Assembly (NCBI RefSeq): GCF_036321535.1
Contig: NC_087436.1
Location: 70,744,001-70,808,000 of the forward strand
Direction of reading: 5' to 3'
Length of the DNA stretch: 64,000 nt
Source of the DNA: Camelus dromedarius
Taxonomy: Eukaryota
Position 1 is the first letter of the stretch; each line of letters starts with the position of its first letter. The notes under the pieces were generated by a model, which saw only the letters and a list, made by a program, of their open reading frames with translations, did not search any database and was not told the DNA's origin. The translations under genes were made by a program, and so were the position numbers. This document shows, piece after piece, positions 1 to 64,000 of this stretch.

Positions 1-3000
1 TGTGTTTGTGTATGTACTCTGTGTGTGGCTGGTGCACATATGTGCAAAGTTAGAAAGAGACAGAGTGATGGTAGACAAAGGGCAAAGTTACCTAGCCTCC
101 TGTGTCAGCTTCTGTAAAACCCAAACCACGTATGAAAAAATCCATCAGAGGTCCAGGGGACATTATGCAAATGAGGGTAAATATGTTTTATTACCCAGTT
201 AGCTGTCACCATCACTGATACAATAACCCTTACTTACAATACAAAATCCGTAGGACTATTAATAGACCACTTACACATTTATAAAGTATGGGAGTGCCGA
301 TAGATCTGCGGAGGTATGTATGTATACCTCAACTATATTCACACTTGTTTTTAAGATTGAACGGCAGTTATTCTTTATGATTGGGACATTTAGAATATAT
401 AGGCCTATACATATGTGTATATGTGTATTTCAAAGTACCCCATATTGAAAATTAGAAAAAAAGAAAATTATATCCTTATTAACCAAATTTAGCATGTTAT
501 CTAAATGTAATGTTTTAGTAGGCTGCACTGTGAATTATGAATCTGCATTAAAAACAGCATTTTTAAATGCTGAATCCATAATTTTGGATTCCTATAACCA
601 TATTTGTGATATATCTTAACTAAGACAAGTTGATGAGTACTAGAAGCAGAATGAAACCACTTATTTTGGTTTCATAATGTGCACATATTGACTCCCACTC
701 ATCCTAATTAAATTATAATTCTGTTCTGCTGAAATTTTGATGATGAAAGTTTTGTTATTCTAAATTAGCTATTACTTTTATAGTATCTAGTAATCTGAAA
801 ACTTTGAATTTTATACAAATTAGACATAAATGGCCTACAATTTTTTTCCCTAAAATGAAAGTGGCAAATTAAATGGTATTTGTTAAAACCTCACATGCCA
901 AATTTTGTCATCATGATTGCATTAAAATGATTCCTCTGTATTACCTAGTTTTTCATTACCTTAATATAAAACTCCATAAGAATCTTCTCCTTTTCCTTTA
1001 CTGATGGAATCATCAATAAAATATTTTAAAACCATGAATAATAAGTTTAGCCTAACCTATGTTCTTGTTAAATTAAAGACACTTTTGTTCACTTCATAAA
1101 AGCTCCAGATGTAAAAATTTATTTTTCTGATCATGAATCAAGTATTTGAGGATTCATGCCCCCATGTTCCTTTTGAAGAATTCCTAAAGCAACTTAACTC
1201 AGTATTTCAACCTTTGAGTACATCTGAAAGCTATCTGCACCTTCATTTACTAGCCATATTCTGTGACAAAAGGTTGATATTCATGATATGAATGCAGAGT
1301 AGTACCTTATATTTGCTAAAAGGAACTGTTAGTAGCAAACCTTTTCAATATTTTGGGACCCAGGAAAGTATTTTAAAAATCATTTACTTTCAGAGGAACA
1401 CAAGTAGTTACCAAACAAACAAACCCCGAGGTCCATACAGAGCCACCGAATTATCTGTATTTTAACTGAATTCACTCATTGTTGAAGAACTAATCAGATT
1501 TTTGGGGTGGTTTTGTTTCTATGTAAACTGGACACAGAATACAACAGTAATTTTTTTTTACAAAGTGTTTCTCCTTGATGGAAATACGGAGATAAAAGAT
1601 GCAAGTTGTTAGAAGTAAAGGACTAAGTATACACTCAGAGTTGTTAACCAGAACCCTGTGGTTGTACAGACTTACTGTTGGAAGGAAAAGGATCACCAGG
1701 TCAAGGGTCTGCTTTATCAGAGCATAAAGGCCTGTGGTTTTGCATTTGAAAGAAAATCTCTTGGAGACACTTTTCCTTGATAAAAGTCAGTCTTCTTTAC
1801 TGTGCAAAACCACTACCGACTTCGAATACTTATTATTTTGTGTGCCATACTTGGTAGTTTTCTTGCCTCTTCTTCTGGTCAATCCGTGGAGTTGGGTGGG
1901 GAGATGGAGGAAGTCAGAGAAGTGGGAAGACAGCACCTTTTCTAATCAGCCCCCACCACCTCAAAGAACTGGGGCGGGGTGTTGGGGGGGAGAAAAAGAA
2001 TCGTCTGCCACCAGAAATTTAGTTTGTATATATTTTATGCACATGCACCAACACACACAGAGTAAATCTTTTATCAGCTATATATCGGTGTTTGATACAG
2101 AGAATGATTGTCTTCCAAGTTTTTGGTTCTTTTTTTAAAACTGTGTTAAGTACTTGAAATGTATTGACTGCTGACTATCTTTAAAAAAGCAAAACAAAAC
2201 GATTTAAGTTGTATTACAGAGGTTGACATTGTTCAGGGATGGGACAAAGCTTTCTTCAATCCTTTTCATACCACTTAATGATTTTGGTGCAGAACTTGAG
2301 ATTTTCTTATTTATTCTGTGATATTTCCCATCCACTCTTCACAGCATGAGCGTGAAGCTCAGAGCACCAAGTGGCTGAACACAACCAGAGGATATTTTGC
2401 TTGGGCCTTGGGAGTTTTCAGATAATGATTTCATTGAGCTTCATTGCAGCCTGAAATAAAACAAAAAAGTTTTGGGATATATGCTAACCAGTCAAGTTGT
2501 GTTTTGACCAGAAATTTGGATACGTTCTATTTCTCGGCTCATTTCTTTGTGCTCTATGGGTACATGCAAAAATCCTGAATTCTGTTTCTTAGGCAAATAT
2601 TGCAACTCAGGGCTAAAGTCATCCAGTGAAAATTTTAGAGCCAGAAGTAACTTTGTCCCAGCCCTACAATGTGAAAAGAATGAATAGTTGCCTCTTTTTA
2701 GCCATTTTCATGGCCGGTACATATCCGTACACATTACTTTTCAGAATCAATACGCACTTTCAGATAATCTTATTTTTATTCTCTTAAGTCTTTATTAACT
2801 TTGGAGAAATGATGCATCTTTTTATTTTAAATGAAGTAGATCAACATGGTGGAACAAAATGATAAAGAACAGAAAACATTTCAATATATTACTAATAATT
2901 TTTTTCCAATATAAAACCTAAAATTCCTATAACATTATAGTATTTTACAGTTTTATGAAGCTTTCTATTGTGACTTTTATGGAATTAAGAGATGAAGAAG

Positions 3001-3072
3001 ATGAGATATTTTAGCATTTATATTTTTCAAAATTAAATGTATACTTAAAATAAAGTAACTTTATGCATTTAT
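1..3072 (+). other. Probable distal 3' UTR of an unidentified + strand gene
   Basis: About 3 kb of AT/U-rich sequence with no recognisable TEs, ending in TGTA...AATAAA and a GT-rich downstream tract. Repeats begin right after it. Contains a Pumilio-type TGTATATA (2025-2032) and further AATAAA at 1015 and 2455. Confidence 0.6.
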
Positions 3073-3092
3073 GAGCGTCGAGTGCTTTTGTT
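3038..3092 (+). terminator. Polyadenylation signal
   Basis: TGTA at 3038, AATAAA at 3049-3054, probable cleavage near 3070, then GU/U-rich gtcgagtgcttttgtt. Confidence 0.6.
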
Positions 3093-4534
3093 CAACTCTT
3101 CAAATAATTATTAAGTGCCTGTTACTTCACTCCTCTGGGTTCTGCAGGTAATAGAAAGATGAGTAAGTCAGAGTGCCTGACTTCAGATTGCTTTTCATCT
3201 CTCTAGACAAGAGGATAAAATAAATGTCCAAATGATACAAAATAAGAAATTGTAAGAATTATCTAGTCATGTCTTAATGAAGTGCTGTCATGCAAGGATT
3301 CAAAGCAAGAAAAAGTATGTCCACTGAGGACAAAGAAATGGTTTATTGAGAAGGTGGTATTGTTACTCTTCTTCTATAAAGTTGGTGAAATAGAAAATGT
3401 CATTTTTCTTGACTCTATATATGATATTGATGTATACAGTCAATTCTCATAGCAAAAGAACTACTAGGCATAAGCACTTACTAAGAAATAGTTACTCAAA
3501 TTGAACAAAATCCTGGAATGGTGCTCGACAGAAGATACATAACAGCTGGGCTGTCCAGGTTTCCATGTAATATTTACAACTCTAGGAAATTTCAGTTCAG
3601 CCCTAATTTATAATCAGAGAATTGTGGTAGGGTTGGTGAGGAGGATAGGGGAACAAATAGAAAAAATAAGAAGGAGCAGTAAACAGTTACATTTTTTAAA
3701 AAAGGTAATGCGGTAGGGACACTGGTCAAAACAATCTTTCAATCTGAAAACAATATAGAGGCAATGGCTCTGGCATCGTGGTGGTGGTGGTGGTGGTGAC
3801 AGTGGAGGGTAGGGATGGAATTTGGATTATATCACTGAGCTAGAAGAGTGGCAGAAGCCATGCTCAGAAGAGATCATAATATGGGAGGATTTCATTAATT
3901 TCTCGACATACCCACAGACAATGCATTAACCATTGCATTACCATAACAGTAACTGAGCCAAGAAACTAGGATCACAGTATATTTTGCATATTATGAAAAG
4001 GAAATGGACTTCAGCAAGCCTTCGTTATGCTACCTGACCTACCCGAGAACAGGGAGCGAAAACACAAGCCTCTGAACTACCAGATTCTGTACCAACGCCT
4101 AGAACCACAGCTTCAGCTCCACAGTTCTGAGAGAGGAGCTCAAATCCTCACTTAAAGTCTGTTTACACTTACTTTTTTCAAAATGCTTGGATTTGTTAAG
4201 CTTGATTATCTATGGATTTCTCGGAACATAGGAGGTGAGAAACGGTAGAGAAAATTACTAACCAGAAAACTGAATTAGTAAGAATCGGTAACTTAGTCCT
4301 GGTGGGAAAAGAGAAGATACAAAAAACTGCATAAAACATAAGAAGTTAAGAGTCAAGCTGTTTCTTACACAGGCAAGAAGACCACAACAGGTCTGAAAGG
4401 TGAAATGCATTGGTTTTATACTGTTGGAAATCTATTGATTAAAGAATTAAGCTGATTAAGTATCTTACAAATGTATTACAGTTAATGTTCGAAATGATGC
4501 TTTGGGGCCACCAAAAATATTAATTATGTTCTAT

Positions 4535-5670
4535 TTTTGTTCATTCATTCATTTACAATTGTTGAATGGAGTAGTTGCTGGAGAACCAAAAATAAGATAT
4601 GATCTGTAACTTTAGGTGACTTGTGGTCAAGTGTGACACATAGACGAAGTGAACTAAAAACCTGTGAGTGCTGTGATAGAAGCATGTGTCAGGTACGGTG
4701 GAGGCCCATGTGAGAAAGTTATCAATTTTGTTTGAGCATAAGAGGTCAACCTGTCAGGAGAGGTTTCTAAGGCAATCTGTCATTTTGGGTGAGAAAATGT
4801 TTGTCAGACAAATGGTGTATGAAGTGGAGTGAAGAAAATGGAGAAAGGCCTTTCAAATCTGGGAGACAGAGAACAGAATCAGGGCAGAGAATTCCATTTA
4901 TTCAATCACTTCTTCGATATTGTGTAGCAGAATCTCTACTTAGTCAAAGCAGTGAACAAAATAGAAACAGTTCCTCCCCTATGAGCAAATTTAAAAATGG
5001 TAACTCTAGAGTTAAAAATTATGAATAGTGCCATGAAGGATGAAGAGGGGGTCATATGAGAGTCAAGTGAACTTAATGGAGGCTGGGGGGACAGGGAAGG
5101 CCTCCCTGGGAAGTGATGGTGGAGAGGAGACCTGAAGTGTGTGTGGAGGAGCCATGTGGACAGTGAGGCAAAGATGGGCTCAGGCAGAGGAATCAGTAGT
5201 GGAGGCCGAAGGGGGCCAGAGGATTGGGAGAATGATGAAGGTTCATGGGACAGGGCATCGCTGTGGGCACAGGACCCGTGTATTAGCAGTAACTTAAGCA
5301 AACACACTGGCTGGTTAGGAAGTGCTTGTTTGGGAGGGGAAGCCTAGAATGAGGTTTTTCGGAGATGAACACCTTCTGAGAAAGGTCCAGGATGTGTCTT
5401 CAGGAGATAGCAGACCTCTCAGCAGCGTTTGACATTAATGAGATCCTTGCTTCAACTCAAGAGTTCGGGCTTATAGTAAAGGGCAGAGACAATCCACTAA
5501 GAATTTTGAGAAGAAAAACAGTGATCATATTTGCCCAGAATGAGGACTATATGAGAGTTGCTGGACTAGCCGCAGAGCGACCAGTGGAAACCGTTGGACT
5601 GATCCAAATGAGGGATGAGGGTTGGACTGGTCCAGAGCTGGGCATTGCCAGGGGTGCGCTGGGTGACTAT
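4535..5670 (-). mobile_element. Degenerate L2 LINE fragments
   Basis: ttcattcattcattta end motif and typical L2 minus-strand text (gggaaggcctccctgggaagtgatg, atccaaatgagggatgag). Confidence 0.55.
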
Positions 5671-5689
5671 TAGAGCACCTAGATTCTCT

Positions 5690-6400
5690 CATATGTTTCT
5701 GTCTGAATCTTCTTAGAATTTTTCACATCTTTCTTTTTCTTTCTTGGACAATGAGATGTTAGTATCCTAAGTCCTTCTTTCTGTTCCTTCTCATGTGCCT
5801 TTGTGAGCTCCTCTTCCTCTACTTAGCTTTTCGGTATCAGTAGCCTTCAGGGTTCTGCAGGTGAGCTGATTCATGATCTGTTACAGCAATCATATCCATT
5901 CCCACGGCTTCAGTTATGTGCTGATAGCTACCAAATCTGCATTTTCTGCCCAGATCTTTCTCCTGAGCTTCTGATTTACATATGCAACTGATTTTAGAAT
6001 ATTTGTCTTTAAGTAATGCATGTTCACAGATCCAAAATGAACCATCCACCTATCCCACCAAAACACACTCACTCATGTTCCCTGTGTCAAGAAATGATGT
6101 CATCAGCCACATAGTAGCTCAAGCCAGAGGCCTAAGTGTCATCCTGAATTCTGGTTGCTTCTTCATGTCACTCATTCAGTGAATCACTAATTGTATTCTA
6201 TTCTCCCTCCTTTGTAGATCTAAATAATTAACTTTTTATGAATACCTTCATGGCCATTACATTAGATATCCATCATTTATTACCTGGATTACTGAACTAG
6301 CCTCCCACTGGTGCCCATGCCTCTAGGTCTGCCTGCTGAAAATACATACTCCCTACCCCTTGCCTCCAGGATCATTTTTTAAAATGTAAAACTGACTTAC
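5690..6400 (+). mobile_element. Degenerate L2 fragment
   Basis: L2-like motifs such as cccagatctttctcctgagcttc and tacctggattactgaactagcctcc. Confidence 0.55.
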
Positions 6401-7950
6401 GTACATACTAGTGAACCAAGACTTCTCCTTTCTAAAATTCCATTAAAACTATTAAAAGGAATAAAATAATTTTTGGAAGATGGCACAGGTGGACAAGAAA
6501 CTCCCACAAAATTCTACTATGGAAGTTAAATGCAGGTTTGGATGCTGAAGCAGACTGCAGGAAGCTGCAGACTAGAATGAATGTTAAGCAAGCTGCAGCT
6601 CAGGTCATAGATGAATTGCCAGGAGAATCTCAGTAAGACTCAAATGTAGCAGGGAAGACCAAGGATGGGAATGGGGAATGGAGAGCTGAGAATGGATATT
6701 AACAGGATTTGTGTATATATATAGAACCCACTCCCACCTTGGCTTGATGTCAGCCTAATGCCTTTGCTTTGGGTTTAAAAAAAAAAAAAAAAAAAAGAGG
6801 CTTCTTCTCTATGACAACTGAAGAAATTGCCTTGGAAGAAATTGGGAACTCCTGTTAAAAAATTGGAAGATAATGTTTATGAACGCTCTCAAAATACAGA
6901 ATCAAAAATAAAAGAAAAATACACAAGAAAAGGCAGAGGGTATCAATATAATATAATACAATAAAGAAAATTTCTCAGAAATGAATGTTGTTACACATCA
7001 TATACAAATCTGAACAAATAATTTAAAACATGTGCATAGCACTGTTGGATTTCAGATTACCAAGAATAAAAATTTCAGAACACAAGAATAAAAGAGTATC
7101 TTAAAATTGTCCAGAAAAAGCAGCCACATACAGAGAAATAATAACCAAGGTGATGCCAATCTTTTTAATAGCAAAAGTTGATACTAGAAGATATTAATGC
7201 AATGTCTTAAAAGAAACCTCTGGAGGAAAATAATTTTAAACTGAATATTGTAGACCCTACTAACCTACCAAACAAGTGTAAGGCAGAATAAACTATTTAA
7301 AAGTCATCAAGTTCCAAACAGTTTATCTCCAGTTCACCTGTTTCTAGGACATTACTTAAGACGGTACCTCACTATAAGGGATTTAATTGAGACAAAGAGT
7401 CAAGGTAGCAAAAAGCAATTGATCCAACCTTATTGAACAGTCAAGTCACAGAATAACAAGTCTACATTAGGCAGAGACCAATCAAAACTAAAGAGGAAAG
7501 GCAGAGGGCTTTGGGAGAAGACAGAAAAAGTACTCCATGGAATGGTTAAAATGACTGGAAAACTTGAGTATAAGATAAAGGCAGGCATTATAAAAAAGGG
7601 CAATTCAAAAATTCTGGAAAAACCAAAGCTGCACAAGAAAGTCACGGTCCAAATACTAAGAAACCAGTCCAAATTGGAATAGAAGTTAACAGATATCAAG
7701 GAAAAGAATGCACTACACTCTTAGAAGGAGTTTGCATCTGGAAGATATTAGACATACGGTGAAGAAGGCATATGTTTATTTTCCCAAATTGAAAACAAAA
7801 GCAATCAGAAACTTCAGGAAAAATAAATACTGTATGAGCAGCAAATCGTCAAAATATGTAGTAGTCTTAGGTTTTAAATTATTGATAGAATGTAAAGGAA
7901 GAGAATTTTCTTGAATTTGACATTCTCCTTTGAAAGTATATTGGATTTAT
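6400..7950 (+). mobile_element. Old L1M/HAL1-like 5'/ORF1 remnant
   Basis: A-rich ORF1-like text (ataaagaaaatttctcagaaatg, gcaatgtcttaaaag...gaggaaaataatttt); no intact ORF. Confidence 0.5.
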
Positions 7951-9642
7951 AATTATACCCCACCCCTTGGTTCTACTAGAATATTAACATAGCCACCACG
8001 CAATGTGTTTGGAAGAACTGACAAATTTTAACTTTGGCTTAAATAGTCTGGGGTTAGGCAGCTTCCGGCTTTTGTTCAGTGTCTAGATACTCTCAGGGCT
8101 GGCATCCCTGTGATTCTCTTGGTTGTTTCATTCATATTCACAAGAGAACTGTTACACTTTCAGTCATCATATCAAAGCAGGAAGAAGCAGGAAAGGCTTT
8201 CTTAGCTGGGCTTTGCCTTCACATTTGGGGAAGGAAGCTCTGCCAAGCAGACTTCCCCTATTTCTTGGGTAGGTCTGAAATACTGCCCACATTTAGATCT
8301 ACCACTCACTAAAAGGAATTTGATTAGCATCTCCTGGGGCAAGGGTTGGGGTCCTTCCTTCCTGAGCTCAAGGTATCTCAGTCAACTATCTGAACAAATT
8401 GAAGTTGGTGTCAGGGGATGGGAAGAATGGATATTGAAAGGTGCAATAGCATGGTGATACGCTCTGTTTTGAAAACAAGTATTCTCCAGGCTCTGTCTTT
8501 TACCCCATTTCACCTGACCTTGAATGTCAGGCTGACCTGGTGAAAATTTAGCTTAGTCAGGAAATCTCAAACGTTGCGTGCGACTCAGAGAATTATCCAG
8601 GGGGTGCAGTAGCTAAGCATTAGCCACTGTGGAGCTTCAATTATTGATTAGGTTTCTCAGCTGGCAGACACAATTGCTCACTTTGGGCAGAACGACAAGT
8701 AACTATGAATTAGTGGATTAGTGACTATATATAAGCTGTTTTTAAAGGATCAGCTTTTTGAAGGGTGAGACTGTGATTAGAGGCTATGATTAGAAAACTG
8801 CTGAGTGTATTTTTGATGCCATGATACATATCCTCATACTAAATATGCAATTTAATACAAAAATGTATCTTTTTATATAATGCTTCTAGAATGCCATGCA
8901 AGCTGACATCATTATGCATACAAGTTGGGTTTAACACTTCAGTATCTTAATTATTTATTATCTGAGATGGGAGGCTTGAGTCTTCTATTAAGAAGCTGCA
9001 AAATGATGCTGTTGAGTTATTTATGAAACTTTGTGAAGGGTAACACTGGCAGGCTACTTTTTTTTTCTTTTTTGTGTGCAATGCTTAAGATTAATCAAAC
9101 ATATTTCAGACTTTGAACAGCTGAGTATGTGGGTAACTTATATGGAAAAAAGAGTAAAGTACAATGGTTAAGTGTCAGAGCTTTGGAGTCAGCTTTGAAC
9201 TCCTATCTTGCAAAATCTTCTGAGTCTCAGTTTCCCATTTCTACATAGAGGTAGTAACAGTGTAGTACCTATCCTTATGTTGGGTGGAATGAGGAATAAG
9301 AAAAGAAGTGTAAGATATGTAAGATATTTAGTACAGCACCTGTCAAAAATAATACCCCTTTGATTTCTATTTCAGCAATTCAAAATTTATAATTATTTGA
9401 ATAAAGCTGGCAATAAACTGCATTTTTGCATGATTGCTAAAAAGTAGATTCCAAGCAAATTAATGTTTTTCTGAAGATTTTCATGGAGAACTTCTAAACT
9501 ATTTGAGAATTAACTGATTTCTAACATGTAAGAGCAATTTCAGGATGACTATCCCTGTAGAAACAATTAATAGACTAATTATAAAACTTCCCTAACTATT
9601 TGTTAAAGTATAGTCCCTGAAAACCTCCTCTGGACAATTATT

Positions 9643-12520
9643 ATTTTTTTTAATTGAAGTACAGTCAGTTACAATGTGTCAATTTCTGGTGTACAGCACA
9701 ATGTCCCAGTCATGTATATACATACATATATTCGTTTTCATACACTTTTTCATTAAAGGTTATTACAAGATATTGAATATATTTCCCCATACTATACAGA
9801 AAAAAATTTAATCTATTTTTATATATAGTGGCTAACATTTATAAATCTCAAACTCCCAAATTTATCCCTTCTCACTCCCTATTCCCCGGTAACCATAGAT
9901 TGTTTACTATGTCTGTGAGTCTGTTTCTGTTTTGTTGATGGGCTTTTAGTGTTCTCTTTTTTTCTTTTCTTTTTTTTTAGATTCCACATATGAGTGATAC
10001 CTTATGGTATTTTTCTTTCTCTTTCTGGCTTACTTCACTTACAACAATGATCTCTAGTTCTATCTATGATGCTGCAAATGGCTTTATTTTATTCTTTTTA
10101 TGGCTGAGTAGTATTCCATCATATAAATATGCCACCACTTCATTATTCAGTCATCTCTTGATGGACATTAAGGTTGTTTCCATGTCTTGGCTATTGTATA
10201 TACTGCTGCTATGCACAGTGGGGTGCATGTTTCTTTTCAAATTAGAGTTCCCTCCAGATATATGCCCAGGAGTGGGATTGCTGGATCATATAGTAAGTCT
10301 ATTTTAAGTTTTTTGAGGAATCTCCATACTGTTTTCCACAATGGCTGCACCAAACTGCATTTCCACCAGCAGTGAAGGAAGGTTTCCTTTTCTCCACACC
10401 CTCTTCAGCATTTATTGTTTGTGGACTTTTGAATGATGGCCATTCTGACTGGTGTGAAGTGATACCTCATTGTAGTTTTGATTTGCACTTCTCTAATAAT
10501 TACTAATGTTAAGCATTTTTTTCATGTGCCTATTGGCCATTTGTGTGTCTTCATTGGAGAATTGCTTATTTAGGTCTTCTGCCCATCTTTGGATTGGGTT
10601 ATTTGGTTTTTTTGTTATTAAGTTGTATGAGACATTTATATATTCTGGAAATTAAGCCTTTGTCAGTTGTATCATTTGCAAATATTTTCTCCCATACCAT
10701 AGGTTGTTGTTTTGTTTTGCTTATTGTTTCCTTTGCTGTGCAAAAGCTTATGTTTGATTAGGTACCATGTGTTTATTTTTGCTTTTATTTCTATTGCCCG
10801 GGTAGACTGCCCTAGGAGAACATTGCTAAGATTTATGTCAGAGAATGTTTTGCCTATGTTTTCTTCTAGGAGGTTCATTGTGTCTTTTCTTACATTAAGT
10901 CTTTAAGCCATTTTGAGTTTATTTTTTGTGTGGTATGGAGGAGAATTCTAACTTTATTGATTTACATGCTGTTATCTAGCTTTCTCAACATGACTTGCTG
11001 AGGAGACTGTCTTTTCTCCATTGTATGTTCTTGCCTCCTTTGCCAAAGATTAATTGACCATAGGTCTATGGGTTTATTTCTGGGCCCTCTATTCTGTTCT
11101 ATTGACCCATATGTTTGTTTTTATACCAATACTATGCTGTTTTGATTACTGTAGCTCTGTAGTATTGTCTGAAGCCTGGGAGGGTTAGTCCTCCAGCTTC
11201 GTTCTTTGTCTTCCATATTGCTTTGACAATTCTGGGTCTTCTGTGATTCCATGTAAATTTTAGGATTATTTGTTCTAGTTCTGTGAAAAATGTCATGGGT
11301 AATTTGATAGGGATCTCATTAAATCTGTAGATTGCCTTGGGCAGTATGGCCATTTTAACAATACTAATTTTTCCAATCCAAAAACATGAGGTATCTTTCC
11401 ATTTCTTTAAGTCATCTTTAATTTCCTTAGTCAATATTTCATAGTTATCCATGTATGTCTTTCACCTCTTTTTTCAGATTTATTCCTAAGTATTTTATTG
11501 ACTTGGAAGTGATTTTAAAAGGGATTGTTTCTTTACTTTCTTTTCCTGCTATTTCATTGTTAGTGTAAAGAAATGCAACTGATGTCTGTATGTTAATCTT
11601 GTATCCTGCTACCTTGCAGAAATCTTTTGTCAGCCCTAGTAGTTTTTGTGTGAAGCTTTTACGGTTTTCTATATATATATATATCATGTCATCTACATAC
11701 AGTGACAATTTTACCTCTTCTCTTCCAAGTTGGATCCCTTTTATTGTTTTTTTCTTGTCTGATTGCTGTGGCTAGGACTTCCAAGACTAATGTTAAATAA
11801 AAGTGGTGAGAGAGGGCATCCTTGTCTAGTTCCACATTTTAGTGGAAAGGTTTTCAGTTTTCCACTATTATTATGTTGGCTGTGGGTTTGTCATAAATAT
11901 CTTTTATTATGTTGAGATATGTTCCCTCTAAACCCACTTTTGGCTAGAGTTTTTATGAAAAATGAGTGTTAAATTTTATCAAATGCTTTTTCTGCATCTG
12001 TTGAGACAATCATGTGATTTTTGTCCTTTCTTTTGTTGATGTCATGTATCACATTTATTAATTTGGGTATGTTGAACCATCGTTGTGTCCCTGGGATGAA
12101 TCCAACTTGATCATGGTGTATGATATTTTTTATGTGCTGTTGGATTCTGTTTGCTAACATTTTGTTGAACATTTTTGCATCTATATTCATCGATGTTATT
12201 GGCCTGTAATTTTCCTTTTTGATAGTGTCTTTGGTTTTGGTATCAGTGTGATGGTGGGTTCATAGGAGTGTTCCTGCTGCTTCAATCTTTTGGAATAGTT
12301 TGAGAAAGATCAGTATGAGTTCTTCTTTGTATGTTTGGTAATAGAATTCCCCAGTGAAGCCATCTGGTCCTGGACTTTGGTTTGTAGGAAGGTTTTTTTA
12401 TTGCTGATTCTATTTCATTCCTAGTGATTGGTCTATTCAAGTGGTCTATTTCTTCTTGATTCAGCCTTGGTGGAATATGTTTCCAGGAACTTGTCCATTT
12501 CTTCTAAGTTGTCCATTAGT
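9643..12520 (-). mobile_element. 5'-truncated, disrupted L1 (~2.9 kb; ORF2 RT/C-terminal part plus 3' UTR)
   Basis: Minus-strand ORFs give L1 ORF2 peptides ([21 protein letters not shown]...[10 protein letters not shown]...[32 protein letters not shown]). Broken by frameshifts and stops; T-rich tail at the left end. Confidence 0.95.
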
Positions 12521-13524
12521 TTCCATCTATACTTCCATCTGGATATAGCAGAATTCATAGCAGAGAGAAAATAGAGCACAAGAGAACCAATGATGGCTAT
12601 TAAAGCTTCTGTTCCTGTTTCATTGCCCCAAGCGAGTCACATGACCACGTTTAGGTCAACAGTGAGAGACCTATAATCCTCCCTCAGGGAAAGCAGCAAA
12701 TGGAGCACTACAAAACACAATCTGGCACCTCTCCAAACTCATTCACAAATATTTGCTTCCCTTCCTTCTGCACACAAAATATACTCAGCTCCTTCTCAGA
12801 AGAGGAAGTGCTGAAAGTCCAGGAGTAGCGTCAAGATGACAGTAAATAATTTTGTGGTTGTCTTTGCTGTATCAGGTCTGAGGGTGCTCTCGCTTCATCA
12901 GGGACTCCACACACCCACAATCCAGTGATGAAAGAGAGTGAGGCAATAGGCATAAGAAGCTGGCTGGAATCAAATACATTTAAAAAGCCTCATTCTGAGA
13001 GTTTTATACTAGTTGAGACTAAATATGATGGTGGTTGTTTTTGACCAAAAATGACCCGTTGGGTCGCCAATATTCCATGTAGAGGAAGTAGGCAGAGAAA
13101 GCTGCTTTAGTGCCAAGGAGGACATATACTCCAATGTCCTCTTTGATTGTGGCAAAGAAGGATATTGTGGAAAGAAAAGCCTTCCAAAGGGTAGAGTAAA
13201 GAGCCCAGAGGATACAGACTGGGAGTTTATTCTCTGGGAACAGAAGAGGGGTCTAATCAAGGAGTATTCCTCAGCCTCAGAGGAAGGGCAGTTCTTAATA
13301 CATTCACCCAATGTGATTTCAGAATTGCTTCATGCCTCTTACTATTTCCTTTCTTTGTGAAAGGAAATATTTGTTGCAATTGTCCTATCATTATTAAAAT
13401 AGATATATTCTACATGAGTATCGCATACTGACCAATTGTGCCACTGGAGCTCCTAGATAAATATATTCTACACAGAAAAGTAAATGAACAAACTACAATT
13501 ATATGCATTAATGTGTGTTGTGTC

Positions 13525-14113
13525 CGTGTGTCCTAGAGAAATGGGGCCAGTAGTACGTGAAGAGAGAGAAAGAGGGAGAGAAAGGGGAGGAGAGAGAGGG
13601 GAGGAGAGAGAGGGGAGAGAGTGATTATGAGAGATTGGCTCTTGTGATTATGGATGCTGGAGGCTGACAAGTCCTGAGACTGGTGGGGTGCATTGGTTGG
13701 CAAGCTGGAGACCCTGTAGAGTCAATGGTGTAGTTCCAACCCAAGTTTGAAGGCCTGAGGACCAGGAGAGCTTATGGGATAGTTCCAGACTGAATGTAGG
13801 CAGGCCCAAGACTTAGGAAGAGCCAGTGTTTCAGTTCGAGTCTGAAGTCAGGAAAACAGCAGGAGCAACAGTAATATACCAGCTCAAGGGTATCAGGAGG
13901 GAGGCATTCCCCTTACTCCTTAGAGGATCAGCTTTTTGTTCAATTCAGGCCTCAGCTGATTGGGTGAGGCCCACCCACACTAAAGAGGCGGCCTGCTCTA
14001 CTCAGTCTACCAGTTCAAATGTCAGTCTCATCCAGGAACACCCAGAATAATGTTTAACCCAATGTCTTAGCACCCCATGGCTCAGTCAAGTTGATATATA
14101 AAATTAACCATCA
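13525..14113 (-). mobile_element. MLT2-like (ERVL) solo LTR
   Basis: gattggctcttgtgattatgga...ggcaagctggagaccc, ending gtcaagttgatatataaaattaaccatca; internal GA-rich tract. Confidence 0.75.
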
Positions 14114-15289
14114 TAATCAATAAGAATCAGTCTCTCAAATAGTATGTTGAAATAAGGAATCAAGTTACAAATAATAGATTGGTATAACTCTGTGTATATA
14201 CATTTTTGAAAAGGCAAAATAAACTATATTTTCAGGGATATGTTTATATAGTATATATAGTGGTGAGAAAAGCCTAAAAATCAGAATATAATTATCTGTA
14301 AGAATAAGGAAAAGGAATATTAATCAGTGGTTTCCTCCTATAGTAGTGGCCATTTCTTAATCTTGGTGTAGCTATATAATTTATAATTATTTTTAAAAAA
14401 TAAATACATATTTGTTACATATGTACATATATTCTTTATATATATTCTCCATATATACACACATACATATGCACACAAAAACATATGTGTATGTGTATCT
14501 CGTACATATTCGTTATGTATTTTTTTTTCACAACAAAAAATGAGAAAAAAGTGGTTACTGCAAGTTCTGATGGTGTTGACTTATGGGACTGACTGTAAGT
14601 TCAGCTAACTAGACCGCTTATATTGGAACCCCACCCCCCACCCCCCGCCAAACTGTCACTGCCTGTGGGTCTTTTCTTGTGTTCTGCAGTTTATCCAAGA
14701 AGAAATTTTCTAATTTGGCTGACAGTGTCCTCAGCGACAAGTAAGGACAGAGGGCTAGGAGGTCTCAAATTGCCATGCAGAACCTTTCATTTCATTCTGT
14801 TGTTTTTAGTATGATGCTTCCTCAACTGAAGCTACAGTTCCCAAGTCCAGAGTTCTTTTGGCTGAACTTCTCTGGAGAACAGTCCCCCGGTCTTAAGCTG
14901 CTGTGGGAGGGAAAACTTCCTGGATAACATGGCGTGGGAGGGGCACTAGGGATCAAACAGCTAATCATATGGCCCTGTGTCCATTGCCCTCTTTTTCACT
15001 CACCTACACTCCCATCTTCAGAGAGAACTTGGGCCACCCTTCCAAGTTTTCTGGGGTTCTGAGGTACACACTGGCTTGCTTCTGTTTTCCTGCCACTGCC
15101 GGTTTACCTTTCATTTTTCTCCATCTGTTAAGACACTTTCCAGTTGGCCCCCTGCTTTCCAGCTTCCATTCTTTTTTGGCTTTCATCTCTTTTATTTTCC
15201 TCATTTTTGTGTTTTCATCTTAGCTTATAAACACACTACAAAAAATCCACATCCAGTGTCCATATCTTAGTTACTAAAACCAAGAAACC

Positions 15290-16325
15290 AAAAACTAAAA
15301 AACAAAACTATTCTCCAATAAAACATGAGAGGGTTCACTGGGAAAATGGCTGATTCGAGGTCTGGTTCATGAATAATGCGTCATGACCCTGTAGCATCTG
15401 ATTGTGCCAAAAAGCAAGGAAGGGCTAAAAGAATGTAATTATGGGGGTCTGGCAAAAGGACACAGTAGCTGACCTGAAAGAGCTCCCAAAGACAAAGTTG
15501 GAACAGTCTGAAGAACAAAATAAATTATGTAGTGCTGGATAATAACCCAAAGTGTAAAATAAATAAACATGAGTCCAAATTGAAATATATAAATGATGAA
15601 ATAGATAAATAAATGGGAGAGAAGGAAAAAAACTCTTCCTTACAAAATAATTCAAATTATACATGTAGATACTCCTCTATCCAGGAGGTGGAGCTTAATT
15701 CCTCACCCCTTGACTGTGGGCTGGACTTACTGATTCTTTTAAGTAAGAAAAGAAAAATAATAATAACTTTGCTATACCTGGCAGACACTGCCTTCAGCAA
15801 GTGTTGAAGGTTGACATAACATCAGCGGTGCTATGTCAGGATGATACCAGGTACTGCCGATTTTATGTAATGAGGAGGAGGTTTCACCTATGAGTTACTC
15901 TTCCTCCAAACCCGTAATTCCAAAGTAATCATGAGAAAACATCAGACAAATCCAAATGGAAATATATTTTACAAAACACCTGACCAACTCATTTTAAAAT
16001 TGTCAGTCAGGAAAACTAAGGGAAAACTGATAAACTGTTGCAGACTGGAGCAGGCTAAGGAGACCTGACAATAAAACTCAATGTTGCGTCCTGAATTGGA
16101 TCCTGGAATAACAAAATAACATTAGTGGAAAGATTGGTGGATTATGAATAATGTCTCTTGTTTACTGAATAGTATTGTACCAATGTTAATTTCTTAGTTT
16201 TGATAAATACACCATGGTCATGTAAGATGTTACTATTAGGGAAAACTATTATCTCTGTAAATTCTCTTATTATAACTTTTTTGTAAATCTAAGATTATTT
16301 TAAAATTAAAAGTTTATTTAAAAAT
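15290..16325 (+). mobile_element. Old L1MC/MD-type 3' UTR
   Basis: gggaaaatggctgattc...atcatgagaaaacatcagacaaatccaaat...ctaagattattttaaaattaaaagttt. Confidence 0.7.
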
Positions 16326-17446
16326 AAATCCCTAGAGAAGATTTCCAAAAGGGAACTATGTTCTGCCAGCGTTGACTAGAAGTCCATAATCCTGGTAAAG
16401 TCCTACTTACATTTCAAGACTCCGCAGGCTGGTGATGCCTGCAGGATGCCTCCTCTAACTTCCCCAGACACGGGGTTTCCACAGCATCTTGTACTTACCT
16501 CCTTTCAATAGCACTTATCACAGCATCTCCCCAGTGGACTGGGCAATCTCAAGGGCAGGAACTGAGATCTATTCATTATTTTGTGTTTAGTATTTGGCAA
16601 AATGCCTCCAGAAGGCATGCATGCATTTAATAAATACACGTGTGTTTGAGCCAAGTTGGTCATGGAGTTGAGCATGGCGGTTTCAATGTAAGAAAAAAGG
16701 TGAAGAAAAGTCACCAGTTACTGATTCTTTAAAAATCAAGTTTCCACTAGAATATTCCTTTCTGTGTGTTTGCTCTAAACAGGCTATATTTCTTTGGAAG
16801 TAAAACAGAGCCTGAGACCATTGCTTCAAATCATAGGGAACTATAGCTCTAACCAGAGTTAGACTGTGATGGAAAGCAAAGGTTTAATTCTCCTTGTTCT
16901 AGTGACATTTTTTCTAGTAGTAAGATATGCACCTGAAAACAATACCACTCCTGCTTATTAGGGAAATTATGCCTTTAAAGGTAAACCCTAAGCAGATGAT
17001 GTTTAATGGACCAGAGAAACAGGAAACATTTGCCACTGGTAACCTCTTCTTGGTGTGGTGTTTTTCTTTGATCTTTGCTGATTTCTTTTCCATTAAATAA
17101 TCAGAAAATTACCATGACTTTATCCCCATAGGCTGAAAATTAGCCTGCTAAGCTTGAGCCCAAATCAGACTCTGATCACTAAGAATTAATCTGTTTCAGC
17201 GGAAGCATGTCTAACGGAAATCAGCATGGCTAGCCTCTGTCACAGCAGAGCGGTCACCGCTGTCACCCGTGACTGATATACAGCAGCCAAGTGTGGAAAT
17301 CACTCAGGTCTCAATCCCTTTGTTCTCTGGCCAATACTGATCAGACTTTGTTTTTCCAGAGTATATCTGTTCACATGCACGCTTTCACAAGGTTCACAAA
17401 ACCTGCATTTTGAAGGTGAAGAAGAAGTGTTTTAAGAGAGTGTGTA

Positions 17447-17624
17447 GGGGGAGGTTGTATCTCAGCGGTAGAGTGTATGTTTGGCATGCCGAGGTCCTGG
17501 GTTCAATCCCCAGTACCTTCATAATATATATACATATCTATATAAAACAAATAAATAAACCGAATTACCTCCTCCATAAAAAAAAAACTGTCAAAAAATT
17601 TTTTTAAATCCTTAAAAAAAAAAG
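17447..17624 (+). mobile_element. tRNA-derived SINE (camelid Vic-1-like) with TSD
   Basis: gggggaggttgtatctcagcggtagag (A box)...ggttcaatccccagtacc (B box), AT-rich tail; TSD agagagtgtgta / agagagtatgta (17435-17446 / 17625-17636). Confidence 0.85.
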
Positions 17625-18928
17625 AGAGAGTATGTAAATCTCTGTGGCACAACTATCTGTAGCAATGATGTCCCTATCCTGACTTTGTGATTCTAGCTGA
17701 CTCTAATTATTTTGAGGGATGGGAGAAAGTTATTATTTTTAACATGCAAGTTTAAAATCTTTCAAATTAGTTTATATTTTAATATATCCCAGGAAAAATT
17801 GCAAACGATGAAAGTGATAAAAAACTGTAATTCAAAGAAGCTATCCTTAGGGACTTTGTTTATTCACAATGTATTCAGCCTTGATGTATTGAGTACCTAT
17901 TCCCAGGCATTGTGGTATATGCTTAATAACTATTGTTGAATGAAATAGCTGCTGTTCTTGCCCTCATGGGTCTTTCAGTCTGAAGGGAAAGATATTAAAA
18001 AGATGTCCATGTTAGATTCGCAGCTGCTTTCATTACTCCATTTATCTACTGCATAATGGTGCTTTTTTTTGGCTGTCTTCAGAAACTCACTTTTAAATTT
18101 AATTCAATTAAATTTAATTAAATATCTTAGAGATATCTTAGATATCTTAGAGTTGGTCAAAATAGAAATTTATCTATGCGGTCTGATTTGAGGGTTCTAC
18201 TGCTTTAAAATGTCTCTTCAATCCAGGTGTGTCACTGTCTAACTTTCCAGGGTTAGTAATCCTCTTGAAAATTCAGATATTCCTGGGCTTATTATAAACT
18301 GCTTCTTTGAAGAGTGTCTCCCTGTACGCCTGCACGTATCTTCCTCTGAGCCGAGCCACCCTCACAGGCGCACAAGCTGTGCCTTGGAGCATTCTTTCTG
18401 CCTCCCAGTCCTTCCCTTCTACCATCCTTTTAACTAAGGCCCATGTCAAATGCTACCTCTTCCTTTATGCTTTCCTTGATGTCGTTCTTGATAGTACTCT
18501 TATTTTTGTATCATTTATTTGATATCTAATATGTTTTGCCTTGTATTATATATAGCAAATAGGAAATTAACAGATAAGGTGTTTCTCTGTAACCGTGTAT
18601 AAGTGTCACCAGCACAGGGATTTTCCATATGTGAACATGGCTGCATAGGTCACCACTTTCCCCTTTGCCTCTCTCTGTCCAGGCCACTTGAGATGGCAGT
18701 TCCCTTGCTCTCTGCATACACACTGCTCAACCTGTCCCTGCTTCCCCTACACCCTGCTCTCATGGACATGCTCGCCCCCTGCCCCAGCTAGCGGTTGTTC
18801 TAACCCTTAAGCCAAAACTACTCCACCTGCTACTTTCTTAAAAGGAAACATCTGCCCTGGTTGTTAACCTGAGGGGCTGTGACGGGCGTGCCCCTCTGCT
18901 GGTTCCCCTGGTAACTAACGAGCCAACC

Positions 18929-18950
18929 TGACGTCGCTTCCCCCTATAAA
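18929..18950 (+). promoter_or_regulatory. LTR core promoter motifs (CRE-like TGACGTC plus TATAAA)
   Basis: Motifs seen directly at the expected U3 position; activity unknown. Confidence 0.45.
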
Positions 18951-18986
18951 TGGTGGCCTGCTTCTCTCCGGGGAGGTGGAGGTGGC

Positions 18987-19130
18987 GGCCCCGCCCTGCC
19001 GCCGGCCCCGCCCTGCCGCCGGCCCCGCCCTGCCGCCGGCCCCGCCCTGCCGCCGGCCCCGCCCTGCCGCCGGCCCCGCCCTGCCGCCGGCCCCGCCCTG
19101 CCGCCGGCCCCGCCCTGCCGCCGGCCCCGC
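18987..19130. repeat. Perfect 17-bp minisatellite (GGCCCCGCCCTGCCGCC) x ~8.5
   Basis: Eight identical units plus 8 nt, counted directly. Confidence 0.97.
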
Positions 19131-19281
19131 TGTGAGGGTGTCTCTCCAGGACCTTTCACCTCAGACATGTAAGACTCCCCTGTCCAGCAAACCACTGATG
19201 TCACTGTCTCTGGACTCCTTCTTCGGTCTCGAGGCTGGACAACTGCAAGGCTTGCAGGCCCGAGGGGTGTAGCCCAACAAC

Positions 19282-19299
19282 TGGTAAGCCAGCCAAGAA
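19282..19299 (+). promoter_or_regulatory. Degenerate primer-binding site, tRNA-Arg(ACG) type
   Basis: TGGTAAGCCAGCCAAGAA versus expected TGGCGAGCCAGCCAGGAG (14/18); starts 2 nt after the LTR end. Confidence 0.7.
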
Positions 19300-20365
19300 A
19301 CCGAGGAAAGTTCTGTGAGCACCGAGATGACGGACGGGAAATTGGGATGGGGAACGGAAAGTTGTAAAGGGTCATCCCGGGATGGCCATCCACTAGCAGG
19401 TGGGACCCAAAATCTCAGAGTCTCTTTCTAGTTTAAAGTAGCAGCCCCGTACTCGTGGCTCATCTGACTGCTCGGAGACGGCTGGTGAACACGGACAGAA
19501 TGCACGGGCCTGGGTTACCTGTTTAACATTTGGCTGTTACCTGATCACGTAAGATGAGCATACACCGGGCCCACTGCCCTTAAACAATCACAGGCACAGG
19601 CTTTAGGCACAGACTCAGGGACAGGCTTGTGAATCGGGTGTGTCCAGTTACCTGAAAGGGTTTGGCTGGGTCCTGTGGCAACAGCCAAGTACTGAGTACC
19701 CTTGGGCTTCTGGTCCCAGCTATGGAAGGGCACAGAGCAATGACAGTGTATGGAGCAACAGCTGTATGCAGTCTACAGTGTCTTAAAACACGTGGGAGAT
19801 ATTACAGAAGGCCGCCTACTGGAGAAGGGCACTATTATGTTAACTCTGTGGTCCGTTGTGGTACCATCCTTTCAGTATTCGGCAGCGGCTGCGGGGACTG
19901 AGGGTGGACAGGTAATGGTACTGCGGACTTGGACAAAAATCACATGCCCGGGTGGTGGTATCTTAGAACGCTGTTACTGCTTGTATTTTGCTTAATGGTC
20001 ATGATCTTCCCTTATGGTGCCTAGTAAACATCTTAACATTTCATCTCTAGTCTGAGCGGAGGGAATCTTTGCAGATTGGGCAACAGTGGTGGCTTCGTTG
20101 AGAAATAAGTCTGATGGCTGGGTATACAGCCAGAGGCCATGGTCGTCCTCCTCTGGACTTCCATAAAAGATTGACCTGATAAAGCCTGGCTCCAAAGCTT
20201 GCCCGACTCTTGACTTTTTAGCTGGTGTCTGTGTTGCATTCGTGGTATTTGGTTGCAGTGCATTTCCACCTACCCAGACCATAGGGATATCACAGAAGGC
20301 GGGATGGGAGTGGGGGGATCAAGAGGGTAAAAGTCGCTCGTGCAGCGTTTGTGTACAGGGTGGAG

Positions 20366-20704
20366 TGTATTATCAGGCCACTCAAGATGGCTTTTCTCTT
20401 ACTTTCTGCACATCTCCTGCTCAACCAGTCCCTGCTTCACTCACGTGACTGTTAGGGCTTAACTGGTTCCTGTTTATTGGTGAGCCCACCTGATGTCAAT
20501 TCTCCCCTGAGCAGTGAAGATTGCTGCCTTGTCCTGCCTGCCTTCTGCCATCCACAGCAGGGTGCTGCTCCAGGACCTCTCACTTCAGACTTTTCAGATC
20601 CCCTGTCCAGTAAACCACTGATGTGTCTGTCGCTGTTTCTGAGCTCCTCAGTCTGGAGGCTGGACAACTACAAGGCTTGCAGGCCTGTGGGGTGCAGCCC
20701 AACA
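20366..20704 (+). mobile_element. 3' LTR (339 bp)
   Basis: Roughly 80% identical by eye to the 5' LTR in aligned blocks; lacks two U3 segments and the VNTR; has AGTAAA poly(A)-signal variant. Confidence 0.85.
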
Positions 20705-21179
20705 GCCTCCTACAAATCACTGAAAAATAATAAGGATCAAAACCTCTGAAAATATTGTTTATGGTGAAAACAGACAGATATGATCTTCGATTATATAAAA
20801 GGACTGCAGGTCTTCAAGACTGAGTAGTCATCCCTTTGAAAAGTGTAGGTAAACAGCTGAGAAATACTAACAATGGAAAGCCCAGGGGTGGCAGCTTCTG
20901 GAGAAGGCTGCCCTGGAGTTACATTTTTTTGTGACCACAGAGGTGGGAATTGTATGACCTACACTGGTAGAATTACCCTGGAGCTGATTTGGTTCCAAGA
21001 CCTAGAAGATTCTGTCTCCTAAGGAATCACGCAGACAAGCCATATTTGCTGGAATCAGTTTGTCTCTGTAGCTGAGAAATAGGACAGACTTTTTATTATA
21101 CAACAATACAATCTATCCTTGGCCAGGAGACCACTGAAAACGGCTGGTCTAGCAAAATCCAAGGCATTCATGACAAGTA

Positions 21180-22400
21180 ATAAAAAGGAACTGGTATAAT
21201 TTAGATGCTAAGATACTCTAATAAAAGAAAATAGAGAAAGTAGCAATAAATCCTTAACAAAAGAACACTAACCATAAAAAAAAGTTAAATTGCAGATGAA
21301 AATTTTGATTAAATGTTTTTACTCTAGTGGAAAACCTAAGGAAAAATGGAAAAGCTCAGAAAAGGGGTGAGAAAATATGAAAAGATACAAAGTGAACTGA
21401 AAAAAACCCAGAGAAGAAAAACTGTTATAGAAATTAAAATACATTTGTAAAGAACACAAGGCAGAGTGGGCACAGCAGAAAACAATAAATAGAGACATGC
21501 AAAGTGAAATAAAATAAAATGAAATTAAGAACATATCAGATGAATGGAGAACTATAGGTATGCAAGAGAAATGGAAATCTAAGATATCTACAGTTGGAAC
21601 CAATTGAAACCTCTGAAAAAAGAAAATCAAAATAATAGACTAGAACAAATATTGCCTCATGCAAGCAGGAAAGCTTTCTTGAAATAAAAAAACCTGAATC
21701 TATACATTGGAAAAGTACATTATGGACCATGGAAATTGACTCAAAATAGCCAATACTGGAATGTACAGCTAGTGAGGTAGACTTGAAAGAAAAGTCCTTT
21801 TGATTTTTCCCATTTTCCTTTGGGAAATATGCCAGAAATGGTTTGTTACACAGAAGCTATTCTCTTGTGCACTGCAGGGTGCTGGAGGGTAGTATGCCGC
21901 ATTTTCCAGGCTCCATTGCCAGAAGTTTCAGAGTCTGCCAGTGGTTGCCCCTCGTGAGATTAGCAGGCAGGAAGCAGGTAGAAGCAGCAGCAGCCCTGCC
22001 AGGAGCACTGGGCTTCAGTAGCAACGTAGTGAGTGCTGGCTCCTGGGCTGTAGGTCAGCGCAGACCAGTAGGTCCAGTGGTATCCGTGGCAAGGACAGCT
22101 TTGTGGGCTCCCACAGGTCACTGCAGCTACCTACGGTTCCTGATCTCTGGATATCATCATCTAATTTCTTTTCCTCTTCCAGTACTGCCAACACTTTTGC
22201 AAGTGTTGCTTGAAACATCTAAAGCAGTTTCTGTTGTTCTAATTGGACTCTAATGGAAATAGCCTGGCAGGAAAACAAACAAAACATATTAAATCACTTA
22301 GAAGACTAATATAAGGCTGACCTTAGATTTTGTCATAGCAACATTCAACACCAGAAGGCAGAGAAGCAATACTCGTAAGACCCTCAAGGAAATGCAAAAA
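21180..22400 (+). mobile_element. Old L1 ORF1-region remnant with an LTR-like insert at ~21830-22250
   Basis: A-rich ORF1-like text (ctaagatatctacagttgga, atagcaacattcaacaccagaaggcag). Confidence 0.45.
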
Positions 22401-23800
22401 TAAACACATGGGACTACAACAAACTAAAAATACTTTTGCACAGTGAAGGAAACTGTCAACAAAATGAAAAGGCCACCTACTGAATGGGAGAATATATCTG
22501 CAAACATATACTTAATCAGGGGTTAATATCCAGAATATACAGAGAACTCATAAAAACTCAACATCAAAAACACAAAGAACCCAACTGAAAAATGAGCAGA
22601 GAATCTGAATAGACATTGTCCCAAAAAAGACACACAGATGGCCAACAGGCACATGAAAGGATGCTCAACATCACTCACCACCAGAGAAATGCAAAGCAAA
22701 ACCACAATGAACTATCACCTCACACCTGTCAGAATAGCTATTATCAAAAAGATATGGAGAAAAGGGAACCCTCATGCCCTGTGGGTGGGAATGTAAATTG
22801 ATGCAGCCACTATGGAAAACAGTATGGAGATTCCTCAAAAAATTAAAAATAGAGCTACCATATGATCTAGCAATTCCACTCCCAGGTATTTACCTGAAGA
22901 AAAGAAAAACACTAATTTGAAAAGATATATGCACCTATGTTCATTGCAGAATTATTCACAGTAGTCAAAATATGGAAGCAACCTAAGTGCCCATCAATAG
23001 ATGAATGGATAAAGAAGATGTAGTGTATACACACACACACGCATACACACACACAAAGGAATATTACTCAGCTATTAAAAAAGAAATTTTGCCATTTGCA
23101 ATAACATGGATGGACCTAGAGGGTATCATGCTAAGTGAAAATTCAGAGAAAGACAAATACTGTATGATATCACTTGTATGTGGAATCTAAAAAAACAAAT
23201 TAGCAAACATAAAACAGAAACAGTCATAGATACAGAGAGCAAACAGGTGGTTGCCAGAGGGGAGAGGGCAGGGGGAGTAAAGAAATAGGTTTGGGAGATT
23301 GAGGTACAAACTCCCAGTTGTGAGATAAATGAATCATGGCAGTGATCAATTTGAGATATATAGAAGTAACAAATCACTATGGTGTGTAACAGGAAATAAT
23401 ATATTATTATAGGTCAATTATACTTTAAAAATAAATTTATAGAAGAGATCAGATTTACAGTTACTGGAGATGGGGGGAGGGGGAAACGGATGAAGCCAGT
23501 CCAAAGGTACAAATTTCAGTTATAAATAAGTACTAGGGATATAATGTACAATATGAAAATATAATTAATACTGCTACATGTTATATCTGAAAGTTAAGAG
23601 AATAAATCCAGAGTTCTCATCACATAGAATAAATTTTTTCTATTTCTTTAATTTTGTATATATATAAGATTTGAATATTCGCTAAACTTACAGTGGTTAT
23701 ATTTCATGATGCATGTAAGTCAAATCATGATGTTGTACATCTTAAACTTATGCAGTGCTGTATGTGAATACTATCTCAATAAAACTGGAAGGAAAAAATA
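22400..23800 (+). mobile_element. L1 3' end (L1MA-like), apparently with a second L1 3' UTR at ~23345-23797
   Basis: ORF2 C-terminal peptides (EYYSAIKKEILPFAITWMDLEGIMLSE); 3' UTR ending ctatctcaataaaactggaagg. Confidence 0.85.
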
Positions 23801-24418
23801 TGTTGAGGGTAGATCATATATTAAGTGCTCTTACCAAAAAGACAAATATAAAAATCAGGCACTTATAAGCATGGCGAAGAATAACAGCATAAACTTACAT
23901 AGTATTTACTACGTACTAGGCACTCTTCTGAGTACTTTTCACATACTAACTCATGTAATCCTTACAACAGCACTATGAAATATTATTATCTCTGCTTTTA
24001 AAGATGAGAATTATGAAACATTAAATCAATTGACCGGTATGACACAATTACTAATGTAATGGAGGAAAGGGAGCTGGAATTCAATCCAAAAATTTTAGAG
24101 CTGGAGTCTGGCCCTTAGTCTCTAGATTGCGTGGGCTCTCAGCAGAGAGCAGGGTTAGGACACTGAGATTGACAAGAGGACATGTCTGGTTTTGGATGGT
24201 GGAGTCAGAGATGACTTCCCTGCTGGGGCTCAGAAGCAGAGAGCCGAATGACATGATTGCTGCTGTCTTCCCACACAGAACACATTATAAGTTCATTAAC
24301 CTATTATCCAGTTCATTTTATCTTTTAGCTTTCAATTAGATTGCTCCTATATTTCCCTCAAAATCCTATTCCAGCAGTGGTATAGACCTCAGGCTTGGGT
24401 ACATGTGGTTTAACCTAC

Positions 24419-24518
24419 TCCCAAACACCTTTTCCCACAACACCCCTTACCCACCCCTTCTCCAACTACCATACTTTTTCTTTGACTTGTTAGAATTTCT
24501 ACTGAGAAATGGAATTTT
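24419..24518 (+). repeat. 100-bp dispersed direct repeat, copy 1
   Basis: 97/100 identical to 25968-26067. Confidence 0.92.
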
Positions 24519-25259
24519 ATTCTTCTTGTTTGCTGGAATCCATTGCTCCCTCCCTGTCACAGAGGTGGCTGCATCAACCCTTAGACTAGTCTCTCAGAAC
24601 CCTCAACAGGGATATTAGGAAATAGAAGGATGGATTTAAACTATGATCCCCAAAGACTCATGGGAGTGGCATGGTTCCAAGCAAATGTACAGCAGGTTTT
24701 CCTGGTCAGGGCCATTGAGAGATGAGGTGAGAGGGAGGCAGTCCCACTTCAGTGGGACTTTATGATACAGCTGGACGGCAACCTGGGCCATGTTGCTCCC
24801 ACACATTTTGTGTGGAGAGATGCCCACACGGTAGGACTCTGGCTGCCGATCTAGAGTTAAGAGCAAGATCCATGAGGCAGCAACAAACTGGGTAGCTTAA
24901 AGAGGCAACGGTTTCTCCTAGAAAAAAATAATTTAAAAAATAGGATGATCAGATTTTAAATTAATTTGGGTCTAGAAGAGAAAGAAATGTCTGCATAGGT
25001 GCTAGACACTTGCCATTTCTCTCTCTAGTTGGACAATTTCAAAATCAGGATTCAATGCAAACAGACTTGAATACTTTTCCCTTGTTCAGTCCAATAAATA
25101 CTTGTTTAGCACTTGCTGTGTTAGGAGACCTCTCTGTTAGTGAAGGGCTCAAAGTCCAGTGTGGGTAAAGAGATCGAGCCCACAGTGTAGTGAGAGATAC
25201 TACCTGAGCTCTAAGTGATACCACCTCATTTGGCCTGGAGGATTCTAGGAAGTTGCCAT

Positions 25260-25824
25260 TTTTGCAGGAGAATGAAGGGCGGGGAGGGGGGCGTTGACGA
25301 GAGAGGATGGTCATGTCCTAGGTCTCAGACTAGTCCATGGGACTACGGGCTGCCAAGTGAGGATCCCTGACTTTGTGCAGGAAAGAATTCAAGAGCGAGC
25401 CATACTAAATTGAAAGCAAGTTTATTTAGAGAGATACACATTCCGCAGACAGAATGCAATTCTCCTCAGAAGGGAGAGCAGCTCTAGGTGTAGGGGTGGT
25501 TAGTTTTTATGGGCTGGGTAATTTCATATGCTAACAAGCAGGAGGATTATTCCAACTATTTTGGGAAAGGGGTGGGGATTTCCAGGAAATGGGCCACAGA
25601 CCACTTTTTGGCCTTTTATGGTCAGCCTTGGACCAGTCTTGGAACCTGGGGAGGGGTGTCATTTAGCATGCTAATGTATTACAATGATCATGTAATGAGA
25701 CCCAAGGTCTACTGGAATCTTCTGCCATCTTGGGCCTAGTTGGTTCTAACCAATATTTCTCCTAATCTCAGTGGCTGTGTTGTTCTTTTAATGGTTGTGC
25801 CCCGCCCCCTTCCCTCCTGTCTCA
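25260..25824 (-). mobile_element. ERV1-type solo LTR
   Basis: Starts TGAGACAGG on the minus strand, has AATAAA on minus, and TSD CCAT (25256-59 / 25825-28); related to 51285-51887. Confidence 0.8.
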
Positions 25825-25967
25825 CCATCTTTGATTATTCCAAAGAGCAAACACAAGTTCCAGACTTCTTAGTCCACAAATCTACTAGTGTACATGGGCA
25901 TCTAAATACAGATCTTGAAAATTTCCAAGCTTGTTGCCATTATTAGAGGCTTCCTCTTTGCCCATCT

Positions 25968-26067
25968 TCCCAAACACCTTTTCCCACAACACCCCTTACC
26001 CACCCCCTCTCCAACCACCATACTTTTTCTTTGACTTGTTAGAATTTCTACTGAGAAATAGAATTTT
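25968..26067 (+). repeat. 100-bp dispersed direct repeat, copy 2
   Basis: 97/100 identical to 24419-24518. Confidence 0.92.
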
Positions 26068-28489
26068 CTGATAGTTAAAATTCCTCCCAATCTACAGTTA
26101 CCTTTGTTTTACTAGTGAATTCTCTTAAAGTTTCCCTCTGTAATTTCAAGATTTTGAGGTGGTTAAAAGTGGCCAAGTTCCTGGCTTCATGTATTTGTAC
26201 CTTAAAAGAGAGTGCTGTGTTTGCTTTTCCCAGCAACTTGAGAACTGATATCTTTGTTGATTCTTCTAAGAGAAATATGGTATACTTTCCCAATTACTCA
26301 TCCCTGCCCATTGTTCCTGATTTCTAGGGTTTCCTTCCAAGCAGCAATGGTCATGTGGCAACACAATGAGGATATCTACATGATTTATTGTTCAGATGTA
26401 CTCCCACTGAAGTCAGCTTGAGAAGCCACAGGCTGGCAGGACTCAGAGGGTCCGTTTCCTTCCCTTTAGACCACAGGCTGTCAGTAACTCTTCTGTTTGT
26501 CATATTCTTTCACTTCATGGTAATCAATCCTATTCTGCATTGCAAACCCTCCCCTTTAGCCCCCAACCAAGATTCTTCAAAATTGAGGCAATAGCTGTCC
26601 ATGACTGCCCCCTAGCAACTGTTGACCTCATTTGCATGTGTTTTTCTCATTATGAAGCCATTGCAGTAAGAAGTTGATACAAGGCTGGGATGACTGCAAG
26701 TTGAACTTGTGAAGTGTAGTTTTGATGGACTCTTAACTCAGCTTGCTCTGTTTTTGGCTACTCTAACTATTGTGCTTAAAAGTTACAAATGATTCTGCCT
26801 GTTTTCTCCCTTTGTTTTATCTCTCTGTCTCCTGCAAGTTCTCTTGGGCTGGCACAGTGCCTCCTGGATTCAGTAGTTCAGCTCTGTGTATTTCTACTTG
26901 CGAGCAGAGATTCCCGCTCCCCCTCCTTGATATCTCCTTCCCACAAAATTGCTGGGAGTCAGTGACTTACTCTAGTACTTACTCTCTATTGTTAATCCCA
27001 ATTGTATAGAATTAGGACTTGGAGTAAATGCTATGTTTTTAATATAGCCAAACACCAGTATATTCATCATTTAAAGCTATTCCCTTGAAATTTTAAAACA
27101 ACTAGACTTAGAACATGTTCAAACAATTTGACTCTGCTGAGAGGTGTTGGTAGTAGAAAAAGTCCTGGACAAGGAGTTAGGCTTGGACTTGAGATCCACC
27201 TCAGCCAGTGGTTTTAGAAATTTGGACACGTTTCTTAAATTCTTTGAATCTTGGTATGATCGTTCGCAAAGGAGGATAACAAAATCCACATCACAGAGAC
27301 TGTGTTGGAACCAATGGGAAATAGTATGTGAGCACCTCAGGGCATGACATTTTTCAAACAGCTGAGTGCATTAATTTTGGTGTCACATAGGGGTTTGATT
27401 GCTGGCAATGTCATTCAATTGTTGTGTGACTGCAGAGAGCTCTTTCTCTTCTTTCCATCTCCATGTCCTTGTAGGTTAAGTGGGGATAAGATTTCCTGTC
27501 TCACAGGGCTGTTGTATGGATTAAAAAAGATAAAAGTAGGGTTCAGCACAGTATCTGGCAAGTTAGTAAATGTTCAATAAATGTTAGCTGTGTTAACAAG
27601 ATAAATTATTCTAAAGCAATTATTAATAGTTGCTCAATAAATGTAGTTACACCTAAATTTGACAAAGTGAAGTTCCTCTCTGGAAAAAAAATTTCTTTGA
27701 AGCAAAAAAAGGAGAGACTAAGCATTATCTGACTAGGAAAAATGCACTCAGGCAGCCTGGCTTATAATCATAGCTGTTTTACGAGCAACTACCAACAAAT
27801 CTTAAAAAATCAGCATTGAGAGAGGAGGAGAGTTATAGAAGTTGGCCCTTGGAAACTTTCACTCTTGCATTAAGATGAAACCAGAGATTGGTATGTAGAT
27901 AGCATTTATTTTACAAATATTATTTGAACACTATTGTATAGCATGTGGGTTATTGAAAAAGTTTTGAAGGTATTTATCAAAATACATCTTTATTTACTGT
28001 GGGTGGCATGCATCAGGGCGCGATACTGTCCTTGGCAAAGACAGACTCCACGACAAAGTTATGTTTCCATAAACGACCTGAGGAAAGGCTGATGTGGAAT
28101 TTACTCCAAGTGAAATACCATGGCATGTAGGTAATGTCTTTACAGAGTCATCTGAATGTAGATGGTGCTTTTTTCCTTTTCTTGAAACATGCTCATCTTA
28201 TTTTCCTCTATTTGAACACTGGTGAGGTGAGTGGATGCCATTAAAAAACAATTCCGAAACTCTGCTTTGAAAAGTCTGAAAATGGGTGGGAGTTTTAAAA
28301 GACCTCTTCCTTTAATCTCAGCATTCTGTTCATTAAAAATCACTTTAAATGCTAATAAATCTGCTGGTTTTACAAACATGACTTATGAGCTGCACTCAGA
28401 GAACAAGTGGGGCCTGGCAGGAGCCTGCTGATGTCTCTACCTGGCATTCTGTCTCCCTAACCACAGCTCTCAGGGGAAATGCTCCCATC

Positions 28490-28678
28490 CGGGAGTTTCT
28501 GGTAAAGATTTAACAACCCACCTTCAGGAAAATAAAGTCTTGGTTTGCAGTGTATGCCGATTTCTGTTGTGTAATTATTCCCACCGTGGCTGATTTCAAG
28601 CTATCGATCAGGAGTTGGGAGAAGATACATACAGTCAACTCCAGAAAGCTGGGTGGAGATGGCTCCAGCCCACCACTG
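28490..28678 (-). mobile_element. MER63-like hAT DNA transposon
   Basis: cccaccgtggctgatttcaagcta...ggctccagcccaccactg, matching the recalled MER63A consensus. Confidence 0.7.
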
Positions 28679-31600
28679 CTCTTACCCTTATCTGACATCG
28701 ACTTGATGGGGCTGATACTAGTAACTCTCCAAACAAAAGGTGGACGCGTGAGTGAGACACAGCCAATCCTTGTGCCCCATCCCTTTGCCTGAAGTATTGG
28801 TCCAAGGGGGAACTGTGACCCAGTTTGGGTTAATCAAGGTCTTTATAAGGAATTTGATATTTGAATGCTGGAGAGACATTTTGTCTTTACTTTTGAATGA
28901 CGAGCTGCGATGTCGTAAACTTGGACCTTACAGAGCCTTATTCTCCATGCGTATGTCAAAGGACAGAATGAGGGCCAGCAGAGACTGGGAGAGACGAGAG
29001 ATGGGGGAGAGAGAGAGAGACTGGCATCGTCATATTTTCAGTATTTTTACCAGCTATGTGAGCCAAAATTTCCATTAGTTGCTTTTAAGTTAACTTGAAT
29101 TCAATTTCTCTGACTTGCCATTTAGTACCTATCTGGCATATTCAAACAATAGGATACTACAAAACTATTCAGATGATGATTTGGAGGGATAATAGTTCAC
29201 ATCTGAAGATTTTTCTCCAATTACCATACATTTGATAAGATTTTTAAAAGTTTTAAAAATGCGTATAAAAAAAAGAAAAAATGCATATGGATTAAAGTTG
29301 CATGTGTTCTATGGCTTTTGAGTCCCCATTGTCCCCTGAAAATTGGCATTTTAATGGGCCAAATGATCCATTCTATACATATATTAATTTTTCATCAAAA
29401 TAGAAACACACATATACAAAACTCCACCAACCAACCAACCAACAAACAAAAAAAAAACCCCCAAACCAGGACAAAACACCCAACTGAAAATGTATGGATC
29501 TAAAGAAATAATGGATAGTGATAACTACATTTTTCTTCAAAAAACAAATCTCTCCTCCCAATCCTATAGACAATATCTGAGAACCATCTGTCACCAAGGC
29601 TGCTCAGATAGCTATCTGCTTCCTATGGTGCCAGGAGTTGGAATTGTGATTCCAAAAATTTTCACAAATACCTCTTGCTCATTTTTACTTATTACAGAAG
29701 CTGCCCCAAGGATCTGAGTGTTGAGGTGCTGCTGCATTGTGAGTCAGAGCATCGGCTGGGTCTGCATTGTGGCTTCCTGTCATCTTGGTTAAGGACTTAA
29801 ATTTGTAAGAATCAGTTGCCTCATGTGTCGAATGAGACTTTTTATGTTCTAGGAGATTCCTGATTTTTCATCTGCCCTGCAACCCCAGCCAGCACATTTC
29901 CTGCAAATTTTCCCCTTCCTACCCTGTCATTTACATGACTGTCCTGGAAATTGCCAGGGTGGTGAAATAAGGGTGAGTTTTTTTTCACTCTTCAGCCCAC
30001 CCAAATACCTACACTGGGGCTTTCCCATTCGCACCACTGCTGTCATATGGTGGGTGAAGTTTCCTGTATTCTCTTTTGGGGTACTTATGAGTTTCCTGGA
30101 TTGATGATAAAGGTAGGAGCCACAAGAGACTCTGAGAAGTTTTGAATGCAGATGGAGGTGCAGGCAGCTGGTAGAGATGGCAGCCATTCTCTGCCCAAGA
30201 GTGATGACAGTCTCTGACACGGCTTTCCTGTAAGCAAGAGAGTAGTCTATTATCTTGGCTTCTACTCTGCTTCCTAAAGCTGACCACTTGATGATGATTG
30301 GACATATATCCATGCTAATGCTTCCCTCCCATTCCTAACTCTCCTGTGATCCTTCTGGTCTGGTGATTCTATCCTCTTCTGACATCTTGACCCCACCAGC
30401 CCCTTTCCTCTTTCTCTCAGCCCAGGTAACCCTCAACTGTCTTTTTTTCCAAGTGTGAGAATTAGAGTAATTTCCTTCCCTCTTTTTTGCTTTTTAATCT
30501 TTGTTGTATGAACTCTTTGATCCACTTCCTTCAGGGACTTCCTTTTGAGTCTTAAGAGACTAGGTGTAGAAAACAAAACAAAATCAACCACTAACAACCA
30601 AACCAAACCTACAAATGAATGTACATGCATTTTTCTTTTTAACTTTCCTTGTAGAAAATACTAAAGATTCTAGATTCCTTTAAGAAATTGGAGGGGGAGG
30701 TGGAGAATGAAAGTGTGTGAAAGAAAGTAAAATCTGAATGATTGACATTTCAGGATCTTGTTACCTTTATGTAACAGACATGACCTACTGAACACTGCTG
30801 GTCTGGTGTTGGGCATCTGAATAAACCTTGACCAATAGAGGTCTTTTGCCAGGAATATTAGAATTGCAGCTCTGACAGGATAGCTTTTCTTTGGCATTAA
30901 AAATTTAAGATGTAAAACTCGAGTTGTCAGTGGTCTTGTTTTCTGTCATATAGACACAAGGACCAGAGAAAATCCATCTACAAACCAAGAAGGAGGAAGG
31001 TGGGGAGCTTGCAAAGAGGAGGAGACGTGATAGACAGAGTAGGGAACTTGAGCATTTCTTCTAGAAATGGTCAAGAAATGGGTTTGGCGCCAGTGGTTTC
31101 CGAGTTCTAACTGATTCCTGTTACTGGGTTCTGTCTGTTGGGTTTCTGTCCTTGTGATTCAGAATCCTATTATAAATACTCACTTCAAAGGGTTTCTGTG
31201 CAATATAGACACAGTAAGCTTGTTCAATTTCTTAGTATAATATGTGGAATTTAATAAGCATAGAGAATGTTGTTGTTGTTTGAAACAATTTACATTTTCA
31301 TTTATGACTTGTGGTTCTCAAGATTTCTTGATCAGTAACCATGCCTGTCCAAAGCAAAATGATGTGCTTACTTATCACCTATTCTGTCCATATTGAGGTT
31401 AAGGAATCTTTTTCGTTCTTTATTCACCATCACATACTTCTAGGTATCACTACTTACTGAGGGCAGTGTAAGCATGAAATGATGATTTGCTCAGTGAATG
31501 TATTTAGAATATAATACGAAATAATTGATTAATTTCTGTAACTTAAGAACAGGCAAACCAAAATACCACTCTTAACTGTTGCCATATATAGTGAAATCAA

Positions 31601-33506
31601 AACTCAGCTTTAATGAAAAAAAAATTCTGACACTTCCTGGAAAATATCTGATAAAACTTCTATTAAACAAAGGGTACTTTGGTTTTGCATTAATTCACAA
31701 AACTGACCTCCTCTTACAGATTTGGGATTTTCTCAATAAAAATCCACGTAAGGTTATTATGCTCTGAATTTACCCAAGTAAAGCCGCTCTTCCTCCATTA
31801 GGTTATCACCATTGCATGAAATTTACCACATATCTTTTACATTATGTTTTTATACTTCCTTGTTTGCAGACTTTAAAAGATATTTCAAAAGTGGCTTCTG
31901 TTGTGCGTTTGTTGTGTGATTTATGGTAAAGAGATGATCATTTTCTAGGAAAGCATGTTAATATTAACCTCCACTCTTTGAAGGAAATGTTGATTTAGCA
32001 AAGGTGCTTTCCTAATGACTTACCTGGCTTGACATTCCATTGTGATTTCACGTAGCTCTCTGGAAGTCACACACTATTTATCAGCAAGTTTTGTAATTTA
32101 TTCTGCTGCTCCTGAGTGGACAAGAAACATCTCTAAAGAGACTTTGACTTTGGTAGTTTTACTTCCTTTAAATACCATTCCTCTCAACTATTATTCCTTC
32201 TAATGTCTCTTTTTTGAAGAAAAGAATGTCAGAGTGTTACCTAGTGAAAGCTTTCAAGAATAAATTGTACGAATACAAGGAAAAAACTGTGTTCGATCTT
32301 ATCTGAAGACAGATGGAGAAGATCCAGAGTTTAAATTATGGAATGAGAGGATAAGGATTGGCTTTAAAGCAGTAAAAGTTTGTTTTTGTGATGTTTTTGT
32401 TTGCCATGGATGCCTTCAAGAACTGCTGAAAGCTATGAATCCATTCCCTAGAGAAATCTACTCATTAATATATACAGAATTCTTCATGGCATTTCAGAGA
32501 GTTCACAAACATGCTGAAACTTTTCTACAAATTCTACATTAAAAAAACAGTTGCTCTAAAGAACAGTTTCCCAACAATAAAGATTGTTCAATAATTGACT
32601 AAGCTGCTCTCCATGAAGATTTATTCAAATGGGAAGTATGGTCTTAGTTGTTTTACTTCTGAACTGACTTAATGTCTGTTTATTGAAATGCTGAGGTACT
32701 AAAGCCGCTTTCTGCTCTGTGAATCTTTAAAAGATACGTGTTCTGAAAAAATGTGTGTGCATTCATATTGCACATACTGAAACTGAGGGAAGCATCTGCT
32801 CTGTCTGAAATAGAACCTGCTATAATGGGATATGCATCATAATTTTGGGAGGAGAATCAATTTACAAAGAGTTGACTACATAGGATTGGATGGAAAATTA
32901 AATTTAGGTTCATTAATTATAAAAGTCAATGCACTGAAATGTTCTAAGTATTATCTTTTAATATCATAAATAAAGTTGAGATGAGTTACTGTTTCACATA
33001 AAATAATAAGTCAAGACCACAAAAATGGCCAGGGAAAATTTATTGCTACTTTATTCCAAACATCTCAGCAGGATGTGACCAGAAGCCTTCTGTTGGTGGT
33101 AATGAATTTGTACATGGTTTACCAGAGTGCTTAATTCACAAGGACATCTCAACCCTTTTAAGAATACATATTTTTAAAAATATGAATAGACATTGTGGTA
33201 GACAAAGGATATTTGATGTTTTTCTTCACTAGTATATGTTTAGAACGTAATATATGCTGCATATAACTGTTTACTTTTAATTCTCAGATGAGAGAAGACT
33301 GATATTTTCAGAGAATTTTTGAAAGATTTGAAGTCAATATGTCCCTCTTGGTAAGTGTTTTCAGAGTATTTTGATTGAAGCCCAGAATAAGATATCTGTA
33401 TGACCTATTATATGCTACATATTCATAAAAACAAAATTTTCACAAAATATCCTTATGCTTAATATCTGTAATATTTAGGTAAATATTTAAACTACAACCC
33501 ACTTTA

Positions 33507-34281
33507 ATTTTTTATATATATTTTATTGAAGTGTAGTCAGTCAACATTGTGTCAGTTTCTGGTATACAGCATAATGCTTCAGTCATAACATGAACAGACA
33601 TATATTCATTTTCAATTTTTTTTTCACCATAGGTTACTACAAGATATTGAATATAGTTTCCTGTGCTATACAGTATGAATTTGTTGTTTATCTACTTTAT
33701 ACATATTAGTTAGTATCTGCAAATCTTGAACTCCCAATTTATCCCTTCCCACCCACTTTCCTGCCTGGTAACCATAAGTTTGTTTTCTTTATGAGTCTGT
33801 TTCTGTTTTTAAATAAGTTTGGTTGTCTTTATTTTTAGATTCCACATATGAGCGATCTCATACGGTATTTTTCATTCTCTTTTTGGCTTACTTCACTTAG
33901 AATGACAATCTCCAGGTCCATCCATGTTGCTGCAAATGGCATTATTTTATTCTTTTATATGGCTGAGTAGTATTCCACTGTATAAATACACTGCGACTTC
34001 TTTATCCTGGCATCTGTTGATGGACATTTAGACTGTTTCCATGTCTTGTCTATTGTAAATAGTGCTGCTACAAACATTGGGGTGCATGTGCCTTTTTGAA
34101 TTAAGGTTCCCTCTGGATATATGCCCAGGAGTGGGGTTGCTGGATCATATGGTAAGTCTAGTTTTAGTCTACTGGGGAATCTCCATACTATTTTCTATAA
34201 TGGCTGCACCAAACTGCATTCCCACCAACAGTGTAGGAGGGATCCCTTTTCTCCACACCCTCTCCAGCACTTATTGTTTCA
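33507..34281 (-). mobile_element. 5'-truncated young L1 3' end
   Basis: Same 3' UTR family as the 9643 copy; short TSD cacttta (33500-06 / 34282-88). Confidence 0.9.
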
Positions 34282-35447
34282 CACTTTAGTATTTGTTGTT
34301 CCATTCTTTCTATTTTATTTTAACCTATTTCATTTAAAAAATGCTTTTCTTCTAAATTGATTTCACAACCCTTGAAGAATGAAAACAGTATGAAAATTCT
34401 TCCTCAAAGTTAAAGGTTCTCATAATTTGGTGTATAAAAGAAAATCCCAGGGAGCTCTTTCAAAATGTGGATTATTAGGCCCATTTTCAAAGATTATGAT
34501 TCACTAGGATTACATGCAGTCCAAGAATCTACAACTTTCAGAAGCTTCCAAGATTATTTTGGTGCAGATTTTGAGAAATAAGTTCTGTCTAATAATCCAG
34601 ATTCTATCCTTGGATTAAGTTAGATCAGCTAAAGATGACACATTTGCACTAGGCTATGTCAAATTTCTGCAGGGTTGCTTTTACTGAGACAAGCTTTGAT
34701 GTCCTTAGTTTCCATTGAATTATGCAGGAAGAAATTAAATACCTGCACTTGCGTTGGTATGTCTTCATAGCACAGCAGTGTTGCCTGTGAAACTACAAGT
34801 GAAGTTATTGCTATACATCAGAGAAGGCTTCATTTCCCTTAAAGAATTGTTATGTTTTTCTTATTATCAAAGAGAAATAATTGACTATTTTGTGCCATGA
34901 CAACCAAGACTTTTTTTTTTTTTTCTGTTTTAAGTGCTGTATTCCTGGCACCTAGAACAATGGTTGGCTCATAGCAAATACTAACAAAATAAATATTTGT
35001 TGAATCGAAGACTTCCCTTTCACTCTAGCTGTCAACAATTTTGAAGAAAAATCAGACTTCAGCTTTGACACTGTGTAGATCTTATGTATGTATGCATTTA
35101 TTATCTTTATGATTTTGACTTTCTCTGCTCTTTGTGTGTTTTGGGGTTTTCATTTGGTAAACTTATATATGCGGCAAGGTCTGTGTAAATAAATGTCACC
35201 AGCAACTAGTATGTGTATAATACATAATAGTTTAAAATTATTTTCATGTGTATAACTTTATTTTTCCCTCATAAGAGGGTGATTTAAAAACTGAAACTTA
35301 AAGAGATTTCATGATTTACCCAATTCAGACCAATATTTTCTGCCTATATGACTCCTATTCCTTGCATTACATCAGGGATTGGCAAATACAGGCCATGGAC
35401 CATATCCAGTTTTTGTGTGACCCATAAACCATACAACAAAGAATTTT

Positions 35448-35552
35448 AATTTTTTATTTGCTAATTTTTTTAAACAGAGGTACTGCAGATTGAAGCCAGG
35501 TCTTCACACATGCTAATCATGTGCTCTACCACTGAGCTATCTCCCTCCACCC
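35448..35552 (-). mobile_element. tRNA-derived SINE
   Basis: Reverse complement gggtggagggagatagctcagtggtagagcacatg...ggcttcaatctgcagtacc; TSD aagaatttt (35439-47 / 35553-61). Confidence 0.85.
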
Positions 35553-35709
35553 AAGAATTTTTAAATGATTGAAAAAAATTTTAAGAATAGTATTTTGTGA
35601 TGTGAAAGTTACAGTAAATTTAAATTTGTGTCCATAAGCAAAGTTTTATTGGAGCACAACCACATCCATTTCATGTATTGTCTATGGCTGCTTTTAAGCT
35701 ACCATGACA

Positions 35710-35942
35710 AGATGAGAGGCTGCGACATCTGTCACCCCATTGATCGCCAGGGTTAATTCGGCTGATCTGTCTGGCTGGGCGTGTGTCTTCTTCCTCCCTC
35801 ACCACTCCATGTGCGTCCCTCATGAAGCTGTGCACTGGGTCGAAGAGGGTGACCTTCCCGGATAGAGGAGAACCATTCTTCTTGGTCAAGGGTATGCAAA
35901 TAGCTATGGTCCCCTGCCAGAGCCTCCAAGCAAACTCTCAAG
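35710..35942 (+). pseudogene. RN7SK (pseudogene): 7SK snRNA retropseudogene, 3'-truncated and tailless
   Basis: gctgcgacatctgtcaccccattgatcgccagggtt...ctccatgtgcgtccctc...ggtcgaagagg...ggtcaagggtat...ctctcaag matches the 5' ~240 nt of 7SK; TSD aagctac(c/a)atgaca. Confidence 0.93.
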
Positions 35943-38900
35943 CTACAATGACAGAGGTAAGGAGTTGCTACAGAGACCATACACCATAGGTATGGACCAC
36001 AAAACCTAAAATATTTACTGTCTGACCTTTTACAGGAAATCATGGCTTACCCTTGCATTTTCCATTCTGCTCCAACCAACCTACTCCCTTTTGGGAACAT
36101 GTTGACTTGCAAGAGAGGAGTAGCAGATATGGTGGCTGTCCATAAATTAAAGTATTTACCCTGATTTTAGATAAGCTGAAGAAATAAATCTCTGTTCGAC
36201 TGTAAACTAATTCTACTGTTTTTTATTATTAATCCTTATTATTTCTGTTCAATTTATTGTGCTGGCCAAAAGTACAGGTAATTACACATTTCTGTAATTA
36301 ACAGCCATCTTTCAAATAAAAGGACTTTTTTTCATCTTAGTGGAACATTGTTTTAGTATTTTCTTTAGGAATTGTCTAATTTCTACATCTTGACCTCTAC
36401 ATCTTGACCCATGTAAGTAAAATAATGTTATGTTTTAATCTAGGATTGTTCCCAGTCAGTCCTTCACATCAGGTCTGTAGAGAGTAAAGAGATGGGAGGG
36501 TCTGAATAAGGTCATCAGTCCTGAAACAGGGATTCAGCGTCTTGACACTTGGAATGTGGTTTCAAGCTCATCATACAATGGAGAGAAAGAGGGTAAATGA
36601 GGATGTGTAAGCAGATGGAGCGAGACTAAAAGGCTAAAAGTCTGGGATGATTAGAGAGAGTTTGAACACTGATACCCAATTCATCTTCATAAACTCCTGT
36701 AAAAATTTGGAGCTCTGGCTTTTACATGAGGAAATAAACTGTGCAAAGCAGTGTGTTCACTCAAGGTCACTATCTGGCCCTGCTCCTCCTGAGTTCTTGG
36801 TTCCTGAATCCCACGGCAGGCTTCCCCTCTGCTATGCATGTCTGTCACGGAATTCATAATTCTTTCAAGACGTCAGGAGGGTTGGAGGACTTTGATGAAA
36901 TCATTAGGAGAGCAGCATAAGCCTGTGGTTATAGAGTATCTGTTTCCCTACAAATATTGTGGAAACTTGGCCGCCCAAGTTTGCTGCTGAGAGAGAGCCG
37001 GAGACTGCCAGCATGTGTTTAATTATGCTTCAAACCTGTCGTCTGCATCTTTCCCCCTCCCCGCTCCCCATTTTGAGTTGAAGCACGTGACAAGTATGAC
37101 TTGTTATGCGATAATCTTGAGTATTCACAAGAAAGGTCACTAAAGATCAGGGGAGATCTGCTATTGGACGAAACAGGATATTTAAAGATTTTAAGTCACA
37201 TCTAAATGGGTTGCATCAGGGCAGGAAAGTTAGCACTTGCTTGTATTTTCTTCCTGTGTATTCCTACACTCTGCCATAAAGTTCCATCTTGTTACTCTAG
37301 CTTTTTAAAAAAGGATTGAGGGCCAGAACTTTTAATATTGGTTTGGGGTAATTTTGCCTTGACAGAGGAACCAGTTCCAGCACTATTTTGGAGGAGCGAG
37401 CCTGAGTGTGACCAAGCGTCAGGACTTCTTCTCCCTCCGTGGTTGGATGGGAAAAGCCAGGTCTTGAGTAGGCAGCAACCTTGATTGACTTCTAACCCCA
37501 GTTTGGGGGTCTTGCTCCCATACTTGACTCTCTGTTATCCTTCATGTCAACATGGTAGTTTTACAAAAATCGTTGAAAATGTACCTCTTGCAGAAAATGT
37601 GACTAGGGGAGAACTAGCTCCCCAAGTATCTCTGCTATGGGGATTCTACTCGGCAGAGATGAAATGTCCAACTGTTTGACTGCTCTAGCCTAAGTGGTTG
37701 TTGATTAACTCATCCCCTTTGTTCGTTATGATGATCAACAGGGAAACGGGTACAAGGGGAGGGAAAAAAAGATGGAAACTAATATTTATCATGTAGCTAT
37801 CTACTAAGTTATGTGCTTTAAGTGCATTTTTTATTTTAAAGTTTGGAGCAACTTCCAAATGTGACCAGCCTCTTGGAAGTAGCCCTATTGGATGTTATTA
37901 ACCATACTTTATTGATGAAAAAAACTAGTTCTCAGGTTAAGCATCTTGCCAAGATTACATGTCAGTGGCCAGCGTGTATGTGTGAATTCAGTGTCTGTTT
38001 CCACCAGACCACATGCACTCCCAAATCTGGGAGGAAGCAAGAAAAATCATCTCCACTTTCTGAGAGCAGTAGTAGTAATTACATTACTGGGTTGCTGTCA
38101 TATACAGAGGATATTATCCAACACTAGTGTATTTACTCATTTATAGAGAAATTGTATTAGTGTTTCTGTTGTCTTGTTCTGCACTGATTCAAGTAGAAAG
38201 GTAGAATCCAAGGCTTTTTTTTTTTTTGAATAATTGAGTACTGTCCTATTTAAGTCCTACTTGTACATGGCATTGCCTGTTTATTAGTAACCATCAGTCA
38301 TTCCAGAACTTTCTAGTGTATCCTGACCCTTTTCTGTTTTATGGTTAGTTGTCTGGTATATGGATCTGAATTTTCAAGATAGGCTTTTATTATTTTCCAG
38401 ACCATCATGTTCAAACATTTAACTGTTCATTGTTTCAGATGCTGTCCTCTGAGGTTCCTTCTGTTCTGTCTACTCCACCTTCTTCACAGATTGTCTACAA
38501 CATAAATGTGCCTTCAGAATGTGAGGAAGAAAGCATGAAGTCAAGAAAGAATAAAGGAAAAAAATGGTCTGCCCACTGGCAGAGTATAAAAAGCAGCACA
38601 GATTGTGGTAAGAAGGAACACATTTGTATTGCAGAGTAATCTTTGAAGCTTAGACTTGAAGCCTGGTTGTTATTGAACCCAGCATGTGGTTACTTTCCAT
38701 CTATCATGCTAGATAGTGATTTAGATAACCTTTAATGGCCCCCTCTTTTTCTGTTGATGACTTATTTCTTCTTTATCTGTGTTAATTAAATATGCCATTT
38801 AAGTAAATATCTCAACTGATATTAAAAATTGATGACCAAATGAAAGTGATCCAGCACCCGAATGATTACTAACTAGTAATCTCACTACTCTTCTTGAATA

Positions 38901-39268
38901 AATTATGTAATTATTTCACATCACATACACATGGCTCGAACCAATGGAGTCCGGAGTAATTTACACTTTCATATGTCCTTTAAAGAATGGCCCCTCAATT
39001 CTTATAAACACATCCAACAAATTAAATAGTGGGATATCAAAAGGCCTTGTAGTGTTCCATCTGGAATGGATAAAAGTTCAAAAACCCCTCTGGAGAAGTG
39101 TTGTGCCGTTTGTGACTGTCCTTTTTGGGATCACACAGACAATAGGCTTGTGAATTTTCAGCATGTGCTCTTCAGGTCAGGTCTGCTTATTTAGATATGC
39201 AGGTAAGCTTACCCAGGCCTGCATATCTAGACCTAGATATGACATGCTTATCAAGTCATGTCGTTTCT

Positions 39269-40044
39269 TTTTTTAACTGAAGTATAGTTGGTTTTCAATG
39301 TTGTGTTAATTTCTGGTGTACAGCATAGTGATTCAGTTATACATATATATATTCCTTTTCATATTCTTTTTCATTATATGCTACTACAAGATATTGACTA
39401 CAGTTCCCTGTGCTATACAGTAGGACCTTGTTGTTTATTTTATATACAGTAGTTAGGATCTGCAAATCCTGAACTCCCACTTTATCCACTCTTCCCTTCC
39501 CCTCAGTAACCATAAGTTTGACATTCATGTCCATGAGTCTGTTTCTTTTTTGTAAATAAGTTTATTTGTGTTATTTTTTTAGATTCCACACGTAAGTGAT
39601 ATATGGTATTATTCTTTCTCTTTCTGGCTTACTTCACTTAGAATGATGATCTCCAGGTCCATCCATGTTGCTGCAAATGGCATTATTTTATTCTTTTTAT
39701 GGCTGAGTAGTATTCCATTGTATAACTATACCACAACTTCTTTATTCAGGCATCTGTCAGTGGACATTTAGACTGTTTCCATGTCTTGGCTATTGTAAAT
39801 AGTGCTGCTATGAACATTGGGGTGCATGTGTCTTTTTGAATTAGTTTCTTCTGGGTATATGCCCCGGAGTGGGGTTGCTGGATCATATGGTAAGTCTATT
39901 TTTAGTTTTTTAAGGGCTCTCTATACCATTTTCCATAATGGCTGCACCAATTTACATTCCCACCATAAGTGTAGGAGGGTTTCCCTTTCTCCACATCCTC
40001 TCCAGCATTTATCATTTCTGAACTTTTTAATGATAGCCTTTCTG
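39269..40044 (-). mobile_element. 5'-truncated young L1 3' end
   Basis: TSD caagtcatgtcgtttct / caggtcatgtcatttct (39252-68 / 40045-61). Confidence 0.92.
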
Positions 40045-41168
40045 CAGGTCATGTCATTTCTGCTGAAGTCACTTTTCTGTCTTTGCCTATTATCACAGAA
40101 TTACACAATAGTTTGTTTCCATGATAGACACTTTATTTGATGGAATCAGTTTCAGGCAATACACTCAAACTTGACTGAAGAGTTCCTTAGAAATATTTTT
40201 TCTTTTTTTCCTCAAAAATAAGTACTGTGACTCAGGATTTAAGGCTCTATTTTAGAAAATGTGGTCAGTGATGCTGTGTTGGTGTCAAGTAGCGGTTACT
40301 CAGCTGTTGATGTATATTAATTTGTATGTCTGTGTCCCAGCCTCCTATCCTAAGAGTTTTAGATAAAATTTCTTCTTATGATATTAATTTCTACATATAA
40401 TAACAGTATCTTCCAATGATTGCTCTATGTTGCATTACAACTGTGGGTTATGGGAGAAGGAATTAAAATAATTTTTTCTCCTTAGAGAGTCTCTTGCCTT
40501 TCATTCATTTAGGCTCAGCTCACAGCCCCTGCCATGCTGGCCTCACCTGTATCCCCATCCTTTCCCATCTCTCCTTCCTGCTGGAGTAACAATGGCTCAT
40601 CCACCTGCACAACTGGTTGGTAATGGGTCAAAGGAAAAGTAAGAGGAAAGGACAGTCTTTAGCAGAGTGTTCTGGGGACTCTTTATGATCCAGAATAAGT
40701 AATGAGGTATTAACTCAATACAGAAAAGAACTGAATGTAATTCAGCCTCTTTATTCCACAATCTGAAATACCTTCCACAATCTGTAAACATTTTCAGGTT
40801 TATCAATGTTTAGTATTCATGTCCAGTCATGCTTCTCTCTCTGGAAACATCAGAAAAGCATGCCTCTTCCAAACCTGAAAGCTAGAAAATTCTGCCAAGA
40901 TAGAGATAAATTATTTATACAGTTTTCGTTTCTGATAAATTGTAGTCCCAGATAAAAGAGGTTTATGTCTTTAAGGTCCAAAATCTTAGAAAATATACCA
41001 GTGTCATATAGAGAGAGTCTAGAAATAACTTCAGATTTTGCTGATGACTCAGGACCATCATTATGAAATTAAACCTCTGTACCTTTCTAAAACTATTATC
41101 TCTTGATTGATTGGTAAGGAAGCCTCATACTAGTTAAAGGTAAAAAATACTATTTTCTGATAACATAC

Positions 41169-41573
41169 TGAATTAGTTCGGTAGGACTACATGAGAGACA
41201 CCACAGGCTGGGTGACTCAAATAACAAGTTTATTTCTTACAGGTCTGGAGGCCAGGGGTCTAAGATAAGGTATTGGCAGGTTTCGGCTTCTTCTGAGGCC
41301 TCTCTCCCTGGTTTGCAAATGGCTCCCTTCTTGCTGTGTCCTCTCACAGCCTTTCGTCTGTGTGTGCGCATCCCTGGTGTCTCTCTGTGTGTCCAGGTTT
41401 CCTTTTCTTGTAAGGACATCAGTCAGATTGAAGCAGGGTCCACACTGAAGGCTTCCTTTAAACTTAATCATCTCTTTAAAGGCCCTTATCTCCAAATACA
41501 GTGACATTCTGAGGTACTGAGAGTTAAGGCTTCAACAGATGAGTTTTGTGGGGGACACAGCTCCGGCCATAAC
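41169..41573 (-). mobile_element. MLT1A/B-like MaLR LTR
   Basis: tttatttcttacaggtctggaggcc...aaggacatcagtcagattg...tctccaaatacagtgacattctgaggtact...ccataaca. Confidence 0.8.
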
Positions 41574-42377
41574 ACATACCTATTGTTGAATTCTGACAGC
41601 TACATTTGTAGCTTTGAATAAACTTGGTTAGGAAGAGTTTTGAGTCAACTGTGGTCTCAGGAAGAGTTGAAGGGAAGAAAAGCTGAATCACTCCTTTTAA
41701 AAAAAAAAAGTGTTTTTTCAGAGTTACTATTTTAGTCTGGCTTTCCCCCGAGATCTTAGCGAGAGATAAGGTACTTTATTTGAGAAATGCCCCCTGGAAA
41801 TAGGAGGGGGTGACTGGGACAAGGGAAATAGAGAAAGAAGGCAAAGCAGTGAAAAAGTATGTTGTTGCCTCTGTCCCTGCTGTGGGCAGCTGGGGCTTGG
41901 TCTTGCTGGGACCACGAGAGGCCGCGTAGGATGTGTTTCAGAATTGTCTTTTAGAGGGAAAAAGAGGGTGAGAGTTACGCACTCACTTTTGTTCTTTGTT
42001 GATGAAGACTTGTCCCATGGCTGTGAGCTCTCTCTCATGCAGATCGTGCATGCACAGCATAGAGAAAAGAGGGAGAGGAGAGAAAGACTAAGGGTATGTC
42101 AGGGCTAAGGGAAGGTTACCACTGATCCCTTATTTCAGTCATGAAATGTGAGACTAGGTTATATCCTTTGCAAATGTGGGGATGGGGGTTGATGAGAGTA
42201 GCAGATGTTTGGGAGAGAGGTTAAGAAATATTTTAGAGGCTGCTACATTCTATTATTCCCTGCAGTCTCCTCGTGACTTTTTAACTCTTCCCTTAGTAAC
42301 AGGCAGTCAGTGATTACATCCTCTGTTTACACTGTGTCGCCTTTTACAGTACTGCTTATCTTCTTATCTACTTCTCT

Positions 42378-42859
42378 GGTGAGAAATTGAAAAATGGCCC
42401 TGCTGACAGCCAGACCAAATATTCCCGATCGGACATAAACAATCCACAGAACAGGCCGTAGACGAGGCCACTACGTGACAATAGAAATGAGTAAACACCT
42501 TCCCTTCTGATGGCCATGAAAGATTGCAGCTTCTTTACCGATGGCAAGTCTAGGCTTATTTAATCTTCTCACCTCTTTGGAGGAAAAGTGTTAAGATTCC
42601 CAGTCACTGAATTGCCCCTGCTTCTTGAGAGCTTCCAGTCCGGAACTGGTCCCTGCTTCCTTAACTTCTCCTTAGAATCACCCGCCATGAGCTCAAATCC
42701 TGTAAGAAGCCCTTCTCAGCTCCCCCCACTCAGATGCTCCTGTGGTTCCCAAGTTATGCAGTCTCTCTTCCTGTGCAAACTAAATAAACTCACCTGTATT
42801 TTTTTTGTTTTGTTTTCACAGGTGTGCTTCTGGTAGTCTTTGATCTGTCAGCCTCTACA
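42378..42859 (+). mobile_element. ERV1-type solo LTR (approximate ends)
   Basis: LTR-like layout with AATAAA at ~42783 and ending ...ctctaca; no clean TSD. Confidence 0.55.
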
Positions 42860-43299
42860 GTGATGATGTAATAAATAATTGGCTGGAAAGGTCAGAAACC
42901 AAATATAATTTGTTAAGGATGTGTGTTAAAAAAGAATGAACGTGATGTTTGGTTAGTTGCTAAGGGAAGCAATATGTTGCCAGGGTTTCGAGTTTGAAGA
43001 TTCTCCTGTGTTAACAGTTGAGTTCAAGCTGAGTTCTGGAGACTGGAGCTGACACATCAAGGTGATATTAGTACTTGTTTGTTTGCTTCTTTATTTAAAA
43101 GAACTATTTCAACCACCAAAGAGTTGGATTACAGTGAGTACAAAGAACTTCTTTTTTCCTGAACCTATTTTGAGCAGGTTGCTGATCTGCTTCAGCACCT
43201 GGAATACTTGAATGTGTATTTCCTACAAAGAGGGACATGGCCACAGCACAACCCTTGATGTCAGGAAATGGACATTGATACCTCATCCTCAGACCACAT

Positions 43300-45150
43300 T
43301 TGAGCAATATCCTTTGTAGCTAAAGGATGCAGTTCAAAATTGCGTGTTGTGTTTTGTTGTCTTGTCTCTTTAGTCTCCTTCAACCTGGAGCCAGTCATTC
43401 CTTGACTGATGATCCTGACACTTTTGAAGTCTATAGACTACTTATTTTATAGAATATCCTTCTCCGGAGGATTGTCTAATATTTCCTTATCTTTAGATTC
43501 AGGTTATGTATCTTTGGCAGAAATGCCGCAAAAGTGATTCTGCATTCTTTCCTTTGCATTTTGTCCAGTGGGGCACAGGTGCATTTTGTCCTGGTGCTGG
43601 TGGTGTTCACTTTAATCACTTTAGTAAGGTGGTGTCTGCCAGTGTTGTTCACTGCTATGTTACTCTTTTTCCCTTTGTGTTTAGTAAATATTTTTATCAT
43701 GGGAAGGTATTTTGAGACTATGTAAAATCCTCTTTTTTATGATAGTTTTAATTTGTTTATTTACTTAATTCCTTATATTAATATGGACTCATGCCTTTCT
43801 ATTTTATTTTTAAAAGACTTTTTAAAAGGGCAGTTTTAAGTACACAGCACAATTGGGAGGATAGTATAGATGATTCCTGTGTATTCTCTGCTCCTCACAT
43901 GCTGTCTCCTCCGTTATCTCATTCCGTACCTGGGTAGTACATTTGTTACAATTCTATTTAATGTGATTGATTATAATCTGTTACTTTATATTTATTTTAA
44001 CCTTCGTATTATCCCTGACTTGGCCAGTGGGAGCCCTTCAATCTGGCTTTTGTGGCTTTTGACAAGTCACCATCATTTTTAAAAAATTTATATTCTGTTT
44101 TTTTTAATTGAAGTGTAATTGGCTTACAATGTTGTGTTAGTTTCTAGTGTACAGCATACTGATTCAGTTATACATATATATATATATTCCTTTTCATATT
44201 CTTTTTCATTATAGGCTATCAGAAGGTACTAAATATAGTTCCCTGTGCAGTACAGTAGGACCTTTTAGTTTATCTATTTTATATACAGTAGTTAGTATCT
44301 GCTAATCCCAAACTCCCAATTTATCCTTTCCCACTCTCTTTCCCCCTGGTAACCACAAGTTTGTTTTCTATATCTGTGTCTGTTTCTGTTTTGGAAATAA
44401 GTTCGTGTCTTTTTTTTTTTTTTTAAGATTCCACATATAAGCGAAATCATATGGTATTTTTCTTTCTCTTTCTGGCTCACTTCACTTAGAATGACGACCT
44501 CCAGATCCATCCATGTTGCTGCAAATGGCATTACTTTATTCTTTTTAATGGCTGAGTAGTATTCCATTGTGTAACTATATCACTACGTCTTAATCCAGGC
44601 ATCTGTCAATGGACATTTAGGCTGTTTCCATGTCTTGGCTATTGTATATAATGCTGCTATGAACATTGGGGTGCATGTGTCTTTTTGAACCCACCATTTT
44701 TAGAACACTTCCTCACTTTCAGCTACATAAAGTATTCTAGGCTCATCTTATGCTTTTTCTTCCTCCACCTTGGAATCAGCTATTTCTTTCAAGAAGCCCT
44801 GTCTCTAGTGGATAAAGGTCTTTAGAAAGGAAGGTCTGGGTGCTAGATGCACAAGTTGCTTTTGCCCTTTTCATGCCATCTTAGTGGACAGAGCTGAAAT
44901 ATGTGTATGTGCACACACATACTCACATATACACACATCTATATTTATTCTCTATAATCATGTAGATAATTTTGTAAAATACTGAGTTTACATTGAAGCC
45001 TTCAATTCCAACTAACACCATAGGGTTTCTTTCCATACTGGTAACTCCATTCTCTGGCAGTGAAAAACCTGGACCATTGCCCTTTATATACTTATTATTT
45101 ATTGATTAATCTGCATGTATGTAACTCACTCCCATCTCTGATCCTGCCCG
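43300..45150 (-). mobile_element. Old L1MC-type 3' UTR, interrupted by a young L1
   Basis: gacacttttgaagtctataga...tagattcaggttatgtatctttggcag...cttggaatcagctatttct. Confidence 0.7.
44082..44691 (-). mobile_element. 5'-truncated young L1 3' end
   Basis: ORF MEYYSAIKKNKVMPFAATWMDLE; TSD catcattttta / caccattttta. Confidence 0.9.
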
Positions 45151-46369
45151 CTTTTCTTCCAGGGATATTGTCCTCACACCATTCAGGTTTTAAGTCCCAA
45201 TGCTAGGCTGTTGCCATGTCCCTCTCCCCTATATGGGCACCCTCGCTACTCCAGTTGGGCTCTTACAAACTCTCCCACCCAGAAACCTTGCTCACCCCAC
45301 TTGGGCTCTGACACCCTGCACTGAGTCACCCCCATGCCCAGACCTCCTCACCCAACTTGGGCTCCAATTCTGCATACCGGGCATACCCTTCCCACAAACA
45401 CACCCTCCTCATTCTGCCTGGGTGGACTCATGTCATCCCGATCTTGCTCCAAAATCTTGCTCTGGGTCCCTGTGGTTCTCCTGTGCTAAGGAGGGCACCA
45501 CCATGCTCGGCTGCACCTGATTGTCTGGGACTGACACGTCCAGGGAAGGAAGTGAAGGGAAGAGGAAGAGAGCTGTTGGTTTATATTAGTAATTAGTAAT
45601 TTCTAATATTTCGTCCTTAATTATCCATGTGTTTTAATAAGTCTGGCACTTCTGCTTTTTCTATGATAGAATTGATGGACCTAGCATTTTAAGAGCAAGA
45701 AGTTCCCTGGAATATTTTTATTTTTATTAGATCAAAACTACCACTGGCTTTCCAGTGATCAGATTAGAGATACCACAGGACTTTCTCAGTCTGTTCCCAG
45801 CCTATTTATTTTGCCTCCTTTCAGAGGACTTTCTACCATGCGACTTAGCACTTCAACTCCTATGAACTCTTTGTCCTACAAAAAAACATGCTGTGCCTTC
45901 TCACTCACTAATGTCTGCTTTTTCTTCTTCCCACCATGCCCTCACCCCCTTTTCTATCTGGAAACCTCTGACTCACTCTTTAAGATGCAGATTAAGTGTT
46001 ACTTTTAAGGGAAATCCTTCCCAACTCCCCAAGGACAGATATGTCTTTCCTGCCTCTGTGGAGAGTATTTAGAGCACATGACATTAAACTTCTGCCTCTG
46101 ACTGGCTGTGTAACTTCAGACAAATTACTTATCCTTGATGAATCTCAGTTTCCTCATCTGTGAAGTGGGCATAACAACAGAATTGTATCAACATCATAGA
46201 GTTGTTATAAAGGTGGATTTTGATAATGCATCACCTAACACAAATTGTCAAAATGCTAGTTATTGCTATTATGATGATTATTTGATTATATGTCCCCCAC
46301 GAAAGATCATGTGTTCTTAGATACAGTCCTGGAACTTAATCCAACACCCCAAACATAATAGGATAAACA

Positions 46370-47370
46370 TTTTCTGAAGGAGTTTATTCATCTTATAAAT
46401 ATTTTTAAGTGTGTACTCTGTGCCAGTCAGGTTAGTTATGCAATACTGCGACCAAAACAGAGATGCTGTCTGACCTCGTGGGATTCATAGTCTAGTGGGA
46501 AATTGAGAATTTAGCAAATAATTACACAAATGAATAAATAAATAAAGATAAGCCTTAAGAAGGACAGTAATTGTGAGATCAGAAAGAGGATAAAGAGGGT
46601 GCTAATTTAGAGTGGGAGGTAGAAAAGTGTTTCTGAAAAAGTGATATTCACCCAAGTCCTGAAGACTGAGTAGAAATTAAACAGAGAAGATGTGCCCACA
46701 AAATGAACAGTATGAGTGGAGGTGTGAGGCCAGAAAGGACTTGGGTCTATTAAGCCAGCTTTCAGGATGCAGGAATGGGGGTGATGGGGGAGGAATAGTA
46801 TGAGATGAGATTTAAGAGATAGTCTAGGGCCACGTCATGTTGAATTTAAGAAATTTTGTGGATTGTAAAACCTGCAGTGGAAAGCCATTAATGTTTTTAG
46901 TTTGAGGTGTGACCTGATGCTAGTTTCCCTCACAAAATACTCTGGGGAGAACCTGGGGCACCCTGAAGAGGCTGTGGTCTCCCAGGGAGATGTAGACCAG
47001 GTGGGGGCAATGGAGACAGAAGGGAGAGGGTGGAAATGCATTTGGGAGGTAGCGTGGGCAGGTCTGGTGATGGTTTAGATGCAGTTGGTATTTGGGGGGC
47101 TGGGGGAAGAGTTGTTCAGGATGACCAGGCTTCAGGCATGAGTGGGGAAAAGAACAGGAGCAGAGGGGTGGTTTACTCAGGTGATGGAAACTGGAGGAGG
47201 TGCAGTTTTTCAAGAGACGCTGAAGAGTTTAGTTTTGGACACATTAAGTGCATTTGAGATGACTACAAGATGTCTAAAGAAATGTAAAGTACTGTTTATT
47301 ATGTAAGTTTGGAGGTCAGAAGGATCTGAGCTCAAATATACAAATTTAGGAGTTGTTAGCAGAAGGATGA
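46370..47370 (-). mobile_element. L2 fragment
   Basis: tttattcatc...gtactctgtgccag...gagtttagttttggacacattaag. Confidence 0.6.
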
Positions 47371-47454
47371 AATCCCCACCCCCTACCCCCACTCCCATCT
47401 CCCATGATTAACAAACCATTAATCTTATTTACTAGAATTTTTCTGGGTAATTAT

Positions 47455-47973
47455 TGTTGACTGAAATAAAGTCACACAATGTGAGAGTTGCGAGTTAGGT
47501 TTTATTTGGGGCAAAATGAGGACTATAGCCCAAGAGACAGCATCTCTGATAGCTCTGAGGAACTGCTCCGAAGTGACAAGGGAGAACAACGGTATTATCT
47601 ATGATTTTAATGAAGAGGGTGCGTGCAGTCAAGCACACATTAAGAGAGGCTTGCTGCTAGTCATGAGGAGTGGATGTCACCATTAATGGAGTTAGTGCTT
47701 TTCTAGATATGAGGAGATGCAAGAATTGGGGCTCATAAAATCTTCTCCTGAAAATATCTAACTATCTGTTAGACCTGTCCTGCCAGTTTTCCCAGAGCAT
47801 GGAGTGCCGCATTCCATTCCTGATCTCCACCCTAAGCTCCTTTCAGGGTGTGCTGGAGGTCAATGGCTGCAGCAGCTCATGATTTAATCCAAGCAGAGAT
47901 AGATGGCAAGTGCCAGCGTGATCCAATCCTTGTAGAGGCAGATGGCATGGCAAGTGCCAATTTGTAGTTGGCA
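47455..47973 (-). mobile_element. ERV1-type solo LTR
   Basis: TG...CA ends; TSD ttat/ttgt; closely related to 54108-54602. Confidence 0.8.
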
Positions 47974-48045
47974 TTGTCATGCCAAATATAACATATAGGT
48001 GAGTTGTAGTCATAGAAAGCTAGAGGCCTTCTCTGAAGAGTACTA

Positions 48046-49776
48046 TAGCCAGTTCTGCTGTAACAGGATATATACTGTTGACTTTAAAAAAAAAGGCACA
48101 ACCTAAAAGTTGAGAGTTACATTTTATTTGGTGGACAAAACTGAGGGCTTAAGCCCAGAAGACAGCCTCTGATAGCTCTGAGGGACTGCTCTGAAGGGGT
48201 TAGGGAGAAGCCAGGATAGGAGTTTTGCAACGAAAATCAGGTAGCCAGAACATGAAAGATTACTGTTAAACAAAGCCAGGCATCTCAAGTCAATGGATGT
48301 AGTGCCTGTCTGTGTATGGGAGGATGCAAGAGCTGGGCTCACTGATGTCCACCTTAACTGTCTAGGGCCAGTCTCCTGCTTTTCCTCTGGGTGTGCAGTC
48401 AGGGTGGCTGCAGCGGCTGCTGGGCTGATGGCTACAATAGCCTTTGATAACTGACAGGGCAGGCAACAGTTTTCATCCACAATACATGCCTCAAAATGGA
48501 AGTGACAGGAAAATTGTGCAATTAAAAAATAGAGACTATGGGAAAAATGGGTCACAACACTCAAAAACTTCATCAGTTTGTATCTATAAAAGAGCCTTAT
48601 AAAAATGGTAGCATGGTTACACATGTTAAATGGTTCAGAAATACACAAGTACTACAATAAATACGGCACTTATTCTTAAGAAGGACCTGAAGTTTGTTTG
48701 TGGAAGTGGGAGAGGAAAAGCTGTGACTTGTAGGTTGTTGCAACGTGGTGGAAGGACCCTATCTGAAGTCAGATGGAAAGTTTGGGGAAGTGTGGCTCAT
48801 TGTGTTTGAGCCAAACATCACAGTTACGATTCCCTACCTTAAATCCAGGGACGTTTTTCTGCCTTTGAGGTGTAGGTCCTTCCAGACGTACAATATGCTA
48901 GATAGCTGCTTCTTCAAAATTAAAAATTTGGTCTAAAGTATAGCGTTTTTCTTCACTTAACTTCTATATCACTGCTGGAAATTTTTTTGTGCCTTTCTTA
49001 TTTGTCCTTGTGGCTCCATCCAACAGCTGAAGGCTTGGAAATTTTGGCTACGTTTGAAACCATAGACCACGCCACTGTGATTTAAAAGGAGTGATCTGAA
49101 AGAGGTCACTTTCAGGGTTTGGTGATTTCTGTTGAAGGTCTTTATTTATGAATAGTGCTTTCTCTTTGATTGTGAGAAAAATTATTTCTGATTTTCTTTT
49201 ATTTGGTCTTCAATCCACATGCTTAACAATCTTCCTATTTTCTGCTGCTTTAGGCCTTATTGACTTTTCAGCATTTGAAATGTTTCAACCATAAAGCTTT
49301 TGTTTCCCAGTTTTGTCTCTGTTGCTCTGGAAATATCACATGTTCTCCCATTTCTTTCAAAGTGCTTTATCATTTCAAGATTCTCTTCAGTCCTTAAAGC
49401 TTTTCTTTTACACGCACAGGTTGTAATTTTAAAGCATTTAGACATATCTAAGATAATAAATGGCTTTTAAAAAGCAAGTTTACAAGTGCAAAAGAATAAT
49501 AATAAAAAAAACTTGCATTTTAACACATGCATTAACAGAAGTAGTTAATAGATGTTTAAGGTGTGTGTGTGAATGCATTTTGTGCTTTCTGACTCAGTTC
49601 AGCTGGGTGCAACTTTTTTACCTGCATATAGTTTTTTTTTTTTTTTTTTTTTGGCAGGTAAAATCATGCATAAGTAAAATGTGAAAGTTACATTATGTTC
49701 AACTTGTTCCTTATTATATCAATCACCTTGGAATAAATTTGCACTTTCAAAATAAGCATTATAGAAGAACTGACTA
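48046..49776 (-). mobile_element. Tigger (Tc1/mariner, pogo-type) DNA transposon relic
   Basis: TIRs tagccagttctgctgtaa / ttatagaagaactgacta (15/18); minus ORF 49257-49445 KRKALRTEENLEMIKHFERNGRTCDISRA resembles the CENP-B/pogo N-terminal HTH. Confidence 0.7.
48076..48481 (-). mobile_element. ERV1-type solo LTR inserted near the Tigger TIR
   Basis: TGTTGAC...CCACA; perfect TSD ATAC (48072-75 / 48482-85). Confidence 0.8.
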
Positions 49777-50510
49777 TTTACTCTTATTCTCAAATTTTCT
49801 TAGTAGAATATCCACATTTTGGAAAATAGAAATACTCGTAATCCTTCCTCTTGGAAATTTGTAGTAAATCAATTCTTGATGAGATGGAAAATGTTGCTGA
49901 AATGGGCAGTAAATGGATTAACTGTTTTATTTGTACTTCAGGTCTTGAGTGACTTTTTAAAATTGCAGCTTTGCAATAATTTAGTTGGATTCCAAAAATG
50001 ACATTTTTTGTTTATAAGTGTATCACAGAAAATCCTCTCTGTTCTCTTCCTTCCTTGTTTTCTATCCATCTGTTTGTTGATCAATAAATCTATCATCCAT
50101 CCACCCATCTATTTGCCTTGTGCCAATCCGAATAGAGCTGCATATGTGGCAAATATAAGAACTCTAGAAGAGCTTTTAAGACTATTTTAAGTTTTAAAAA
50201 ATTCCAGTTTTAGATATAATAGGAATAAACTATCATGGAATTTAAAAGGAAATCTATTAACCTTTATGCCAACTTCATTTTGCACATATTTTGCTAAGGG
50301 ATCTGGTGTTTTAATTTTGCATTCTGTGACACATAAAAATTGGTTGCTGTGCATGACAAGTTATATTTTGCTTGATAACTACCCAAATTAGACTTCTTAA
50401 CAGCTGATGGTTTAAAAAAAATCACAACTCATTTTTGGAGAAATTGTAGATTATTTATTTCCACCATAAAATGAGTCCAAGTTTAGTGAAACTAAAAGTT
50501 TAATTCAAAT

Positions 50511-50512
<2 letters not shown>

Positions 50513-50552
<40 letters not shown>
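50513..50552. repeat. (CA)20 microsatellite
   Basis: Direct observation. Confidence 0.97.
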
Positions 50553-50555
<3 letters not shown>

Positions 50556-51284
50556 GTAATGGGAAACTACTGTTTATTGTGCATTTTCCTTAGGCCAGAA
50601 ATTCTGCTAGGTAATTTTATATGTTTTCTCTAATTTTCACTATAAATTCTCACGTGGTAGATATAAACTAAAAAAATTAGAAATAATTCACATTGACCAA
50701 AAATCTTTACATTTAAGAAACTAAATTCCAGGATTTCAGGAAGTTGACCCATGGTATGGTACTTGTAGAGAACACATTTCTTCTTTGTTGCACCTGAGTT
50801 TCTTTAGACTCTTCACCATACTGAATGTGCCTTGACATGGGTTAAAAATGAGTTAAAAAAAAAGAAAAAGAAAAATTACATTTTGTTTCTCTTTTTAAAC
50901 TCTATACACTTTAATTTTTAAAATTCAATAAAGCAATAATTTTTAAAAACAACTGTCTTGACCTCAGTAAATGTAATAAGATACATTGAACACTTTTGAG
51001 AGCTTAGAATCAGGAACCTTTCTATCCGCCAATGTCTTGATCACTTGCTGTCTCCTTTCTCTGGTGACTGAAGTTTGCAGCTGATGTGGAGATGTATGGA
51101 ATAAATTTTAGAGTTTTCTTTAGAAGTTCCTCTGTCCCCTACTAGGCTGTGACCTTCATGAAGGCCATGATTATGTCATCCTACAAGATTTGGTATTTCT
51201 AGTGTCTAATAATTGCAGATTCTTATGATCAATATATTTGATACTTGACTAGATCAACAAGAAAGGTCTTTATTTCTATGGTTG

Positions 51285-51887
51285 TGATGCAGGAAAAATG
51301 GATGTGGGGCATGAGGAGGGCCGTGTCCCAGGCTTTGGTTGAGCCCCTGGGATGTGCCTCTCCAAGTGTGGGTCCTTGGCTTCACGCAGGAAAGACTTCA
51401 AGAGCAAGCCACAGTTGAGTAAAGGTAGATTTATACAGAGATACATTGAAAGGCAAGAGAAAGGCCACGAGGTGTGAGGATTGTGTGCTCATACTAGAGT
51501 AAAAGTAGGTACATACTCCACAGACAGAGCGGCAGCCGCAAGGCACCGTGTTGCCAGCTTTTATGGGCTCAGTGGCTTCATACGCTAATAAATGGAAGGA
51601 CCAGTCTAACTTGTCTGGGGAAGGGGCTGGGATTCCCAGGAAGTTGGCCATTTCCCACTCTTTGAGCTTTTGTGGCTAGCCTTGGGACTGCCATGGTGCC
51701 TGTGGGCATGTTATTCACCATGTTAATATATTACAGTGAGCGTATATTGAAGCTCAAGATCTGCTAGAAGACAGATCTCCCACCACCTTGAGCCTCAAGG
51801 CCTACTGGGGGTTGAATCTCTCACCATTTTGATGTTAATTGCCGTAGCAGTCCTTGCATGGCTGTACCCTGCCCCCTTCCTGTCTCA
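51285..51887 (-). mobile_element. ERV1-type solo LTR
   Basis: TGATGCAGG...CCTGTCTCA; perfect TSD GTTG; same family as 25260-25824. Confidence 0.85.
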
Positions 51888-51899
51888 GTTGGACAGATC

Positions 51900-53800
51900 A
51901 CTATTACTATTAAATGAATTATAGAAATTCTTTTCAATGCTAAAAACCTTAAAATAGAACTGAATGGTTATATGCAGTGGATATAATAGGATAGTTAAAA
52001 ACTTAAATTTATCAGCCAAAAATCAATAAAAATTAACAAGTTAAAAAAAAAAGACTGGCTATAAGATTATTTTATAGTCATATCAACAATGATAAAAAGC
52101 ACAGTGAAAAATAAGATTATATACACATCAGCAATAGGAACACTGAATTCTTAACAATATCACATAGAAATGATTGAATTTGCATACAGAAAACTACAAA
52201 ACTGAGACATAAAAATTCTAATAGAGACATATACCATGTTTCTGGATAGGGAAACTAAATATTGTAAAGTGTTAATTATCTACCAATTGCTATAAGCATA
52301 ATAAAAATTTCAACTTTTCAGATTTTGATGAAGGGATTCTAAAATTTTGTGGAAAAAAGGATGGATGAGAGTTGCTTAAAATTAGAAAAAAACCACTGGT
52401 TATGTGAAATTTATCACATACTATAAATTATTATAAAGCTAAAATAATTAAGTGACAATGATAGACAGAAAAATAGCCAGAAGGAGATTCAAGAGGCTTA
52501 AAAATGTAATCTGTGTTAAGTCAAAAGCTGTGAAGTTACATAATTATACACACACACAAATATGTATATAGAAACATCTGCAGATCCTTCGTCAGAGATG
52601 ACAGTTTTTTTTCACTCACAGCTGTAATTGTTCCCAGAGTCATCCCCCCTCACCCCCTGCCCAAGCCTGAACCCACAGATGACATAAGAGGTAGATGGAT
52701 AAATCCTACAGGTGCTGTGAGATTGAATTGCTGGCTAGGGACCCAGAACTATGAATTTCTCTCCTTACCCAGAAGGGGACTACATCTGCCTTTCCTCCTG
52801 GGAGAATGGGAGGGAATCTGAGTTCTTACCTTTGGAATGCAAATACATCTCTTTAGAGGGAAGGTAAGACCAGTTCCTAAAATTTACAACCCAGAATTCT
52901 CTTTTGAAATGTAAACACATAGATAACAGTCTAAATTCCTCCAGGAGTCTAGACGTATTCAGTCTCCCTTTCCTTTAATTCAGATGCCTATCCTGGAATG
53001 GAAACTTTGGACTCTTAGGGATAAAAGGTTTATGACCCTTTGCTTGGGAGCAATAGGCTCCACCATTAAGAAGACAGATGGCCAGATATCTAATACTCAG
53101 GCAAGTGAAAAGCAGTTTGTTTGTTTTTTCTGGTGAAAGTAAAACAAAATAATCTCAATTTTTAAAATGTATCAATGGCTCAGGATGCCAGGATTTTGCA
53201 GGAACACTGAGAAATCCAGGGAAGATCTGTTTTCCCACAAGGTACAGGAAATATATGTTACCATGTATTAAGGTTTTTCAATAAGTGGTGCTATGAAAAT
53301 TAGTTAATTATTTGGGGAAACACTTTAAATGCTTGAAGAGTTTAATGTGAAAAATCAGATTGTAAAAAGTCTAGAAGAAAATAGAAATTAACACGTCATC
53401 AAATGTCTGTATGAGAAAGATTTGTGAGACTTAAAAGTAGTGCATGAAATCAGAAAGATAATAGATTTGATTATATAAAAACATAAAATGTCTGTGAGCC
53501 AAAAGAATAAAAGGCAAACAAAATTTATTCCATTAGATATATGGAGAAGGAATAAATATTTCCAAAATATGTGACTACATTGGTAATGTATTCCTTCAGT
53601 TTTTTTTTTGAATGTAAATGCAGATATTCTTTTTTTGGAAATTAATTATTAAAATTAAAACTACAACCTTAAGAATGTTTGCATTCTTTGTTGAAGTCAA
53701 TATAATTTTAGAGATTTATCTAAAAGCTATGGATGAAATATGATACAGTTTTATGCACAAAAGTTTCATAACTATTTATAAAGAATAAACAAAAAGAACA
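51900..53800 (+). mobile_element. Highly degenerate L1M ORF2 remnant with an LTR-like insert at ~52570-53240
   Basis: gacatataccatgtttctggatagggaaactaaatattgtaaag; tcaataagtggtgctatgaaaattag. Confidence 0.55.
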
Positions 53801-53805
53801 AAGAG

Positions 53806-54722
53806 TGTCGCTCAGCATCCAGTTTTACAAGGGTTAAGTTGCAACCCACTGCCATGAGGGGGATTCAGGGTGAAAAAAAAAGATGAAACATTCTGTGCTT
53901 TGGATAAAGGATCTGTAGGTAGTTAAGGTGTATATCTCAGGAAGGATTTCAATTGCCCCAGATTCTTGCATTTTCTCATACATAGAGAAGCACAAAAATT
54001 AACTTGAGATATTTGTTCTTTGTAATTAGCAGTTATCTTTCATCAAGATGTATGCTTGACTATCTGTATTTCCTAGCAAAAAAATTTGCATATATACCAG
54101 TTCCTCCTGTCAACTGAAATAAAATCACACAATGTGAGAGTTGTGGGCTAAGTTTTGTTGGGGGCAAAATGAGGACTATAGTCCGGGAGACAGCATCCCA
54201 GAGAGTTCTGAGAGGCAGAGAGAGAACTCAATATTATATATGACTTCAGTGAAGGGGGGACATGCAGTCGAGCACACATTTAGGCAGAGGCTTGCTGCTA
54301 GTCACAAGGAGCAGATGTCACCATTGAAGATTTTAGTGCTTTTCTAGATATGAGGAGATGCAAGAATTGGGGTCATAAAATCTTCTCCTGAAAATATCTA
54401 ACTATCTGAAGGCCTGTTCAGCCAGTGTTCCCAGAGCACGGAGTGCCTCATTTCTGACCTCCACTCTGAACTCCTTTCAGGGTGTGCTGGAGGTCAGCGG
54501 CTGCAGCAGCTCATGGTTTAATCCAAGCAGAGGTAGATGGCAAGTGCCAATGTGCTCCAACCCTTGCAGAGGCAGATGGCAAGTGCCAATTTTTAGTTAG
54601 CATTCCTCTGCCTCTTCAGAACAGTTTCTCAGAGCCATCTCCTGGGCTGTCGTCCTCAGTAAGACCTTGAATAAAACTTAAACTCACAACTCTCATGCTG
54701 TGTGTTTTTCTTTAAGTCAGCA
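53806..54722 (+). mobile_element. Solo LTR hosting a nested antisense LTR
   Basis: TG start, TATA-like catatatacc, AATAAA at ~54670, ending aagtcagca; sequence is continuous once 54108-54602 is removed. Confidence 0.7.
54108..54602 (-). mobile_element. ERV1-type solo LTR nested in another LTR
   Basis: Homologous to 47455-47973; TSD ctcc/ttcc. Confidence 0.8.
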
Positions 54723-57146
54723 AGCAGAAAGATAACAATAAATGAAAATTTCAATTATATGGCTCTTTTGATGATGATGTGATATCCATATGGTATAATA
54801 TTATGTAGTCAATAAAATGACATTACTAAGAGTTATGCTAATGTTATCAAGGCTACCTGAAGAAAAGCAGAATATAAAATTCTTATGAGCATGTGTTCTC
54901 AATAAAGTAAAGAGAAAATCTGGCAGAGAAGAGATGAGGAAGACTCAAACTCTTAAGAATAGTTATTTCTCAATTGTAAGATTATGGGTAACTTCACTTT
55001 TGTTCAGTAGAATTTTTTATAGTCTCCAAGCCTTTTGATAAGCAGGCAGTAATTTATAATTATGAAAAGGTGATTGATTCCTTTTAAAGGCAATTATTAA
55101 GGAGAATTTTAAAACTTAAGAGTAAGAATATACATCACAGTCTAAAGCTGTCTCACTGATATTAGGGGTCCAAAGTGGCCAGGAGGGGTTCCAATTGCCC
55201 TACCTCTTTAAAGGCTTGATAGATGCAGTTGTTCCCTTAGGTCAGAAACCACTGATATGTGAGCTGAACATCTCAGAACAAAAAGACTAGAAGGGAGTCT
55301 TGGATATGGTTTCTTATACCTGCTGTGTAACGAGCACCAACAGCATTTTAATGATGTTGCTATGTTGTATGTTTCTCTTGCAAACTGTAGATTGAAAAAT
55401 ACTGAAACCTGTCTGTCACTACTGGCAACACCAATGGCAGAGACTTCCAGGGGTCTCATGAAGATTAGGTACAAATCATCAGTCTCACTGTTATTAATAA
55501 ACAATGCTGTAAATTTGGTACAAACTTCCCTGAAATTCCTTGGATCCATGGGTACAGAGTAACATCATAATCATGTTTCATGCCTTGGCCAGGGATAAAG
55601 GATTTTTGGTAAATCTTTTGTTTGGTAAAATAACTCAGACCAATTCTTGTTGAAATCAACCTTAAACAGCCTGAAATATAGAAAGAAAATATAGGAAGTC
55701 TGACATGGAGATCCGACATCAGATCTGGGATGATTGTTTTTTCAAAAGTGTGGTGCATATATCAGCAGCCCTTCGTAGAGTGACTGATCCATTAACAAAA
55801 GATACAGCTTTTAGACTGTACTGTTGCCTGTGTATCCATCTTGCAGCTACTACTGCATCTGTGCACAGAGAATCCATCAGGAGCATCCTGGGACTTGAAG
55901 GACATAGTGGTGAATTGTTCATTTAAATGCAAATTAGATTCACCAGCTGTTGTTGTTACTAGTATTAGCAGCCTTAAGGAAACATTTTATCCTAGCAACC
56001 AGAGAGGAAATAGATAACAAATTTCACTTTTATGAGGAAAAAAAAATGGCCAGAAAGCATAGGGGCAATATTTCATTCAAATATGTCTATTTTGTAACAG
56101 AAAACCTTTTAAATAGAATTTTAAAAGGCCACAATCAATTGTTTCAAAAGATTTTGGAGAATAACTATCATTACCAAGACGGATGAGGTCAGCATTCTAC
56201 AGTAATATTTGGTAGGTTCTATTCTGGGCAGTGATTTCATTTCATAAGTTAGTAAAAACTGTAGGAGTGGTGTCAATAATTTAACTCTCCAGCTTAAACT
56301 CATCAGTGCTGATAAAGCCAAATTTGCATGGATTGTCTTTAACCAAACTTATTTTTAGATTGTTAACTTGATCTTCTACTTTACATGGCAAATATTTATT
56401 TCATTGTCAATGTTTCCCTTGGAAAAATTATCATCAAAATATTTTAAAGCACTTCAGCTTCTGACCGACTTGAACTCTTGACGTGTAGGGATTGATTCCC
56501 CTTCATGTACAGATCCTCTTTCATAGCATGTTCTTAGTAAAAATTTACTGAATCAAATTCACATATTTGATGTAGCATCATGTTTTATCATTTATGCAGT
56601 TTGTTCTTGAGACCTCATTTTCCAGAGCCCAAGGCTGAATCATTGTGATTTCCATAAATGATATTTAGGACAATTTTCTAAAAAGGCTAAATATATGCAA
56701 AAATTCTTTTTAAAATGTCTAGAAATGTTTTTATGATTGTATTTAAACATATTGTGTCTTTTAGCATCTTGATCCTATAGCAAAACTCAGATAGATAGGT
56801 AGGTAGGTAGCTAGGAAGATAGAGAAAAATATTATTTCCCAAGAGGCTTTCCCCATTTTGGAATTCTCTTCAAGCCTCAAATGGAAAACTTCATTATTTG
56901 TTAGAATATGGACTTTCAGAATTATACAAATTCTAAACCTGCCACACAAAGTCACTACTAGATATTTTTTTAGTGTAAGTCATTGCTTTGGGTCTCAGTG
57001 TTTTTCTGTTTTTTAATATGAAGTTAAAAAAGTCAGTGCTCAAGTTTCTCCATAATTTTGTTTGTTATAAAAGTGTAAGTGACTTATCACAATTCCTCAG
57101 TTATTTTTTTGGTCAGAAAAAGGGCTCAATTATTGATCCAAGCATA

Positions 57147-57855
57147 ATTTTTTTTTAAAAAAATATATTTTTATTGAAGTATAGTCAGTTTACAATGTTA
57201 TGTCAATTTCTGGTGTGCAGCACAATACTTCAGTCATATAGGAACATACATATATTCATTTTCATATTCTTTTATACCATAAGTTACTACAAGATATTGA
57301 ATATAGTTCCCTGTGCTATACAGTATAAACTTGTTTATCTATTTTATGTATATTAGTTAGTATCCACAAATCTCAAACTCCTAATTTATCCCTTCCTACC
57401 CCTTTCCCCACCTGGTAACCATAAGTTTGTCTTCTATGTTTGTGAGTCTTTCTGTTTTGTAAATAAGTTCACTTGTCCTTTTTTTTAAAGATTCCACATA
57501 TGAGTGATATCATATGGTATTTTTCTTTCTCTCTCTGGCTTATGTCACTTAGAATGACATTCTCCAGGTCCATCTATGTTGCTGCAAATGGCGTTATTTT
57601 ATTCCTTTTATGGCTGAATAGTATTCCATTGTATAAATATACCACAACTTTCTTTATCCAGTTGTCTGTTGATGGACATTTAGGTTGTTTCCATGTCTTG
57701 GCTATTGAAAATAGTGTTGCTATGAACATTGGGGTGCAGGTGTCTTTTTGAATTAAGATTCCCTCTGGATATATGCCCAGGAGTGGGATTTCTGAATCAT
57801 ATGGTAAGTCTATTTTTAGTTTTTTGAGGAATCTCCGTACTGTTTTCCATAACAG
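57147..57855 (-). mobile_element. 5'-truncated young L1 3' end
   Basis: TSD ccaagcata (57138-46 / 57856-64). Confidence 0.92.
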
Positions 57856-58524
57856 CCAAGCATAGTCTTTTAATCAATATTTTTGAAGTCTAAGTTGTTA
57901 TTTTTATTGTCAAGCTGTTATAAAAAAATGACTGGTTTAGTTTGATTTTTATTTAATTTATTTATTTTTATTCTATCAGCCTTAAATGGATGACAAGGAA
58001 GAATTTCGGAAAAGAAAATTAAAGAATTTTTGTAGTTCACAAAAGAAGACATAATCTGATCATTTCTTTGAATGACTGAGAAATAGCATAAACAGTGGCT
58101 AAAACAAATCTTGGTGATAAGAACCAATGACCCCTGGAGTAGATTCTGCATGTCTTTAGAGTACGTAATCACTTGGGAAATGTCATTCTGGCTATGTTAA
58201 GGTGTATCTGCCCCTGCCAGTTCTGAGAATTTTGAGAGCCTCACATTTAAGTCCTTCACAGTCAGATGCACCAACTTCAAGGGCTGATTATGTAGTTTAA
58301 AGATTATCCAAACTGTCAAACTAGTTCTGGGGTCATTTTGAGAAACACTGGCTAGATCATTCTAAGTAGGTCTTTATTGTAGAACTTGTAATTGGGCTGT
58401 GTTTGGATAGCTTCTAAGAGAAGGCTAGAGTATACATTAAAGGGATATAGTGTTTTTCGAAACTTATATTTTCTACATAATCCAACCACCCTCTTTTTTT
58501 GAGACAGCCCATCATCCCAGTGTT

Positions 58525-58716
58525 CCAGAGGTGTGGTAGAGCTGGCTCCTACTGGCTCCTGAAAGTCAGCTGTGTGCATCACTTACCAGCTCCTCAGTGA
58601 TGTCATATAAGTAGCTTGAAATTGGCCATGACAGGAGTATTTACACTATAGGTATCAGTGAAGTCTACAAATCAGGACTTTTCCCTCTGGAGAACCAGTT
58701 AAATATTTATCACTGT
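58525..58716 (+). mobile_element. MER63-like hAT element
   Basis: gtagcttgaaattggccatgacaggagtatttacac...ctacaaatcagg; inverted relative to the 28490 copy. Confidence 0.7.
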
Positions 58717-60080
58717 GGTGTTCAGAAGATACACTTTGTCTTAATCATGGCTACGTCCCCAGCATTCAGAGAAAGTGACAGTCAAACATAAAATAGATAC
58801 TCCATAAATATTTGTTGAATGAATTAAGCTATATTAAACCAGTCAGAAATAAACACTTGTTTCCATTTTTCTTGAAGATCTTTCCAGGATATATATTTTA
58901 AAATCACTATCCTTAAAATGTCAATAACTCCTCTCATACCAAATCTATGCTTTTTATTTCTGTTTAAATTTAATGATATTTTTAACCTTTTCAGTCATTA
59001 GGCAGCTGGAGAAAAAGTGACCTGTTTTTGTTAAAATTTTTTTTGTTGCAAAAAATCTTCATGCAAGGTTGAAAAAGATACAGTCTTCTGTTGAATGGTG
59101 CAGTCTCTCAAGTGGAAAGAATATATCACAGCTGGTTTGTGTTAGTGATGTGGCAACCAGGTTGTACCATATTGTGAGTTTAATGTGTGGCAATTAATAA
59201 GTTTAAATGGCCAGCTGTGAATCCATACTGCTTCATTCTGGAGCTGCCTCAATTGATATTCATTGAGTGCTTATTAGAAAGAATAGGAAACATTTATATT
59301 TTGGCATTTGGATTTTTGGGGGGTGTTTTTTATTGCTTCTCTCAGTTCACCTCCTTCTGCTGGAAAGTTCTGCTCAGAATGGTGTCTGACAATGGTTAAC
59401 ACACTATTTGGCTTTTTGCCAAGGTAGTTACTGGAAATCTGATAGATGTACAGTTAACCTTTTTGTTTCATGCTAATATGAATTTATACATTTCCACACA
59501 GAAACTTTGAACACCTAAAATAGGTAATGTTGTGGCTATTGATACCTGTAGGCCAGTTAAAGACACTCAAAAATCTTTTAAGAAGGAATTCTGGCAGTAT
59601 TATATTAGGCCACGGTTCTAAACTTTGGAAAATAACAAAATAATCTGAAGAGTTATTAGAAATTCTTACACTGAATTTTAAACTAGATTTTTATGAAGAT
59701 ATCTGTAATTTCTCTTTCAGTTAATTGCTCTTAAATACTTAACTTGCATATCTAAAGAAAGGGAAAAGACACTAACTGTATTTTGATTCCTCTACTCATC
59801 CAATACCCGCATTCTGCTAGTCAATGAGCTCTATAAACTCTGTCTCATTAAGATATTTCAAAACTGTCCGTTTCTCCATCTTACCCCCAGTTACTACCTT
59901 GGTTAGTGCTCTGGGGATTATAATAGCCTCCCAGCTGGTTTCCCTGCAAACACATGTAGTCCTTCTTCCTTTCAATTCATCATCTCTGTTACAGAGTTAT
60001 TATATATACAATTTTATCCATATCTAATATCTATAGTTTTTATAATATCTATCTAATTGTATCCATAGATAGCAATTCTT

Positions 60081-60300
60081 TTTTCTTTGTATTTTTAATT
60101 TTTTGATTTAGAATGTTGTGTTAGCTTCTGGTATAGAGCATACTTTTCATATTCTTTTTTTATTACAGGTTACTACAAGCCATTGAATATAGTTCCCTGT
60201 GCTGTACAGTAGGACCTTGTTGTTTTTCTATTCTGTACATAGTAGTTTGTATCAGTCAATCCCAAACTTCCAATTATCCCTCCCTCTCCTCTTTCCCCTA
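60081..60300 (-). mobile_element. Very short L1 3' end
   Basis: TSD tagatagcaattctt / taaataacaattctt (60066-80 / 60301-15). Confidence 0.85.
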
Positions 60301-60508
60301 TAAATAACAATTCTTCAGTGGTTGTTCATTACAGTCTTTTACAATGTGCAGGATGCATATTAATAGTAGAATAAAACAAGATTTTTAGGTAGGAAGTGGA
60401 TAAAAATTTTTTAAAATTACATTTATTCTTGTGCATATTAAAAAACATAATTGACACCTTTTTTTTAAGGCAGGAGAGAGATTTTCAGTGTCTGGTAGCA
60501 TATGTAGC

Positions 60509-62720
60509 AGGTGCTGTCAGTAGACCACCTGGATCTCACTGCAGCTTCTGTGGATTAAACAAGCCTACTATTTCTGCCTAACTGAGTGAGGGAGCATGTT
60601 TGACCTCTCCCTGGGGATGAGCCTAAAGGGGGCTGAGAGTTAAGTCCTATTAGCCAACAAACAATGAGAGTCAGGAGTTTGTGGACAGATACTTCAACTT
60701 CTTTGTCCCTTGACAGGACACTTCTGAGGTATATTTTATAGTGTTTCAGAGAAGCTCAGTTGCTCACTGTGAAAACCTGCACTTTAACATTCTGTTTATT
60801 TGATTTCCCCCATTCTCTTTCACAATTCCCACCACCTTTAACATGCTTCCTAGAAGTATTTCCCAAGAGAATGATTTGCATCCAAATCCTTGACTCAGAC
60901 TCTAAAACAATTGGTATGAAAAGTGTCCTAGAAAAAAGACCCTTAGAATGAGAGTCTGGAATTTGATCATTTTCTGCATCAGATAAAAATAAAGATCCCA
61001 TTGTTGATCCTAACTAGGGTGGTAATCTTGGCATAATATTTGCCATTATGAGGCTTCCAGGAGCCCTAAATGTTGGCAGAAGCAGCCCCTCTCTCTGACT
61101 ATCCTCTCCTGTTGTCTGAAAACTGTGCAAAGGCTTGCTTACCTGAGGACTTCTGAGATGATACTTGCCTTCCTCAACATCTGCTTTCACCTTTCTCATT
61201 GTTTCTAGGCCAATAGCTGGGGTCCAGTCTTAGAGTGAAAGGAAGAAGGAAGTACAGTCTCTGTGATTGAAGGAAGTAGATTATTACTTAAAAAGCTGTA
61301 AAATATGGCTACCACTGACAGGAGCTGGGAGAGCGAGTATGGGAATAGTGTATGTTGGGGGCAGAGGCCAAATATAAAACTGGATGAAGAGTTTATTGCT
61401 ATGGAGATACTTTCTCATGATTCAGGATTTAACATACTGGCAATAACACTTGGATGGTCCTAATACACTATTCCTTTCACTCCTTGAAATATGGATATAA
61501 CAATGCCACAGTCAAAGAGGTGGAGATGCTGTAACTGCTTTGGTAGACAACTGAGCAAGGGATCAGAAGGCTCAAGAGACATGGCCATGCTAGAATAAAT
61601 TTATTACATAAACAGCTGACTGTGTTCCCCTGTAGAAGGCAGGGGACACTTCCGTCACTTAAGCAATGAAGAATGCACTGGTGTGGGGGGCACTGGCGTC
61701 ACTGAGAAGCTCAGTGACGGCTGTCCTCTGTAAGCAAGTTGACAATAGAAGTTGCTACTGTGGAGCTAACTCTGTAGTATCAGTGGGGTGATAGGATTCC
61801 AGAATAGAGGAGACCCAACGGTGGCACTTAACCACCAGAGGCAAGGTGGTCATAATTACTGGAATGGGCAGCACATTCACATGCACCTAGGGGCCTTGAT
61901 GTTATAGGGATCTGTGACGATGGCTAATGGACTATGGATGCTTAGACCAATGGAGATGGGCAGCCAATGAGAGGGCTGCTCGAATTATAAAACCAAATCA
62001 TTTTAAGACCTTGTAAGTAAAGGACTGAAGTCAACTTCTTCAAAGCAAAGAGGAGGCCATTCCACCTGATGAAGAACTATATATTACCACAACATATATT
62101 TCCAGAAGCTGGTTACCAGTGTATTACCAAGGGGCTCTATAGCCACCTACCAATGCACTGTATACTGGGGTTGTGGAAACACTCAGATCTTGTGAGGATT
62201 ATTGGAATAAGGAGGCTGAGCCAGTGCTAATATCAGAGGCCTCAAAATGCTGTCATGGCACCCTTGTTAGAGCTGCTCAGTAGAAGGGCCAAGAAACAAA
62301 TGAAGTCCTGGCTCACATCAACTCACAGTAGGCCCAGCCCACGACCTGTCTGTGGTCATTTCTTCAGTTCCTGAGTGCGTAATTGTGGTAGCTATCCTCG
62401 GGAGATGCTAGAACCATTACTTTGGTTCCCGCCCCTGTGGAGTAAGAGCTAGCCTGTTAAGAAAGGCCCCGTGAGATTCTCTGAAATCGCCACCCACCTC
62501 CCACTCCCACCCTACACTCTGGTTAAGGTAGTAAATCATGGTAGTGCCACAGGAGCCCATCCCAGGAAGAAATGCTGGAATCCTACAAAAGGCTAATCAG
62601 ATGGAGGGGCAGTAGACTTCATCACATCAAAGTTGAATCCATCCACATCGTCTTTATGGCAAAACAGATGGATCGTGGCACATGCAGGTGACCTACGACG
62701 TGCAGCAGTGCTAGCCTGTG
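60509..62720 (+). mobile_element. Ancient ERVL (LTR16/HERV16-like): LTR ~60509-60910 plus degraded gag/pro/pol
   Basis: Gag-like NIKLDEEFIAMEILSHDSGFNILA and AMKNALVWGALASLRSSVTAVLC; RT-like KTDGSWHMQV at ~62660. Confidence 0.75.
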
Positions 62721-64000
62721 CTGGTCATTATTGTTGTTTTTATAACAGTTATCCTGGAAGCTAAATGAAGAAACTGTTTCCAGGAAAAAGAAGTGAGCCT
62801 CTACGTCACGTGTTGCAGATACGTCAATTGCAACGAGAACTGAAACTTGGCTTTTCGAGTTAACAGCATGAAGGTAATTGTCGACCTCAGCAAGAGTTAC
62901 TTGGATAAAGCAGTGGTAGCAAAAGCCCAGTTGGGTAGAAGTCAAGGGACAACGAAGGAGAATAATGGGAAAAGAAACACAGGCGATTCTTCTGGGGAAT
63001 TTATAAGGAGGAGAAAAGCTAGAGCAGAAGTGAGGTCAAGAGAGGCTTAGATTTCCGTGGGAGAAATTGCAGCATTTTTATATAGATGGGAAATACACGG
63101 GAAAGATGACAAATTTAGGTGGGTCAGGGGAGAATTGCAGGAGCCATTTCCTTGAGTAGGTGAAAGTGTTGGAATCCAGTGCATAAGTGGAGGGATTCAA
63201 TTTTTAAAAAATTGCTTTTGAATAGATGAGGCAGTGTGTGAATGAGGGAAATAAATAAAAAGTGCTCTCTTCGGATAACTGGTTAGGTTAGCAGCAGGTA
63301 ATTGTGGCTTCAGAGAGAACTGTGCTTAGGGAATTTTTTAAAAATTAGGATACCTCAAGTATCTTTTCATTCATAATGTTCAAGTTGTGAGAGTTGTAGA
63401 TGGAGTGCTCTAATTATGTCTGTTGCCAACTTTGACAACTGGCTTAGCTTTTTCCATTCACTAAATGCAAAATGTAGGTACTCTTACCCTTCAGATTATT
63501 TTTCACTTCTCTCTAAAGAATATTCTGAGGGAAACTGCTATGATATTCTTAAAGTTCAGATGAGATAAGAGACTAATATTATTCCACATATATCTGAGTG
63601 TTTGTTAACCATAACATAACGTAACCTCAAGTTATGTTTTCATACTCCCTTATTATTAGTTTTTAGACTATGTCTCCAATTTCCAAGAGCAAATCTCTGG
63701 GAAGTGGTAAGGGCCTTGGTAGTTTTGTGTAAGTTACAAGTATATGGGAAAAGAGGAAACCTTGGGAAGACTGAGAAACAGAGAGTTTTTCGGAGTGAAG
63801 AAACTCACAAGTCACCTCGCTCAGCCCCTGAGCTTCCAGATGAGGTGAGTCAGAGAGATTAAGTGGTCCCCCCTAAATGACATGATTAAATAATGGCAGA
63901 GCCAGAGTGAGAGGCGAGGTGACCTCACTCCTAATCTGTGCTCTTTCTGCCGTACCTTCCAGATTGTCAAAGGGAAGAAAGCTAATGTGTCAAATTTAAG

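What the first reader, a model, noticed from the sequence alone, without database searches (positions are those of the whole stretch)
18880..19300. ERV 5' LTR rebuilt as a CpG-island-like promoter and first exon, with a splice donor created from the PBS
Seen: CRE-like TGACGTC, TATAAA (18945) and a CpG-dense VNTR, with many CpGs retained from ~18880 to 19500 in otherwise CpG-depleted DNA. The 3' LTR lacks the TATA and has TGATGTC instead of TGACGTC. The PBS changed from TGGCGAGCC to TGGTAAGCC, giving a near-consensus donor CTG|GTAAGC (GT at 19284); a second, weaker CAT|GTAAGA at ~19169 is also specific to the 5' LTR. Known: LTR exaptation as lncRNA promoters is common in mammals. Inference: this may be an active lineage-specific TSS with exon 1 at ~18975-19283.
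Basis: partly seen in the sequence, partly recalled or inferred. Interest (0 to 1): 0.7.

Follow-up and report, generated by a model that had tools for sequence, protein, structure and literature searches.

The report
Old camelid provirus, CpG-retaining 5' LTR
A 2-kb broken retrovirus relic in a camel-family genome has kept the promoter and CpG letters of its front repeat while its back repeat decayed, so it may still start a non-coding RNA in reproductive tissue, a common kind of event that is unproven here.

Summary
The element is a 2,033-bp non-coding LTR provirus (18672-20704, 5-bp target duplication, LTRs about 80% alike, PBS 14/18 to tRNA-Arg(ACG)) in a camelid, about 15.6 kb past a 3' UTR I recall as SLC4A4's.

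'Rebuilt' is the wrong word: the TATA box, CRE-like site and CpGs look retained in the 5' LTR and lost in the 3' LTR. Only the perfect 17-bp GC-box array, two donor-like sites and possibly a lost poly(A) hexamer look new. The array supplies 26 of 46 CpGs, but the CpG excess survives its removal (CpG/GpC 0.79 against 0.15 in local LTR controls), which points to long germline hypomethylation.

The PBS donor is real as sequence but only modestly above chance. Four RNA-Seq runs of one reproductive-tract study hold 20-40% of the exon's sampled words. No read alignment was obtained, so strand, start and splicing are unshown; DNA carry-over and read-through remain possible.

Verdict: probably a retained LTR promoter (about 0.5); donor use about 0.35. 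A new member of a well-known kind. The scan had not noted it on other DNA.

The parts
18667..18671 (+). left target-site duplication GCCTC
   Evidence: identical 5-mer at 20705-20709, both abutting the LTR ends set by homology; chance about 0.001
18672..19279 (+). 5' LTR, 608 bp including the array; ends in CA, begins TC where the 3' LTR begins TG
   Evidence: homologous blocks with 20366-20704
18929..18935 (+). CRE-like TGACGTC; 3' LTR has TGATGTC at 20491
18945..18950 (+). TATA box, inside a 24-nt segment flanked by GCTTC repeats (18936-18940, 18960-18964) that the 3' LTR lacks
18986..19130 (+). 17-bp x 8.5 perfect minisatellite, 94% GC, 26 CpG, one CCGCCC GC-box per full unit, G-quadruplex-type pattern on the - strand; expansion of a short LTR segment
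19136..19149 (+). acceptor-like CTCTCCAG| inside the 5' LTR; would define a 134-nt internal exon 19150-19283 under the read-through rival
   Evidence: sequence only; similar site in the 3' LTR at 20573
19166..19174 (+). second donor-like CAT|GTAAGA, absent from the 3' LTR
   Evidence: 7 of 9 consensus matches
19186..19191 (+). AGCAAA where the 3' LTR has AGTAAA (20609-20614, a variant poly(A) hexamer, recalled): possible loss of the 5' LTR's termination signal
   Evidence: aligned block 19176-19198/20599-20621, 22 of 23 identical
19282..19299 (+). eroded primer-binding site, 2 nt after the LTR; overlaps donor CTG|GTAAGC (GT at 19284)
   Evidence: TGG plus 11 of 15 matches to the 3' end of an animal-type tRNA-Arg(acg) gene in L006; mismatches at PBS positions 4, 5, 15, 18
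19280..19570 (+). CpG-retaining proviral leader (14 CpG, o/e 0.70), with a third donor-like CAC|GTAAGA at GT 19549
19280..20365 (+). internal region, 1,086 bp, no recognisable gag/pol/env
   Evidence: 10 of 28 stop-free frames scanned against Pfam, none near a curated cut-off
20357..20365 (+). purine-rich tract before the 3' LTR (PPT-like)
20366..20704 (+). 3' LTR, 339 bp, TG...CA, 2 CpG (o/e 0.09), several segments missing relative to the 5' LTR
20705..20709 (+). right target-site duplication GCCTC

Best explanation
An old (roughly 22-58 million years by LTR divergence, depending on rate), internally deleted, non-coding provirus whose 5' LTR kept its native promoter and has stayed largely unmethylated in the germline or early embryo, while the distal U3 and the 3' LTR were methylated and decayed. 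Shown: the anatomy and the CpG asymmetry. Inferred: erosion of the PBS removed a target for PBS-directed silencing; a recently expanded or homogenised array of Sp1/KLF-type GC boxes now reinforces the unmethylated state; polymerase starts either about 25-30 nt after the TATA box or just downstream of the array, passes the weakened poly(A) hexamer, and makes a non-coding RNA mainly in reproductive tissue. Least certain step: exon 1 ends at the PBS-derived donor 19283/19284 and splices to cryptic downstream exons (about 0.35 on its own). No protein is expected: the only ATGs in the exon are at 19167 (stop follows) and 19198 (24 codons).
For: CpG/GpC 23/29 in promoter+R-U5+leader without the array against 30/201 in pooled LTR-type controls of the window, Fisher p 1.6e-6 (region chosen after seeing the data). 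With the array collapsed to one unit the best 500-bp window still has 24 CpG against at most 14 in 1224 windows outside. In anchored LTR blocks 5 CpG kept in the 5' LTR face TG/CA and 0 the reverse (p 0.0625); a control LTR pair of the window gives 3 against 4. None of the array's 26 CpGs is deaminated. TpG+CpA excess is low in promoter and leader (0.96, 1.09) and high in the 3' LTR (1.60). Four RNA-Seq runs of one 2025 study labelled 'reproductive system metagenome' hold 0.40, 0.36, 0.36, 0.20 of 25 sampled words of 18940-19300; an RNA covering only 19131-19283 would give 0.37-0.53. Precedent: HERV-E 5' LTRs used as placental promoters are unmethylated there (PMC1950553, abstract and passages); changes in the first nine PBS bases abolish ZNF506 repression of PBS-Pro (PMC10602909, passages); a mutated PBS evades tRF silencing (PMC7472051, passages).
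Against: The RNA signal is unaligned, from one study, in contigs: no strand, start, junction or species. It is well below the 0.78-0.84 expected for a full 18975-19283 exon, though 94%-GC repeat drop-out could explain that. One pair of overlapping reads gives a block of words, so DNA carry-over cannot be excluded, and the number of non-holding runs in that study is unknown. No other RNA study came up as a holder; 9 of 9 small RNA-guess rows hold 0.00 (no proof of absence). The paired CpG asymmetry is not significant alone (p 0.0625), R-U5 itself has o/e 0.26, and one aligned site goes the other way in the global alignment. Retroviral leaders may start CpG-rich, and no family copy was available as baseline. 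The donor has 7 of 9 consensus matches, a level met by 52 of 3516 GT sites in the window. No repressor of an Arg PBS is described in the passages I read.
Confidence: 0.48

Rival explanations
1. Neutral relic with a minisatellite-made CpG island: the array expanded by slippage, is kept perfect by turnover and creates a small hypomethylated patch whose shore slows CpG decay nearby; the donor is a chance product of PBS decay and there is no stable transcript.
For: 26 of 46 CpGs are in the array and the island misses the usual o/e 0.6-0.65 threshold without it. All four PBS changes are transitions. Donor-like sites of this quality are common. Hypomethylated islands lower methylation up to 2 kb away (PMC4509998, passages). 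RNA evidence is weak.
Against: A 100%-identical array is probably young, whereas the CpG retention in the leader records a long period; retention is lopsided (downstream 1.4 kb, but o/e 0.15 in U3 100-300 bp upstream), which fits a directional promoter better than a symmetric shore; the only RNA holders are reproductive-tract runs.
Confidence: 0.3
2. Internal exon of a read-through transcript: polymerase running on from the upstream + strand gene (3' UTR ending near 3070, recalled as SLC4A4) uses the acceptor-like site at 19149 and the PBS donor, giving a 134-nt exonised piece 19150-19283; the LTR promoter is not the start.
For: Expected word share for 19150-19283 is 0.31-0.45, bracketing the observed 0.36-0.40. 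The element is in the same orientation and about 15.6 kb downstream. An earlier AI note places an SLC4A4 intron 158 kb before the window (unchecked).
Against: Transcription through a CpG-rich region in oocytes tends to methylate it (PMC6102241, abstract and passages), which would erase CpGs; the acceptor has a short pyrimidine tract; read-through does not explain TATA/CRE retention.
Confidence: 0.1
3. The open, CpG-rich LTR works as an enhancer or bidirectional element, with short unspliced or antisense RNAs (towards the upstream gene's 3' end) rather than a spliced sense transcript.
For: CpG retention needs only open chromatin; the GC-box array lies downstream of the TATA box, an odd place for a TATA promoter's activators; RNA strand is unknown.
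Against: Retention extends downstream, not upstream; three donor-like GTAAG and a weakened poly(A) hexamer lie on the sense strand, the pattern that favours sense elongation (recalled).
Confidence: 0.12
4. The two LTRs come from different subfamilies (recombinant or converted provirus), so '5'-specific' features are family differences, not post-insertion events. Not exclusive of the others.
For: The 3' LTR is 339 bp against about 480 bp for the 5' LTR without extra array units, with seven gaps in the middle of the alignment.
Against: Intact 5-bp target duplication; 3' LTR CpG loss (o/e 0.09) matches local old LTRs; the TATA gap is flanked by a 5-bp direct repeat as in a simple deletion.
Confidence: 0.12

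Closest known systems
HERV-E 5' LTR alternative promoters (LTR-MID1, LTR-EBR/EDNRB, LTR-PTN; PMC1950553, abstract and passages)
   Same: 5' LTR of a class-I-type provirus as promoter; CpGs unmethylated where active; first exon made of proviral sequence
   Different: those are primate, experimentally shown and drive coding genes; they are methylated in blood; that their donors lie in the leader beyond the PBS is recalled, not checked; here the donor overlaps the PBS, the provirus is a 2-kb deletion derivative, and no target gene is known
LTR-initiated transcription units of oocytes (PMC6102241, abstract and passages: 3384 mouse, 1494 rat, 1056 human)
   Same: lineage-restricted LTR start, intergenic or chimeric RNA, reproductive tissue
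   Different: defined from RNA-seq assemblies, which is exactly what is missing here; most rodent cases use MaLR LTRs
Short non-autonomous ERV1 elements of camelids (PMC8605555, passages)
   Same: short LTR element with no internal ORF or domain; the paper reports large clusters of these in alpaca
   Different: no sequence comparison was possible, so family identity is untested; PBS is not discussed in the main text (0 hits); supplements not read
GC-box promoter minisatellites and SVA-type VNTR CpG islands (recalled; e.g. the CSTB dodecamer)
   Same: perfect GC-rich tandem array in a promoter or 5' exon that creates CpG density and G4 potential
   Different: here the unit grew from an LTR R-region segment at one locus; length polymorphism untested

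Membership tests
LTR provirus (ERV) | two homologous direct LTRs | tested here: met
   203 of 251 identical in anchored blocks, 261 of 332 in the global alignment
LTR provirus (ERV) | target-site duplication | tested here: met
   GCCTC at 18667 and 20705
LTR provirus (ERV) | TG...CA LTR ends | tested here: inconclusive
   3' LTR TG...CA; 5' LTR ends CA but begins TC
LTR provirus (ERV) | tRNA PBS 2-4 nt after the 5' LTR | tested here: met
   2 nt after; TGG plus 11 of 15 to a tRNA-Arg(acg) gene; of 5 places in the window with 11 of 15 only this one follows TGG; the reference tRNA is an animal-type gene from an unrelated contig, not a camelid one
LTR provirus (ERV) | polypurine tract before the 3' LTR | tested here: met
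   8 of 9 purines at 20357-20365; short
autonomous ERV | gag/pol/env coding capacity | tested here: not met
   1,086-bp internal region; no Pfam match near cut-off in 10 of 28 frames scanned
ERV1 / class I | pol phylogeny or match to a curated ERV1 repeat family | not testable with these tools
   no pol, no repeat library, no host genome; ERV1 label rests on recalled resemblance (Arg PBS, LTR layout)
CpG island (sequence definition, thresholds recalled: 500 bp, GC 55%, o/e 0.65) | composition | tested here: met
   621 bp, GC 0.65, o/e 0.70 with the array; not met without it (0.54-0.59)
CpG island (functional) | unmethylated in germline | not testable with these tools
   only indirect CpG-retention evidence
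LTR-initiated transcript / exapted LTR promoter | RNA from the locus | tested here: inconclusive
   4 runs of one study hold 0.20-0.40 of 25 words, unaligned
LTR-initiated transcript / exapted LTR promoter | capped 5' ends inside the LTR, no upstream read-through | not testable with these tools
   the holding runs are kept as contigs, which cannot show a start or strand
LTR-initiated transcript / exapted LTR promoter | junction reads from the donor to a downstream exon | not tested
   no read or contig alignment was obtained; open
LTR-initiated transcript / exapted LTR promoter | conservation or phenotype showing host function | not testable with these tools
   no orthologous camelid or artiodactyl sequence reachable

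The most novel reading that the evidence does not exclude
The same few PBS changes did two things at once: they freed the 5' LTR from PBS-directed silencing (tRNA fragments or a KRAB zinc-finger protein) and created the exon-1 donor, after which poly(A)-signal loss and a GC-box array locked in a camelid-specific, reproductive-tissue promoter. Because an Arg(ACG) PBS has a CpG right after TGG, ordinary methyl-CpG decay would predispose this whole class of proviruses to gain a donor exactly at the LTR edge: a general, testable route to LTR first exons. I found no paper stating this (listings only).
Probability: 0.15. Interest if true: 0.6.

Novelty: new member of a known kind. Interest (0 to 1): 0.32.

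Why it matters
As a single locus it would be one more of thousands of LTR-started RNAs per mammal, in an under-annotated lineage, with no known target gene. It matters more as a compact natural experiment: the two LTRs of one insertion record opposite methylation histories, and the locus stacks four changes (PBS erosion, donor gain, poly(A) hexamer change, GC-box array) whose order can be read by comparing camels, llamas and alpacas. The general idea that Arg-primed proviruses gain a donor from PBS CpG decay can be tested at once in human, cattle or pig long-read data. If the array varies in length it would be a candidate expression variant next to a bicarbonate transporter gene in a desert-adapted group; that link is speculation.

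Tried and rejected
Family copies to tally PBS forms: LTR-end+PBS pattern gave 0 hits in viral contigs and 4 in metagenome contigs, all 4 microbial-like chance matches (CpG o/e 0.99-1.25, no LTR homology beyond the pattern); two LTR-internal patterns gave 0 in 3 scans. No other copy of this LTR family in the window. No host genome is held. tRNA-end pattern: 1 viral and 4 genome-contig hits, of which 1 of 5 was a tRNA-Arg(acg) and 1 of 5 a bacterial tRNA-Lys; 3 had no tRNA; my first register comparison was off by one and was redone. Coding remnant: none. Structured RNA: 19131-19330 folds no better than shuffles (z -0.24); Rfam finds nothing in the element. RNA run X4 (0.20, 5 words) is at the tool's no-evidence limit, and rows X14-X22 (0.00) and raw-read rows X11-X13 were not aligned: none is used as evidence. 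A Poisson estimate of DNA carry-over (0.04-0.05 per word if a run were all host DNA; assumes 150-nt reads, 2.1 Gb and a two-copy threshold, recalled) looked favourable but I discount it, because words come in blocks and the study's run count is unknown. I first took the 63-nt exon-like piece at 33288-33350 for an SLC4A4 5' exon from memory and dropped that: the window lies after that gene's 3' end. Splice strength was scored only as consensus matches; no MaxEntScan value is given. Ten paper searches showed no description of this locus or of a PBS-derived donor in their listings; the library lacks most subscription papers, and no supplements were read (the camelid repeat library of PMC8605555 could name the family).

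Full report
Setting. The window is CpG-depleted mammalian DNA. A tRNA-headed SINE and the L1 ends look camelid by recall, and earlier AI notes on the same genome say camelid. The first 3 kb look like the end of a long 3' UTR that I recall as SLC4A4's; a note placing an SLC4A4 intron 158 kb earlier agrees (unchecked). No host genome is held.

Anatomy. Two homologous direct repeats bound a 2,033-bp element: 5' LTR 18672-19279 and 3' LTR 20366-20704, with GCCTC duplicated on both sides, a PBS 2 nt after the 5' LTR and a short purine tract before the 3' LTR. The 1,086-bp interior has no recognisable coding remnant (10 of 28 frames scanned). The LTRs are 81% identical over 251 anchored sites and 79% over 332 globally aligned sites (K2P 0.225-0.255). 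That gives about 22-26 million years at the camel rate quoted in PMC8605555 (2.5e-8 per generation, 5 years; passage seen; my arithmetic) or 51-58 million years at a recalled 2.2e-9 per year. Either predates the camel-llama split as I recall it (about 16-17 million years), so the insertion should be shared across camelids.

Observation check. All motifs and coordinates are right. The array is 17 bp x 8.5, 100% identical, with one CCGCCC box per full unit. Six non-RNA-labelled rows from three studies hold 0.96 of the sampled words, so the sequence is real.

CpG signal. The array supplies 26 of 46 CpGs; without it o/e falls from 0.70 to 0.53-0.54. The rest is still exceptional: 23 CpG to 29 GpC against 30 to 201 in pooled LTR-type controls (p 1.6e-6, post hoc); the leader's 13 CpG in 279 bp is matched by 0 of 3068 outside windows; and with one unit kept the best 500-bp window has 24 CpG against at most 14 elsewhere. 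In anchored blocks 5 CpGs of the 5' LTR face TG/CA in the 3' LTR and 0 the reverse (p 0.0625); the global alignment shows one reverse case; a control LTR pair gives 3 against 4. Distal U3 (0.15) and the 3' LTR (0.09) are as depleted as old repeats. Inference: the proximal 5' LTR and leader escaped germline methylation for a long time. Limits: R-U5 is only 0.26, there is a trough at 19571-19780, and no family copy was available to show the starting level.

Retained, not rebuilt. The 3' LTR lacks 24 nt that in the 5' LTR lie between two GCTTC copies and contain the TATA box, and its TGATGTC is a CpG-decay form of the 5' TGACGTC. These are best read as native LTR promoter parts lost from the 3' copy.

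PBS and donor. An animal-type tRNA-Arg(acg) gene from a public contig (L006) matches the PBS at TGG plus 11 of 15; the mismatches are at positions 4, 5, 15 and 18, all transitions. Positions 4-5 form the donor. Whether this form is family-wide is untested: no copies were found. The donor has 7 of 9 consensus matches, as do the sites at 19169 and 19549; 52 of 3516 GT sites reach that level, and G|GTAAG has P about 0.055 per 330 bp. Three GTAAG in about 585 bp against 0.49 expected is P about 0.014 (my arithmetic, post hoc).

RNA. Of 22 rows listed, 10 hold the stretch and 4 of these are on record as RNA, all from one study labelled reproductive system, with shares 0.40, 0.36, 0.36, 0.20 of 25 words. 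Expected shares: full exon 18975-19283 0.78-0.84; 19131-19283 0.37-0.53; 19150-19283 0.31-0.45; an exon ending at 19168 0.28-0.50. The data therefore fit a short exon after the array, an internal exon, a full exon with GC drop-out, a related species with substitutions, or DNA carry-over. No alignment was obtained, so strand, start and junction are open. No other RNA study appeared as a holder, which argues against broad expression but is no proof.

Mechanism. Best reading (0.48): retained LTR promoter, unmethylated in germline or early embryo, making a non-coding RNA in reproductive tissue. Shown: anatomy, CpG asymmetry, PBS erosion. Inferred: release from PBS-directed silencing (precedent for PBS-Pro only, PMC10602909 passages; review PMC11359688 passages), protection by GC boxes (the Macleod 1994 and Brandeis 1994 titles were seen only in reference lists of PMC1950553 and PMC3384319), start site, and donor use (about 0.35). 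Rivals: neutral array-made island (0.30; shore effect in PMC4509998, passages), enhancer or bidirectional element (0.12), read-through internal exon (0.10), and, not exclusive, LTRs of different subfamilies (0.12).

Comparison. It works like HERV-E 5' LTR promoters (PMC1950553) and oocyte LTR-initiated units (PMC6102241). It is a member of LTR proviruses by five structural tests (one inconclusive), not of autonomous ERVs; ERV1 is a recalled label; membership of LTR-initiated transcripts is unshown. Earlier scan notes showed nothing at this place, by sequence or by words. Ten paper searches showed no account of this locus or of a PBS-derived donor in their listings; seven papers were read as passages only (PMC8605555, PMC10602909, PMC7472051, PMC11359688, PMC6102241, PMC1950553, PMC4509998) plus PMC3384319 for three passages; no supplements.

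Verdict. Observation confirmed, interpretation partly supported. New member of a known kind; interest 0.32. The bold reading, that PBS decay couples escape from silencing to donor birth as a general route for Arg-primed proviruses, has probability about 0.15 and interest 0.6.

Noticed in passing
window 1-3070: Long AT-rich stretch ending in AATAAA that I recall as the end of the SLC4A4 3' UTR (+ strand); not tool-verified, but consistent with AI notes placing an SLC4A4 intron 158 kb and PRR27/ODAM 973 kb before the window.
   Followed up: partly
window 33288-33350: 63-nt exon-like piece with a pyrimidine-rich acceptor and a TTG|GTAAGT donor in unique AT-rich DNA; a candidate exon 2 by sequence only.
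   Followed up: partly
window 21800-22260: GC-richer old LTR-like segment (MaLR/MLT1-type by recall) with a strong acceptor at 22182 (branch-like CTAAT, 89% pyrimidine); its 149-aa frame has no Pfam match.
   Followed up: partly
window 35710-36033: Full-length 7SK RNA retrocopy, 164 bits.
   Followed up: no
window 17449-17600: tRNA-headed SINE (Rfam tRNA 33 bits), resembling the camelid SINE by recall; a reverse copy seems to lie near 35450-35550.
   Followed up: no
window 24419-24518 and 25968-26067: 100-bp direct duplicate, 97% identical, 1,549 bp apart, enclosing an LTR-like element near 25340-25830; too long and too similar for a target duplication, suggesting a recent local duplication or conversion.
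   Followed up: no
window 47455-47975, 48073-48480, 54108-54700: Two or three copies of another LTR-like family, 82-87% alike; used as CpG controls.
   Followed up: partly
window 19571-19780: A CpG-poor trough (1 CpG, o/e 0.07) inside the provirus between two CpG-retaining parts (leader 0.70, 19781-20365 0.52); unexplained, possibly a separate inserted piece.
   Followed up: no
window 62250-63000: Second mild CpG peak (up to 14 per 500 bp) in an ERVL/MaLR-like internal region (label recalled).
   Followed up: no
L006 100-172: An animal-type tRNA-Arg(acg) gene on a 1.9-kb contig filed under a gammaproteobacterial MAG, probably host contamination.
   Followed up: no
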